Notes under the pieces: model-generated
Told to the model about the DNA's origin: nothing
What the model saw: only the letters and a program-made list of their open reading frames with translations
Databases searched by the model: none
Shown here: one piece after another, positions 1-64,000 of the stretch
Position numbering within the stretch: the stretch's first letter is position 1
Layout of the letters: each line of letters begins with the position of its first letter
Source of the DNA: Octopus sinensis
Lineage: Eukaryota
Direction of reading: 5' to 3'
Assembly: GCF_006345805.1 (NCBI RefSeq)
Contig: NC_043015.1
Span: forward strand, 1,178,001-1,242,000
DNA length: 64,000 nt
Program-made: the position numbers and the translations under genes

Positions 1-534
1 AATATTGTCTGATTCATCTTTGCAATTCATATCTCAAGGATCAGCAAATAATGTTCCAAACATGTATATGTGTTGTATCGTTAATTTAACCCTCACCCAT
101 TTGTCTGACATGATCGACATTGCACTGGACTCACATAAAACATACAGAGGTATATAATATTTAGTTGGTTGAAATGATATTCAGATTTTAGTTGTGGTCA
201 ATTATTAATTTCCGCTTTCGTTACTATGAGCATATTTTATAAACGAAAGTGTCATTCAAAATTTAGGTTGATTTAGTTTACATAATCCCATGCTATAATT
301 TGAGTAATCTATTGCCGAAATCATAAATTATGAAGATCTACTTCATAACCACAATTTATTATGCTGTTATTATCAGTTGAAATGCTTTTTCAAAGCAGAA
401 TATGATGAGAACAAATATAAAGCATTACAATCATATTGTTTTAGGATTCAATCTGGTTGCCAATCTTACTTTTCATTCTTTAAGGAAATGCTTGCTATAA
501 TAGAGCAAAATACAATAGCATAACCCAAATATAT

Positions 535-676
535 ATTTCTTTATTACCCACCACGGATTAAACATAGAGGGGACAAACAAGGACAGACAAAGGGATTATG
601 CCGATGACTTCAGTGCGAAACTGGTACTTTATTTATCGACCTCGAAAGGATGAAAGGCAAAGTCGACCTCGGCGGA
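535..676 (-). mobile_element. 5'-truncated tRNA-derived SINE, family E, with ~22-bp target-site duplication
   Basis: Matches the 3' two-thirds of the full copy at 20154-20388. Flanked by acaatagcataacccaaatata (512-533) and acaatagcatagcccaaatata (677-698), one mismatch. Confidence 0.85.
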
Positions 677-1076
677 ACAATAGCATAGCCCAAATATAAT
701 AGAGTCATTAAGAACACAATTCAAACGAATGCTTCAGAAGGGTGGAAAAATTTATTCGCATTTACTTTTGGTTTAGCAAAACAAAGAAAACAACGTAGAC
801 ATATTTAAAAGAACTTTAGACTGCAATTCTTTCGTAAACTTTATTGGTACCGTAATAATTTAATACAATCCATTAGTTTATTATATTTCATGAGAAAGTT
901 TACGTTCATATTAAACTGCTGAAATGCCACCTCAGGTGAAAATCATTTACATTAGTTATAAGTCTGCAATCGCAGATTTTGAAAAAATCACAACCTTTTA
1001 TACAAAAGAGTTTAGTTAAGAAAATGTGGCAGAATAGACACGTTTGATGTCTGTTATCAAAGAATAATGTCGAGTA

Positions 1077-1362
1077 TTTGGTTTGCAAGATTCTTTATGT
1101 GTATTCGTGTGTTGATGCTTATTCTGTTGCGTCCGGGGAGAGTCATTCTCTTTTAGTGCCTTATAATTTAACACGCTCACGGGTAAAATTTACACTAATT
1201 TTTTTTATTTTCCTGAAACTTTCGTTGCGTCTTGCAGTAAAGTTTGCAAGACGCAACGGAACTTTTAGGAAAAGAAAAATAAGAAATTAGAGGACATTTT
1301 ATCGGTTAGTGTGTTAAATTATAAGGCACAAAAAGAAAATCTCTCCCCAGACGCAACAGAAT
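1077..1362. mobile_element. Foldback / MITE-like element with ~115-bp imperfect inverted arms
   Basis: Arm 1121-1236 is the imperfect reverse complement of 1245-1362. The inner 14 bp are perfect (cgttgcgtcttgca / tgcaagacgcaacg) around an 8-nt loop. A related copy lies at 2527-2745. Confidence 0.8.
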
Positions 1363-2069
1363 ATATATGTAAGCAATTTTATCTTTGTATGTATACAATA
1401 GTTCTTCAATACGATAGCATTTAAACAATTAAAATAAACAAGAGAATGCAAAATGAACAAAAGCACTACAACCTCGTAACAATATAATCCGGTCGACTAT
1501 TGCCCACCACCAATACAAGATACAATGAAATATGAAAATCGTGCAAAACGTTTTATTGCGTAGATAAACATAAAGCAAAACGCAGAGACACATATCGAAG
1601 ACCTATACATGTCCATTGTCATGTGTTAGTACACAGCAAATATGCGTGCGAAAAGATGTATACAGGTGTATGCCTGATCGCACGAACAATGGAACAGCAT
1701 AATATGTGCGTGAGTGTTTGTGTGTGTGTATGTGTGGGGGTCTGTTGAATGAGAGGAAGAGAGAGAATCTTTTATATGCATTTGTCTGTGTATATACAGA
1801 GACACGACAGGAATATACGCCCGTATAATCATCAAAGTTTATTTAAATCTGAAATTATTCATTCAAATTATTTAATAATTATTATAACGTGAAATTTTGA
1901 TATCTAGGAGACATAACTCTCGTATTTTTCAATGCGAGGAGCCTATTAAGGTTGTGAATGATCACATGTCGAATATACTCTTGAGGAATTTCCTACCAAG
2001 TTTCATGCAAAAGACCTGGCTTTGAAGATGCTTTCCTATTCTTTTTAGGAAGAGCCCTGTCCAGGTATG

Positions 2070-2162
2070 TGTGTTGAGAGGGATTCTTTGGGGTTTGAAT
2101 AATTCACCTCTGGAAACATGGGTGGTTCTTTCAACATCCTTAAACAACCCTTAATAATAATA
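2070..2162. repeat. Dispersed repeat family G fragment (probable retroelement remnant)
   Basis: ttctttggggtttgaataattcacctctggaaacatggg...caacatccttaaacaaccctta recurs in diverged form at 21320-21390. Class not determined. Confidence 0.55.
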
Positions 2163-2526
2163 AATGCCCTGATGCAATACCAGGCAATGGCTCTCATGGC
2201 TTCTGATCTTAACTGATTGGAAGTGTTATCATGTACATTATTTTGTCTTGGTATAAAAGATGGGCTACAGAGGTGTTCAATAGGGTTTAGATTGCAGCGA
2301 GGATTATCATCCACGCTTCTCTAAAGAAAGAGAAGTGCCCTGTGAGAGAGCCCTCGTCAACCTGAGTGAGTCGATGTGGACTCCTTCCACTCACTGGTGA
2401 ATTACACAATCACGCTGTTAATTGTTGAAAGCAGGATCCCAATTGCTAGAATTTAATTAATTTTAACACTTATAGGTTTTATTAACGGCGTATGCAATTG
2501 GAGATAATATGGATAAGATAGTAATA

Positions 2527-2745
2527 GATTTGTATCAGGTTTGCAAGATACTTTATGTGAATACGTCTGTTAAAACATTTTGTTTTGTCTAGGGTGAGTC
2601 ATTATGCCAATATAATTAACACACACACTGGTTTTATTCTACTCCTTTATTGTCAGTCAGTTGGTTAAAAATACATGTAAGTAATAGAGGAGTGGAATTA
2701 AACAAGTGTGTTAATTATATTTGCACAATGACTCTCTTGATATAA
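2527..2745. mobile_element. Degenerate second copy of the foldback element
   Basis: Starts with ggtttgcaagatactttatgtgaatacg (cf. 1080-1110). The arm gagtcattatgccaatataattaacacac (~2596-2625) pairs with gtgtgttaattatatttgcacaatgactc (~2706-2734). Confidence 0.65.
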
Positions 2746-2989
2746 CAATCATTAAGACTGAGACATAGTCTAAACAGAATACGTGTCTTTCCTTTCTGCA
2801 ATTTTTGTGAATTGATATATATGAAAATTAACGTTTACATTTAACATATAGAGATCTGTTTCTGAGATATTCTATCAAAATATAATTTGCCTGTACAGAT
2901 ATCTTATATATTAGTTGTTTATATTAACAGCCATAGGCAACAGGCAGGGATGTCGGAAAAGTTGTAAAGGCATAGCATTGTGAATATCT

Positions 2990-2991
2990 AC

Positions 2992-3063
<72 letters not shown>

Positions 3064-3156
3064 ATGTGTGTATATATATGCATATTTTTATGTTTGCTTA
3101 AGTGAGAGTGTGTGTGTGTGTGTGTGTGTGTCTGTGTATACAAATACACACAGACG

Positions 3157-3188
<32 letters not shown>

Positions 3189-3215
3189 CACATACATATA
3201 TACACACATATAAAC
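2990..3215. repeat. Compound microsatellite (ATCT)n, (GT)n, (AC)n
   Basis: Direct reading. Confidence 0.95.
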
Positions 3216-3420
3216 AAAAAACGAAGAACAAACACAATAAAAACACAAAAACAAAAACGCGAGGACGTGGTTACTTTCAAATATTATCGGACGCTCAGGA
3301 AAGCAAAGGTGATTTTACGTTTCTAGCAAGGCCCTTTTTCAGTTAACTGAAGGAAGTCCAATAGATGAGGAAGATAGAGGAAAAAAGATCGCCAAAAGAT
3401 CGGAAAAAAGATGTGGTTAG
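3215..3420 (-). mobile_element. Family F1 HHR-bearing ~200-bp element, degenerate copy
   Basis: Shares acgcgaggacgtgg...ggacgctcagga...ttttacgtttc...aaaaaagatcgccaa with the copies at 4200, 4605 and 5421. The HHR core is mutated (CUGAAAA). Confidence 0.7.
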
Positions 3421-3429
3421 GTGTGGTTT

Positions 3430-3641
3430 CTCTGTTACTCTCTGTTACTTGTTTCAGTCATTTGACTGCGGCCATGCTGGAGCACAGCTTTTAGTCGAGC
3501 AAATCGATCCCGGGACTTATTCTTTGTAAGCCCAGTACTTATTCTATCGGTCTCTTTTTGCCGAACCGCTAAGTGACGGGGACGTAAACACACCAGCATC
3601 GGTTGTCAAGCAATGCTAGGGGGACAAACACAGACACACAA

Positions 3642-3688
<47 letters not shown>

Positions 3689-3848
3689 TACGACAGGCTT
3701 CTTTCAGTTTCCGTCAACCAAATCCACTCACAAGGCATTGGTCGGCCCAAGGCTATAGCAGAAGACACTTGCCCAAGATGCCACGCAGTGGGACTGAACC
3801 CGGAACCATGTGGTTGGTTAGCAAGCTACTTACCACACAGCCACTCCT
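3430..3848 (-). mobile_element. tRNA-derived SINE family A (CORE-like centre), full length
   Basis: Minus-strand head aggagtggctgtgtggtaagtagcttgct...gggttcagtcccactg gives A-box/B-box-like motifs. Centre c(a)tcttgggcaagtgtc, internal (TA/TG)n tract, tail aatgactgaaacaagtaa. About 12 copies in the window. Confidence 0.9.
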
Positions 3849-4129
3849 GATTTGTGGCGATAACAAGGAAAAGAGAAAGAAAAGGAAAAAAAGAGTTGAA
3901 GTAGAATAGAAGATAGGTTGAGGGAAGATAGGTCAAACAGGAAGAGTCAGTAAGAAATAATAATGGTTCGCAATCAAAAACAGAAATGGCATATTCCGAA
4001 TGAACAATGTAACGTAATCCGACTGTAGAAAGAATACCGTGAATTAGGTACACCGAAGCCAATTAGAAGGACGGGATTCCGTGTGAGCGTGTGGTAAATA
4101 GTAAATCCCCAAAAGACGAAGAACAAACA

Positions 4130-4345
4130 CAAATAAACACAAAAACACAATAATGCGAGGATGTAGTACAGGTAAAGTATTAGCAAACACTCAGGGTAAG
4201 TAGTATTATTGTACGCTCAGGAAGGAAGGGAACAAGGAGGGTTTTACGTTTCGATCGGAGCTCTTCGTCAGAAACATAGGAAAAGGAAAGATCCAGAGAA
4301 GGGAAGACGGAGGAAAAAAATCGCCAAAGGTACACACGCGGTCAC
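4130..4345 (-). mobile_element. Family F1 HHR-bearing element
   Basis: Near-identical to 5475-5625 over the core; contains the HHR motif at 4241-4275. Confidence 0.8.
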
Positions 4346-4520
4346 ATTTTGATTCATACATATATTTATATTTATATATATATACACATATTTGATAAAC
4401 CATACATGACTATATGTATAAGTCTATATCATTATGTGTACAGTAATATTTCCCCATATCGCGGTTTATTATTTAAGCTTACCTCGATTCCCCCTGTTGT
4501 GTTGTTTACCATTAATTATA
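4201..4520. repeat. ~320-bp duplication of 5475-5795 (F1 core plus ~170-bp extension)
   Basis: Colinear with scattered substitutions, e.g. ccccatatcgcggtttattatttaagcttac present in both. Confidence 0.9.
4241..4275 (-). ncRNA. Minimal type I hammerhead ribozyme motif (short palindromic stem III)
   Basis: Minus strand GUUU-CUGACGA-A-GAGC-UCC-GAUC-GAAA-CGU-A/AAAC. Core complete, stem I GUUU/AAAC, stem II with one mismatch, ACGU palindrome, GUA cleavage triplet. Confidence 0.7.
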
Positions 4521-4536
4521 TATATATATTATATAT

Positions 4537-4604
<68 letters not shown>

Positions 4605-4605
<1 letters not shown>

Positions 4606-4810
4606 GTCAATCCAAACGCGAACAAACAAGAACAAACAACAACGCGAGGACGTGGAATAAGTAGAGTGTTATTGGATGCTCAGGAAAGGAAAGAAAAGAA
4701 AGAGGATTCCATGTTTCGAGCGGAGCCCTTCATCAGAAATATAGAAGAAGTCCAAAGATGGGAAGACGGAGAAAGAAAATCGCCAACGATACACACGCGG
4801 TCACATATTG
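4605..4810 (-). mobile_element. Family F1 element, tandem to the 4130-4345 copy; HHR cleavage site mutated
   Basis: Minus strand CUGAUGA-A-GGGC-UCC-GCUC-GAAA-CAUG at 4711-4737. The 3' end abuts the (TA)n at 4525-4604. Confidence 0.75.
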
Positions 4811-5204
4811 AAAAAAAAATGAAACTCTAAAGCATAAAACTTAGATCTTTTGTAAATTGTGCATATTAAGTGATATCTATCTCTCTCAGTTGATCCTACC
4901 TGTAACGGAAGTATCATGTGTGTGTGTGCGTGTATGTATACATACATACATATATATATAAAATTTTGAAAATAATAAAATCACGCAATCATTTTAGATA
5001 TTTAGAGAAAACGAGTAGGATATATTAACTTTCATAAAGATACACATATACAATATACAGGAACAATGATATATTCATTTATTCATTAGTATGTACGCCC
5101 CCCCCCCGCACACACATCGTACGTACAAACATGCGTACATACATATACATATATGTAGGTGTGTGTGTGTGTTGTATATGCATATATGTATATATATATA
5201 TGTT

Positions 5205-5400
5205 TCAAAATCTGACCTCGTGAGTACCGTTGGCGATTTTTTTTCCTCTGTCTTCCCTTCTCGGAATGTTTCCGACGAAGAGCTCGGCTCGAAACGTTAA
5301 ACCCTCCTTCTTCCCTGCTTTCCTGAGCGTCCAATAATACTATATTTGTTCCACGTCCTCGCGTTTTTTTGTTTTTTTGTGTTTTCTTGTTTGGATTAAC
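5205..5400 (+). mobile_element. Family F1 element (plus strand); HHR with U4C
   Basis: GUUU-CCGACGA-A-GAGC-UCG-GCUC-GAAA-CGU-U/AAAC at 5268-5302. Ends ttggattaac, then (TA)n. Confidence 0.8.
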
Positions 5401-5420
5401 TTTATATATATATATATATA

Positions 5421-5630
5421 GTTAATCCAAAGATGAAAACACGAAGAGAAAACGCGAGGACGTGGAACAAATATAGTATTATTGGACGCTCAGGAAGGAA
5501 GGGAAGAAGTAGGATTTTACGTTTCAAGCGGAGCTCTTCGTCAGAAACATAGGAAAAGGAAAGATCCAGAGAAGGGAAGACGGAGGAAAAAAAATCGCCA
5601 AAGGTACACACGTGGTCACATTTTGATTCA
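5421..5630 (-). mobile_element. Family F1 element, tail-to-tail with 5205-5400
   Basis: Begins gttaatccaa, the reverse complement of 5391-5400. Contains the HHR motif at 5514-5548. Confidence 0.85.
5514..5548 (-). ncRNA. Minimal type I hammerhead ribozyme motif
   Basis: GUUU-CUGACGA-A-GAGC-UCC-GCUU-GAAA-CGU-A/AAAU. Complete core; G-U closes stem II. Confidence 0.7.
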
Positions 5631-5792
5631 TTCATATATTTATATTTATATATATATATACACATATTTGATAAACCATACATGACCATATGTATAAGTC
5701 TATATCTTTATGTGTACAGTAGTATTTCCCCATATCGCGGTTTATTATTTAAGCTTACGTCGATTCTCCTGTTGTGTTGTTTACCATTGATA

Positions 5793-5845
<53 letters not shown>

Positions 5846-6371
5846 GTAAATTATAAAAAGGATTTTTAAAAATGTACTTGAGAATACTGTTTCTACTTCG
5901 CAGATTTTCACTTATTGCGTGGGCTTTTGGAAGGTAACCCTTGCGATAGTCGACGAATGACTGTATATTCCACATATGTGTGTGTGTCTGTGTGTGTGTC
6001 TGAGTGTGCGTGTGTGTGTTCTGGGTATCTGTGTAGGCCCCTGTGTAAATGGCGGGGCAGTAAATATAATCAGTAAAATTTGTTCTAAAACACCAGCAAG
6101 CAATATTATACCTCTTGGGTATAATGCCATTTAGTGGTACAGTACACCTCGTTAATGAATCTCGGATTCTGTACTATACGCACGTTGCGAAAATACAATA
6201 TAAGAAAATAAAATATAAAGTGTTAATATGTAACCTATTCAAAGATTACGAACTAGAAAATTGTTCAAATAAAACCAATAAATATCTGCTTGATACAACA
6301 CAAACTTTTAATGTAAAAATGTAAGGAAAATAAAAATGCGTTTTTGTGTATTTACATATGTGTGTAAATAT

Positions 6372-6715
<344 letters not shown>

Positions 6716-6889
6716 CACTCATACAAACAGACAAACACACATAGTAACACTCACACGCACATATATATATGCACTCTAACAGTGTATAGATGCTCATATA
6801 TGTATGCCCATGTGTGTATGTGTGTGTGTGTGTTGTGTGTGTGTGTGTTTGTCTGAGTGTGGTTGTGTGTGTGTCTATGAGTGTGCGAT

Positions 6890-7189
6890 GGATAGGTTGA
6901 CAGAAAGACAAACATACAGTGAGAGAAAGAGACAGATGAATGGATTGATCGATAGATGAATATAGAGAACGATCGATCGATAAATAAATAAATAGATGGA
7001 TGGATGAATGGATGGATGGATGGATGGAAGGATGGAGGGAAGGATGGATAGATAGGTGGAGGGAGAGAGGGATGGGTGGATGGAAGAATGAATGGATGGA
7101 TGGATAGAAAAAGAATGAGAGAGAGTTAGGTAGACAGACAGATATAGATAGATGGATGGATTGATGGATGGATGGATGGATGGATGGAT

Positions 7190-7272
<83 letters not shown>

Positions 7273-7345
7273 CGGACAGACAGACAGAGATTGACAGACT
7301 GACTGATTTATTGATTGATTGATTGAATGAGAGATACATAGATGG
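6890..7345. repeat. Degenerate (GATG)n/(GATA)n microsatellite
   Basis: Direct reading. Confidence 0.9.
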
Positions 7346-7554
7346 ATAAATTACGTCTTCATAACAGAGACAAATATATTATTTTATAAAGACGATTATG
7401 TTCAATTATTACTAATTCAACTCGCCACAGACTCTAAAGTGCTCGCTTATATATGTCTGAATATATACGTGCTCGTATTTAAGTTTGCATTCACATTTCC
7501 ATTTATATCCGGGTCTTCTAATACCCAAAATTATATGTATAGATACGCATGCAT

Positions 7555-7601
7555 CAAGTGTATATGTATGTATATATGTATGTATATGTATGTATATATG
7601 A

Positions 7602-7634
<33 letters not shown>

Positions 7635-7960
7635 TGTATGTATGTATGTATGTATGTATGTATGTACGTATGTATATATGTACGTATGTCGTATGTATGT
7701 TGTTGAATGTATGTATGCATGTATGTATGTCGTTAAGTACAGCTTTTCCAGTATAAAACTGTCTGACTTCACACTCACATATACAAACATATCTGTGTGT
7801 GTATGCATGTGCATACATACATACATGCCTGCATATATACATACACACACAGATATATATATACATATATATATAAACAAATATATATATAAATATATAT
7901 TTGTATGCAATATATATATATATATACATACACATACACGTGTGTGTACTTTTATGTAAA
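7555..7960. repeat. (TATG)n and (TA)n/(CATA)n compound microsatellite
   Basis: Direct reading. Confidence 0.9.
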
Positions 7961-8909
7961 TGTATATAGAATAGCGCATATTTCCATATGTATAATTATA
8001 CATGCTTGTATACACATGCTAATACATATTATAACAATATATATCTATTGATATTTCCCCAATTATATAATCTTATATGTGTGTATGGGCTTGTATATAC
8101 ATATACCTATGCACCCACACCCACACACACACACATACATATATACACCTTCATACCTTTATGTAATTTTGTGCGGGCTGGTGTGCTTGTATATATATAT
8201 ACATATGTATCTGTATTTATGAAAAATCGTTTAATTAGATATCAGAGCATCAGTTTTATTTAACGTTAAGGAATATGTTTTGAATTATTAAAAATTATTT
8301 TATTCAATTCAGATGTCTCCAAATGTAAACATCCTGAATATTTCTCTTTTATATTCTTAAACTTTTAAACTTTTTCATCTGTGTATTAATATTCTTTTTG
8401 CAGATAATCTTATCCATTATATCTTTGCAATTTAATCTTTTCTATTGGTGAATTCGATTCAATTTTAATGGTATTTTCGGGCATTATGTACTTGTAGTTA
8501 TGTTGTAGGTTATAAAGGAAAGAGAATCAGAGAAGAATATAAGTAATATTTGAAGGGAGAGATAACGAGTAACAGCTAGAAAGATAGAGAGATCTAAAGA
8601 AAAATAAATAGAAAGTGAGAGAGATGGAGAGAGAAATAAAAACTGACAGATAGACAGAGTAAGAGAGACTGGCGGACAGTTAGACAAAGAGAGAGCAGGT
8701 AAATTAATAAGCGGAATCAAGGTACCCTCATGAAGTTATTTCTTTATGGAGTTTTAATTGTCATATTCTACATATTGTTGTATTGTTGCAACTAGTATGA
8801 TACCAATGTTAGTTACAAATGTTTATTTAACAATTATAATAGACGCGCACAAGCGCACCGAAAACCACCGGACACACACTTAGAGAGACACATAAAAGAA
8901 TAAGCAATG

Positions 8910-8957
<48 letters not shown>

Positions 8958-9129
8958 CACAGCTAGCTGTGTGCGCCCAGGCACATAGGTATGTATGCGT
9001 GTGTAAATATGTGTGGCGAAGGAGTGCCAACATATGTATGTGGTGTATGACAGTAGAGAGATAGAAACACACGCACGTATATATAATATAATCATCATTT
9101 AGCGTCCGCTTTCTATGCTAGCATGGGTT

Positions 9130-9451
9130 AAACTATATATATACGTATATATGTATATGTATGTGTGTGTGAGTGTGCGTATGCATACATACATATGGAT
9201 AGATAGATAGATAGATAGATAGATATATAGATAGATAGATAGATAGTCAGACAGGTTGATATATATATATATGTATATACATATATGTATATATGTGTAC
9301 ATATATATATACATATATGTATATATGCATATATACATATATATGTATATGCATATATATATATATATATGCATGTATATATATATATGTATATATGCAT
9401 ATATATATATATATACATATATATATGCATATATGCATGTATATATATATG

Positions 9452-9482
<31 letters not shown>

Positions 9483-9505
9483 ATATGTATGTGTGTGTGT
9501 GTGCT
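9130..9505. repeat. Compound (TA)n/(GATA)n/(TG)n microsatellite
   Basis: Direct reading. Confidence 0.9.
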
Positions 9506-10094
9506 TCTGAGTGTTAGAAAACCTAGCTGTGAGAGAAATATTAATATGTAAACACTTTTCATGCCTTTGATATGCGGTAAAACTTAAGAGGAATCTATTG
9601 ACAGAGCATTTAAATGTTTTGGAGCATATTCCTCAGGGATAACTTACTCAGATTACTGCGGCAAACTATAGGCCCACAAAACTGTCTTTTATCTGCGCAT
9701 CACAAACACAGGAGAAGTGTGTTTAAATTGTTATGTTTCTCTCATATATAGTCCTTCTAATATTTAAGCGTATATTCCTTTGGTGCCTTTTTTGTGATTA
9801 TATATGCATGTATATATGTGCATCTGTATACACACATATATATGTTTCCATATTTAATGTGCATACATATGTATATTTGTGTATTTGTGTGTGTGTGTGT
9901 ATGCCGAGATATGACCATCATTATGACACATGAGCGCAACTTTCTGAATATGATGGATGTTATGTTGTCCCATGCTTATATTCATAGGCATACACAACAC
10001 TCATTTTAGTAATAATACTATCTTACACACACACATACATGCATATGCGGACGCACAGAATTTTAGATATTTTTATAGAGATATAAAAATATGT

Positions 10095-10168
<74 letters not shown>

Positions 10169-10417
10169 ATACATGCACCCTTTTAAAGCCTAGCCTGGCT
10201 GATAGACCCGGTTTCCCGATTTCTATTGCGTATGTGTTCCCCAGCTGGACGGGACGCCAGTCTATCGCAGTGTTACTCATTTTTGCCAGCTGAGTGGACT
10301 GGAGCAAATTAAAGTGAAGTATTTTGCTCAACAACACAACGCGTAGCCCGACCAGGAATCGAAACCACAATCTTACGATTATGATGCTGACACCCTAACC
10401 ACTAATTCACGCGCCTC
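10169..10417 (-). mobile_element. tRNA-derived SINE family B, full length, between (TA)n tracts
   Basis: Minus-strand head gaggcgcgtgaattagtggttagggtgtcagc...ggtttcgattcctgg; centre ttgctccagtccactcagctggcaaaaatgagtaac; tail aggctttaaaagggtgca. Matches 24687-24945. Confidence 0.9.
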
Positions 10418-10427
10418 TACATATATA

Positions 10428-10461
<34 letters not shown>

Positions 10462-10470
10462 GATATATAT

Positions 10471-10559
<89 letters not shown>

Positions 10560-10839
10560 TTATATATATATAACGTATTCTTCCATTCATGGATAATGTT
10601 TTTATTTTTTTCTGTGCTTTCTTTCATGTGTCTCTCTGCACCCAAATCACGTCGAGACACATACCGATTATTCTATTACTTAATTATTTTAAACCAATTA
10701 GAAACAATGCATTTGAGATCATATCAGCAATTACGCAAATTAAATATGCATAAGCTTTAGTGAATCATACCAAATATTGTAGTCGAGTAACTACTATCGA
10801 CCGAGATTAGTTAAAACTTTGGTTGATGATGTCTTCGTC

Positions 10840-11115
10840 TTGCCGAAATGCTTGGCATCATTTCGTCTGTCTGTACGTTCTGAATTCAAATGCCGCTGAG
10901 GTGGACTTTGTCTTTAAAGCCGTGAAGTGGCAGAATCGTTAGCTCGCTGGGTAAAATGCTTAGCCTCATTCCCTCCGTTTTTATGTTCCGTGTTCAAGTC
11001 CCATGGAGGTCGATTTGCTTTTATCGTTCGGGATCGTTACTTGGGAGACTTGGGTCAGTGATATCGATTTATCAACTTCCCCGAAATTGCTGTCTTTGTA
11101 CCAAAATTTGAAACC
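10840..11115 (+). mobile_element. Family E SINE: partial copy followed by a degenerate full copy
   Basis: ttctgaattcaaatgccgctgaggtggactttg, then gtggcagaatcgttagc...gttcaagtccc...gaggtcgatttgc. Confidence 0.65.
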
Positions 11116-11249
11116 CTTTTCTCACTCTTGTAGTTTCGAAAAGATAACAAGTGCATGCAATGGTATTGAATTCAAATAATATCACATGAATTAAAGGTTA
11201 CTCGATTCAAATAAATTTTAATTTGAGGGCATCATGTTGTTGTTCCTAA

Positions 11250-11460
11250 CCAGGGAAATTGTCAGAACGCCTGGCGAATATCTCAGTGATGTTTCGTCGT
11301 GAGTTTATATTCGAATTTACTTTCTCAAATTCAGCCAAGGTCGATTTACATTCAACATTCGGGATCGATAAAATGAGACACAAATTAGTTCTGGGGTCGT
11401 CGTAATAGAATATCTCTTTCTTCTCAACTTTCAGACCTTGTGTCTACTGCAGAAATAATT
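11250..11460 (+). mobile_element. Highly degenerate family E SINE
   Basis: Residual tcaaattcagccaaggtcgattt...cgggatcgataaaatgag...ctggggtcg blocks. Confidence 0.5.
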
Positions 11461-11862
11461 ATATTTGGCTGTTTTATTAATTTATAACGTCCGGTTTTTC
11501 ATTTTCTTTTCCAGAACAGATAAATGAAGACCCGATTTCAAAATATAATCTCCTCTGTCACCATTGACAAATTTCAGGCATGATTATTACCATGTGTTAT
11601 ATCTGGTACTAGAATAAAGAAATAAAATTGGTCGTATTTATTATGATTTAATACCGGTGGCTAAAAATCATCAGAGCAATAGAAAGTTTGCATATTGTAT
11701 TACTTAGCATGTACAAACTATAGAAATAAGATATTGTTTGATAAATATTCAGGTTAGTAACTCCGAGCAAGATCTTTGATGAAATTTATTCAAATTGTGA
11801 CTGAAACACTGTTTTGTATCAAATATAATTTATGTGCAATTATAAAATATCGAGTGTGCTTT

Positions 11863-12022
11863 GTCAGTGGTAAGAAGCTTGCTTACAAACTACATGGTTC
11901 CGGGTTCATTCCCACTTAGTGGCACCTTGGGCAAGTTTCTTCTACTATAGCCTCGGGCTGACCAAATCCTTGTGAGTGGATGTGGTAGACAGAAACTGAA
12001 AGAAGCAGTCGTATATATGTAT

Positions 12023-12083
<61 letters not shown>

Positions 12084-12335
12084 ATATATATATATATATA
12101 TAAATATGTGTGTGTGTGTATGTGTGTGTATGTTTGACACATCGCTTGAAAACCGATGTTGGTGTGTTTACGTCCCCGTCACTTAGCGGTTCGGCAAAAG
12201 AGACCGATAGAATATGTACTAGGCTTACAAAGAAAAAGTCCTGGGGTGGATATGCTCGACTAAAGGCGGTGCTCTAGCATGGCCACAGTCAAATGACTGA
12301 AACAATTAAATGAGAGTAAAAGAGAGTAAAGAGAG
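11863..12335 (+). mobile_element. SINE family A
   Basis: Head gtggtaagaagcttgct...gggttcattcccac; centre accttgggcaag; tail aaatgactgaaacaa; expanded internal (TA)n. Confidence 0.9.
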
Positions 12336-12824
12336 AATAATTTAAACGTAATATTTTGTATATATTTTTCTAAAACATGATCGAGATACTACTAAGTCTC
12401 TTCCATCATTTTCTAGCGTTTTTGTAAAGAATTAAAGGACATGGAAATATAATAAAACAACATTTACCATTAAGTAAAAAATGGACAGGCGATCAAATCT
12501 CGCTTGACTCTTATCTACCGCCTGAATTCCGTTTTTTTATGAAGGTTGAATTTAACCGTCCGTGAAACACATTGCCAAACTATTTCAAGGATATTGTTGT
12601 CGTAGATAAATATCTCAAAGTAGGTCGACTTAGACACAATGGATTATGCACTCACACTCGTGCACACTCCCACACACTCGTATATAATTGTGCAAGGGTG
12701 GTTGAACATCCATCTATCACTAAGTATATAGTTATATATATATTTAAGTGCGTGTGTGTAACTTTTACTATTAATGCATGTTATGCATGTGTACATATAT
12801 ACAGGCACATGTATACATGAATAT

Positions 12825-12985
12825 ATATTTTTTTCTCTCCTTGTTTTTTTCTGTGTATCGTTCTGTCGAAGAGCGTAGGATCGAAACATAAAATACTTTT
12901 TCTATTCCTGAGCGCTATACTAATACATTTGTTTGTTTTATCCACCTGCCTTCGTCTTTTGTTTATTTTCGTAAACTTTCCCTTT
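12825..12985 (+). mobile_element. Family F2 HHR-bearing element, degenerate
   Basis: CUGUCGA-A-GAGC-GUAG-GAUC-GAAA-CAUA at 12863-12890. Downstream ttcctgagcgctatactaatacatttgtttg...ccttcgtcttttgtttattttc matches 41350-41440. Confidence 0.75.
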
Positions 12986-13014
12986 ATAAAGATATATATA
13001 TATATATATATAAT

Positions 13015-13230
13015 TTTAATCAAACGGGAAACAAAAAAACAACAACAATGGAACAATTACGGAACAATTACAGTATTATTATTAATAGGCGCGCAGGAAA
13101 TGGAAGCAGGGAGGTATGACGTTTCGAGCGAGCTTCTCGTCGGAAACATAAAGAAGGAAGAGAGAGGAAAGAGATCCCAGAGCGGGCAACAGGGAAAGAG
13201 AAAAAAGACGACTGGTGTTTACGAGTTGCA
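13015..13230 (-). mobile_element. Family F1-like element, degenerate, tail-to-tail with F2 at 12825
   Basis: Minus strand CCGACGA-GAAGCUCGCUC-GAAA-CGUC at ~13117-13143; the purine-rich flank matches F1. Confidence 0.6.
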
Positions 13231-13591
13231 CATGGTGAAAGCATATATATATATAAGCATATATATATATATAAGCATATATATATATATATATATGTAT
13301 ATATAATATATTATATATAAACAGTTGCTATCAACAAGGTGTATGGTTGGTCATTTATGTTTTAATCACTGCAATGTTTTCCACGCAACGTAGTTCTCTA
13401 GGTGTGCAGTCACTTAATTATACAACTGATTCCCTGCATTATGAGATCTAATAGTATTTTCTCAAGCGATATGTAAATATTGTCACCGTTGATTCAAAAT
13501 CCTCGGCTACACGTACAACCACCCTGTTTGTCGTGGCCTCAATTTATTAATACCGTTGAGCTTATCAGAGTGTGTTGCTGCATCTTTTTAT

Positions 13592-13622
<31 letters not shown>

Positions 13623-13705
13623 ATATAATATATATATATATATATATATAATATATAAAATATATATATATATACAACCATATACTACATATATACATAC
13701 ATATA

Positions 13706-13754
<49 letters not shown>

Positions 13755-14075
13755 GTATATATGTGTGTGTGTGTGTATGTGTATATGTGTGTGTGTATAG
13801 ATAGATATACAGATATAGATATAGATGTAGACAGAGATATAGACGTTTCTTATTTCATATCCAAACTTTTATATTAATATATTCAATGTTTCTAAATTGT
13901 TTGTCTTCCTTATTGCATCTAAACCGTTTTGTTCCCTCGTGTAGGTTTTCTTTACCTCGTCGAATCGTTCCCTGTAAAGGCATCGGCGTCTAAGTTTGAA
14001 TCATTTGATCATTACGAAGTGTCTTCTATACAGAGAATCCTTGGATCTCATTTGAGGACGACATACATACATACA

Positions 14076-14484
14076 TACTCTTTTACTCTTTTACTTGTTT
14101 CAGTCATTTGATGGTAGCCATGCTGGAGCACCGCATTTAGTCGAGCAAATTGACCCCGGGACTTATTCTTTGTAGGCCCAGTACTAATTCTATCGGTCTC
14201 TTTTGCCGAACCGCTAAGTGACGGGGACATAAACACACCAGTATCGGTTGTCAAGCAATGCTAGGGGGACAAACACAGACACACAAACACACACACGCGT
14301 ATATATATATATATATATACATATATACGACAGGCTTCTTTCAGTTTCCGTCTACCAAATCCACTCACAAAGCATTGGTCGGCCCGGGGCTATAGCAGAA
14401 GACGCTTGCCCAAGGTGACACGCAGTGGAACTTAAGCCGGAACCATGTGGTTCGTTAGCAAGCTACTTACCACACAGCCAATCC
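14076..14484 (-). mobile_element. SINE family A
   Basis: Colinear with 3430-3848. Confidence 0.9.
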
Positions 14485-14505
14485 TGCACCTACATGCATA
14501 TATTT

Positions 14506-14541
<36 letters not shown>

Positions 14542-14639
14542 CGTGTGAAAAGACAAAATCTTGAGAAAAATATTTTGGGCCGGAAAGAAAGTATTGAAAT
14601 TACTAATTTTAAGAGCTTAGTCTTGCGAGCGAAGACAGT

Positions 14640-15185
14640 GTGAGAGGGAGAAAAGAGAGAAACCGATATAAGAGGTGTAAGAGAGAGAGAGAGGGATTAA
14701 AATAAGATAGAAGGAAAGGTATAGCGAGTGACTGGCCGGATTATAAAAGGGAAAATGAATGAATAGATCGGCTGCAGGATAATAAATGAATATATGAAGA
14801 AAAGACGAAGGAGAAAAAGACAGAATGATGTAAGAAATGAAGAACAGTAGAATGAAAGACTATGCAGGAAAAGAAGAATAAAAATAAAAAGAGGGAAGAA
14901 ATGGAAAGAAAGCAGAAAGGAAGTCTGACCAGAAGTGAGTGTACAGACATTCAAAAGGAAAGAAAAAGAAAGAAAATTTTAAATGAATGAAAGTAAGAAA
15001 AGAAAAATGGTTTATAGAAATAATCAAGAAATAAAGATATGAATAAAAATCCTAAAAGAAACACACAAAAACATACATGAAACAAACAGAGGAGAAATGA
15101 GTGCAAGAGAAGCGAAAGAACACAAAAGCCGACATTAGAGAAGCAAAATGAGGCTGGAAGGCAACTCTTGTTGAATGGAACAAAC
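14640..15185. repeat. Purine-rich low-complexity tract
   Basis: Almost exclusively A/G on the plus strand. Confidence 0.8.
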
Positions 15186-15974
15186 AAATTAATGTCTCTT
15201 CAAATATGACTAGAATTTGGCCAAATATTTGTAAGCTAAAACAATACGGGAAACGTGTCGCTTTTATATATAGAAATATAGTACCGTAGAAAACAAAAAC
15301 TGAAAATTAAACAAATTGATATACATTGAAATAAACCAAGCTGATCAGTAAAGCATCGAACAGAGAAGACACTATACATGGATGAGTAAGAAAATAAGGT
15401 TAAATTTCATTCATGAAATCCCGGTGATGACTGTCTTATTCAATTGTCCCGGCTTCGATAAAATAATATATTTCATGTAATAAGGTCGGTTTAATTAGCC
15501 TGATGTTCTTACCTTTCCAAATGTACAAACAAAAAACTCTGCCTCATGCTCATATAAGAAGTAATGCTTCTATTTTTTGATATCTATGTTGACACCACAC
15601 ATTATGAGACGTGTCTTGAAATGACACTTTCACTGACATCCATAATAATAACTGCTATCAATATGTTAATCTTGAAACGATAAAATAGAATACCAGTGAA
15701 TTACAAGTGTCGAGGTAATCGACTAATTCACATATTCTAAATTTTCTTGAGTTATACCAAAAACATTGTAAAGAAAAGAATTTTTTTTTCCCTCTTGCTT
15801 TGGGTCGTTAGTGGTATCTCTTACATAATTCTTTCTAGAAATCAATGATTACTTTTACCTCCAAATTTTGTTTTGAGATCTGGACATCAATAACCTATTT
15901 TGCATTACATTTCATACATATTCACCGCTTACTTGTCGAAGCAGAATTATTTTTATAGCAATTACTATACTCAG

Positions 15975-16110
15975 TACCACATATTTGCATGTCAGTTGAT
16001 TGAGCTTAACCAGTTGAGCATATCCCTTAGTGGCTCCCGCTATGTGCATGTCTGATCATGAGCAGGAATAATAGAGGAGCATCATAGCCATGTGTTTTCA
16101 GGGATTCTTC
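15975..16110. repeat. Dispersed repeat family G fragment
   Basis: taccacatatttgcatgtcagttg...cttaaccagttgagca...gagcatcatagcc aligns with 21207-21315. Confidence 0.6.
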
Positions 16111-16340
16111 AGGCTTTGATTATATGTAACAAAAGAAAGTTATGTGGGTTTTGAGGAGAGTCAGATTGTCTTCATGCCTTATTATCTAACACAATGGATC
16201 TTAGAGGTTGGGAGAGCAACCATCTTAGGGAGAGTGCCTAAGAAAAAATACTGCTGGTATTGTACCCAATTATTCAATCGCAACTGAGTGTCATATATGG
16301 GCTGGGATAAAAAATGGTTACCCCTAAAATATTACGGCAA

Positions 16341-16495
16341 AGGTGTGGCTGTGTGGTAAGTAGCTTGCTTACCAACCACATGGTTCCGGGTTCAGTCCCA
16401 ATGCGTGGCAACTTGGGTAAGTGTCTTCTACTATAGGCTCGGGCAGAAAAAACCTGTGAGTGGATTTGGTAGTCGAAAACTGAAATAAGCTCGTC

Positions 16496-16544
<49 letters not shown>

Positions 16545-16790
16545 AGTGAGAGAGAGAGTGTGTGTGAGTGAGAGAGAGAGTGTGTGAATGCTTGTATGTC
16601 TGTGTTTGTTTCCTGACCGTCGCTTGACAACCGATGTTGATGTCTTTACTTTCCCGTAATTTAGTGGTTCAGCAAAAGAGACCGATAAGATAAGTAAAAG
16701 GCTTGCAAAGTATAGGTCCTGGGGTGGGTTTGTTCGACTAAAAGGGGTGCTCCAGCATGACCTCAGACAAATGACTGAAACATATAAAAA
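16341..16790 (+). mobile_element. SINE family A
   Basis: Head ggtgtggctgtgtggtaagtagcttgcttaccaaccacatggttccgggttcagtccca; tail atgactgaaaca. Confidence 0.9.
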
Positions 16791-16814
16791 AGGAAAGAAA
16801 AGAATGCAGATATT

Positions 16815-17000
16815 ACACCCCACCAAAAAAGAACAAACACAAAAAATAGCAACGCGAGGACGTGGTATATGTAAGGTATTAGCAGACACTCAGCTCAGGA
16901 AAGGAAAGAAATATGGTTAACGCTTCGTGCAAGAGCTCTTCTTCAGAAACAGCGGGAAATCCAATGGAAAGGAAGACGGAGGAAGTTAATAGATATGATT
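16815..17000 (-). mobile_element. Family F1 element, degenerate HHR
   Basis: Minus strand CUGAAGA-A-GAGC-UCUU-GCAC-GAAG-CGUU at ~16917-16946; contains aacgcgaggacgtgg. Confidence 0.65.
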
Positions 17001-17030
17001 ACATTTCGAAAATGCAGATATATATATATG

Positions 17031-17241
17031 TAACAGGAAGCTTTATGAAAATAAACAAAAGACGAAGGCAGGTGGAATACAAACAAACAATTGTACTAGT
17101 ATGGCGCTTAGGAATATAAATAAAACGAGTCTTTTACGTTTGGAGCCTACGCTCTTCAACAGAAGATACACAGAAAAGAAACACGGAGAGAAACAAGGAA
17201 GAAAAAATGCGTGCAGAAGCTAGCGAATCAACATGGCGATC

Positions 17242-17242
<1 letters not shown>
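17031..17242 (-). mobile_element. Family F2 element, full length, flanked by (TA)n on both sides
   Basis: Reverse complement of 41231-41446 from agatcgccatg to the 3' end. HHR CUGUUGA-A-GAGC-GUAG-GCUC-CAAA-CGUA (G12 mutated). Confidence 0.85.
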
Positions 17243-17309
<67 letters not shown>

Positions 17310-17341
17310 ATATATATAATATATATATATAATATATATAT

Positions 17342-17398
<57 letters not shown>

Positions 17399-17859
17399 GA
17401 TATATACACATACATATACATTCATACATTCGTACATATACACATTTTTACATAGATAGATATGCATATACACATGGAGTATACAGAGAATGTTATATTT
17501 TCATATTAGTACACATAATCCATTCTCTGTTTTCACCGAGAACAGAAAATGTGTAAGAATGACTTCACGCTCTTCTCATTCCACGTTTTAAAGTTAGCAA
17601 CTCTACATTGTCTGGTGTACGCGCGTTCGAATCACAGTCTTTGCTATCCAATGTGTCAATAACCTCAATGAATTAATATCCTGTCCTCTTATAGATAGAT
17701 GAAAATGAAATTATAGAAAAAAAATAATAAAAAAATCTTGAGGACTTGAATGTGTGAACGGAAAACTGGTTTATTTTGTTACTTTCTGTGGGTTGGGCTT
17801 GTGAGATTAAGAGGAGTGTCATGCAGACGCTAGAGAGATAAAGGTAACCATAACAACGA

Positions 17860-18208
17860 CAGAAGAAGCAGTAACAACAACAACAGTAACAGTAGCAACA
17901 ACAACATCAATATCAGTAACAACAACCACAACAACAATACAAATATAAATAACGTCAAGAACCGAGTATTCTCAACATCATCATCATTATCATGACGATG
18001 AGGATGATCATCATCGTCTTCATCAGCATCATAACCAACACCATCGCCATAATCATCATCGTCATCATCATCAGCAGCAGCAGCATCAATAAAAACAACA
18101 AAAACAAACATATCAACAGCATCACCAGCAGGAACAACAATAACAAACTCAACAGCAATAACCAGAATAATAATATTAATCATGATGATGATAATAATAA
18201 TAATAATA

Positions 18209-18259
<51 letters not shown>

Positions 18260-18450
18260 TAATATTATGATGATGATGATGATGATGATGATGATTATGA
18301 TGATTATGATGATGAGGGCAACGACGTTGAAGATGATGATGATGATGATGATGATGATAATAATATAATAATAATAATATAATAATAATAATAATAATAT
18401 AATAATAATAATAATAATAATGACGACAGCGTCGGCAACAAGAGAAGCAT
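17860..18450. repeat. Compound trinucleotide microsatellite (AAC/CAT/AAT/GAT)
   Basis: Direct reading. Confidence 0.95.
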
Positions 18451-19839
18451 TGATTAATAGAAATATAGTTACCTGGAGCTAGTGACAAATTAGGCAATTG
18501 GGTCCCTGTTACGGCAAATGGTTTGTGGGTGGATTGAATTTAATTAGTGACGGGGTCCTTCGCTTTTGACATTCGTGTCAAAAAGGGACAGGGTATTTTT
18601 GAAAGAAGCGTTAGAGATAACGAGCGAGAAGAATGTCGAGAGAGAGAGAAAGCGAGAGAGAGAGAGAGAGAGAGAAAGAGTGTGTGTGTGTGTGTGTATG
18701 TGTGTGTGTGACAGCTTCAGCGGGAGAGAGGGAGAGAAGGAGAGAAAGAAAGAGACAACAGACTGGGAAACTGAGTGAGGGACGTGGCAAGATTAAAAAT
18801 AAGACAGGTGAAAACAGTAACAGGGTGGATGATGTGAAGAACCTGCTGGGTGATAATGGGGTAGATTTGGTAAGAAGAAAATAAAAGAATAGGAAGAAAA
18901 AAAATTAAGAAAACTTAATCAAACGGTACGTACATATACAGTAAGAAGAAAATAGGTTTTAAATTAGAAACAGGAACGTTTATATACACGTATGTTCATA
19001 TGTATGTATATGTATGCTTATATCATATGCGTATAACTCTGAATATGTGTCTATGTATATATGTGTGTGTAATGATAGATACTTTGAAAAATATACATAC
19101 ATAGACACAAACACACACACTTACTTACACATACAGATATATATATATATATATATACACATATATATATATATATATATACATACATGCAGATATATAT
19201 ATATATATATATACATACACACATACATATATACATATACACACGCAGGTACACAATCATACACACACACACGAAGGCACATACATATAGTAACTATATG
19301 TAATATGATGCAACATAGGTGGAGTGCATTGTCAGGAAGGTCGGATGCGACGTAACCATTTTAGCAATCATTCACAAAGTTTTCAGTTTTCATCATCCTC
19401 CTCGTAATCATTGCCATCTTGATATATATCTTCATCATGATCATCGTCGTCATTATCATCGTTTTCATCTTCGTCATCATGATCATCATCGTCATCAACC
19501 TCATTGTTTAGACCTGTCGTTTTCCTCGTCTTCAGCCTGAGCTCGTTATATTTTTCATTTTCTTTGTAAAAAAGTTATATACTTTTATACATAGGCGGGT
19601 GTTGTGTGAATTCCTGCGTGTTAGTATTCTCGTATATCACCACTGCATTCAAGTGTGTGAGCGGCTCTGTGTATTTAATAGAAAAACTCCATCGTGTAAA
19701 TTGTCGAATTCCCTCCCATAACACATGAATTTAAATTTGATGATCGTTGTCGATGCTTAGTCATTGTATTGTCTGACTACGTAGATCCTCAGCGAAGGTG
19801 TTGCTAAAGATAACCAGGCCAGATTTTTCAAATTTACAA

Positions 19840-20050
19840 AACTGTATGTCACCGCCACTTGGCAATCGGCATGTGGAAACTGGAGTTTGTTGATTTAAAT
19901 CCACGAACTATTGTCCGGCAAACGAGGCAGATAGAATAAGTACCATACTTAAGAGATATTGATACTAGGATCGATCTGTCTGGATGAGCCATTCCTGGCG
20001 ATGCCCCAGTATGGCCTCATTCTAATGGTTGAAACATATACAAGAAAAAA
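19840..20050 (+). mobile_element. Degenerate SINE with a family A-like tail
   Basis: gatagaataagtacca...ggcgatgccccagtatggcc...tctaatggttgaaaca resembles the family A 3' half. Confidence 0.45.
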
Positions 20051-20153
20051 TATAAAGGTATCCTGCGACTCAGTGGAATCTATTAAGCGTTTGCAATCGA
20101 AACTCAATATTAGTACCATAAATGATCGGATTTAATGTAGTGGAAAATATATT

Positions 20154-20388
20154 TATTTCTTTACTACCCAGAAGGGGCTAAACACAGAGGGGACAAACAA
20201 GGAGAGGCAAACGCATTAAGTCGATTGCATCGGCCCCAGTGCGCAACTGGTACTTAATTTATCGACCCCGAAAGAATGAAAGGCAAAGTCTACATCGGCG
20301 GAATTTGAACTCAGAACGTAATGGCAGACGAAATACGGTTACGCATTTCGTCCGGCGTGCTAAAGTTTCTGCCAGCTCGCCGCCTTAA
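20154..20388 (-). mobile_element. tRNA-derived SINE family E, full length, perfect 16-bp TSD
   Basis: Minus-strand head aggcggcgagctggcagaaactttagc...ctgagttcaaattccgcc; centre tttgcctttcattctttcggggtcgataaattaagtaccag. TSD tagtggaaaatatatt at 20138-20153 and 20389-20404. Confidence 0.92.
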
Positions 20389-21206
20389 TAGTGGAAAATA
20401 TATTATTAAACGTTTTCAAGAACAAGACACTTCATGTTATATTCATCATTATATTGCTTCGAAGAATTGTACATTATATATTCCCACTGATTAATTAATA
20501 TAATACACTAATTAACAGTAGAAATGGTTGTAATATCTGACCCAATAAATAATCTTAAGGAGGTCGTTGTCGAAATAGTTAAATAGATTTTGTTTCTGTT
20601 ATTGCAAATACCGACGCAAGACGGCTGATAAAAAATGACGTGATTTGGAGACAGTGCTTATATCGAGGCCAACAACACACATGAAGCAATGTTCTTCATC
20701 GCTGTTTCTATTGAGCTTATACTACTTCTTTCTCTTATAAAATCGACATTAAACACATAGAGTTAATTTGTTTTGCATAAGCATATCATAAAGCAAGGAC
20801 GCTGCACTCCAATAAAATATGCTACAAGGTAAATTTCGAAATCAGTATAGCTGTGAAAGCAGCAGAGAAAAAATTTGGTATTACCTTCTTCTGATACGGT
20901 TGGGGGTGCGGGAAGGTGTCAGATACGTGAGACGAACGCTATACCACCCAGATATCGTTTCAGCAATTTATCATTAAGCTAAACGGCCTCTAACATGGAT
21001 AGCAGTCAATTTTAACAATGTTAACGCTATATGATAGGTATTCGAAAGCCTTTTATAGACAAACTTTCGAAACATCGAAAATGTTGATTTGCTCTTTTAC
21101 TGACAGCAAATTCAATTTCGAGCGCAATGCAGCTGTGAAAACAGAATGGGAAGATCAGATAGTTACTGCTGACAAAGTTATGATACAGCAAATATTCTTG
21201 GTCAAT

Positions 21207-21470
21207 ACCACAGATTTGCTTGTCAGTAGTTTGACCTTAACCAGTTGCGCATGTGGTTGACGATATATGCTTCACTGATCGCAAGCAGAAGTAGCGGAGG
21301 AGCATCATAACCAGGAATTACTTGGGGTTTGGATAATTCAAACTTTGGAAACGTGGTTGTTTCGTTCAACATCCTTAAACCCTTATTCAGTGACGTTTTG
21401 AGAGGGATGTGCTACTCGACCAGAAGAAAACTCTAACTGGGCCCCACATGCCCCGTTTATCTTGAGGTTC
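21207..21470. repeat. Dispersed repeat family G (longest copy)
   Basis: Overlaps both the 2070-2162 and 15975-16110 fragments in colinear order. Confidence 0.6.
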
Positions 21471-21609
21471 GATCAACCTGTCACGCACATATCCTTGTGG
21501 TGCACGTTCCTGGTGTACCTTTATCAGATGGGTAGTCATGATGGGTATATTGGGCTTCGTGTATTTTACGCCAGTGTCACTTTGATGGCATGTACTGCTC
21601 ACTCACTCA

Positions 21610-21650
21610 ATAATAATAATAGCAACAACAACAACAAAATCAACAACAGC

Positions 21651-21692
<42 letters not shown>

Positions 21693-22202
21693 TAATAATA
21701 ATAATAATAATATTAATAATAATATTAATAATAATAATGACGACGGTGGTGATGATGATGACGACGACGACAAATGATATTGGTGTTTGTGGTGGTGATA
21801 GTGGTGGGGGTGGTGTAAGAAGAAGATGAAAAAGTAGAGGGATGTTGAGGATGAGGAAGGGGGAGAAGGAAAAGAAGGAGAAGAAGAAGATGATGACGAC
21901 GATGATGAAGAAGAAGAAGAAGAAGAAGACGACGACGACGATTGAAGAAGAAGAAGAAGAAGAAGAAGAAGAAGAAGACGATGACGACGACGATGAAGAA
22001 GAAGAAGAAGAAGAAGAAGAAGAAGAAGAAGAAGAAGAAGAAGAAGAAAAATGAGAAGAAGAAGAAGAAGAATTTAGGTTAAGGAGGATATGGAGAAGAA
22101 GTGAATTGCAGAACAAGCAGTATAAATAGGTAGCCTGTTACCCTAAAGCCAAAAAATGAAAGCATCTATAATGATAATATTGATAATAATAATAATAATA
22201 AT

Positions 22203-22233
<31 letters not shown>

Positions 22234-22260
22234 GTAAGACTAATAATGATAATGATGATG
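21610..22260. repeat. Compound (AAT)n/(GAC)n/(GAA)n microsatellites
   Basis: Direct reading. Confidence 0.95.
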
Positions 22261-23194
22261 ATTTGTGAATACTCAACAATAATATATGTGACAATATTTG
22301 CAAAAATAACAACAAATGTGACACCAATAAAAGTATGACCACAAGCAATAACACTTCGAACATGAAGAAGAGCGACAACAAAAAATGTAAACAACCACAT
22401 CGCAACTACAAACAGAATAAATATAAAAGAAATATAAGCCTGGAAAATAGTGACGAAATCATCATCATCGTCGTCACCAGCAGCAGCAGCAGCAGTAAAT
22501 GCAGCAGGAGCAGCAACATCAACAACAATAACAACAAAAGCATGAGGCTTATACTGCAAATAGAAAATGTGCTTTTTGAAAACTTGTACATGTTTCTGTG
22601 CGTCTATATGACTAAGATGATATTTATGGCTTTAAAGAAAATTGAGAACTTAATAAAGAGAAGCATTACACTGGAAGATGTTTATTTTTGTTTGTTTTGT
22701 TCGATATTCTTTTGAGGTATTTTATTTTTTTTTTGTATTTGTTAGAATATATACATTTTTCTCACGATACTCTGCGAGAGGATTTTTCTTGAGAACATTA
22801 GCCATAAAGAGATAAGCTTTCGGTTTTTGTTACATATGTCACGTTGTATATATATATATATTGAGAAAAATCTACGAAGATGTGTGTGTTTCCAGAGGGC
22901 TTTATTCTTTTTCCACGAAATATTTCCATCTTTTACGCAGTTGATGATAATTGGCGAATAAAAATAACTAAATGAATAAAGGTGAAAGTAAAAGCAAGCA
23001 AATACACAAAAATATGCTAAATGACAACAGAGAAGTGACATTAAGAAGACAAAAATAACATAAAAACAGCGGTTTCCTTCAAAGGTTATCATGAAAACGC
23101 CCGCGTAAACGTTCAGGGTTACGATTCAATTGATAAATTTTAATTGATAAGACTTTTATATTTTTAATCTTATTATTTATTTTGCATTTATGGC

Positions 23195-23395
23195 TTTACG
23201 TTGGTGGAATCGTTAGCAATCCGGGGGGAAAACCTTAGCAGAATTTCGCTCGTTTTTATGTTCTGAGTTCAAATTCTATATTATTTCAAGGTCAATCAAA
23301 TAAATACCAGTGGGGTCAATGTAATCGACTAAACCCCTCTCCAAGGATTTGCTAGCTCTGTGCCAAAAATTGAATCTAGGATTGTTTTCGAATTT
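23195..23395 (+). mobile_element. Degenerate family E SINE
   Basis: ggaatcgttagc...ttctgagttcaaattc...aataccagtggggtcaatgtaatcgact. Confidence 0.6.
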
Positions 23396-23710
23396 GAATT
23401 TGATGGATTACCAGTAACGTTAATTGGCTAGAAAAAATGCTTTAATTATTTTTTTCTCACCAGATCTTTACATTCTGAATTCAAATCACCCTGCTTTCGA
23501 CTTTGATATCGTCTTTCCGAGTTCGATAATTGAATTTCAAAATTCAGCAAAAATGCATTTTTGGGGGCTCTTAAATTAGAAGCTATATTTCAAACTTCAC
23601 CCCACCATCAAGATGAAAGAGATACAAGGTAATAGAATTTCTTCACAGCCATCTTAAATATCTGAGCATAAATGCAGGGTAAGATTACAGAAGAATGCTT
23701 TTCAGCTTAG

Positions 23711-23895
23711 GCGCAGGCGTGGCTGTGTGCTAAGAAGCTTGCTTCCCATCCACATCGTTCCAGTTTTAGTCCCACTATGTGACACATTCGGCAGGTGTCT
23801 TCTACTATAGCCTCAGGGCGATTAAAGCCTTCCGAATAGATTCGGTTGACAGAAACTGAAAGAAGCCCGTCGTATATATGTATATATATATATAT
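23711..23895 (+). mobile_element. SINE family A, 5' half only
   Basis: ggcgtggctgtgtgctaagaagcttgct...aaactgaaagaagcccgtcg, ending in the internal (TA)n. Confidence 0.8.
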
Positions 23896-24686
23896 ACTTT
23901 ACGATAAGAAAAATGTAGGAGAAAACATTTAGAATATAATATGGAAGGTTAAAAATTATAATAAACATTTTCTCCCATCTTACTCTTAGCTTTGTTTTAT
24001 TTTGCAAAAGAAAATCAAAAATCAATTTATGGCTTATTATTGATTAAATTTTAAATTACATATATATGGTGGCACCAAAATTTTTTAAGTGCTTAGGGCC
24101 TCAATGGGTCTTAATCCTGCCTTGAGAGTACGTACTTGAAAACGTTTAACTCTGGTGTCATGCTCACAAAGGAGTCTTTTACTTTCAAACGCAGATATCG
24201 TTTAAAAGCCACAGGAACCTAGATAAACTTCTGATTGTCCTTTAGGAGCGAGATAGATTTTAATCGACATATATCTGTCTCTGTTTGTATATATATACAT
24301 ACAATTGCAAACAATAACCTTCAGAGTTTAGTGCGAAAAATCGTGTGTGATGATATTCAATTTGTGCTAAATTACTGCCAAGGTGTGAGAACATTTCTGG
24401 ATTTAATATGCAACTATCACGAGTATGTTGAGAACAGAATACAGGGCATTGACACCACGTTTTTGCAAAAATTAACCAATTTAATTACACTACCTTATTT
24501 AAATATCATAGGCCATTACAAACAAAGGGACGTATCCATTGTACATAATTCACCATGTTATTAATTTTGAATAAACAAAATCAACGGACTTGAGTAAAAT
24601 TACGTATTAATTTGTCAATGTGTGTGTATGTGTGTGCTTATGCATGTGTGTGTGTGGGTGTTTGTGTATGTATGTGTGTGTGTGTA

Positions 24687-24945
24687 GAGGCGCGTGGCTT
24701 AGTGGTGTGGGTGTCAGCACCATGATCGTAAGATTGTGGTTTCGATTGTTGGACCGGGCGACGTGTTGTGTTCTTGAGAAAAACAGATCATTTCACGTTG
24801 CTCTAGTCTACTCAGCTGGCAAACATGAGTAACGCTGCGATGGACTGGCGTCTCGCCCAGCTCAGGAACACATACGCCATTAAAACCGGGAAACCAGGCC
24901 CAAGAGCCTGGCTAGGCTTTAAGAAAGGGTGCATTTATTTATTTA
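24687..24945 (+). mobile_element. SINE family B
   Basis: gaggcgcgtggcttagtgg...ggtttcgatt...ctcagctggc...aggctttaagaaagggtgca; matches 10169-10417. Confidence 0.9.
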
Positions 24946-24947
24946 TT

Positions 24948-25017
<70 letters not shown>

Positions 25018-25059
25018 ATATATATAATATATAGTACCGTCAAAAAATGTGGCATTGCG

Positions 25060-25791
25060 ATGGGTACCAAGGCTGCACCAGTCCTTGCGAACCTCATAAT
25101 GGGTTACTTCGAACTGTCACTCTATGAAATATCAAGCCAGAAATTTGGACATGCTTTCCACACCTACCTAATGGAAAACTGGGAAAGGTATTTAGATGAT
25201 TGTTTCATCATATGGAAAGAACCTTATGAAAAACTCCTGGAATTCAAAACCATACTAAACAACATACATCCCAACATCCAATTCATTATGGAATTAAGCA
25301 AACATCATCTCCCATTCCTTGATCTCCTAATTATAAAAACACCTAAGAACCAAATTATAACAGACATCTACCACAAACCTACAGACTCACAACAATACCT
25401 CCTCTTTAGTTCATGCCATCCAAAACACACCAAGACAAATATCCCTTTCAATTTAGCTAAAAGGGTATGCACCATTGTCTCGGATCCAAAAACACGAGAA
25501 ATACGCCTTCAAGACCTCAAAAAAACACTATTACAACGTCAATATCCCTCCACCCTTATAGAGTATGGAATAAAACACGCCAAAGAACTAGACAACACTA
25601 CACTGAAAACCACCCAACCTAACACCACACACAACCTCAAAATACTTCCATACATTCCACCCACAACCACAAAAATATCGAAGCATACACCACAATCATA
25701 CAAAACCTCAGTCTACTGTCAACAGACCCAAAATGAAAACACTATAAATACACACAAAATCCTCAATGCAAAAGGCAACACAAATCTTTAA
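25060..25791 (+). pseudogene. Penelope-type reverse transcriptase, C-terminal part and thumb
   Basis: YRQK-(+1 A)-CGIAMGTKAAPVLANLIM (PLE motif B'), RYLDDCF (catalytic YxDD), LPFLDLLI, IYHKPTDSQQYLLFSSCHPKHTKTNIP (PLE thumb). Frameshifted near the end. Confidence 0.9.
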
Positions 25792-25848
25792 AAAAACTCT
25801 TGACAAATGCCAAACTTCACACACCACATCCACCCACAACAGTAAAAA

Positions 25849-26343
25849 AATGTGCACGCTCAAACTGTGGTACCTGCCCCTTTCTACTTGAAGGCTCTGA
25901 ATTTACCTTCAAACAAGTGCGAAGTTAAAATCAAGACTAACTTCTCCTGTTCCTCCGAGAACCTTATCTACGTTCTCACATGCGCTGGTTGCCAACATAA
26001 TTATGTTGGACAAACGAGTCTCCCGTTACGTAAACGAGTAACGGTGCATAAAGAACAAATAAATCTCCCGGAATACCGACAAATTCCACTGAGTGACCAC
26101 TTAGACTCATGTGCTAAAGACTTAAACCCCAAATTCTATATATTCCCCTTCTACCAATGTAAAGACGTGATCACCACACAGGAGAGAATTAACAAGGAGA
26201 ATCTCTTTATTGAAAAATTCCAATATGCAAACTCCTCGTTGATCAAACTTCCTTTCTCTGCCTCACTCTTCATGGATGGACTAACACAAATATATAAAGA
26301 TACCATGCATTCATCACTTCAAGCTAAAACTTATATTCTTTAA
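25849..26343 (+). pseudogene. Cys-rich linker plus GIY-YIG endonuclease of the Penelope-like element
   Basis: An alternate frame from ~25849 reads KCARSNCGTCPF (C-x4-C-x2-C). The ORF frame has TNFSCSSENLIYVLTCAGCQHNYVGQTSLPLRKRVTVH (GIY-YIG signature) and RINKENLFIEKF. Confidence 0.88.
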
Positions 26344-26872
26344 ATATCATTTTTACTATTGTTGTTATTATTATCATTTTTATTATAAATGATATGACAA
26401 TTTGAAATGCAATTGTCTATGCAGATTTATATAATTAGAAAATAATATAAATAAAGTGTTACAATCTGAAAGTTAAGTTAACAAGCAATTATATATATAA
26501 AAAAGATAACGCAAATGAAGCTAAAATAATAATTTTATAATTTGGGTTTTATTGAAGAACTCAAAAGAGTTGTCTCCCCTTACCCACAACACAGGAACTG
26601 AAGAACCAGAACCACAATTACTACTACTTCCTGTCCTGCAAACATGCTGAATTTAACAACACAACACATGCTCTTAATCCCTTTGGATCTTAACACCTCA
26701 AGGTAATTTTTTCGTGAACAACCATAAAACTCAAGATACACAACGAACTCACAATGTATCGGAGAACTTATTTTTTAATTTTTGTACATTTTTATCATTA
26801 TTCTTTTACAAAAAACAATACAATTTTCTTTTTTTCCCCTTCTAATTTTAAAAAAACTTTTTAAAACATAAA

Positions 26873-26913
26873 TATTCTTGACAAGTCATACAATGACGAA
26901 AACCGGTTGAATA
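26873..26913 (+). ncRNA. Variant type I HHR (U3-A8) in the Penelope 3' terminal region
   Basis: UAUUC-UUGACAA-GUCA-UACAA-UGAC-GAAA-A-CCGG-U-U/GAAUA. Stem I 5 bp, stem II 4 bp, palindromic ACCGGU; one extra A after GAAA. Confidence 0.6.
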
Positions 26914-27397
26914 AATATATATTTATATATTTTATCAATTTCTCATTTTATTAAAATTTTCTTTCATTTGAGCATTCTGCATTTTTTAAAAAATTTTCCC
27001 TTACTTATCATTTCTCCACGTGCGGTCAACACAACCCCACCATTTATTGATCTATATATATATATATATATAAATATATATGTGTATGCCTGTATACACA
27101 CTTATCATGCATACACGCACTTACACTCACATATACATATTTCTTGAAACCATTTCACGAATAATTATGAAATATATTTTAAATACCAACTCATAATGAT
27201 TAGTTAACAGTGTTCAATATATCAGGTTGCAATTTCCTAATTTTGCCTATTCTTTGTTTTTCTTCTTTTCTTCTTTATGTTTCTTTTATTGCCTACGTCA
27301 TTCGTCAAATGCTTTTAGTAGCAGCTCACGCAAAATACATAATCAGGTCTATCGCTTATTTGTTGCATATTGTATGTTGCGTATAGATTTACAGATA

Positions 27398-27655
27398 TAG
27401 GTGGCTTAGTTAGGGCATTCGGCGCACTATTGTAAGATCGTGAGTCCAGTCGGCTGGCAAAAATGAGTTGTACCTGTATTTCAAAGGGCCGGCCTTGTCA
27501 CACTTTGTGTCACCCTGATTCTCCCTCAGAACTAGGTTAGGGGTACGCGTGTCTGTGGATTGTTCAGTTACTTGCACGTTAATTTCATGAGCAAGCTGTT
27601 CCGTTGATCGTATCAGCTGGGACCCTCGTCGTCGTAACCGACGGAATGCTCCTTC
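27398..27655 (+). mobile_element. SINE family C (family B-type centre, different tail), internally deleted
   Basis: Head ggtggcttagttagggcattcggc; centre agtcggctggcaaaaatgagttg; tail gggaccctcgtcgtcgtaaccgacgg. Confidence 0.7.
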
Positions 27656-27657
27656 TT

Positions 27658-27738
<81 letters not shown>

Positions 27739-27829
27739 TATATATACAACATTAGGATAACTGACAGCATATTCTCGAGACACAGGTAGCGTAGACCAGA
27801 TGTCCTTCACAAGTGCTAGTCACTTCACT

Positions 27830-28005
27830 TAAGAACACCTTACCGGATTTTGTGGCAAATATATAATCTTCCCCACCGGACAAGATGTCGGTCCGAGTAA
27901 ACCAAACAATACGACATAGAAAATTTTGCTCAAGAACACAGCGTACTGCCAGGTTCAGGAATCGAAATCGCTATCATACGATCATAAGCCTAACACTGAC
28001 ATCGT
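27830..28005 (-). mobile_element. Degenerate family B-type SINE head
   Basis: ttgctcaagaacacagcg...caggaatcgaaatcgc...acgatcataagcc is the reverse complement of a B-type head. Confidence 0.5.
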
Positions 28006-28015
28006 AAGCACCAAG

Positions 28016-28422
28016 CAATGTGGCTGTGTGGTAAGTAGCTTGCTTACGAACCACATGCTTCCGGCTTCAGTCCCACTCTCTGGCAACTTGGTCAAATGTC
28101 TTCTACTATAGCCTCGGGCCGACCAAAGCCATATGAGTGGATTTGATAGGCAGAAACTGAAAGAAGCCCGTCGTATATGTATATATATTTTTATATATAT
28201 GTGTGTGTATATGTTTGTGTGTGTCTGTGTTTGCCCCCCCCCCAACATCGCTTGACATCCGATGCTGGTGTGGTTACGTCCGCGTAACTTAGCAGTTCGG
28301 CAAAAAAAACCGATAGAATAAGTACTAGGCTTGCAAAGAATAAGTCCTGGGGGTCGATTTGGTCGACTGAAGGTGGTGCTCCAGCATGGCCACAGTCACA
28401 TGACTGAAACAAGTAAAAGAGT
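28016..28422 (+). mobile_element. SINE family A
   Basis: Colinear with the other copies; tail tgactgaaacaagtaaaagagt. Confidence 0.9.
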
Positions 28423-28439
28423 ATGTGTGTGTGCATACG

Positions 28440-28471
<32 letters not shown>

Positions 28472-29306
28472 TGCGTGTGTGTGTGTGTTTATGTGTGTGC
28501 GTGTGTGTATGTGTATGTGTGTGTGTATGTATATTCTCTTGCATCTAAATCCGAATGGCATTTGCAATGAAATTTTGCTGACGTAACGGTTGAATTTTCA
28601 CATTTTATTATGAATTTTCATATAATATTTTACATTTCTAATACTTCTCAATGTACTCGTTAACAGCTATGCACTTTCAACATCGCTGATTATCGTATTA
28701 TATGCAATCTTAGTGAGTACCAAGAAATTTAATAGGTAGACAATACACTATTATATATATATGTGTGTGTATGTGTGTGTGTTTCAGTTATTAAATATAT
28801 CCCACAACCGGGGAAAAGGGAAAACTGTTGCCGAGGTGGAAGTGATACAGACGACAATGATGATAATAATCTGGGTCGAAGAAGAAGGCGTCTCAGTAAT
28901 AAAAAAGAAGAAAATTACGAAATGAATAAAATCGATCGAAATAGAGGAGATAATTTGGTCAGAAAGATGAAAATTTTAAAAGCATTTTAACTGGCACAAC
29001 GTCAATGTCAATACGTGTAACACCAGTAACATTAGATCAGGCACAATCAATAAAGGAACATAATTTATGAAAGTGGAAAAGAAAATAAAAGAAATATCTC
29101 TTTGTCTGCTTAATTTTAATTTCGCTTTATTTGTATACGAACTGCTTTTTGGCTTTAGTACGTATTTTCTTATCTTGTTTAAAGAAAAACATAAGAACGC
29201 AAACACAACCAAACGCACTAACATATATAGCATACGTAGATATAAATAAATGTATGTATATATATATATGAACACATGCATCGGTATACATATACAAATA
29301 CATACA

Positions 29307-29364
<58 letters not shown>

Positions 29365-29679
29365 ATTATATATATATATATATACATATATACCTATGGG
29401 GGGCTCTGGATGGGTTTGGTGTATGGATATAAATACATGTACTACACACTCACAACACTCACACATACACTTACACACACGTGCACACACACAGACTCAT
29501 ATATATATATATATATATATACAGATAAGTATATGTACCAACAAATTCAAGTATTCGCTGACAAAATTGCTACACTTCTTGAGAATTAAGCACTACAAAC
29601 TTTGGAAGATACAGTGATGATTACGATGATGGTGATGTCACCTTATGATATATTCGAATGTATTCCACTAGACAGACAC

Positions 29680-29750
<71 letters not shown>

Positions 29751-30367
29751 ATATATAAGGGTATAAATGACACAGATATGGTTGGTGAAATTTTATTTAA
29801 CATAAAAAAAATTATAATATTAAGACAAATAGTTTCGTAACTTCAAAATATGTAAATAATTTATATTATATTTAATAATAAATGAATTACTTGGATGACT
29901 TTATGGATGTGAAATGCAAAAAAATTCTTCAACTTACGCAAAAGTAAGACTTTGTTAAATATTTAGGAAAGACTTTCTTTCACCTGAGGACGTAACACAA
30001 ATTCTGCATTATTTTGAAGGTGGTTCGTTTGTTTGCTTTTATTTAAGGCGGTGCGGTGGATTTTCTATTAATGCCGATGAGTAAAATATTTATTATGAAA
30101 TATAATAACATAAATTATTTACGTTTTTTTAAGTTACGAAACAATCTGTCATGATATTAGAATTTTCTTATCAAATACAATTTCAACAATTTTACTGACA
30201 TTTATCCCATTATACACTCCCTAATGATTTCCTTTGTATCGTGAATCGTATATATGTTTTGTAGAATAATACGTTGAAGAGATTTCATTATGAGTACTAC
30301 TATCCCATTACTTGAATCCATAATTGGTGTCATATATATTTAAAACTCGCCAAGGAAAATTTTGAAA

Positions 30368-30430
30368 CCACCTGATGAATGACTGCGACTCAAAAATTTA
30401 AAGACTGCAGGCAGGAAACGATCGTAGTGG
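30368..30430 (+). ncRNA. Type I hammerhead ribozyme candidate
   Basis: CCAC-CUGAUGA-(AUGA)-CUGC...GCAG-GAAA-CGAUCG-U-A/GUGG. Stem I CCAC/GUGG, stem III is the perfect palindrome ACGAUCGU, GUA site; 4-nt duplication after A9. Confidence 0.6.
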
Positions 30431-30572
30431 ATATTAATTATATTTTTTAATAATTGTTACATATTTAAATAATATAAATTAATCATATGTATTGGCTTAA
30501 GTCTTTCATTGTTTGATTTGCCTAATAGTGGTTTTGTCGCTAATTTAATATAATATATATATATATATATAC

Positions 30573-30682
<110 letters not shown>

Positions 30683-30904
30683 GTATGAATGTATATATGT
30701 ATGTATGTATGTATGAATGAATGTATATATGTATGTATGAATGCATGTATGCATGTATATATATATATGTATATATAATATATATGTATATATATATATA
30801 TATACATATAGATAGATATATAGACAGACAGGTAGATAGATAAGTATGTATACATGTATGTATGTATGTATGTATGTATGTATGTATACTTTTTCTCTTT
30901 GATC

Positions 30905-31130
30905 TCGTTATTGTTTGAGTCAGTAGACTCCGGTCGTGCTGGGGCATCGGCGTGGAGGATTTACTCGGGCAAATCAATCCCAGTAGGGATTTTTAAAGTA
31001 TAATAGATATTCTATTGATCTCTTTGCCGAAACCCCACGTTACGGGACCGTAGACGAATCAACACCGGTTGACAAGCAGTGGTTGGGAGAAAACAGAAAC
31101 AGAAATTCACCGATGCACATAGACACACAC
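30905..31130 (-). mobile_element. Degenerate 3' half of SINE family A
   Basis: ttgtttgagtcagtagactccggtcgtgctggggca...tctctttgccgaa...acaccggttgacaagc. Confidence 0.55.
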
Positions 31131-31439
31131 CTGATCGTGAGGTTTGGAAGCAAACCCCTTGCTATAATGCTAAATACTTTGTTATATACTGCTGAGTCAA
31201 ATGTTTCAATTACTTTGTTACCGTACTTGGCTGATGCGTCAAGTCACAACAATAGAAACCTCACATTTAAAGTAGACACCAAAGTGTAACTCGGTCTGAA
31301 GCCACATATCTACTTCTTTTCTGATCCAACGTTGATACAAGCTCTTGCCTTCACTCGTTGTATCCATGAATCTTCATGAAATTATTTTTTTAAAATGATT
31401 TCCAAATATTAAGATAACTTTAATAATCTAGTCTTCTCA

Positions 31440-32510
31440 TACAAGAGTTTGCTGAAAGCTTCGTGGCTTTAGCTGTATCGTGAAAGGGTAGAGCTTCTAC
31501 ATTCACAGGGTAGGTAGGGCAGTTATTTAGGAGAATATACGCAAAAGAACAGGATTGTATACAATATATCTTTCTCTTTGTTTGCAGATCTAATGAATCA
31601 TGGGAACCCCGACGGTGGATTTTTGTAAAAGTGAAGCATAGAAGAGCATAAACTTCATCCATTTGTAAGGGAAAGGAGTGACGGAAATCTATAGCAAGGT
31701 GAAGGACGGCTTGAAGAATGAGAGCTTATCTTACTCCAGAGTGTAAATCTGGGTGTCAAGGTTTGGTCATTTCGAGATAACACATAAACCTTATTCAGGA
31801 CAGCCAACTTCCTCGACCACAGAGGACAAATCCAATGTTGTAAACGTCAGGATTCTCGAAGACTACCGTAATCCAGCTGAAGTCATGGCCGAGACTCGGA
31901 GGATTTCCCGCGAAGGAGTTGACCACATTATCCGCAACACTCTGGACATGAGAAAGATTTCCATCAAATGGGTGCTATAATGCCTGAACGCTTAGAAGAA
32001 GCGCGTCCGATTGACGACGTCAAAGTCAATTTTGGGTCGGTTTGAGTAGGAGAGGCTGATTGTATGGCTTTTTAGTCACCATCGATGAAACTTGGCTTCA
32101 TCACCATGACCTCCAGACCAAGCAGCTATGAATGGGATGGAATCACAGCCGTTCCTCGCGTCCCATGTAGTTTTAGAACCAGAAGTCGGCTGGAAAAATT
32201 TTGGCTTCAGTGTTTTGGACAAAGATGGAATAAATCTTATAAAGGGTTGCACCATCAATGCTTCTCTCTGTTTGAGGAACTATGCGAAAGACTGAAGAAG
32301 AAAGGAAATTCATCCGATTCGGAAATGATCGTTGTTACAGAAACCTGTTTGGAGTCCGAAATTTCCGAGGTCTTTTGTCAGGGCTTAGAACAATTAAAGG
32401 ATCACTGTGTGTGAATCTTAGAGGAGAGTATGTTGAATAAAATCATAATTAATTGATCCTCCTCTATTATCTTTTACCCAAAGCCAGAAACATTACGGCA
32501 CCCGCTCGCA
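31440..32510 (+). mobile_element. Decayed mariner-family (Tc1/mariner) DNA transposon with internal deletion
   Basis: HTH region ending KISIKWVL (WVPxxL motif), VTIDETW (first catalytic D), SAGKILASVFW, KGCTIN, C-terminus GEYVE*. Degenerate TIRs at ~31440-31470 and ~32482-32510. Stops and frameshifts. Confidence 0.85.
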
Positions 32511-32684
32511 TTTTACGAGTAAGTCGAAGTTTCATTTGGTGAGAACCTTTCTACCTTCATATACTGATCAGCATTAACCTTCTCGTACCTTATATATTTA
32601 TGTGTATGTGTTATCTATATGTGCTAATAATTACTTTATATGTATTCGATTGTCCCGAGTTCGTGCACGTGTTCCTGCCGTGTG

Positions 32685-32686
32685 TA

Positions 32687-32785
<99 letters not shown>

Positions 32786-32790
32786 TTACC
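32685..32790. repeat. (TATC)n microsatellite
   Basis: Direct reading. Confidence 0.95.
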
Positions 32791-33494
32791 TGTCTGCCTA
32801 TCTGTCTATCTATGCCTCAGTCTCTCTGAATGTCTGTTTATCTATCTGTCTATCTATCGATCTATATATATATATACACACATATATATGTGTGTGTGTG
32901 TAAAATATATACGCACGCATGCACAGTTATATATATATGTATATATATATATATATATAAATACACAAACACTCACACACATCTTTCCATACATATGTGT
33001 GCGTTCATACCTATGCGTGTGTGTGCGTGCGTTTGTGTACGTACGCGCATACATACGCATACAATTATTTTAAATATATTTAAGCTTGTGCCGTGTATGC
33101 GTTACGAAATTACATTTATATAAGCATTTATATATTTATATATGATTGTATGTATGCAAAGATTAATAAGAATGTACATACAGTATATTTAAAAACGCAC
33201 ACTTGCACACGCTCCACCCGCACATACTCATACACACACAAATATACACGCTCTCTCTCTCACACACACTTTCTCTCTCTAACACACACTCATACACACA
33301 CGTGCGCGCACACGTACACACACGCGTTCATACACGTTCACTATACGGTCAGGATTTCACACGATTCTCACACTGGGAGAAAAGCCTTTGGCCGTTAAAT
33401 CGACCGCCCACTGGGAGCTACAGAGACCGAGGAAATTTGCATGGTCAGATGGCGTGTGGCTATTAAAATACGTTACTATGCATTGTTGGCTCAA

Positions 33495-33799
33495 AACCCA
33501 TTATTATTATTGTTATTACTATTGTTCCTTCTGTTATTATTACTTTTATATACCATTATTATTATTATTATTATTATATTATTATTATTATTATTATTAT
33601 TACCACTACTAATATTATTATCATGGTTATTTTTATTATCATTTCTTTTCTTAAATTTTATACATTTTCTAAACGTTTCCTTGATGTTTTTTATTGATTT
33701 TCCTGTGAGTGTTTTGTGTCTCTTTATGAATTTAGCCAACTTTCCCATGGAGAGTACGATTGTAGGGACAGGTTACTGATCGTATGTACGTGTGTATAT

Positions 33800-33876
<77 letters not shown>

Positions 33877-33919
33877 CATATATATTTTGTGTATTTATAT
33901 ATACATATATATATTATAT

Positions 33920-33950
<31 letters not shown>

Positions 33951-34085
33951 TATATATATTATATATATATATGTGTGTGTATATCTATAATACACAAAAT
34001 ATATATGTATATATATACATATATATATATCTATATATATTATATATATATATATAATATATATGTTATATATATATATATATAC
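33495..34085. repeat. (TAT)n and long (TA)n microsatellites
   Basis: Direct reading. Confidence 0.9.
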
Positions 34086-34245
34086 GTACAACTATGTGAT
34101 CAAGATGGGGAAGAATTGTACTGGACTGGATGTCGTGTAATATAATTATATAAAGCAATCGAAAAGAATACATTATTTTTTAAAAAACTATAAATTTTAA
34201 AAGCAATGTGATCGAATGAAAACAGGCATTAATACACTTACGCGC

Positions 34246-34370
34246 ATTCATTGTAAGCCTAGTACTTATTCTATCGGGCTCTTTTATCGAACCGCTAATT
34301 CCGGGGAGATAAACACAGCAACATCAGTTGTCAAGCGCCGATCGGTAAAAACACAGAAACACAAACAATT
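34246..34370 (-). mobile_element. SINE family A, internal fragment
   Basis: ttgtaagcctagtacttattctatcgg...aaacacagcaacatcagttgtcaagcg. Confidence 0.75.
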
Positions 34371-34424
34371 CCATATACATATATATTTATATATATACAT
34401 GCATACATATATATATATATATAT

Positions 34425-34668
34425 GCCTTGTGAGTGGATTTGGTAGACGGAAACTGAAAGAAGCCTGTCGTATGTATGTATATATATATGTATGCGTGTG
34501 TTTGTGTGTCTGTGTTTGTCCCCCTGGCATTGCTGGTGTGTTTAGGTCCTCGTCACTTAGTGGTTCGGCAAAAAGAGACCGATAGAATAAGTACTAAAAG
34601 GTGGTGCTCCAGCATGGCCGCAGTCAAATGACTGAAACAAGTAAAAGAGTAAAAGAGTAAAGAGAGAG
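34425..34668 (+). mobile_element. SINE family A, 5'-truncated, ~40-bp internal deletion
   Basis: Starts gccttgtgagtggatttgg; gtacta joined directly to aaaggtggtg; tail (gtaaaaga)n. Confidence 0.85.
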
Positions 34669-34682
34669 TATATATATATATA

Positions 34683-34715
<33 letters not shown>

Positions 34716-34755
34716 GTGCGTGTGTGTGTGTGTGTGTGTGTATGTGTGTGTGTGT

Positions 34756-34793
<38 letters not shown>

Positions 34794-34795
<2 letters not shown>

Positions 34796-35080
34796 AGGCG
34801 CAATGGCCCAGTGGTTAGGGCAGCGGACTCGCTGTCGTAGGATCGCGGTTTCGATTCCCAGACCGGGCGTTGTGATTGTTTATTGAGCGAAAACACCTAA
34901 AAGCTTCACGAGGCTCCTGCAGGGGGTGGTGATCCCTGCTGTACTATTTCACCACTCTTTCTTCTGTTGGCCTGCTCGCTTAGCCAGTAGGATGGCGTCA
35001 TTTGAAGGCTAAAGCAATGCGAACGCATTGTGACCAGCGATGTGTAAGAACATCTGATGGTCTGGCCGGTAACGTGATCA
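34794..35080 (+). mobile_element. tRNA-derived SINE family D
   Basis: A box tggcccagtgg, B box ggtttcgattccc; centre ttgagcgaaaacacctaaa. Related heads at 44900 and 55855. Confidence 0.85.
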
Positions 35081-35448
35081 TATATAAACATATGTATGTA
35101 TATACGTATACACATACATAAATAGTATAGTAGTAAGGCTACCCTCCGGGCGGTTTTCAGCCAGGCACTTGATAATATTTCCCCATTTGATTCTCAATTC
35201 TAGCAATGTTTATGATACTTTATGCTTAATTATTTCTGTGTATAATAGTGCTCAATTACTTAGTAAATATTGCTGTCATTCTTTATTACAATCATAATCA
35301 CTTGTTTAAACAAACAACAAGTTATTCCAACTATGGAGTGCGAGGCAGTTTCTTTAACTTTCGACTTCCCCTCATAGCATCACAGAGATTTCAATTCAGT
35401 AGCCCATTGGTAATCTTTGCAGTATCTGTGTGTGAAAGGGAGAGTAAC

Positions 35449-35449
<1 letters not shown>

Positions 35450-35530
<81 letters not shown>
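35450..35530. repeat. (GA)n microsatellite
   Basis: Direct reading. Confidence 0.97.
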
Positions 35531-35532
<2 letters not shown>

Positions 35533-37664
35533 GGAGACCATTGCAAACAATGAGTGAAATAAACATGTAATGAAAATTTAATCTCCCGATTTTGATGCAT
35601 CATAATATCCAGAAATAAGGATACATTTTTACGAAATTTTCTACAAACACCGCTTAGATATTGTGGCTTTAGGGTATATAGGGATTTATGGGAAAGGATT
35701 TTTGGAGGGTGTGGAGAGAAGACCTTCTGAAAATGCACACGATTCGAATTTTTTCCGTCATAACTTTCAGGAAAATGGGTATCTTTGAATTAGGGTTTAT
35801 ACAAATACCTTTTAAACGTCATAGATTAAGATTATAAAGAAATTTATAGGGAAAATGTTTTCCGATTGGGTGGAAGATGAGTTTCGATAAAAAAAAAAGC
35901 TTTTCGGATCAAGAGGACCATAAAAGTTAGAAATTCTATATTTCGACGGGGATTGTCCCTACTCTTTTTAAACCCCACCCTTCGAAATGATTGGGTGGGG
36001 TGAGGTGTGCATCTTTAGATGAAAGATATTTTTGAAAAATTTCTTATACAACCCACCCTTCCACATCATCCCACTGCAGACATATTTTGGCCAAATGTTT
36101 GGCGCTTGAAAATCAGGGGATGATACTTATCGGTATTAATATTTTCAGGGGAAAATTTGAGTTATTTAAGGGAGATTTGTCTGTTATTTTTCGTACATTC
36201 CAAGACAACCGTCATTTTTATTGATCACTCTCTGATGTATTGATATTTTTCAATATTTTTCTCCTCATAAATACATTTCGTTGCTATTATTCAAAAGTGT
36301 CATAAGTCCAAAATAGATTTACCATTTAATTTCGTTTTGAATTAGCAACAATTTCCACTTAACAATGATATTTTTTTCAGTGCATAAAATCATAACGCCA
36401 TACATGTATATTTGCCGTCAGAAATATCTTTGCGAAACTGCCATATGCGGAACTTACTTCATTTTTGAAGAATGGTAAACCGTTGTACTGCACATATTCA
36501 ATTGTCATCTGAAATAGCTGGAGATAAGATAGTTTGACCAAAATAACCGGCTATTGCAATCAAAATTAAATACCTAAAAATAAGCGCATTTGATCAAATT
36601 TCGGCATACGACCGTTTGACATAATAACAACGATTTACATGCTATAAAAATGAAACTTTGGAATTTTTGGCAGCCCTAATCCCCGACCCCGATTGTTTCT
36701 ATTTATACTTTAGAATATTTATCCACAGTGAAATTTAAAAAATTTAGGTACGCGAACGATAATTCATTGTAATGGCATTTTTCTCTGTTAGAAAATGCTT
36801 TTTCTAAGGCAGTGAGCTGGCAGAAACGTTAGCACGTTTCCAACCAACGCTAAATAGATAAATTCAAAAGATTTTATCAGAACCAAAAAGGAAAAGAGTG
36901 TTTTTTTTTTATATTCCAAATAACGGTGGAATTAACATTTACTACTAGCGTCATATATGACCACTTCAGCGCCTTCATCTCGATATGGTATAGTCCTGCA
37001 AGAGACAGGAATAACAACGCATTACGTTTATCTATTTAAAAACAAAGGGACCTTTCGCTTGCCCAGGTCTTTATTCAGGGCCTGATGAAGGATTACAAAT
37101 ACATTTATTTTCTCGACGACTAAAGATTATTAGCAATATACCAAACTCCATTCAATTTCCAATGTTCCTTTCTGCGACAAATTATTTCTAACCTTGAAAA
37201 AATATGTCATTTTTTTATATTAATGTTGCTGATAGTGTTATTTGTACTGTCCTTTTTATTGTTACTACTGTAACCGATAATTTTGTCTATATCATAGTTC
37301 TTGTTGCTGCTGTTATTGTTGTAGCTGTTGTATCTATTGTTATATTAATCCTCACTTTTTTTTTCTCTAAATACGATAATTATTAACTTTCACCTTTAGG
37401 CCAGCGACATGACGCAAACAACATTTTGACTCTCTTTCATCCAATATCTATGTCAGCTTCTCTCTCAAAATATCTATTCCTCTGTCCATCCCCCCTCTCT
37501 CTCTCACTCTTCAACCCTCTCCCTCTCCTCCCCCTCTCTATCTCTAATTCGGTATCCCCTTTTATCTTGTTTCCTTTTTCTCAATTTCAGTCTTAAAATC
37601 CAGCATAAAAGGATTCGTGCTAAGCGTCTTTCATTGGTAAACAAAACCATTATATACTATTACA

Positions 37665-38150
37665 CATATATACATATATAGATGCAAACATACACACACA
37701 CACGCACAAAGACACACATATATACATATACACACATATACATTTATATCCATATACATATATATACACAAATAAACATACATATATATATATATGTATC
37801 AATATATATATATACACAATGTATCAATATATATATATATATACACAATAAACCATATATATATATATACATATGTATCAATATATATATATACACACAA
37901 ATAAACAAAGCATATATATATATACATATGTATCAATATATATATATATTACATATGTATAAATATATATATATATATATATATGCAAAAATAAACATAC
38001 ATATATATATACATATGTATAAATATATATATATATACATATATATATACATATATATATACATATATACATACATAAACATATACACACATATATATAT
38101 ACACGCATATACACATTTATTTGTGTATGAGTATACGTATAAATACTTAT
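37665..38150. repeat. Complex TA/CA-rich micro/minisatellite
   Basis: Recurrent units such as acacaaataaac...atatacatatgtat(c)aatatatat. Confidence 0.85.
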
Positions 38151-38723
38151 ACGCATACATCACAGCGTATCTTTGGAAATGACGACCTTCGCATGCGTTT
38201 GTATATATCTTTTTATGACTTTCACTCCATATTAGTCATACTTAACATTACGGTGAGAATGAAAGCAAACACGGATTTAGGCAAGAAATGATGAAAGAAA
38301 TCTAGTCAGATAGGGACGAATGAGCAAACATACTTAGCAATGATTATTGTTTATAAAGAAAAGCATCTGGAAAACCAGTGCTAAAAAATTATAGATTTTT
38401 ATTTATTTTTATTGCGGAGATGACCAATAGAGACAAAATGAAAGAGAGAGAGGCACACAGACAGATAGCCACTGAGAGACAGAGACAGAGAGGGAGAGAC
38501 AGAGCAAGCTATGGATATGTACATATAAGCAGATATGTATGTAGGTGTATATATATACTTACATGCATATACACATGAATACATACATACATACATACAT
38601 ACCTATATACCTGTAAACAGATGGATAGTAGATAGATTACATAGAGAGATAGATCGATAAAGAGACAGACAGATATATATGTGTGTATATATATATATAT
38701 ATATAATATATATATATATACAT

Positions 38724-39125
38724 ACTCTTTTTTTTTTTACTTGTTTCAGTCATTTGACTGCGGCCATGCTGGAGCACCACCTTTAATCGAGCAACTCGAC
38801 CCCGGGACTTATTCTTTGTAAGGCCAGTACTTATTCTATCGGACTATTTTGCCGAACCGCTAAGTGACGGGGGCGTAAACACACCAGCATCGGTTGTCAA
38901 GCTATGCTAGGGGGATAAACACAGACACACAAACACACACACGCACAAACATATATATACATATATAGGACGGGCTTCTTTCAGTTTCCGTCTACCTAAT
39001 CCACTCATAAGGCTTTGGTCGGCCCGAGACTCTAGTAGAAGACACTTGCCCAAGGTGCCACGCAATGGGACTGAACCTTGAACCATGTGGCTGGTAAGCA
39101 AGCTACTTACCAGACAGCCACTCCT
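38724..39125 (-). mobile_element. SINE family A
   Basis: Colinear with 3430-3848. Confidence 0.9.
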
Positions 39126-39310
39126 ATAGATAGAGGGTTATGAGTTTAATTTATGTACGGAGTGATAAGCTGACGCAATTAGAGTGAGACATAAGGAGAG
39201 CACACTCACACAACCATGAACGCAAGCATGCACACACACACACACACATGTAGATACATGCACACAAACACACACACACACACATATATATTTAGACATA
39301 TATATCTAAG

Positions 39311-39353
<43 letters not shown>

Positions 39354-39644
39354 ACAATTTAACAAATAAAACATATGCATTACATACATACATACATATA
39401 TGTACATACCTACATCTATATGCATATACACATGCATATATATACATATAGAGATAGAAACAGAGACACAGAAAGAGAGGAAGAGAGACGAACAGATAGA
39501 GAGGTAGTATGTAAAACAAAAGTAGAAAAGTCAGGAATGGAGAGTGACTGCGAGTATTTGTTTGGTGGGGTGTGATATGTGTCAATGTCCGAAACTAAGT
39601 ATGTCCTCTACTCCGACACACTTTCCTTTGGCATATAATTTTTT

Positions 39645-39667
39645 ATTATTATTATTATTATTATAAA

Positions 39668-39706
<39 letters not shown>

Positions 39707-39838
39707 GATTATTATTATTATTATTATTGTTGTTGTTGTTGTTGTTGTTGTTCTTGTTATTATTATTATTAGTAGTGGTAGTAGCATTAGTATTAGTAGA
39801 AGTAGTAGTAGTAGTAGTAGTAGAGTAGTAGTAGTAGT

Positions 39839-39876
<38 letters not shown>

Positions 39877-39890
39877 TATATTAGTAGTAG
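39645..39890. repeat. (TAT)n/(TGT)n/(TAG)n microsatellites
   Basis: Direct reading. Confidence 0.95.
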
Positions 39891-40351
39891 TTTTTTTTAA
39901 ATGTTTTGCTATATAAATGTGTTGTTTTTCTTATAATACCAGAATCAGATTTTTTGAAGATACTCATTCGAAAAGCACCCTTTATATATTTCTTTGCTTT
40001 TAAATGCAATCTGTTTTATAACCTATGTCTTCATGCGGATGCATCTATTTCTATATGTCTGTTAAAATGGATGTGTGTATGTGTTTGTGCAAGGCTTAAG
40101 GTATTTACACTTTTTTTTACGTGCCTAACACTTCGTATTTGTTCATAAAAAAGAAACACTCGTACCTAGGTGTATTCATATAAACATTTTAAAAGGTTGC
40201 GAACACATCCACCCCACCTCACACACACACAGGGTCACGAAGATTTATAGACACATATACAGTTACACACAGACACGCATGCACACCTATATATGTAAAG
40301 ATATATGCACATATTGACATATACACAGAGGTATATATGTATACATATATA

Positions 40352-40398
<47 letters not shown>

Positions 40399-40486
40399 GT
40401 ATATATATATATGTATGTATATATATATGTATATATATATGTATGTATATATATATGTATATATATAAGTATATGTATTTATATAT

Positions 40487-41065
40487 ATCACAATCAAGGA
40501 ACGGCCATAATAGGCCATTCACCCACTAGAAATAACAGCCAAAGCTTCAACCGCAAAATAACATCAATTCCGTAAACCAGGAGAAAATTAAAAAACATTT
40601 ACCCTGTAATTTCTTATACGATGCACCGTTTCATCTACTGTTTAATGGTAAACTAACCTGATTAAATTAAATCAAGCCAATCTCCATAGGCCCTTAGAAT
40701 CGTCAGTAAGAAATAGCCAAGTCGGAACAGATATTTTCACGAGGCATTTCTGTCCCTGCCTCGGCAATATCTGACCTAAAATTTTCAAATCATCGCACTC
40801 GCGCCAAATTTATCGGCAGCAAATAAATATAAGCCGCCGATTCCATTGCGGAATTAACCAGAAAATTCATAATTAATCAATATAGGGTGGCAAAAAATTT
40901 CGTAGAATTTTTTTGCCACCAGCGGCCTAGTGGGAAAAAATTAAATAGTCATAGACCATTTTTAAGTTCAACATCACAATCAAGGAACGGCCATAATAGG
41001 CCATTCACCCACTAGAAATAACAGCCAAAGCTTCAACCGCAAAATAACATCAATTCCGTAAACCA
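40487..41065 (-). mobile_element. Retrozyme-like element: 486-bp unit with identical 93-bp terminal redundancy and an internal HHR
   Basis: 40487-40579 is identical to 40973-41065. The interior is non-coding and rich in hairpins, with an HHR at 40609-40714. The minus-strand 3' end runs into a (TA)n-rich tract. Confidence 0.75.
40609..40714 (-). ncRNA. Type I hammerhead ribozyme with 8-bp stem I and extended loop II
   Basis: AUUUCUUA-CUGACGA-UUCUA...UAGAU-GAAA-CGG-UGCA-UCGU-A/UAAGAAAU. Stem I 8 perfect bp, stem III 4 bp with palindromic UGCA loop, GUA site at 40619-40617. Stem II is 4 bp with a U-U opposition at 10.1/11.1. Confidence 0.8.
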
Positions 41066-41230
41066 TACGACATTAGACATCGCATCATACATACATACAC
41101 ACGACCAGACCTTTCATACGCACTTATACACACACGCACCCTTATGTTGGGGCGAAGTTATTTGACCCTGTCATCTCCCCTATTTTCGCTCTTGCGTCTC
41201 ACGTTTGATCTCCGACTTCTGGCCAGGATC

Positions 41231-41444
41231 AGATCGCCATGTTGAATCGCTAGCTTCTGCAGGCATTTTTTTTTTCTCTCCTTGTTTCTCTCCGTGTTTC
41301 TTTTCTGTGTATCTTTCTGTTGAAGAGCGTAGGCTCGAAACGTAAAAGACTTGTTTTATTTATATTCCTGAGCCCCATACTAATACAATTGTTTGTTTGT
41401 ACTCCCTACCTTCGTCTTTTGTTTATTTTCATAAAGTTTTCCCG

Positions 41445-41446
<2 letters not shown>
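41231..41446 (+). mobile_element. Family F2 HHR-bearing element, full length
   Basis: Matches 17031-17242 (reverse complement) end to end; followed by (TA)n. Confidence 0.85.
41312..41349 (+). ncRNA. Minimal HHR-like motif with non-canonical U6
   Basis: UCUUU-CUGUUGA-A-GAGC-GUAG-GCUC-GAAA-CGU-A/AAAGA. Stem I 5 bp, stem II 4 bp, ACGU palindrome; only A6 deviates from the core consensus. Confidence 0.6.
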
Positions 41447-41482
<36 letters not shown>

Positions 41483-42464
41483 CATACATACACACACGCA
41501 CAACCACATACGTATACATATATATATTATAATATACACATACGTATACATATATATATATATATATAATAATATATATATATATATTATATATATATAT
41601 TATTTATATTATAGTATAATGTTCTAGTCTTGACCTGTATTATTCCTACAGGTATGATATACTGCCGTTTGCTTCAGTTAGATCTTCCACAATTATACTG
41701 CACAATGTTATCCATGCAATGCTCAGAAATCCCGTATATGTTTGACATATTCGAAATCTTTTTGCAATGCTGAGAAATAGCGAATAATATATTGGCACTC
41801 GCAATTTCTCAATTACAAAAAAGATTATTAAAAATATCTTTGAAATAAAAATGAATATACAAATATGCAACTGCAATTGTTAGTGCCTTATCTTGATACA
41901 TCTTATATTTGTTGTTCATATATTTATTAATCTTGCTCCAAATAAGATTAAATCCAGTTATGTTAGCTGTCATCAATTTTCACTTTGCAACTATGTTCAA
42001 GAAATATTTTCCAATACAATTAAGCAACTTATCTCTCAATGAGATGTAAAAAGAAGAAAAAAAATATATATGCAATCTCTCGAAAATCACTCTTTGTCGT
42101 TACAAAGACTGAATTAAATAATGTTGATAACAATCTAAAACATCGCTTTGTGTCCAACATGTTTAGACGAATGAAATCGTCGAATGCATTAAGACCAGCA
42201 CCTCAAGATTGGTTATATCTTCGTTGTCAGTGATCTCTTCCCGCTTTCTCCACCTGGCTTGGAAAAAAAAGAAAATCAAACAAAAACAAATCTGACAGTG
42301 AAAACGAGAGGGTGTGAAAGGCAAACTGGTGAAAGAGAGACAGCTAGATTGATGGACGGGTAGAGATATCGAACAAAAGTTGGAAAGCGTAAGAGAAAAA
42401 CAAGTTCATAATTAATATAGACTTTATGTCACTTTGTCTCTCTATCTCTCTCCTTCTCCCTATC

Positions 42465-42477
42465 TATCCATCCATCC

Positions 42478-42549
<72 letters not shown>

Positions 42550-42785
42550 CGCTATCTATCACTCTCTTTGTCCTCACTTTTGTCCTATTGTTATGAAAGC
42601 CCTAATAATTACAGACATAAACCTGAACTTGTAATCTGGATGGAGTTACTACAGATTTCTCAATAGTTCAGCGTAGCTATTCACTTTCTCGTTGATATAT
42701 ATATATGTATTTATGTATGTATGTATGTATGTATGTATGTATGTATGTATGTATGTATGTATGTATGTATGTACGTACGTATGTA
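42465..42785. repeat. (ATCT)n and (TATG)n microsatellites
   Basis: Direct reading: 42465-42560 and 42700-42785. Confidence 0.9.
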
Positions 42786-43154
42786 TGTCTATTTATTGGG
42801 ATATCTATTTGTTCTAATGTTTCTGTGTATCTGTAAAACATCAGTGGATAGGTTATAAAATTGTAACAGGTGGTATGTCCAGTGATATCACCTATTATCA
42901 AGTTGAGTTATCAGATATACATCTGTTCACATTACTTGCAGCATTTACAATATTGTTAATTAACTAATTTTAAAGTTCCTCACTCGAGATCTCCGAGAGG
43001 GTCATCCACAGTGCAGTTGGTTGTCCTGCCCTTTATCATAGAAAGCTAATTGAGTTTCTCTCTTTGATGCGGTTAAATGGCCACCAGCCTATCCTGCATG
43101 TCTTTTGTGAGAACATATGCTTAATGGATTAACCACTGGATTAATATTCATAGG

Positions 43155-43570
43155 ATAATAATAATAATGATAACAATGATAATAATAATAATAATAATGA
43201 TGATGATGATGATGACGATGATGATGATGAGGATGATGATGATGATGCTGATGATAATAATAATAATAATGATAATATTATTATTTATTTTTTTCTTTCA
43301 GAATTGATTGCTCTCTCAGATTAATGATTGCTGCAAGTGTTATTATGTAGGTGATGTAGTAACTCTAATGCCTAACTTTTCCTTGGCACTCCTACTTGAT
43401 AAGACAAAGCAAACATGGTGATGAAAAGGATATCAAAATTAAGATATCTTTCTAATAAATATTAATATTTATAATAAATAATATTGCTGATATAATTATA
43501 TGAATATTTTTCATTTGGAAATGATGATGGTGATGATGATGATGATGATGAGGAGGAGGATGAAGAGGGG

Positions 43571-43620
<50 letters not shown>

Positions 43621-43820
43621 CAGCAGCAGCAGCAGTAGCAGACAGCCAATTAGGAGGCGGCGGGGGAGTAAAAAGAAAAAGAAGGCAAAGAAACAGAAAA
43701 AGAAAGATGAAGAAAAAGAAGAAGAAAAACAACAACAACAACAACTACTACTACTACTACTACTACTACACTACAACAACAACAATAACAACAACAAGAA
43801 CAACAACAACAACGAAATAA
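43155..43820. repeat. Cluster of trinucleotide microsatellites
   Basis: (AAT)n, (GAT)n, (AGT)n, (AAC)n, (ACT)n. Confidence 0.9.
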
Positions 43821-44225
43821 ATATTGATAGATACATAATCTATATACGCTGTCAAATTTCTTTTTTAAGCGAACGTAATGTTAGACAGAGTTTGTTTCAT
43901 ATGGAAGAGAAATATCGATGAATAAAATATGATAGGAACTCTCGTCATTAAAACCACGGAACAGTCCTCCGCCGGTCACTAAACCATTTTTTTTTTTTTT
44001 ATCTAATAGCCTTATTTGAAAATACTTGAGTGCTCCAACACATTAGACCCCACCTCTCCAACCATTCAATGTCTTGGGTGGAGACAGGCGATCGTCTGCA
44101 CTGGTTTAGCGCTTCTTTTCATCTTCGGCAATAAACCGACGGCGAATCGAATTTTACACCACAGCACATAATCACTGGCAATCGACCACCCTTCAATCAG
44201 ACGGCAAAAACAGCAACAACAACAG

Positions 44226-44325
44226 NNNNNNNNNNNNNNNNNNNNNNNNNNNNNNNNNNNNNNNNNNNNNNNNNNNNNNNNNNNNNNNNNNNNNNNNNNN
44301 NNNNNNNNNNNNNNNNNNNNNNNNN
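44226..44325. other. Assembly gap (100 N)
   Basis: Exactly 100 N, typical of a placeholder of unknown size. Flanks end and start in caacag-type repeats. Confidence 0.99.
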
Positions 44326-44899
44326 CAACAGATCGACCTACCCTTAAAACAGAATCTGCTCTACTGCTATTTCCATAATATGTGTTTACATTCCTGCGTA
44401 TTCTCACCACACATTAAGAATGGGGATTCCCAACGAGCTTTTATATTCGTAAAAATTCTCCGTTTCCACGAATAGTTTTTTAATAACTGCGAACCCTATA
44501 AAACGCCATGCAGCTGACACGATTTTCAATTCCTCTTCTTGCTGCTTTAAATGCCTCGTCCATTATTTAATGCCAGCAGTGTTTTTCTCAATACAGGACA
44601 GCCTTTTTCATCAACGATGAACATGTGCGCATCCGCCATTACATCTATTATGCATATACTTAGAAATATTCATATACAATCACATACATACTTGCGCGTG
44701 TGCACATGTATGTTTACAAAAATAAATTTACACACATAGACATGCATATATACACGCGCGTGCATACAAAATACATAAACTATATACACTAACACAAAGA
44801 AAGCCCTCGCATGCACACAAAAAGAAACCCCCACAAAAACAGAAACCACTACTCAAAATTGCATGTACACTTTATAATATTGTGCATGTATGTGACTGG

Positions 44900-45295
44900 T
44901 ACGCCGACAGTGATTAGGGCAGCGGTCTCACGGTCGTATGAACGCGGTTTCGATTCCGAAACCGGGCTTTGTGAGTGTTTATTGAGCAAAAACACCCAAG
45001 CACCACGAGGCTCCGGCGGGGTGGGTGGTGGTGAACCCCGCTGTACTCTTTCACCACAACTTTCTTTCACTCTTTCTTCCTACTTCTGCCACAAAGCAGA
45101 GGAACCATGGTGTAACCCACTATGGTGTCGTAAACTTTCAGACCCTAGTCTAGATTGTGAATCCTCTGTACCCCAGGATGGTTCAACTCTCCACCAGTTA
45201 AAAGCCACGGAATGAGGATAACAACGTAGGTTCGCGCCCGTGTAACCACCAGTCTATCGAGTGTGGTGGATGGATCTTCAAGTTGCCACGCACAA
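44900..45295 (+). mobile_element. SINE family D head and centre with a distinct tail
   Basis: gtgattagggcagcggtctcacggtcg...ggtttcgattcc...ttgagcaaaaacacc...ctgtactctttcaccacaac. Tail boundary uncertain. Confidence 0.7.
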
Positions 45296-45364
45296 TTTTA
45301 GTAGCTTAGAGTAGGATCGAATTAGAGCTTATTCTTTGTGGCTAATGGCGTGAGTCCTGATTCG

Positions 45365-45700
45365 AAGAAGAAGAGAGAAGAAGAAGAAGAAGAAGAAGAA
45401 GAAGAAGAAGAAGAAAAAGAAAATAGATGGATGAAGATGAAGAGGAGGAGGAGGAGGAGGAGGAGGCTGAGGAAAAGAAGGAGAAGGAGGAGGAGAAGAA
45501 GGAGAAGAAGAAAAGAAGGAGGAAGAGGAGGAGGTGGAGGTGGAGGAGGGGGAAAGAGGAATATGAAGATGAAGATGAAGGGGAGGAGGAAAAGAAGAAG
45601 GAGGGGGAGGAGAAGAAAACAGAGAAGTGGAAGAAGGAGAAATAGAAGAAGATGGAGGGAAAGAAGAAGAAGAAGAGAAGGAAGAAAGATGAAGGAGACA
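45365..45700. repeat. (GAA)n/(GAG)n purine tract
   Basis: Direct reading. Confidence 0.95.
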
Positions 45701-46267
45701 ATAACAGCAACAACAACACCACCATCATCGTCACAATCCCTACCATCACTACAACCACTAGCACGACCACGGAGATGCTTATCAAAATGGTAAAAACCAC
45801 AAGCAATGTGTTTATTCCTGTGTGTAGAGTCCACGTTTGTCAGATGGTCTCAGTCGGTAATGTATTAGCAGCAATAAGAACACACGAATCATTTAACTCC
45901 TTGTTCATCATCTCTCAGCGATGTTTCTGGAAGGAAGTGGAATTCCTGTCTTAGTTTCCTCTTCTTGAGATTCTTACGGATTTCTTCATGTTTATCACCT
46001 GCTGTGTTCTGTAGGGCATTGAACAACACCGTGGGAGGCAGCGCGGCGAGGGGATTGTGTGAGGGATTATTTGAGTAGTATAGAGTGTGTGTGTGTGTGC
46101 CAGTGGTTGAGTATGTGTGTGTGTATGTGGGTGTGTGCGCGTCTGTGTGTGTACGCGCACGTGTATGTCTAACTATGCATATATATTCGTTTTTGTATGT
46201 ATGAATAACTGTTCATATACATATACAGAAGTATACAGTCATAAGACATATGTATGTGTACGTTATG

Positions 46268-46324
<57 letters not shown>

Positions 46325-46614
46325 TGGCACGCAGACACGCAAAGACTCATCACATATTTATATGTATATGCATAGACGTATATAAACATTCATAGATACA
46401 TACATACAGATTACATACACATAAATATATATACATATTTACATTCATACATACACATACATCGTATATATATATATACACACATACCTACGCACATATA
46501 TATATATATACATTATGTATACATATATGAATGTATATATATATAATATATATATAATATATATATATTATATATATTAAGTGTATGTGTGTGTATGTGT
46601 ATGGTATATATATA

Positions 46615-46655
<41 letters not shown>

Positions 46656-46660
46656 TGTAT

Positions 46661-46746
<86 letters not shown>

Positions 46747-47733
46747 AGTATATATATGGACGGATAAAGCGACGAAAGCAAATAAAACATATAGCAAGGG
46801 AGTGAGGAAAGGATCAAACCTGGTGTTAGATCTATCGGAGGGGGAGAGAGCGACGCGGAGAAGATATTCTGAATGAAGAAGAGAGTGAGAAACAGAATGC
46901 TCAAAAGCGTAATGTCTAGTGACAGAGAAAATGAGAGCCCTGCAAAACTGAGAAAAGGGTACAAAGACGAGAAAAAAGTACGCAGTGAAGAACGAAAAGG
47001 TAGAGAAGGGCTAGAAAGAAGAGGTAGATGCCTGGGTGGTAACCTGAGGGATCAATACAGAGGTAGAGCGAGATGAAAGTGGAGGAGAAAAAGAGAAAAA
47101 TGAAGTGGAGGACAGCGAGAGGGAGATAGAGGAAAGAGAGAGAGAGTGATGTAGGAGTGCCACGCCATGGAGGTAGAGACAAGGATAAAAATACGTCTGA
47201 TAGATTCTAGGAAAGAAATGGCTTTGTAAAGCGTTCATTAGTGTAACGCAGTGAGTGACTACATATCGAGTCTCTCTATGATGGTGACAGCTACACGTAT
47301 AGATGGATAAATGAATACAGAGAGACAGAGGTGAGGCAATCGCGGGTGTGCAAGAAAGACAGAGACAGAGGGAGTGAGTGAGGGACTTAGAGAGATGGAG
47401 AGGAAGAGGTGGGAAGAAGGAGAGATACATAGATATGCAAGAAAATGTATAGAAGTGTGAGTAAGCACTGCGTTCGTGTGCGTGTGTGTATGCACACGTA
47501 CTGTATTTATGTGTGGGCATATGTATGTAATGTATCAAACAATGCATATATATGTATATGTATGTGCATGGATATATATATATATATATATCATATATAT
47601 GGGTATATGTATGTACATATGTATCTATCTGTCTCTTTCTCTCTCCATATATATATATATATATATATCATATATACACACACCACAAACGCACACACAC
47701 ACACCACACCAACACACCACACACACAACACAC

Positions 47734-47765
<32 letters not shown>

Positions 47766-48169
47766 ATATATATATATATATACAGAGAAAGAGGAGAGAC
47801 TGAGAGAGGGAGAGACTGATAGAAATCTCTTAGGATATTTTAAAATGTGTGTGTGTATATATAAATATACATGTGTGTGTGTTTATGCTTGTGGTTTATA
47901 CATATGATAGGAATGAGTGTGTAGTGACGTGATTCAGAGAATAATTGAAGGGAAGAAAGAAAGAGAGAGACAGAACCCTAGAGAGTAAGTTAGTGATGCA
48001 ATCCTTTAGTGAATCACGGACTGACTAACTAAAGGATATGACTGACGGATTGTGAGAGTGAATATGCAGATTAGTGACTAAATTAACATGAGGGAAGGAT
48101 TTCAAAAACGAATGAAAACATGAAAGAAATCACCATAGAAAGAATCTAATTAGAAAACAGAAAACAAAA

Positions 48170-48201
48170 AAATAATAATAATGATAATAATAATAATAAT
48201 G

Positions 48202-48291
<90 letters not shown>

Positions 48292-48310
48292 GTAATAATG
48301 ATAATAATAG
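48170..48310. repeat. (AAT)n microsatellite
   Basis: Direct reading. Confidence 0.97.
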
Positions 48311-50286
48311 CCCCCGTTGATTTCCATCATCAAGAAAGCACTGTGGAAGCCGATCACGTGATGGCATGTTTGTTTATCAGCCGGCAGCCTCGTTCTGGTT
48401 TCCTCTGTTTCAAACCGTCTTCCATTTTGTGTCATTTTTTTCGTTCATATTTGTCAATATGGTTTTGCAGGCAAAACTCATAATTCATTTTATTTTGTTT
48501 ACAGTCTTTTCTTTTTTTCTTACTATATCCTGTGAAATATTACGATGTATCGAAACGTCTTCAGTTTGGCTGGCGTTGATATATTAAATCATATCCGTTG
48601 AGATATAATCCTTGGATTTAAGGCGTTGTGCGTGTATGTGTGTTAAGTAACGTGTATATGGATGCGTAGGTTGTGGTATGAACACAGATACTTTGAAATA
48701 TGTGTGTGAGCGTGTGTGAGCATGCATGTGTGTGTGTGTGTGTGTGTTTGTGTCTACGGTACGTACGTGTGTGTATGTGAAAAGCGAGTCCAATGAATAT
48801 ACTTGTGCATCACTGTTTCCTTCTAAAGTACATCTGATTATAAATGTGTTAGAAGTATATTAATGTTTGCGTAGATATGTGTTTATGTATGGGTATGTTT
48901 TTGTTGGGGTGTGTGTGTGTGTGTGTCTGTGCTTATGTGTCTGAGTTTGCATTTGGTGGCATATGTGTGAGTGTCTATCAAAGTATGTATGTCTACATGA
49001 ATCTGGGGGAGGGGGCAGAGAGTTATGTTCGTAATATGTCTTAAGTCCTCAAAGAGTGTATGACATTCACTAATTTGCATATTTTGAGTATGTGTAGAAT
49101 GAACATCTTTGTGCGTGTGTGTGTAAATACATACGTATTTATATGTACGTAAGAATGTATGTATCTATCTATCCATTTATCTATCTACCTGTCTATGTAT
49201 ATGTATATATATGTATAAATATAGATAGATAGATAGATGATAGATAGATAGATAGGTAGGTAGGTAGATAGAGATAGAGATAGAGAGATAAATAGATAGA
49301 TACATGTGTGTGTGCGTGTTTATATATCATATATATAAACATATATATATACATATTTATATAATATATATATATATATATATAATATATATATATTATA
49401 TATATATAATATATATTATATATATACGTAGTATGTTTAGTCCATGTTGTCTCTCAATGTATAATAGTGATTTTGGTATGAATGAGATTATTACTAGTGG
49501 GTTGTTTTTACTCCTAATATAGATATTGCTTATTAGAGTGCATGTATATGTTCGATACCTGATTTTATTGATTTTTATATTATTGAATGAAACGAGAGAA
49601 ACACTCTTGGAAGCGAACGATGTACACATCTTACGCTACTGACAGAAGAACCTTTCATTGATGCATCAAACATGGAGGGAGACATCATTATCCATCTCGT
49701 CTTTATCTTCCACCTCGTCGGTTTTGTCTTTATCTGCTGCTCCCTCCTCATCATTATTGTCATCGACATCATGGTTCGGATTATGACCGTCAATGCTAAA
49801 TTATTCCATCTCGTTTCATTGATAAATATCGTCTGACCATTTACACCTCTCTTGCAAGTTCTCATCAAACGTTCCAATTGCGGGTGTACCCTCATTGGAT
49901 TATTCAATCTGCTAGACATAGTAAACACATATTTCTCTCACTATATTGGAGTTCTGAAGCTCTTAAAACAATATAAATGTATTTTGTGCATAACATAATT
50001 CTATATACGATATCTAATCTGATTGATCCGATATCATATAAATTTCCAGAATTTTCAAAGATTTAAAAGTTTTACGCCGTACCACAACATCTACGTCTTC
50101 ACACGATATAAGCTGTTCAAAAAGATAACACTTAGAAAGAGAGGCTGAGACTTTTTAAAAAATGATAAATTTGAACCGTGCTTCATAGAGCTTTTTGACC
50201 AACGTGGTTTAAATCAGAGATCCACTTATAAATACGCGCATGCATACATAAATGCAACACACATACAAATATGCATATACATACAT

Positions 50287-50322
<36 letters not shown>

Positions 50323-50447
50323 GGAGAGAGAGAGAGTTGTGCATATGTATGAGTGTATATAATTGTTTATGTTTGTATATGTGTACATATATTGTATATA
50401 TGTATATATATTTATATATATATATATATATCTATATATATATATAG

Positions 50448-50497
<50 letters not shown>

Positions 50498-51254
50498 TGT
50501 GTGTGGATGTTTATGTATATATGTATATATAAGCATGTATGTAAGTGTGCATATCAATACAATCACACGAATATAAGTTTATATCCATCAGACACAAAAT
50601 AATTTATAAATAAAAAGCATCTCACGTAGACTTAAAATGGACAAGAAATACACACGTTGCAGTACATCAGTATAAAGAAACAAAAATGCAACACACAAAC
50701 ACATGATATAGTTGAGTGCTCTCATTCGTGTACTATACGTTTACACGTAAATTTTTCTCTGACTCTTTCGTTATGTGTCTATACACACACACAATTATAT
50801 ATATATATATATATATATATACATACATACAAACATACGTATATTTGTGTATATATATAAATGAGACTATCTTGGGTATCTATCTATATTGCTGTCTCTT
50901 TATGAGCGTGTCTGTTTGCATGAAATAAAAAAACAAATATACACTTACTTTAACATATTCTTAGATGTCTAAGCAGGTTAAACCCACACCTACAGACCAA
51001 AGTCACCGTCCTGGAATCACGTAGAACATAATATACAACACAAACGACCATTTTATGCTGTCTTCTCTCTTTAATGTGTCTTATACATCAAAACGTAGAT
51101 AACAACAACAACAAAAAAACAGAACTATTAATCAAAGGAACGAGACTAAAGAATAAGACAAATGAGAAGGAAAGAAAGAAAACGAAATGATAATAGTACT
51201 AATGCCAAGAAAATAGAAAAAGAAGAGCAATCGTAACAAAAACGAAGACTTATT

Positions 51255-51294
<40 letters not shown>

Positions 51295-51901
51295 TGATGA
51301 TGATCACGATGATGATGATCATGGCAAAAAAATAATAATAATAATAACAACAAAAACGACAATAATAATAATGTTAATAATAATAATAACATTAATAGTA
51401 ATGAATGCGGCGATGATGATGATGGTGAAGTTCATGATCATTATTTAGATTACAATGATGTCTAAGACGATGATGATGATGATGATGATGATGATCATCA
51501 TCATCATCATCCTCATCATCATCATCATCGTGCTGGTGGCGGTGGTGACACGGTCTGAGAAGAATGAGGAGGAGAAAGGAAGGCATTATTGTGGAGATAA
51601 GACAAAACAAGGATTTCAAAAGCGCACCTGGGATAGGTGTAGTTTGCTTTTCCTCTTCCGAATATCCATAGAAGGACACTCACTCAATCACTCACACACA
51701 CTCTCACTCTCTCAATCACTCACTCATTCACTCACTCATTAAGTCACACTTTCTCTTAATCGCTCGCTCGCTCACTCTCTCACATTTATATACATATACA
51801 CAGTGTAGCACTTATAGTGTACACGCTTTTGCCCTCAATAAAGAAACGACATTGTGTATATACGTTTATGCATACATACGTACATACATTCATATATGTC
51901 C

Positions 51902-51934
<33 letters not shown>

Positions 51935-52084
51935 GTGTGTGTGTGTGTGTATGTGTGTATGCGTGTGCATATATATATATATGTATATACATAGATACAC
52001 ACACACACACACATACACACACACATAAATATATAATATATAATCTACATACATATCGTCATTAGACACCAACACACATACACA

Positions 52085-52330
52085 CAAATAAATAGGTATC
52101 TATCTATCTATCTATCTCTATATATAATTATGTATGTATATGCATATATATATACACACATACACACAATAAATATATATATATGCATACACACACACAC
52201 ACAATATATATACGTATATATATGTGTGTATATATACGTATACATATATATATAATACACATATATATACATATATATATGTATATATATACATAATATA
52301 TATATATATATACACATATATATACATATA

Positions 52331-52361
<31 letters not shown>

Positions 52362-52367
52362 TATATA

Positions 52368-52415
<48 letters not shown>
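52085..52415. repeat. Compound (TA)n/(CA)n microsatellite
   Basis: Direct reading. Confidence 0.9.
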
Positions 52416-53111
52416 GTGTCTGTTACTTGTATCAGTCCACTGTGTTCATACAACCCATCTTTAATGTCCTTAATGCTTACTTCAAAAGGATAGATATATC
52501 ATACCTAATAGACATTACCTAATGCATTCTAAGTCTTAACTGTTTGTCACATTTCTTAGGCCTCGTTAATAAATGATTTGATTCCTTATATATCTTTGTT
52601 TACTTATTTACCATGCTTGTTTATATATATATTATATTTTTTGTTTTTGTGCCAATGCTGGCGTAGCTCGTTGCCTTTTGTGAAGGTGTGTGAGTGTATT
52701 AGTTTAGTTTTTTTTTTGCGCGTTTTTTGTTGTTTTTGTGTTACTTAAAGATATATTTTTTTCTCTTTGCCTTTCATGTTCGTTCGGTGTCTTTTTTTAA
52801 CATTATATCCTAGGATTTTTTTTCTTGTTCTTTTTTTTTTTTTGTATGTGTGTTAGTGTCCTGTCGGAACGTGTGTGCGTGCGTAAGAGTAACTAGCGCA
52901 ATAGCTTTGATATATGTCACAAAACGACCTGTAAAGATGTGAGGGATTAGTGTGTACGTAAGTGAAGGTGCGTGGACATACATATGCACACACATGCATA
53001 AATAAACATAAATGCATATGCACTATATAACACATACACCACCATAGTTGCCTGTGTGTATGTGTTTATATATATCTGAGTATAGCATCCACTATAAACA
53101 TACACATAAGG

Positions 53112-53142
<31 letters not shown>

Positions 53143-53171
53143 GTATATATATATATATGTATATATATATG

Positions 53172-53208
<37 letters not shown>

Positions 53209-53299
53209 GTATGTATGTATGTATGTATGCATGCATGTATGTATGTATGAATGTATGTATATCTGTCTGTCTCTTTCTCTCTCTCTACTGTATATATAC

Positions 53300-53335
<36 letters not shown>

Positions 53336-53716
53336 ACACACATAAATATATATATATATTATATATATATATATATACATACACTTATATGTATATATAT
53401 TGATATATATATATATATATAGATATATATATATATATATATGTAACACACACACACACACACCCATATATATATATACATGCTTGTCCAACTGTTTACT
53501 TTGTTATACAGGTCACCAGAATAACGCAGGTAAGTTACATACATGCATCGTCCGAAAACAGTTGCATTTCTCTTGCATGAATATGAAAGACGTCCGAACC
53601 ACCAGTGACAAAGTGTTATGAAAAATTTATGGAAAATTAAGAAAATCTAGTTATTGATACACGGGAACCGAATGTTTAAGACTGCGAAACTTTTCACTAC
53701 AAATCTGTTCATATAC

Positions 53717-53782
53717 GTAGTGGGACTGGAACCCGGAAACATGTGGTTGGCAAGCAAGCTAATTACCACACAGTCACTCCAG
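53717..53782 (-). mobile_element. SINE family A, tRNA-like head only
   Basis: gtgggactggaacccggaaacatgtggttggcaagcaagctaattaccacacagtcactcc. Confidence 0.75.
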
Positions 53783-54025
53783 CGGCTATGTGTGTGTGTG
53801 TGTGTTTAGCGAGTATATGTCGCTAAGTTTAACGATGGGGAACTTGGAGCGCTGGTAACGTTGTCGGGCGTGTAGTCCAAATAAAATTATAAAATGCTTT
53901 TCCTTTCAGCCTGTATTTGTCTTCTTAGACTTTTGCATAATTATCATGTATATCATTTTAAGTGAGTCTATTTAAACAATGTATTAAGTTTGTTTTATGT
54001 GCATATGTGTATTATATGTGCATAG

Positions 54026-54385
54026 GCGCAAGAGTGGCTGTGTGGTAAGAAGCTTGCTTCCCAACCACACGGTCCTGGGTTTAGTTTCACTCGGGCCGAC
54101 CAAAGCTTTGTGAGTGGATTTGGTAGACGGAAACTGAAAGAAGCCCCTCGTATATATATATTTATGTATATGTATGTGTGTACTTGTTATTTGTGTCTGT
54201 GTTTGTCCCACCACAATCGCTAGACAACAGATGTTGGTGTGTTTACGTCCCAGTTACGTAGCGGTTCGGCCAAAGGGATCGTTTTAATAAGTACTGGGCT
54301 TACAAAGAATAAGTCGTAGGGTTGATTTGTTCAACTAAACGTGGTGCTGCAGCATGGCCACAGTCAAATGACTAAAACAAGTGAA
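54026..54385 (+). mobile_element. SINE family A with a deletion in the CORE-like segment
   Basis: tttagtttcac joined directly to tcgggccgaccaaagc; the rest is colinear. Confidence 0.85.
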
Positions 54386-54924
54386 TGAAACCGTGTGTAA
54401 TCACACTCACACAATAAAAAATATCATTGGGCTAATATACCATTGTTAGCAATATTGCCCTCTCATAAATAAATACAAACCTATTCACGCATCCGCTCAG
54501 TAGAATGTCGCACGATAGTGCGCCTCGAACATCGCGATCATGTAAATGACCGCTGAACATCATCGCCAACACTCTCAACGCAACTGACACACCTAGGACG
54601 AGCAGGATCAATACGAACACATCCACTACTACAGCACCGATGTCATAGAGTGTTACCATTATCAATAACCAATATCACTAACACCGCAGCCATAAAGATC
54701 AACACGGCCACTTTAGGAAGCGTCTTACGCAATCACGTATGTGTGTGTGTGTGTGTTTGTGGGTGTGTAAGTGTATGAATATTTCTAGTCATTTTCATCT
54801 TTTTATTGCAATTGTTGTTGATGTTGATGTTGTTGAGGGCGGAGTTCGTTTCTACAATTGTCTAATCGATCGTAACACATCACCGTTGCCATCATCATCG
54901 ACGCCATAACCAGCACAAGTGCCA

Positions 54925-55079
54925 CTACTACTACACCAAAAACAACTACTACTACTACTACTACTACTACAACTGCTACTAATACAACAACTACTACTAC
55001 TACAACTGCTGCTACTACTACTACTACTACTACTAGTAGTGGTGATTGTGGTTTTAGTAGTAGTAGTAGTAATATTAGT

Positions 55080-55110
<31 letters not shown>

Positions 55111-55648
55111 GTAGTAGTAGTAGTAGTAGTAGTAGTAGCTATGTCTGTAAACCCGATAACATCAGCAATACCAACGACAGAAGCAACAGCGTCTGCAATG
55201 ACAATAAAGATGATTACATCAGCCATAATATCATAGTAATTAGTCATCATCATTATCATCATCATCATAATCATCATAATCATCATCATCATCATCATCG
55301 TCATTTTCATCATCATAATCGTCTACAATGTCACCAACATCAACATCGTTTCTAAATCCTAATTGCCCGCCCACTCCTCCTCCTCGTCCTTCTCCTCGTC
55401 GCCATCATCCGTGATCGTTATAAATTATCGTCCCATATTCTTCGTACTTCCTTTCATCAGTGCCGCCGTCTTTTGTCAGTAGCATCCTCATCATCACTAC
55501 CAAAACTAACAGCATTTTGATGATGATGATGATCATCATCATCATCATAACCATCAGCCTGATTAGAATCTTCATCTTCATCATCCATCATCATCGTCAT
55601 CAGCATAATCATCATGACCATGATCATGGTCATGACACGATCATGTTT

Positions 55649-55691
<43 letters not shown>

Positions 55692-55780
55692 CCAGCACCA
55701 GCACCACCAACACCACCACCACCACCACCATTTCCACACTTATATACCTTCAGATAGATTATTGCTAACACTACAGCCAC
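54925..55780. repeat. Trinucleotide microsatellite cluster (CTA/TAG/TTA/CAT/CAC)
   Basis: Direct reading. Confidence 0.9.
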
Positions 55781-55854
55781 AGCGCCTTCAACATCTTTTA
55801 AAAAATATCACCTCAACGCAAACCAACGGAAACATATGAACCGAGCAGACCAGG

Positions 55855-56160
55855 ACACATGGCCTAGTGGTTAGGGCAGCAGTCTCGCGGTCGAAGGATC
55901 GTGGTTTCGAATCTCAGACCGAGTGATGTGTGTGCTTATGAGCGAAACACCTAAACTCCACGACTCTCCAGCAGAAGGTAACGGCGAGCATCTGCTGACT
56001 CCTTCGCCACAACTTTCTCTCTTTCTTTCCTCCTGCATCTTGCATCTCACCTGCGACGGACCGATGTCATGTCCATGTGGGGAACCTATACGCCAAGCAA
56101 ACCTAGATACCGGCCCTTATGAGCCAGGCATGGCTCGCGAAGGAACAAGCAACAACAACA
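55855..56160 (+). mobile_element. SINE with family D head and family B-like tail
   Basis: Head atggcctagtggttagggcagc...ggtttcgaatc. Tail gcgacggaccgatgtcatgtccatgtggggaacctatacgcc...ggcccttatgagcc resembles 24837-24910. Confidence 0.7.
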
Positions 56161-56334
56161 AACATCAAAAAGTAGAGCAGCGGGTTGGTAGAATTGTGGT
56201 ACCTCATTTCTTCCGCCCCTTTACATCTTGAATTCAAATTGTGCTATGCATTCGTGTCCATAAGATATAGGACTACTTCTAAGGCTCGATAAAGTCGATT
56301 TGACCCCTTCTTCTAATATTATTGCCCTTGGATT

Positions 56335-56535
56335 TAAATTCTAGCACAAGGATAATAATTTTGCGTGAGAAGTGAAGTCGATTACATAGACCCAAGTGAT
56401 TAGCTGGTACTTTGTTTATCAACACCGAAATGTAAAATCGGCCGCGTCGGGATTTGAACGCTGAATATAAGACGTACGAAATATAACAAAGCATTTTGCC
56501 AACACTGTTAACGATTCTGCCTACTCGACGCCTTA
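56335..56535 (-). mobile_element. Degenerate family E SINE
   Basis: aagtcgattacatagacccaagtg...ctggtactttgtttatc...gggatttgaac...taacgattctgcc. Confidence 0.65.
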
Positions 56536-56572
56536 AATAAAATAATAATTTGAAAGAACTCTACTAAAGAGT

Positions 56573-56795
56573 AGAGCGGCGAGCTGGCCAAATCGTTAGC
56601 TCCTCGGAGAAAATGCTTTACGGTATATTTACCGGCTCTTTATATTATGAATTCAATTCCTACCGAGGTGAACTTTACCTTTAATCCTTTCAGATCGATA
56701 ACATGAAACATCCGTCAAATGCAGCGGTCGATGTAGTCGATTTGCCCCCGCTTCCCTTAAAATTGCTGGATTTCTGCCAAAATTGGAGAGCATTA
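56573..56795 (+). mobile_element. Degenerate family E SINE, head-to-head with 56335-56535
   Basis: gcggcgagctggccaaatcgttagc...gaattcaattcctaccgaggtgaactttacctttaatcctttc. Confidence 0.7.
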
Positions 56796-57369
56796 CTCCC
56801 GAAGAGTCTTAACACGTCAATTCCTTGCTTCGTTACTTGACGTGCTTGTTGGCTGCCTGAGAAGCATACTGTTTGCTTGGCTGGTTTGTTGGCAGGCTGG
56901 ACGATTGAATATTTGTGTTGGTTTCATCCGTTCTTTCGCTGAATCAGACGTGAATTCGCTAAACCCCGCTCCACATAAACACCAACAACATATTATTAGT
57001 GGCTAAACAAGGGAAGAGAAAATAACAAGCGTAGCCTAATAAATAAGCAACCACATCACTTCCGAAACCACTAATTCACGCCATTCTCATTCACATAAAT
57101 ATTTTCATCTGTTGGCGGTAATTTTTACGTCGTTTTCCACCATATTGCTCTGCTTTCGTCTCCCCTTATTATTAAAATAACAGTTATCACCCCTCCCAGG
57201 TTTTATTTCTCTCCCACCCTTCCTTTCCTTCTTTCTCTATTTTTGTATATTTATGTATATGAATACTCATCTATGCTATGTGGACAAATTTGGATATGTG
57301 TATATATACATATGCGTATTTGTGTCGTTTTATATTTTTGTTTTGTATCCGCCACACACTGCCCTTATT

Positions 57370-57790
57370 TTCTTTAGCCTTTGATTCCTTCACATACCAC
57401 TCAGTCTCTCAACCTTCTCTTTCTCCCTCTCCCTCTGCCTCTACCATTCTTTTTCTCTCTGTCCCTCTAAATCTCTGTCCCTTTTTCTCTGTGTTTCGTT
57501 CTGTATTTCCCCCTTTCTCACTAGCTTCTTATTAGGTCCATTTCTCACGTAACGTCTCCCTCATTAATCTCTCTTCATTGCTTCCGTTACCGTTTTTCTC
57601 TTCATCACTCTGTCTCTTTCTCTCCAATACATCATTCCCTTGGTGTTTCTCTCCCTTTCTATCTCTTAATAACACCCTCTTTAAACTCTCACACTCTTTC
57701 ACTTACCCCCTTTACCTCTCTGTCACTTTTATTTCTTTCAAATTTTTATAGCTCTCACTCTCTCACTCTTTCACTCTCTCTGTAGTCTTG
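57370..57790. repeat. Pyrimidine-rich low-complexity tract
   Basis: Mostly C/T on the plus strand. Confidence 0.75.
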
Positions 57791-58784
57791 TCCCTTTACG
57801 TCGCCGTCGCTCGTCACAATCTCAATCACTGTAACTAGCTATTATGATGGCAGTTAGAAGAAGCACACATTATAATCTCATGCTTGTTATTTATGAGGAG
57901 CGAGAAAGAGAGCGAGTGGGGGGGGGGCTGTTGATTAGAGAATTTCACATTCATCCTACATTTGAAATCTCCCATAATATTATCCGCCGCTTCTATTGCA
58001 CCCCGTCACACTTTCACCACACTCACACGCCTCCTTCACTCATAGAGTTACATCTCTCCCTCGGTCTCTCCCCCACCATCTCAATCTCAGTTAATATAGG
58101 TGTACATATACGTGTTTGTGTGTATATTAAAAATGTCTACAGATCTATACATAAATGGACGCCAAGGATAAGTTAGTGCGATTGGAGAATAAGCCGAAAG
58201 TATCATATGTGAATACGAGGAAAGGGATGAAATTATTAGAGAGAAAGAACTATAATACTAAAGGACAGAAACGATGATATACTAAGGCAAATGTATTCGC
58301 AGTCCGCCATACAAAGAGATGCATATATGTACATTTATATAAATTTATATTCGGGCGAGACATAGATAAATTGATACATACTTAGATAGATAAATAGTTA
58401 AGTAGATACATACGTACATAAATTCATACGTATATATATATATATATATATACACGCATATAAACAAACGATCTTCGTAAATCTTTAACCAATAATCTGC
58501 ATGTTGAAATGTCTTTGAGTCATACAAAAATCAATTTTCTCCGATCCTGTCTTTTTATATATAATGTGCGATAAAGCCTTATAAATTGATCCTCTCTCTC
58601 TCTTTTCTCTTCCTCTCCCATTCTCTTTCTCTCTCTCTCTCTCTCACTCTCTCTCTCGGTTTAATGCCCAATCGATCTGTTTGAACATACAAGTATTTAT
58701 TTGCGCTGTGTTTATCTCTTAATCTAACAATCCATCTGCCTATCGACTTATTCATCTGAATATTAACTACATATATAAATGTAT

Positions 58785-58798
58785 ATCTATCTACCCAC

Positions 58799-58887
<89 letters not shown>

Positions 58888-58890
58888 AAC
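58785..58890. repeat. (ATCT)n microsatellite
   Basis: Direct reading. Confidence 0.95.
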
Positions 58891-59906
58891 ATATATATAT
58901 ATATACAAAATTTTTTTTTCCAACGTAAGGTGACAGTCCGGCGGAGGACGATGTTACAACCTTTTAACCACAGGAAATAGCTTTCCAGTTGGTTTTCTAC
59001 ACACATACACCCACCACGCATATACACACACATAAACACATGCACTCACACGCATCTCACACATATATATGTATGTATTAATGCATGTATGTCCATGTTT
59101 ATATGTTTGAATATATATATTTGTGAATATATATGTATATATGCGTGTATGTATGCATGTTTCTGTGCACGTGTGTGTGTGCATATAAATATAACCTGTT
59201 TTCTGTTCATGATTGGCTGAGTATGTGCAACATGTAAGTTACTTAAGAAATAAGCTAGAAGCCTCTTTGCATGACTCCTCGTTTAAACCGCTGCCTTGAA
59301 ATAATATCTGTAAAGCTTCACTTAAAGCGTCTACGATAGACGAGTTTTATAATCCTACGTACAGATGCAATCGCATACCCAAGAATCGATCTTTGAATTT
59401 TAAATGACACCTGTCGCTTCTTTCTTTTTTAATTGTTAAAGGAACAAATTTGCTCTGGTTTGTGCTGAATTCTATATCAAAACCCTTTGTTGTGAGCTAT
59501 ATATTCATGAAAACTACTGTTTCGACATCAAGCTGTTATCTTGGTTGTGTAGGCCTCTCGGAATAATTAATGTAACATTTAAAATATCAACAACTGTATT
59601 TACTAATCTAAAACACCCTAGTCTGAAGGTTGTCTTGATATTCGTGATATATTTTGAAAATGTTCTTTTAATTTTCGGATATCTTCATCAACAAATATTC
59701 TACGCTTAGGCTAAATTCTTCATTATACCACACTGGATTTCGTTGTCAGCATTTTGAACGCTTGGAAGTATTACTGTGAAAATTTTCTTTCTTCCTGTAA
59801 AAGCCAAATCTAAAAATTGCGACGTTAGAATAAAGATCACAAATTACTGTTACCTTATCTACAGATGAAATCCATATTTAATGATGTTTAATAAAATAAT
59901 ATCTGG

Positions 59907-60325
59907 ATAGGAGTAGCTGTGGGGTAAGTAGCTTGCTCACGAACCACATAGTTTCGGGTTCAGTCCCACTGCATGGCACCTTGGGCAAGTGATTTCTACT
60001 TTATCCTTGGGCTGACTAAATCTTGTGAATGGATTTGGTAGACGGAAACTGAAAGAAGCCCGTCGTATATATGCTTATATATATATATATAAGTGTGTGT
60101 GTGTGCGCGCGTGTGTATGTTTGTGTGTCTGTGTTTGTCCACCCAACATCGCTAGACAACCGATGCTGGTGTGTTTATGTCCCCGTAGCTTAATGGTCGG
60201 CAAAATAGAGCGATATAATAAGGACTAGGCTTACTAAGAATAAGTCATTGGGTCGATTTGCTCGACTAAAGGCGATGCTGCAGCATGGCCACAGTCACAT
60301 GACAGAAACAAGTTAAAAGAAAAAG
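59907..60325 (+). mobile_element. SINE family A
   Basis: Head ggagtagctgtggggtaagtagcttgct...gggttcagtcccactg; centre accttgggcaagt; tail gacagaaacaag. Confidence 0.88.
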
Positions 60326-60725
60326 ATGTGTGTGTGAATGTATGTAAGTATGCATGAATTTATTTATGTATGCGTATGTGAGGAGGAGGCGCATGTATAT
60401 GTGCGCGTGTGTGTGAGTGTCACTGTAGATATCAAGAAACTGTCAGATGAGACAGAGATTGTTGATGTGTAATAGTTTATGATATAATACCATTCCCATT
60501 AAGAAGACAACCATGTCATTCATCAAGAAAATTACGACGAACCGAGACGCCAATGATGGTGAGCATGGCGACGACCGCGACTATGATGATGGCGATGAAC
60601 ATGAGCATGAGGTGGAAGAAGAGGAACGGGTTGAGGGAGATGAAGATGATGGTCACCATGACGGTGAGGATGAGTCTGAGGACGAGTGAGATGATAATGA
60701 AGCTAATAATGAAGATTACTGTCGC

Positions 60726-60764
<39 letters not shown>

Positions 60765-60907
60765 GAGAAACAAGTGGAGATTTATTTGATAAGAAATTCG
60801 CTGGTGAAAAAGAGTGCTTATAATTTCAGTGATTAAGGTGTTAACCGGTGATGAATGAGGCAGATTTTATAGTATTACGGACAATGTAAGTAGTAGTAGT
60901 AGTAGTT

Positions 60908-60944
<37 letters not shown>

Positions 60945-60984
60945 CAAATGTTCGTTAAATATTCGTTGCGATGCTGTTGATTCG

Positions 60985-61335
60985 TTTGACGCTGCTATAT
61001 TTGGTAAAAGAGTACCGAGTAACCCGACTTCGGTCTTGGATGACCATGGAGTTGCACCTAGAATGATACCCTCCGATGCACAAGTCCGGAGCAAGGTTGT
61101 TTATGGAAAACCAGCAGTCGTCCATCCATGCCAGCCCCACTTTCCATGCCATTGATGTTATCCAAGGGAAAGATGAAGGCCGCTACAGCTTAGCACCAGT
61201 GATGTCGTAAGTCATTTCTACAGCAGAGTGAACTGGAGCAAATGTGAAATAAAATGTTTTGCTGAAGAATACAAGACACAATTTGATCCAGTAATCTAAC
61301 TCACTGCCACATGATTGTGTGGCCGACGGTACTCT
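60985..61335 (-). mobile_element. SINE with family B-type head/centre and a third tail type
   Basis: cagcagagtgaactggagcaaatgtgaaat...ttttgctgaagaatacaa is the reverse complement of the B centre. The tail (ttggatgaccatggagttgcacc...) differs from B and C. Confidence 0.65.
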
Positions 61336-61759
61336 TAGATAAATGGGTCGATGCAAATGATGACCGTATATTTCTTTGCGTTGTTGAAGATGATATTTTC
61401 GTGACAGTTACGATACATCTGTAATGGAGCGGTGTTGCACGTTTGATGCATCTGTGGTGCACCTGGAGTAAAGAGCTATTGCTGGTGCTCATGATAATGA
61501 TAGTGCATTCGATGCTCGTGCAGATGATAATTGTGGTTTTTGGTGATTACTAGGAAGAGATATAGAGAGAGGAAAGAAACAACTTGATTATGGTGATAAA
61601 GAGAAGACATAGAAGGTAAGTGGAGGGGGTTTATGAGAAGCCGCAGGATTGGTATGGCGCAGGGGACAAAATTGGCCTGCGAAGGAACGTATGATAATGA
61701 GGATGGTGGTTGCGAAGGCGCCTTTGTTGTAGCAATAAACATGGAAGAAACAAACATCA

Positions 61760-61796
61760 CAGCAGTAATAATAATAATGATAATAATAATAATAAC

Positions 61797-61856
<60 letters not shown>

Positions 61857-61867
61857 TAATAATAATA

Positions 61868-61898
<31 letters not shown>

Positions 61899-61961
61899 TA
61901 TAATAATAATAATAACAAAAATAATGATAATAATAATAATAACAACAACAATAATAAAATA

Positions 61962-61998
<37 letters not shown>

Positions 61999-62000
61999 TA
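61760..62000. repeat. (AAT)n microsatellite
   Basis: Direct reading. Confidence 0.95.
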
Positions 62001-62892
62001 ATGGCAATAATAATGATCATAAAAGGACACAATATCCAAAAGAACAAAGAATAAAACAATAATTACGATGACAGCGATATAAACAGCAACAACACCACCA
62101 ACAACAAAAAAGTTTAAAAATATAAATAAAAACAAGGACTGAAACAGCAACAACACCATGATCATCATCATCATCATCAGCAGCAGCAAGAACAGCAACT
62201 ACAATCAAGTAATATATACATAAAACAAGAGCGATCAAAATGAAAACGAAAAAGGAAAACATCAATAATAACAGAAATGATAAATACAACAAAAACAACA
62301 AAGGAATATGCATTAAGTGTGACCAAAATTAAAAGAAAGAAAAAAGAGAAATAGCAGTATAAAATGTATTAAAAAATCGTATTTAAAAATAATAGGGAAA
62401 ATAGTGAAAAACAATAAAAAGGAAAATTGGAAAAAATACAAAATAATCATATAAAAATTCGCGAAATATGAAATGGAGAATATGGCGGTGATTATAGAGC
62501 AGAGGCATATAGCGGAGTGATGAATGAAATAATATATACATATATGAATACTCATACACACGCGCTGTATATGTAATTTTCCTTCAGTCTATCTTTCTCA
62601 CTCACCGCCATTTCTCCCACTATCTATCTACTTATGTATATGAATCTGTTTGTGGCTTGTCTGAGTATATATGAATGTGTGTGCGTGTGGTGTGTGTATT
62701 TTGCGTGTGTGTGTGTGTTTGTATAGTGTTATATGTACATCATATACATTCGTGTGTCTATGTATATGTGTGTGCGTCTGTGTGTATTCGTATGAGTGCA
62801 CGCATACACTTAGGCATACATATAGATGCATATACATATACACGTGTGTATGTTTGTGTGTGTATGTATGATGTGTGCATGTGAACATATGC

Positions 62893-62926
<34 letters not shown>

Positions 62927-63711
62927 GTATTTATGAATACGTCCGTGCATAGTTACATATACATCTATGAAATCGAGGCTTAAATCTGAAAAATCGAAAT
63001 ATAGACATGAAAAGGAATCGTACGATATGCGTACAATAAATCAAAAATGACAAATACCCACACACACTCTTATACACGCACACACACGCACTCACACACA
63101 TATATATGTTTGTGTTTGTTACTATGTTCGTATGTGAATCTATGCACTTGTATGTATGTATATCTCAAACGACGTAAAAGTGAAAAATCTAGATCATATT
63201 CTATAGATATAAGTAAATAAAGCAAAAAAATTAAAGGAAATGAAAAGAAAAAATGAATTGAAAAACAAGTAATCATGGAGGCGATTCGAATTGCTGCCAA
63301 TGGCGGCAAATTTAATGGAATATGTGTTGGACGGGTGTTATAATATGCGCTTGATGCTGACGATCTCTTGTGAAGGGTTTCATTTGTTTCATATTTTTAA
63401 ATACAATATGTTGTTTTATTTTTATTTTTATTTTATTTCCCTTTTCTTGCAAAGATTGATTCCCTGAACGTTGTGCATAAAATCACACATCATAAAAAGA
63501 TAAAAAATTTTTTTTCCAGTAATAATATAACAAAATGGTGGAGGTGCAAATATGGATGGGAAAAAAGTGTCAAGTAACTAACACATTGGTTAGCTTTTCG
63601 CGCCTCAGATGCCACATCATTCGTTTAGCACTGCTTTTTCTTCTTTGTTTTGCCACCATTTTTATTTCTTACAATATAGAGGTGGGTTCTATATCACCAT
63701 ATATTCTTGTA

Positions 63712-63755
63712 TATTATTATTATTATTAATATTATTATTATTGTTGTTATTATTA

Positions 63756-63790
<35 letters not shown>

Positions 63791-63796
63791 TTATTA

Positions 63797-63858
<62 letters not shown>

Positions 63859-63860
63859 AC
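63712..63860. repeat. (ATT)n microsatellite
   Basis: Direct reading. Confidence 0.95.
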
Positions 63861-64000
63861 CGTTGTCTTCGTTGTTATTGTTTATGATTATTGTTGTTGT
63901 TAATATCATCACAGCTAGTTTTTGCTTCACATGCCGATTGCTGCTCCACATTTCTGCTATACCTTCCCCCATGTCCTTGGCAACATCTCGTTCACACATC

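What the first reader, a model, noticed from the sequence alone, without database searches (positions are those of the whole stretch)
40487..41065. Retrozyme-like integrant: 486-nt hammerhead unit copied ~1.2 times (circular-RNA signature)
Seen: two identical 93-bp direct repeats (40487-40579, 40973-41065; period 486) enclose a non-coding interior. The minus strand of the interior carries a type I hammerhead: 8-bp stem I AUUUCUUA/UAAGAAAU, CUGACGA and GAAA cores, and a GUA site at 40619-40617. There is no TG...CA pair, primer-binding site or polypurine tract, so it is not an LTR/TRIM element. The minus-strand 3' end runs into (TA)n. Established: animal non-LTR retrozymes are small non-coding type I HHR repeats that yield circular RNAs and are thought to be mobilised by Penelope-like elements. 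Inference: exact terminal redundancy with a single ribozyme is what reverse transcription running past its start on a 486-nt circle (or on a multimer) would leave, and the identical repeats suggest a recent event. I do not know of this family being described; 486 nt is long for the class. Weak point: U-U at positions 10.1/11.1, where a purine-pyrimidine pair is usual.
Basis: partly seen in the sequence, partly recalled or inferred. Interest (0 to 1): 0.92.

Follow-up and report, generated by a model that had tools for sequence, protein, structure and literature searches.

The report
Hammerhead-bearing retroelement copy in octopod DNA
A 579-bp non-coding insert in an octopus-like genome carries a well-formed self-cleaving "hammerhead" RNA motif and is built like the small parasitic elements (retrozymes, copied by Penelope-like elements) already known in other animals; it is probably a new local example of a known kind, and I could not find out whether other copies exist.

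Summary
Two identical 93-bp direct repeats (40487-40579, 40973-41065; period 486) enclose a non-coding interior. The minus strand carries a complete type I hammerhead motif (40714-40609; GUA cleavage site at 40619-40617). My descriptor finds only this site in about 109 kb of real octopod sequence searched on both strands. Shuffles give 0.015 hits per 64 kb.

The best reading is a non-autonomous, hammerhead-bearing retroelement of the animal non-LTR retrozyme / Penelope-like-element (PLE) kind, inserted at a (TA)n microsatellite as a short 5'-truncated copy plus one full 486-nt unit.

- Such terminal redundancy (a "pseudo-LTR") is the general hallmark of PLE-type insertion, even in clades without ribozymes. 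It is not specific to a circular template.
- 486 nt lies within the published size range (51-972 bp).
- A U-U pair at the base of helix II has a precedent in about 60,000 axolotl motifs.

Weaknesses: Rfam does not call the motif, and the locus holds only one ribozyme, so it cannot release a unit-length RNA by itself. No second copy could be found, because no accessible collection holds octopod DNA.

Verdict: probable new member of a known kind; moderate-to-low interest.

The parts
40487..40579 (-). 93-bp direct repeat, copy 1. In RNA (minus-strand) sense these are the last 93 nt of the full 486-nt unit. Its 3' end abuts the (TA)n microsatellite.
   Evidence: family D6, 100 % identity, spacing 486.
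40580..40972 (-). 393-bp non-repeated interior of the unit. It is non-coding, strongly structured, and contains the hammerhead motif.
   Evidence: Folding z = -5.0 for the interior alone and -6.1 for the 486-nt unit folded as a circle (linear folds). There are no ORFs above 45 aa on the minus strand or 60 aa on the plus strand, and none has relatives.
40973..41065 (-). 93-bp direct repeat, copy 2. In RNA sense this is the upstream 5'-truncated partial copy (a 'pseudo-LTR'). It carries no ribozyme.
   Evidence: Parsed following the PLE insertion architecture described in PMC8557442.
40609..40714 (-). Type I hammerhead ribozyme motif, 106 nt. Helix I: 40714-40707 paired with 40616-40609 (8 bp). 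Core C3-A9, CUGACGA: 40706-40700. Helix II with a long extension: 40699-40633 (U-U, then 4 bp, an internal loop, then an imperfect extension of 4 + 14 bp with a bulged A). G12-A14: 40632-40630. Helix III: 40629-40618 (4 bp, palindromic loop UGCA). A17: 40617.
   Evidence: Sequence reading. Only descriptor hit in the window and in 109 kb of real sequence. Helix I and the helix II extension appear in the unconstrained MFE. The hammerhead-constrained fold is -25.6 kcal/mol against an MFE of -29.1. Not called by Rfam.
40616..40617 (-). Predicted self-cleavage (and re-ligation) site, GUA|U. It lies between A17 (40617) and U1.1 (40616).
   Evidence: Follows from the hammerhead numbering applied to the motif. 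Not tested experimentally.
40886..40920 (.). Largest simple hairpin of the unit: GGUGGCAAAAAA ... UUUUUUGCCACC, a 12-bp stem.
   Evidence: Self-match in blastn and present in both strand folds.
40334..40486 (.). TA/TG-type microsatellite directly abutting the element's 3' end in RNA sense. Probable insertion target.
   Evidence: TRF and sequence. A (TA)n insertion bias of PLEs is reported in PMC8557442. The evidence is weak: 12 % of window positions lie within 30 bp of a perfect (TA)6+ run.
24916..26343 (+). Context, not part of the element. A degenerate, 5'-truncated Penelope-like element with an RT-like ORF, a CX4CxxC linker and a GIY-YIG endonuclease. It represents the class of enzyme thought to mobilise such units.
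   Evidence: Pfam GIY-YIG, E 3.7e-4, just below the curated cut-off. Cephalopod PLE relatives at 51-62 % identity. Linker read. No sequence similarity to the 486-nt unit.

Best explanation
The 579-bp segment is one integrated copy of a small, non-coding, hammerhead-bearing retroelement of the animal non-LTR retrozyme / non-autonomous Penelope-like-element kind, in an Octopus-like genome.

Inferred life cycle:
1. Master copies, probably tandem, are transcribed on the strand that is 'minus' here.
2. The type I hammerhead cuts after GUA, giving 486-nt monomers.
3. These monomers, or partly processed multimers, or circles closed by a host RNA ligase, are reverse-transcribed by a PLE reverse transcriptase primed at a nick made by its GIY-YIG endonuclease in a (TA)n microsatellite.
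4. As is usual for PLE-type insertion, the product is a short 5'-truncated copy (93 nt) followed by one full unit. That gives the two identical 93-bp repeats.

Shown: the repeat, the motif and its statistical significance, the strong RNA structure, the lack of coding capacity, the microsatellite junction, and the presence of PLEs in this genome.

Inferred: ribozyme activity, the RNA intermediate, the mobilising enzyme, and the existence of sister copies.

This particular locus has a single ribozyme, so it can be cut once but cannot release a unit-length or circular RNA. It is most likely a dead-end daughter copy.
For: - Exact 93-bp repeats with period 486.
- Complete hammerhead core, correct helix topology and a GUA site. 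It is the only such site in 109 kb of real sequence on both strands. Shuffles expect 0.015 per 64 kb and 3.5e-4 per element.
- The unit is unusually structured: z = -6.1 as a circle, -6.15 and -5.8 for the two strands as linear RNA.
- No coding capacity and no protein relatives in any frame. No tRNA.
- GC is 36-41 %, within the published range below 45-50 % (PMC7229834).
- The 3' end abuts a TA microsatellite.
- A PLE remnant with a Neptune/Nematis-type CX4CxxC linker lies in the same window.
- Literature support: partial tandems (pseudo-LTRs), (TA)n bias and often undetectable target-site duplications for PLEs and their non-autonomous derivatives (PMC8557442); retrozyme consensus lengths of 51-972 bp, frequent monomers and relatedness to PLE pseudo-LTRs (bioRxiv 10.64898/2026.07.22.740005); the U-U precedent at the base of helix II and retrozymes in a mollusc (PMC7229834); enlarged helix II and palindromic loop 3 in PLE and metazoan hammerheads (PMC4209133).
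Against: - No second copy was found anywhere: none in the window, none in 44 kb of Octopus sinensis and Argonauta hians DNA, none in DNA scans, and none through the protein index. These searches had little power.
- Rfam hammerhead models give no match even at E <= 10.
- 10.1/11.1 is U-U rather than a Watson-Crick pair.
- Helix II is 67 nt long, and there are no recognisable loop 1 / loop 2 contacts.
- A competing fold that sequesters part of the core is 3.5 kcal/mol more stable.
- The unit shows no similarity to the PLE remnant in the window or to two cephalopod PLE loci.
- The locus holds only 1.19 units and one ribozyme, so it does not meet the tandem definition of a retrozyme.
Confidence: 0.6

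Rival explanations
1. Only the 393-bp interior (40580-40972) is the mobile element, and it still carries the hammerhead. The 93-bp repeats would then be an unusually long target-site duplication of host DNA, created by widely staggered nicks during target-primed reverse transcription.
For: PLE target-site duplications are of variable length because the distance between first- and second-strand nicks varies (PMC8557442). The 93-nt segment alone is not significantly structured (z = -1.5), and its pairing with the interior is no better than 17 % of shuffles. One boundary of the duplication still lies at the (TA)n tract.
Against: 93 bp is far longer than the duplications described for these elements. 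Partial-tandem pseudo-LTRs are the documented norm (PMC8557442). The 93-bp segment (GC 41 %) resembles the interior rather than the microsatellite on either side of it. The interior would end in no recognisable tail.
Confidence: 0.12
2. The structure arose at DNA level or in the assembly. Either it is the remnant of a longer 486-bp tandem (satellite-like) array cut down by deletion, or it is a tandem array collapsed by the assembler to 1.19 units. It would then not be the direct product of one retro-insertion.
For: Animal retrozymes are by definition tandem arrays, from dimers to hundreds of units (PMC7229834; bioRxiv 10.64898/2026.07.22.740005). Identical repeat units are what assemblers collapse. 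The window comes from a scaffolded assembly with a 100-N gap 3 kb away.
Against: Both ends are sharp and lie in unique or microsatellite sequence, with no degenerate unit fragments beyond them. Monomers and short forms are common for these families. Nothing in the sequence itself signals a collapse.
Confidence: 0.15
3. The hammerhead-like motif is fortuitous or long dead, and the segment is an ordinary local duplication of structured non-coding DNA with no RNA-based life cycle.
For: There is no Rfam match. There is a U-U at 10.1/11.1, a very long helix II and a more stable competing fold. There is no second copy and no other ribozyme family on either strand.
Against: The chance of the whole motif is about 3.5e-4 per element, and nothing comparable occurs in 109 kb of real sequence. 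All invariant core positions (C3, U4, G5, A6, G8, A9, G12, A13, A14, A15.1-U16.1, H17) are present. A simple DNA duplication gives adjacent copies, not two 93-bp copies separated by 393 bp.
Confidence: 0.08

Closest known systems
Animal non-LTR retrozymes (Cervera & de la Pena 2020, PMC7229834), in particular the Mytilus galloprovincialis units of about 350-390 bp
   Same: Small, non-coding, AT-rich unit carrying one type I hammerhead per unit. It has no LTR, PBS or PPT and a strongly structured RNA. The host is a mollusc. The mussel hammerheads also lack most canonical loop 1 / loop 2 contact nucleotides.
   Different: This locus holds only 1.19 units with a single ribozyme, not a tandem of two or more. 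Helix II carries an insertion of about 55 nt, and helix I is a perfect 8-bp stem without a loop 1 bulge. Family size and RNA circles are unknown. Rfam does not recognise the motif.
Axolotl HHR_Amex2 motifs (PMC7229834)
   Same: U-U mismatch at the base of helix II, and a helix III capped by a tetraloop. The paper describes palindromic tetraloops for HHR_Amex1 and for metazoan type I hammerheads generally; here the loop is UGCA.
   Different: Amex2 has a 2-bp helix III and works best as a dimer. Here helix III has 4 bp, so a monomeric ribozyme is conceivable. There is no sequence relationship.
Pseudo-LTR architecture of Penelope-like elements and their non-autonomous derivatives, e.g. MRC1 of Chlamydomonas (Craig et al. 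2021, PMC8557442; Cervera & de la Pena 2014, PMC4209133)
   Same: A 5'-truncated copy followed head-to-tail by a full copy, insertion at a microsatellite, no discernible target-site duplication, and a hammerhead associated with the terminal region.
   Different: No similarity between the unit and any PLE 3' end I could reach. The ribozyme lies just outside the 93-bp repeated part rather than inside the pseudo-LTR. PLE hammerheads are usually 'minimal', with almost no helix III, unlike this one.
Plant LTR retrozymes and TRIM/SMART small LTR elements
   Same: Direct terminal repeats flanking a short non-coding interior.
   Different: No TG...CA ends, no PBS or PPT, and no 4-6-bp target-site duplication. 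The ribozyme is type I and lies outside the repeats, whereas plant retrozymes carry a type III hammerhead in each LTR.

Membership tests
Hammerhead ribozyme, type I | Invariant catalytic core: C3 U4 G5 A6 N7 G8 A9 ... G12 A13 A14, with an A15.1-U16.1 pair | tested here: met
   CUGACGA at 40706-40700. GAA at 40632-40630. A15.1 (40629) pairs with U16.1 (40618).
Hammerhead ribozyme, type I | Three helices around the core, with helix I open (5' and 3' ends in helix I) | tested here: met
   Helix I has 8 bp. Helix II has 4 bp plus an extension. Helix III has 4 bp plus a tetraloop.
Hammerhead ribozyme, type I | Cleavage triplet N-U-H (H is not G) | tested here: met
   G-U-A at 40619-40617.
Hammerhead ribozyme, type I | Watson-Crick pair at 10.1/11.1 (usually G-C) | tested here: not met
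   U-U. The same mismatch is documented in axolotl HHR_Amex2, which has weak activity (PMC7229834).
Hammerhead ribozyme, type I | Loop 1 / loop 2 tertiary contacts of canonical metazoan motifs | tested here: inconclusive
   Helix I has no bulge or loop within its 8 bp. An internal loop leading to a long hairpin replaces 'loop 2'. Mussel retrozyme hammerheads also lack the canonical contact nucleotides (PMC7229834).
Hammerhead ribozyme, type I | Scores at or above the Rfam gathering threshold for a hammerhead model | tested here: not met
   No hammerhead match at gathering score or at E <= 10. The likely cause is the 67-nt helix II.
Hammerhead ribozyme, type I | Site-specific self-cleavage | not testable with these tools
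   Needs in vitro transcription. The catalytic fold is 3.5 kcal/mol above the MFE.
Animal non-LTR retrozyme | Head-to-tail tandem of at least two units, each with a hammerhead | tested here: not met
   This locus has 1.19 units and one hammerhead. Monomeric derivatives are reported as common (bioRxiv 10.64898/2026.07.22.740005).
Animal non-LTR retrozyme | Multi-copy, dispersed family in the genome | not testable with these tools
   No further copy in the 64-kb window or in 44 kb of cephalopod DNA. The DNA collections evidently hold no octopod DNA. The protein-index searches were null.
Animal non-LTR retrozyme | Small non-coding unit, low GC (below 45-50 %), no LTR/PBS/PPT | tested here: met
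   486 nt. GC is 36 % in the interior and 41 % in the repeat. No ORF with relatives. No TG...CA. The PBS/PPT check was by eye only.
Animal non-LTR retrozyme | Expressed as linear and circular unit-length RNA | not testable with these tools
   No expression data are available here.
Non-autonomous derivative of a Penelope-like element | Partial-tandem insertion: a 5'-truncated copy plus a full copy (pseudo-LTR) | tested here: met
   The A-B-A structure with exact 93-bp A parses as a truncated copy plus a full unit (PMC8557442).
Non-autonomous derivative of a Penelope-like element | Insertion into microsatellites, with target-site duplication often not discernible | tested here: met
   The element abuts a TA-type microsatellite and shows no duplication. 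This is weak: 12 % of positions lie near a (TA)6+ run.
Non-autonomous derivative of a Penelope-like element | Sequence similarity to the terminus or pseudo-LTR of an autonomous PLE | tested here: inconclusive
   No similarity to the truncated PLE remnant in the window or to PLE loci L001 and L002. No full-length octopod PLE with its termini was available.
Non-autonomous derivative of a Penelope-like element | PLEs present in the same genome | tested here: met
   RT-like, CX4CxxC and GIY-YIG remnant at about 24.9-26.3 kb.
LTR retrotransposon / TRIM / plant LTR retrozyme | TG...CA LTR ends, PBS, PPT and a short fixed target-site duplication | tested here: not met
   The repeat reads AT...CA on the plus strand and TG...AT on the minus strand. 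The sequences next to the repeats are not tRNA-complementary or purine tracts in the right positions, and there is no duplication (by eye).

The most novel reading that the evidence does not exclude
The element could belong to a still-active cephalopod retrozyme family with two unusual traits. Its hammerhead would be atypical: a perfect 8-bp helix I, U-U at 10.1/11.1, and a roughly 55-nt hairpin inserted in loop 2, which makes it invisible to Rfam models. Its 1.19-unit integrants, with permuted ends, would directly record reverse transcription running more than once around a 486-nt circular RNA. That would be natural evidence for the rolling-circle step that is only postulated for animal retrozymes.
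Probability: 0.15. Interest if true: 0.55.

Novelty: new member of a known kind. Interest (0 to 1): 0.3.

Why it matters
If confirmed as a family, this would extend retrozymes to cephalopods. It would also add a hammerhead variant that standard covariance models miss, which implies that Rfam-based censuses undercount such ribozymes; the 235 Hammerhead_1 loci reported for the giant squid (PMC6962438) are one such census. A set of integrants with differently permuted ends would also bear on an open question: whether PLE reverse transcriptases copy circular or multimeric templates. As a single locus with no comparative or expression data, it does not change what is known. The class, its link to Penelope-like elements, the pseudo-LTR architecture and the U-U variant are all published.

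Tried and rejected
**Searches that led nowhere**
- Rfam scans of the whole window at gathering score and of the local region at E <= 10 found no hammerhead or other ribozyme. The only matches were low-complexity miRNA-like hits in the microsatellite.
- Rfam on two cephalopod PLE loci found no hammerhead, so there is no local yardstick.
- Exact look-ups of three small ORFs of the unit and of the GIY-YIG ORF in the assembly index found none on record.
- Protein-index searches with the 60-aa stretch, and then with all stop-free stretches of all six frames joined together, found nothing.
- Exact DNA scans of metagenome contigs (2) and viral contigs (3) with four different 22-27-mers of the unit gave 0 hits. 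These collections evidently lack octopod DNA.
- BLAST of the unit against Octopus sinensis and Argonauta hians loci found nothing.
- Sensitive blastn and nhmmer for a diverged copy in the window found nothing. The weak hits at 35.8-36.3 kb are A-rich noise.
- I tried to reconstruct the empty site from paralogous repeats. The nearest dispersed repeat starts 165 bp to the right, so this was impossible.
- A folding test of whether the 93-nt segment belongs to the RNA unit was inconclusive.

**Explanations considered and rejected**
- tRNA-derived SINE: no tRNA, and the A/B-box resemblance seen by eye is unconvincing.
- Helitron: no CTRR 3' end.
- LTR/TRIM element: no TG...CA, PBS or PPT.
- C/D-box snoRNA: the Afu_514 hit scores 24.9 bits against a gathering score of 39 and is probably chance.

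**Step not taken**
- I did not fish for copies through large octopus gene loci. The expected yield was too low for the remaining look-ups.
Full report
**Observation**

The window contains two 93-bp direct repeats, 40487-40579 and 40973-41065. They are 100 % identical and 486 bp apart start to start (confirmed by blastn). The identity stops abruptly at both ends. This gives an A-B-A structure of 93 + 393 + 93 = 579 bp, or 1.19 copies of a 486-bp unit.

- Helix I: AUUUCUUA (40714-40707) pairs with UAAGAAAU (40616-40609).
- Core: CUGACGA (40706-40700).
- Helix II: opens with U-U, continues with 4 bp (UCUA/UAGA), then an internal loop, then an imperfect extension of 4 + 14 bp with one bulged A (40699-40633).
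- GAA at 40632-40630.
- Helix III: ACGG/UCGU closed by the palindromic tetraloop UGCA (40629-40618).
- The triplet GUA at 40619-40617, with cleavage expected between 40617 and 40616.

**Is the motif more than chance?**

I wrote a permissive type I hammerhead descriptor. It requires CUGANGA, GAAA, U-H, helix I of at least 5 bp, helix II of at least 3 bp and helix III of at least 2 bp. It allows a mismatch at 10.1/11.1 and a helix II of up to 90 nt.
- In the whole 64-kb window, on both strands, it hits only this site.
- 200 dinucleotide-preserving shuffles of the window gave 0.015 hits on average, and none with helix I of 8 bp or more.
- 20,000 shuffles of the 579-bp element gave a hit in 0.035 % of cases.

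Shuffling destroys natural hairpins, so I also used real sequence as background. In 108,668 bp (the window plus two cephalopod loci), searched on both strands, the site remains the only hit at standard settings. At very relaxed settings the other hits have minimal helices (4/2/2 bp), against 8/4/4 here. At the sequence level the motif is therefore real.

On the other hand, Rfam 15 reports no hammerhead, or any other ribozyme, at gathering score or at E <= 10 with lax filters on the local kilobase. The most likely reason is the 67-nt helix II, but I could not test a shortened version.

Helix I and the helix II extension appear in the unconstrained minimum-energy fold. However, that fold pairs ACGAU of the core with AUCGU of helix III. 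The hammerhead-constrained fold is 3.5 kcal/mol less stable, at -25.6 against -29.1 kcal/mol. Catalysis is plausible but not established.

**The unit as a whole**

- The unit is non-coding. The longest stop-free stretches are 60 aa on the plus strand and 45 aa on the minus strand. No frame has a relative among 5.8 billion protein clusters.
- It contains no tRNA.
- GC is 36 % in the interior and 41 % in the repeat.
- It is much more structured than shuffles. As linear RNA the 486-nt unit has z = -6.15 (minus strand) and -5.8 (plus strand). As a circle it has z = -6.1, with 61 % of bases paired.

**Source and surroundings**

The window is AT-rich (34 % GC), packed with microsatellites and holds no convincing host exon.

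An RT-like ORF at 25060-25791 has cephalopod proteins as its best relatives (Argonauta hians, Octopus sinensis) at 51-62 % identity. A SINE-like repeat with 11 further copies or fragments in the window also occurs in an Octopus sinensis locus at 75-88 % identity. The source is therefore an Octopus-like octopod.

That RT-like ORF is followed, after a frameshift, by a CX4CxxC linker and a GIY-YIG ORF at 25852-26343 (Pfam E 3.7e-4, just below the curated cut-off). This makes it a degenerate C-terminal-endonuclease Penelope-like element (PLE), of the Neptune/Nematis type by the criterion of Craig et al. (PMC8557442). It shares no sequence with the 486-nt unit.

**Comparison with what is published**

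Animal non-LTR retrozymes are short, AT-rich, non-coding repeats with one type I hammerhead per unit. [quoted passage not shown] A 2026 preprint gives consensus lengths of 51-972 bp. It also reports widely varying proportions of monomeric copies and phylogenetic relatedness to PLE pseudo-LTRs (10.64898/2026.07.22.740005).

PLEs and their non-autonomous derivatives typically insert as a 5'-truncated copy followed head-to-tail by a full copy. This creates pseudo-LTRs. They prefer microsatellites, (TA)n for some clades, and their target-site duplications often cannot be discerned. All of this also holds for clades without hammerheads (PMC8557442).

Metazoan type I hammerheads typically have a 4-bp helix II and a helix III capped by a small palindromic loop. 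PLE hammerheads often have an enlarged helix II (PMC4209133). A U-U at the base of helix II characterises the roughly 60,000 axolotl HHR_Amex2 motifs, which self-cleave weakly (PMC7229834). Mussel retrozyme hammerheads lack the canonical loop-loop contact nucleotides (PMC7229834). Hammerhead_1 loci have already been annotated in a cephalopod genome (PMC6962438).

**Interpretation**

Read in RNA (minus-strand) sense, the locus is a 93-nt 5'-truncated copy (41065-40973) followed by one full 486-nt unit (40972-40487). The 3' end of that unit abuts a TA-type microsatellite. This is the PLE insertion architecture.

The best explanation is an integrated copy of a hammerhead-bearing, non-autonomous retroelement of the retrozyme/PLE kind. 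I give it a confidence of 0.6 for that specific reading. I estimate about 0.8 for the broader statement that this is a hammerhead-bearing repeat element of that class.

The integrant spans exactly one intact cleavage site, so its template was either uncleaved there or re-ligated. It ends 37 nt short of where a second site would be (position 41102 by extrapolation). That is compatible with a circle, and equally with a partly processed linear multimer.

With only one ribozyme, this locus can be cut once but cannot release a unit-length RNA. It would be a dead-end daughter copy.

The claim of recency rests on zero differences in 93 bp. That allows up to 3.2 % pairwise divergence at 95 %. The insertion is therefore younger than the SINE-like copies (12-29 % diverged), but it need not be recent in absolute terms.

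Adjacency to (TA)n is weak evidence in this genome, because 12 % of positions lie within 30 bp of a perfect (TA)6+ run.

**Rivals**

1. The 93-bp repeats are a very long target-site duplication around a 393-bp insert. The folding test was inconclusive: the 93-nt segment alone has z = -1.5, and its energy gain with the interior is matched by 17 % of shuffles. I think this is unlikely because of the length.
2. The structure is a remnant of a longer tandem array, or an array collapsed by the assembler.
3. The motif is fortuitous or dead, sitting in an ordinary duplication. The statistics argue against this.

**What could not be done**

The decisive test is whether sister copies exist, with permuted ends and conserved or co-varying helices. 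It was out of reach.
- There is no second copy in the window or in 44 kb of cephalopod DNA.
- Exact scans of the metagenome and viral collections found nothing.
- The protein-indexed routes found nothing.

These nulls have little power, because none of the DNA collections appears to hold octopod genomes and short non-coding repeats are rarely called as genes.

**Verdict**

This is probably a new member of a known kind: a cephalopod representative of retrozyme/PLE-derived elements, with a hammerhead variant that Rfam misses. Interest is moderate to low. It would rise if a family with permuted integrants and circular RNA were demonstrated.

Noticed in passing
window 24916-26343 (+): Degenerate, 5'-truncated Penelope-like element. 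It has an RT-like ORF at 25060-25791, a CX4CxxC linker ('CARSNCGTC') in another frame near 25.85 kb, and a GIY-YIG ORF at 25852-26343. It begins right after a (TA)n run, and no hammerhead lies next to it.
   Followed up: partly
window 38673-39125, plus copies or fragments at 3445-3848, 11868-12310, 14063-14485, 16341-16798, 23715-23889, 28020-28471, 34246-34715, 54090-54385 and 59909-60346: A SINE-like dispersed repeat of about 450 bp, at 71-88 % identity between copies. It is also present several times in the Octopus sinensis locus L001, which is what places the window in an Octopus-like genome.
   Followed up: partly
window 44851-45250, 34809-34963, 55866-56040: A second dispersed repeat, whose translation suggests a tRNA B-box-like GGTTCGATTCC. 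It may be a tRNA-derived SINE.
   Followed up: no
window 41231-41460, 17018-17242, 12829-12999: A third short dispersed repeat (83-90 % identity). It starts 165 bp to the right of the element and is not adjacent to the insertion.
   Followed up: no
window about 31747-32411 (+): Stop-free stretches that look like a frameshifted mariner/Tc1-type transposase remnant. This is a reading of the translations only and was not tested.
   Followed up: no
window 44226-44325: A run of exactly 100 N, which is a scaffolding gap. The window therefore comes from a scaffolded assembly, so collapsed repeats are possible.
   Followed up: no
window 40464-40571 and 40947-41057 (-): The 93-bp repeat gives a weak sub-threshold match to a fungal C/D-box snoRNA model (Afu_514: 24.9 and 16.7 bits against a gathering score of 39). 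It is probably chance.
   Followed up: no
L001 3675-3788 (-): A 114-nt near-perfect hairpin in the Octopus sinensis locus matches a plant miRNA model (MIR9486) at 59 bits, below the gathering score of 100. It is probably an inverted-repeat (MITE-like) element.
   Followed up: no
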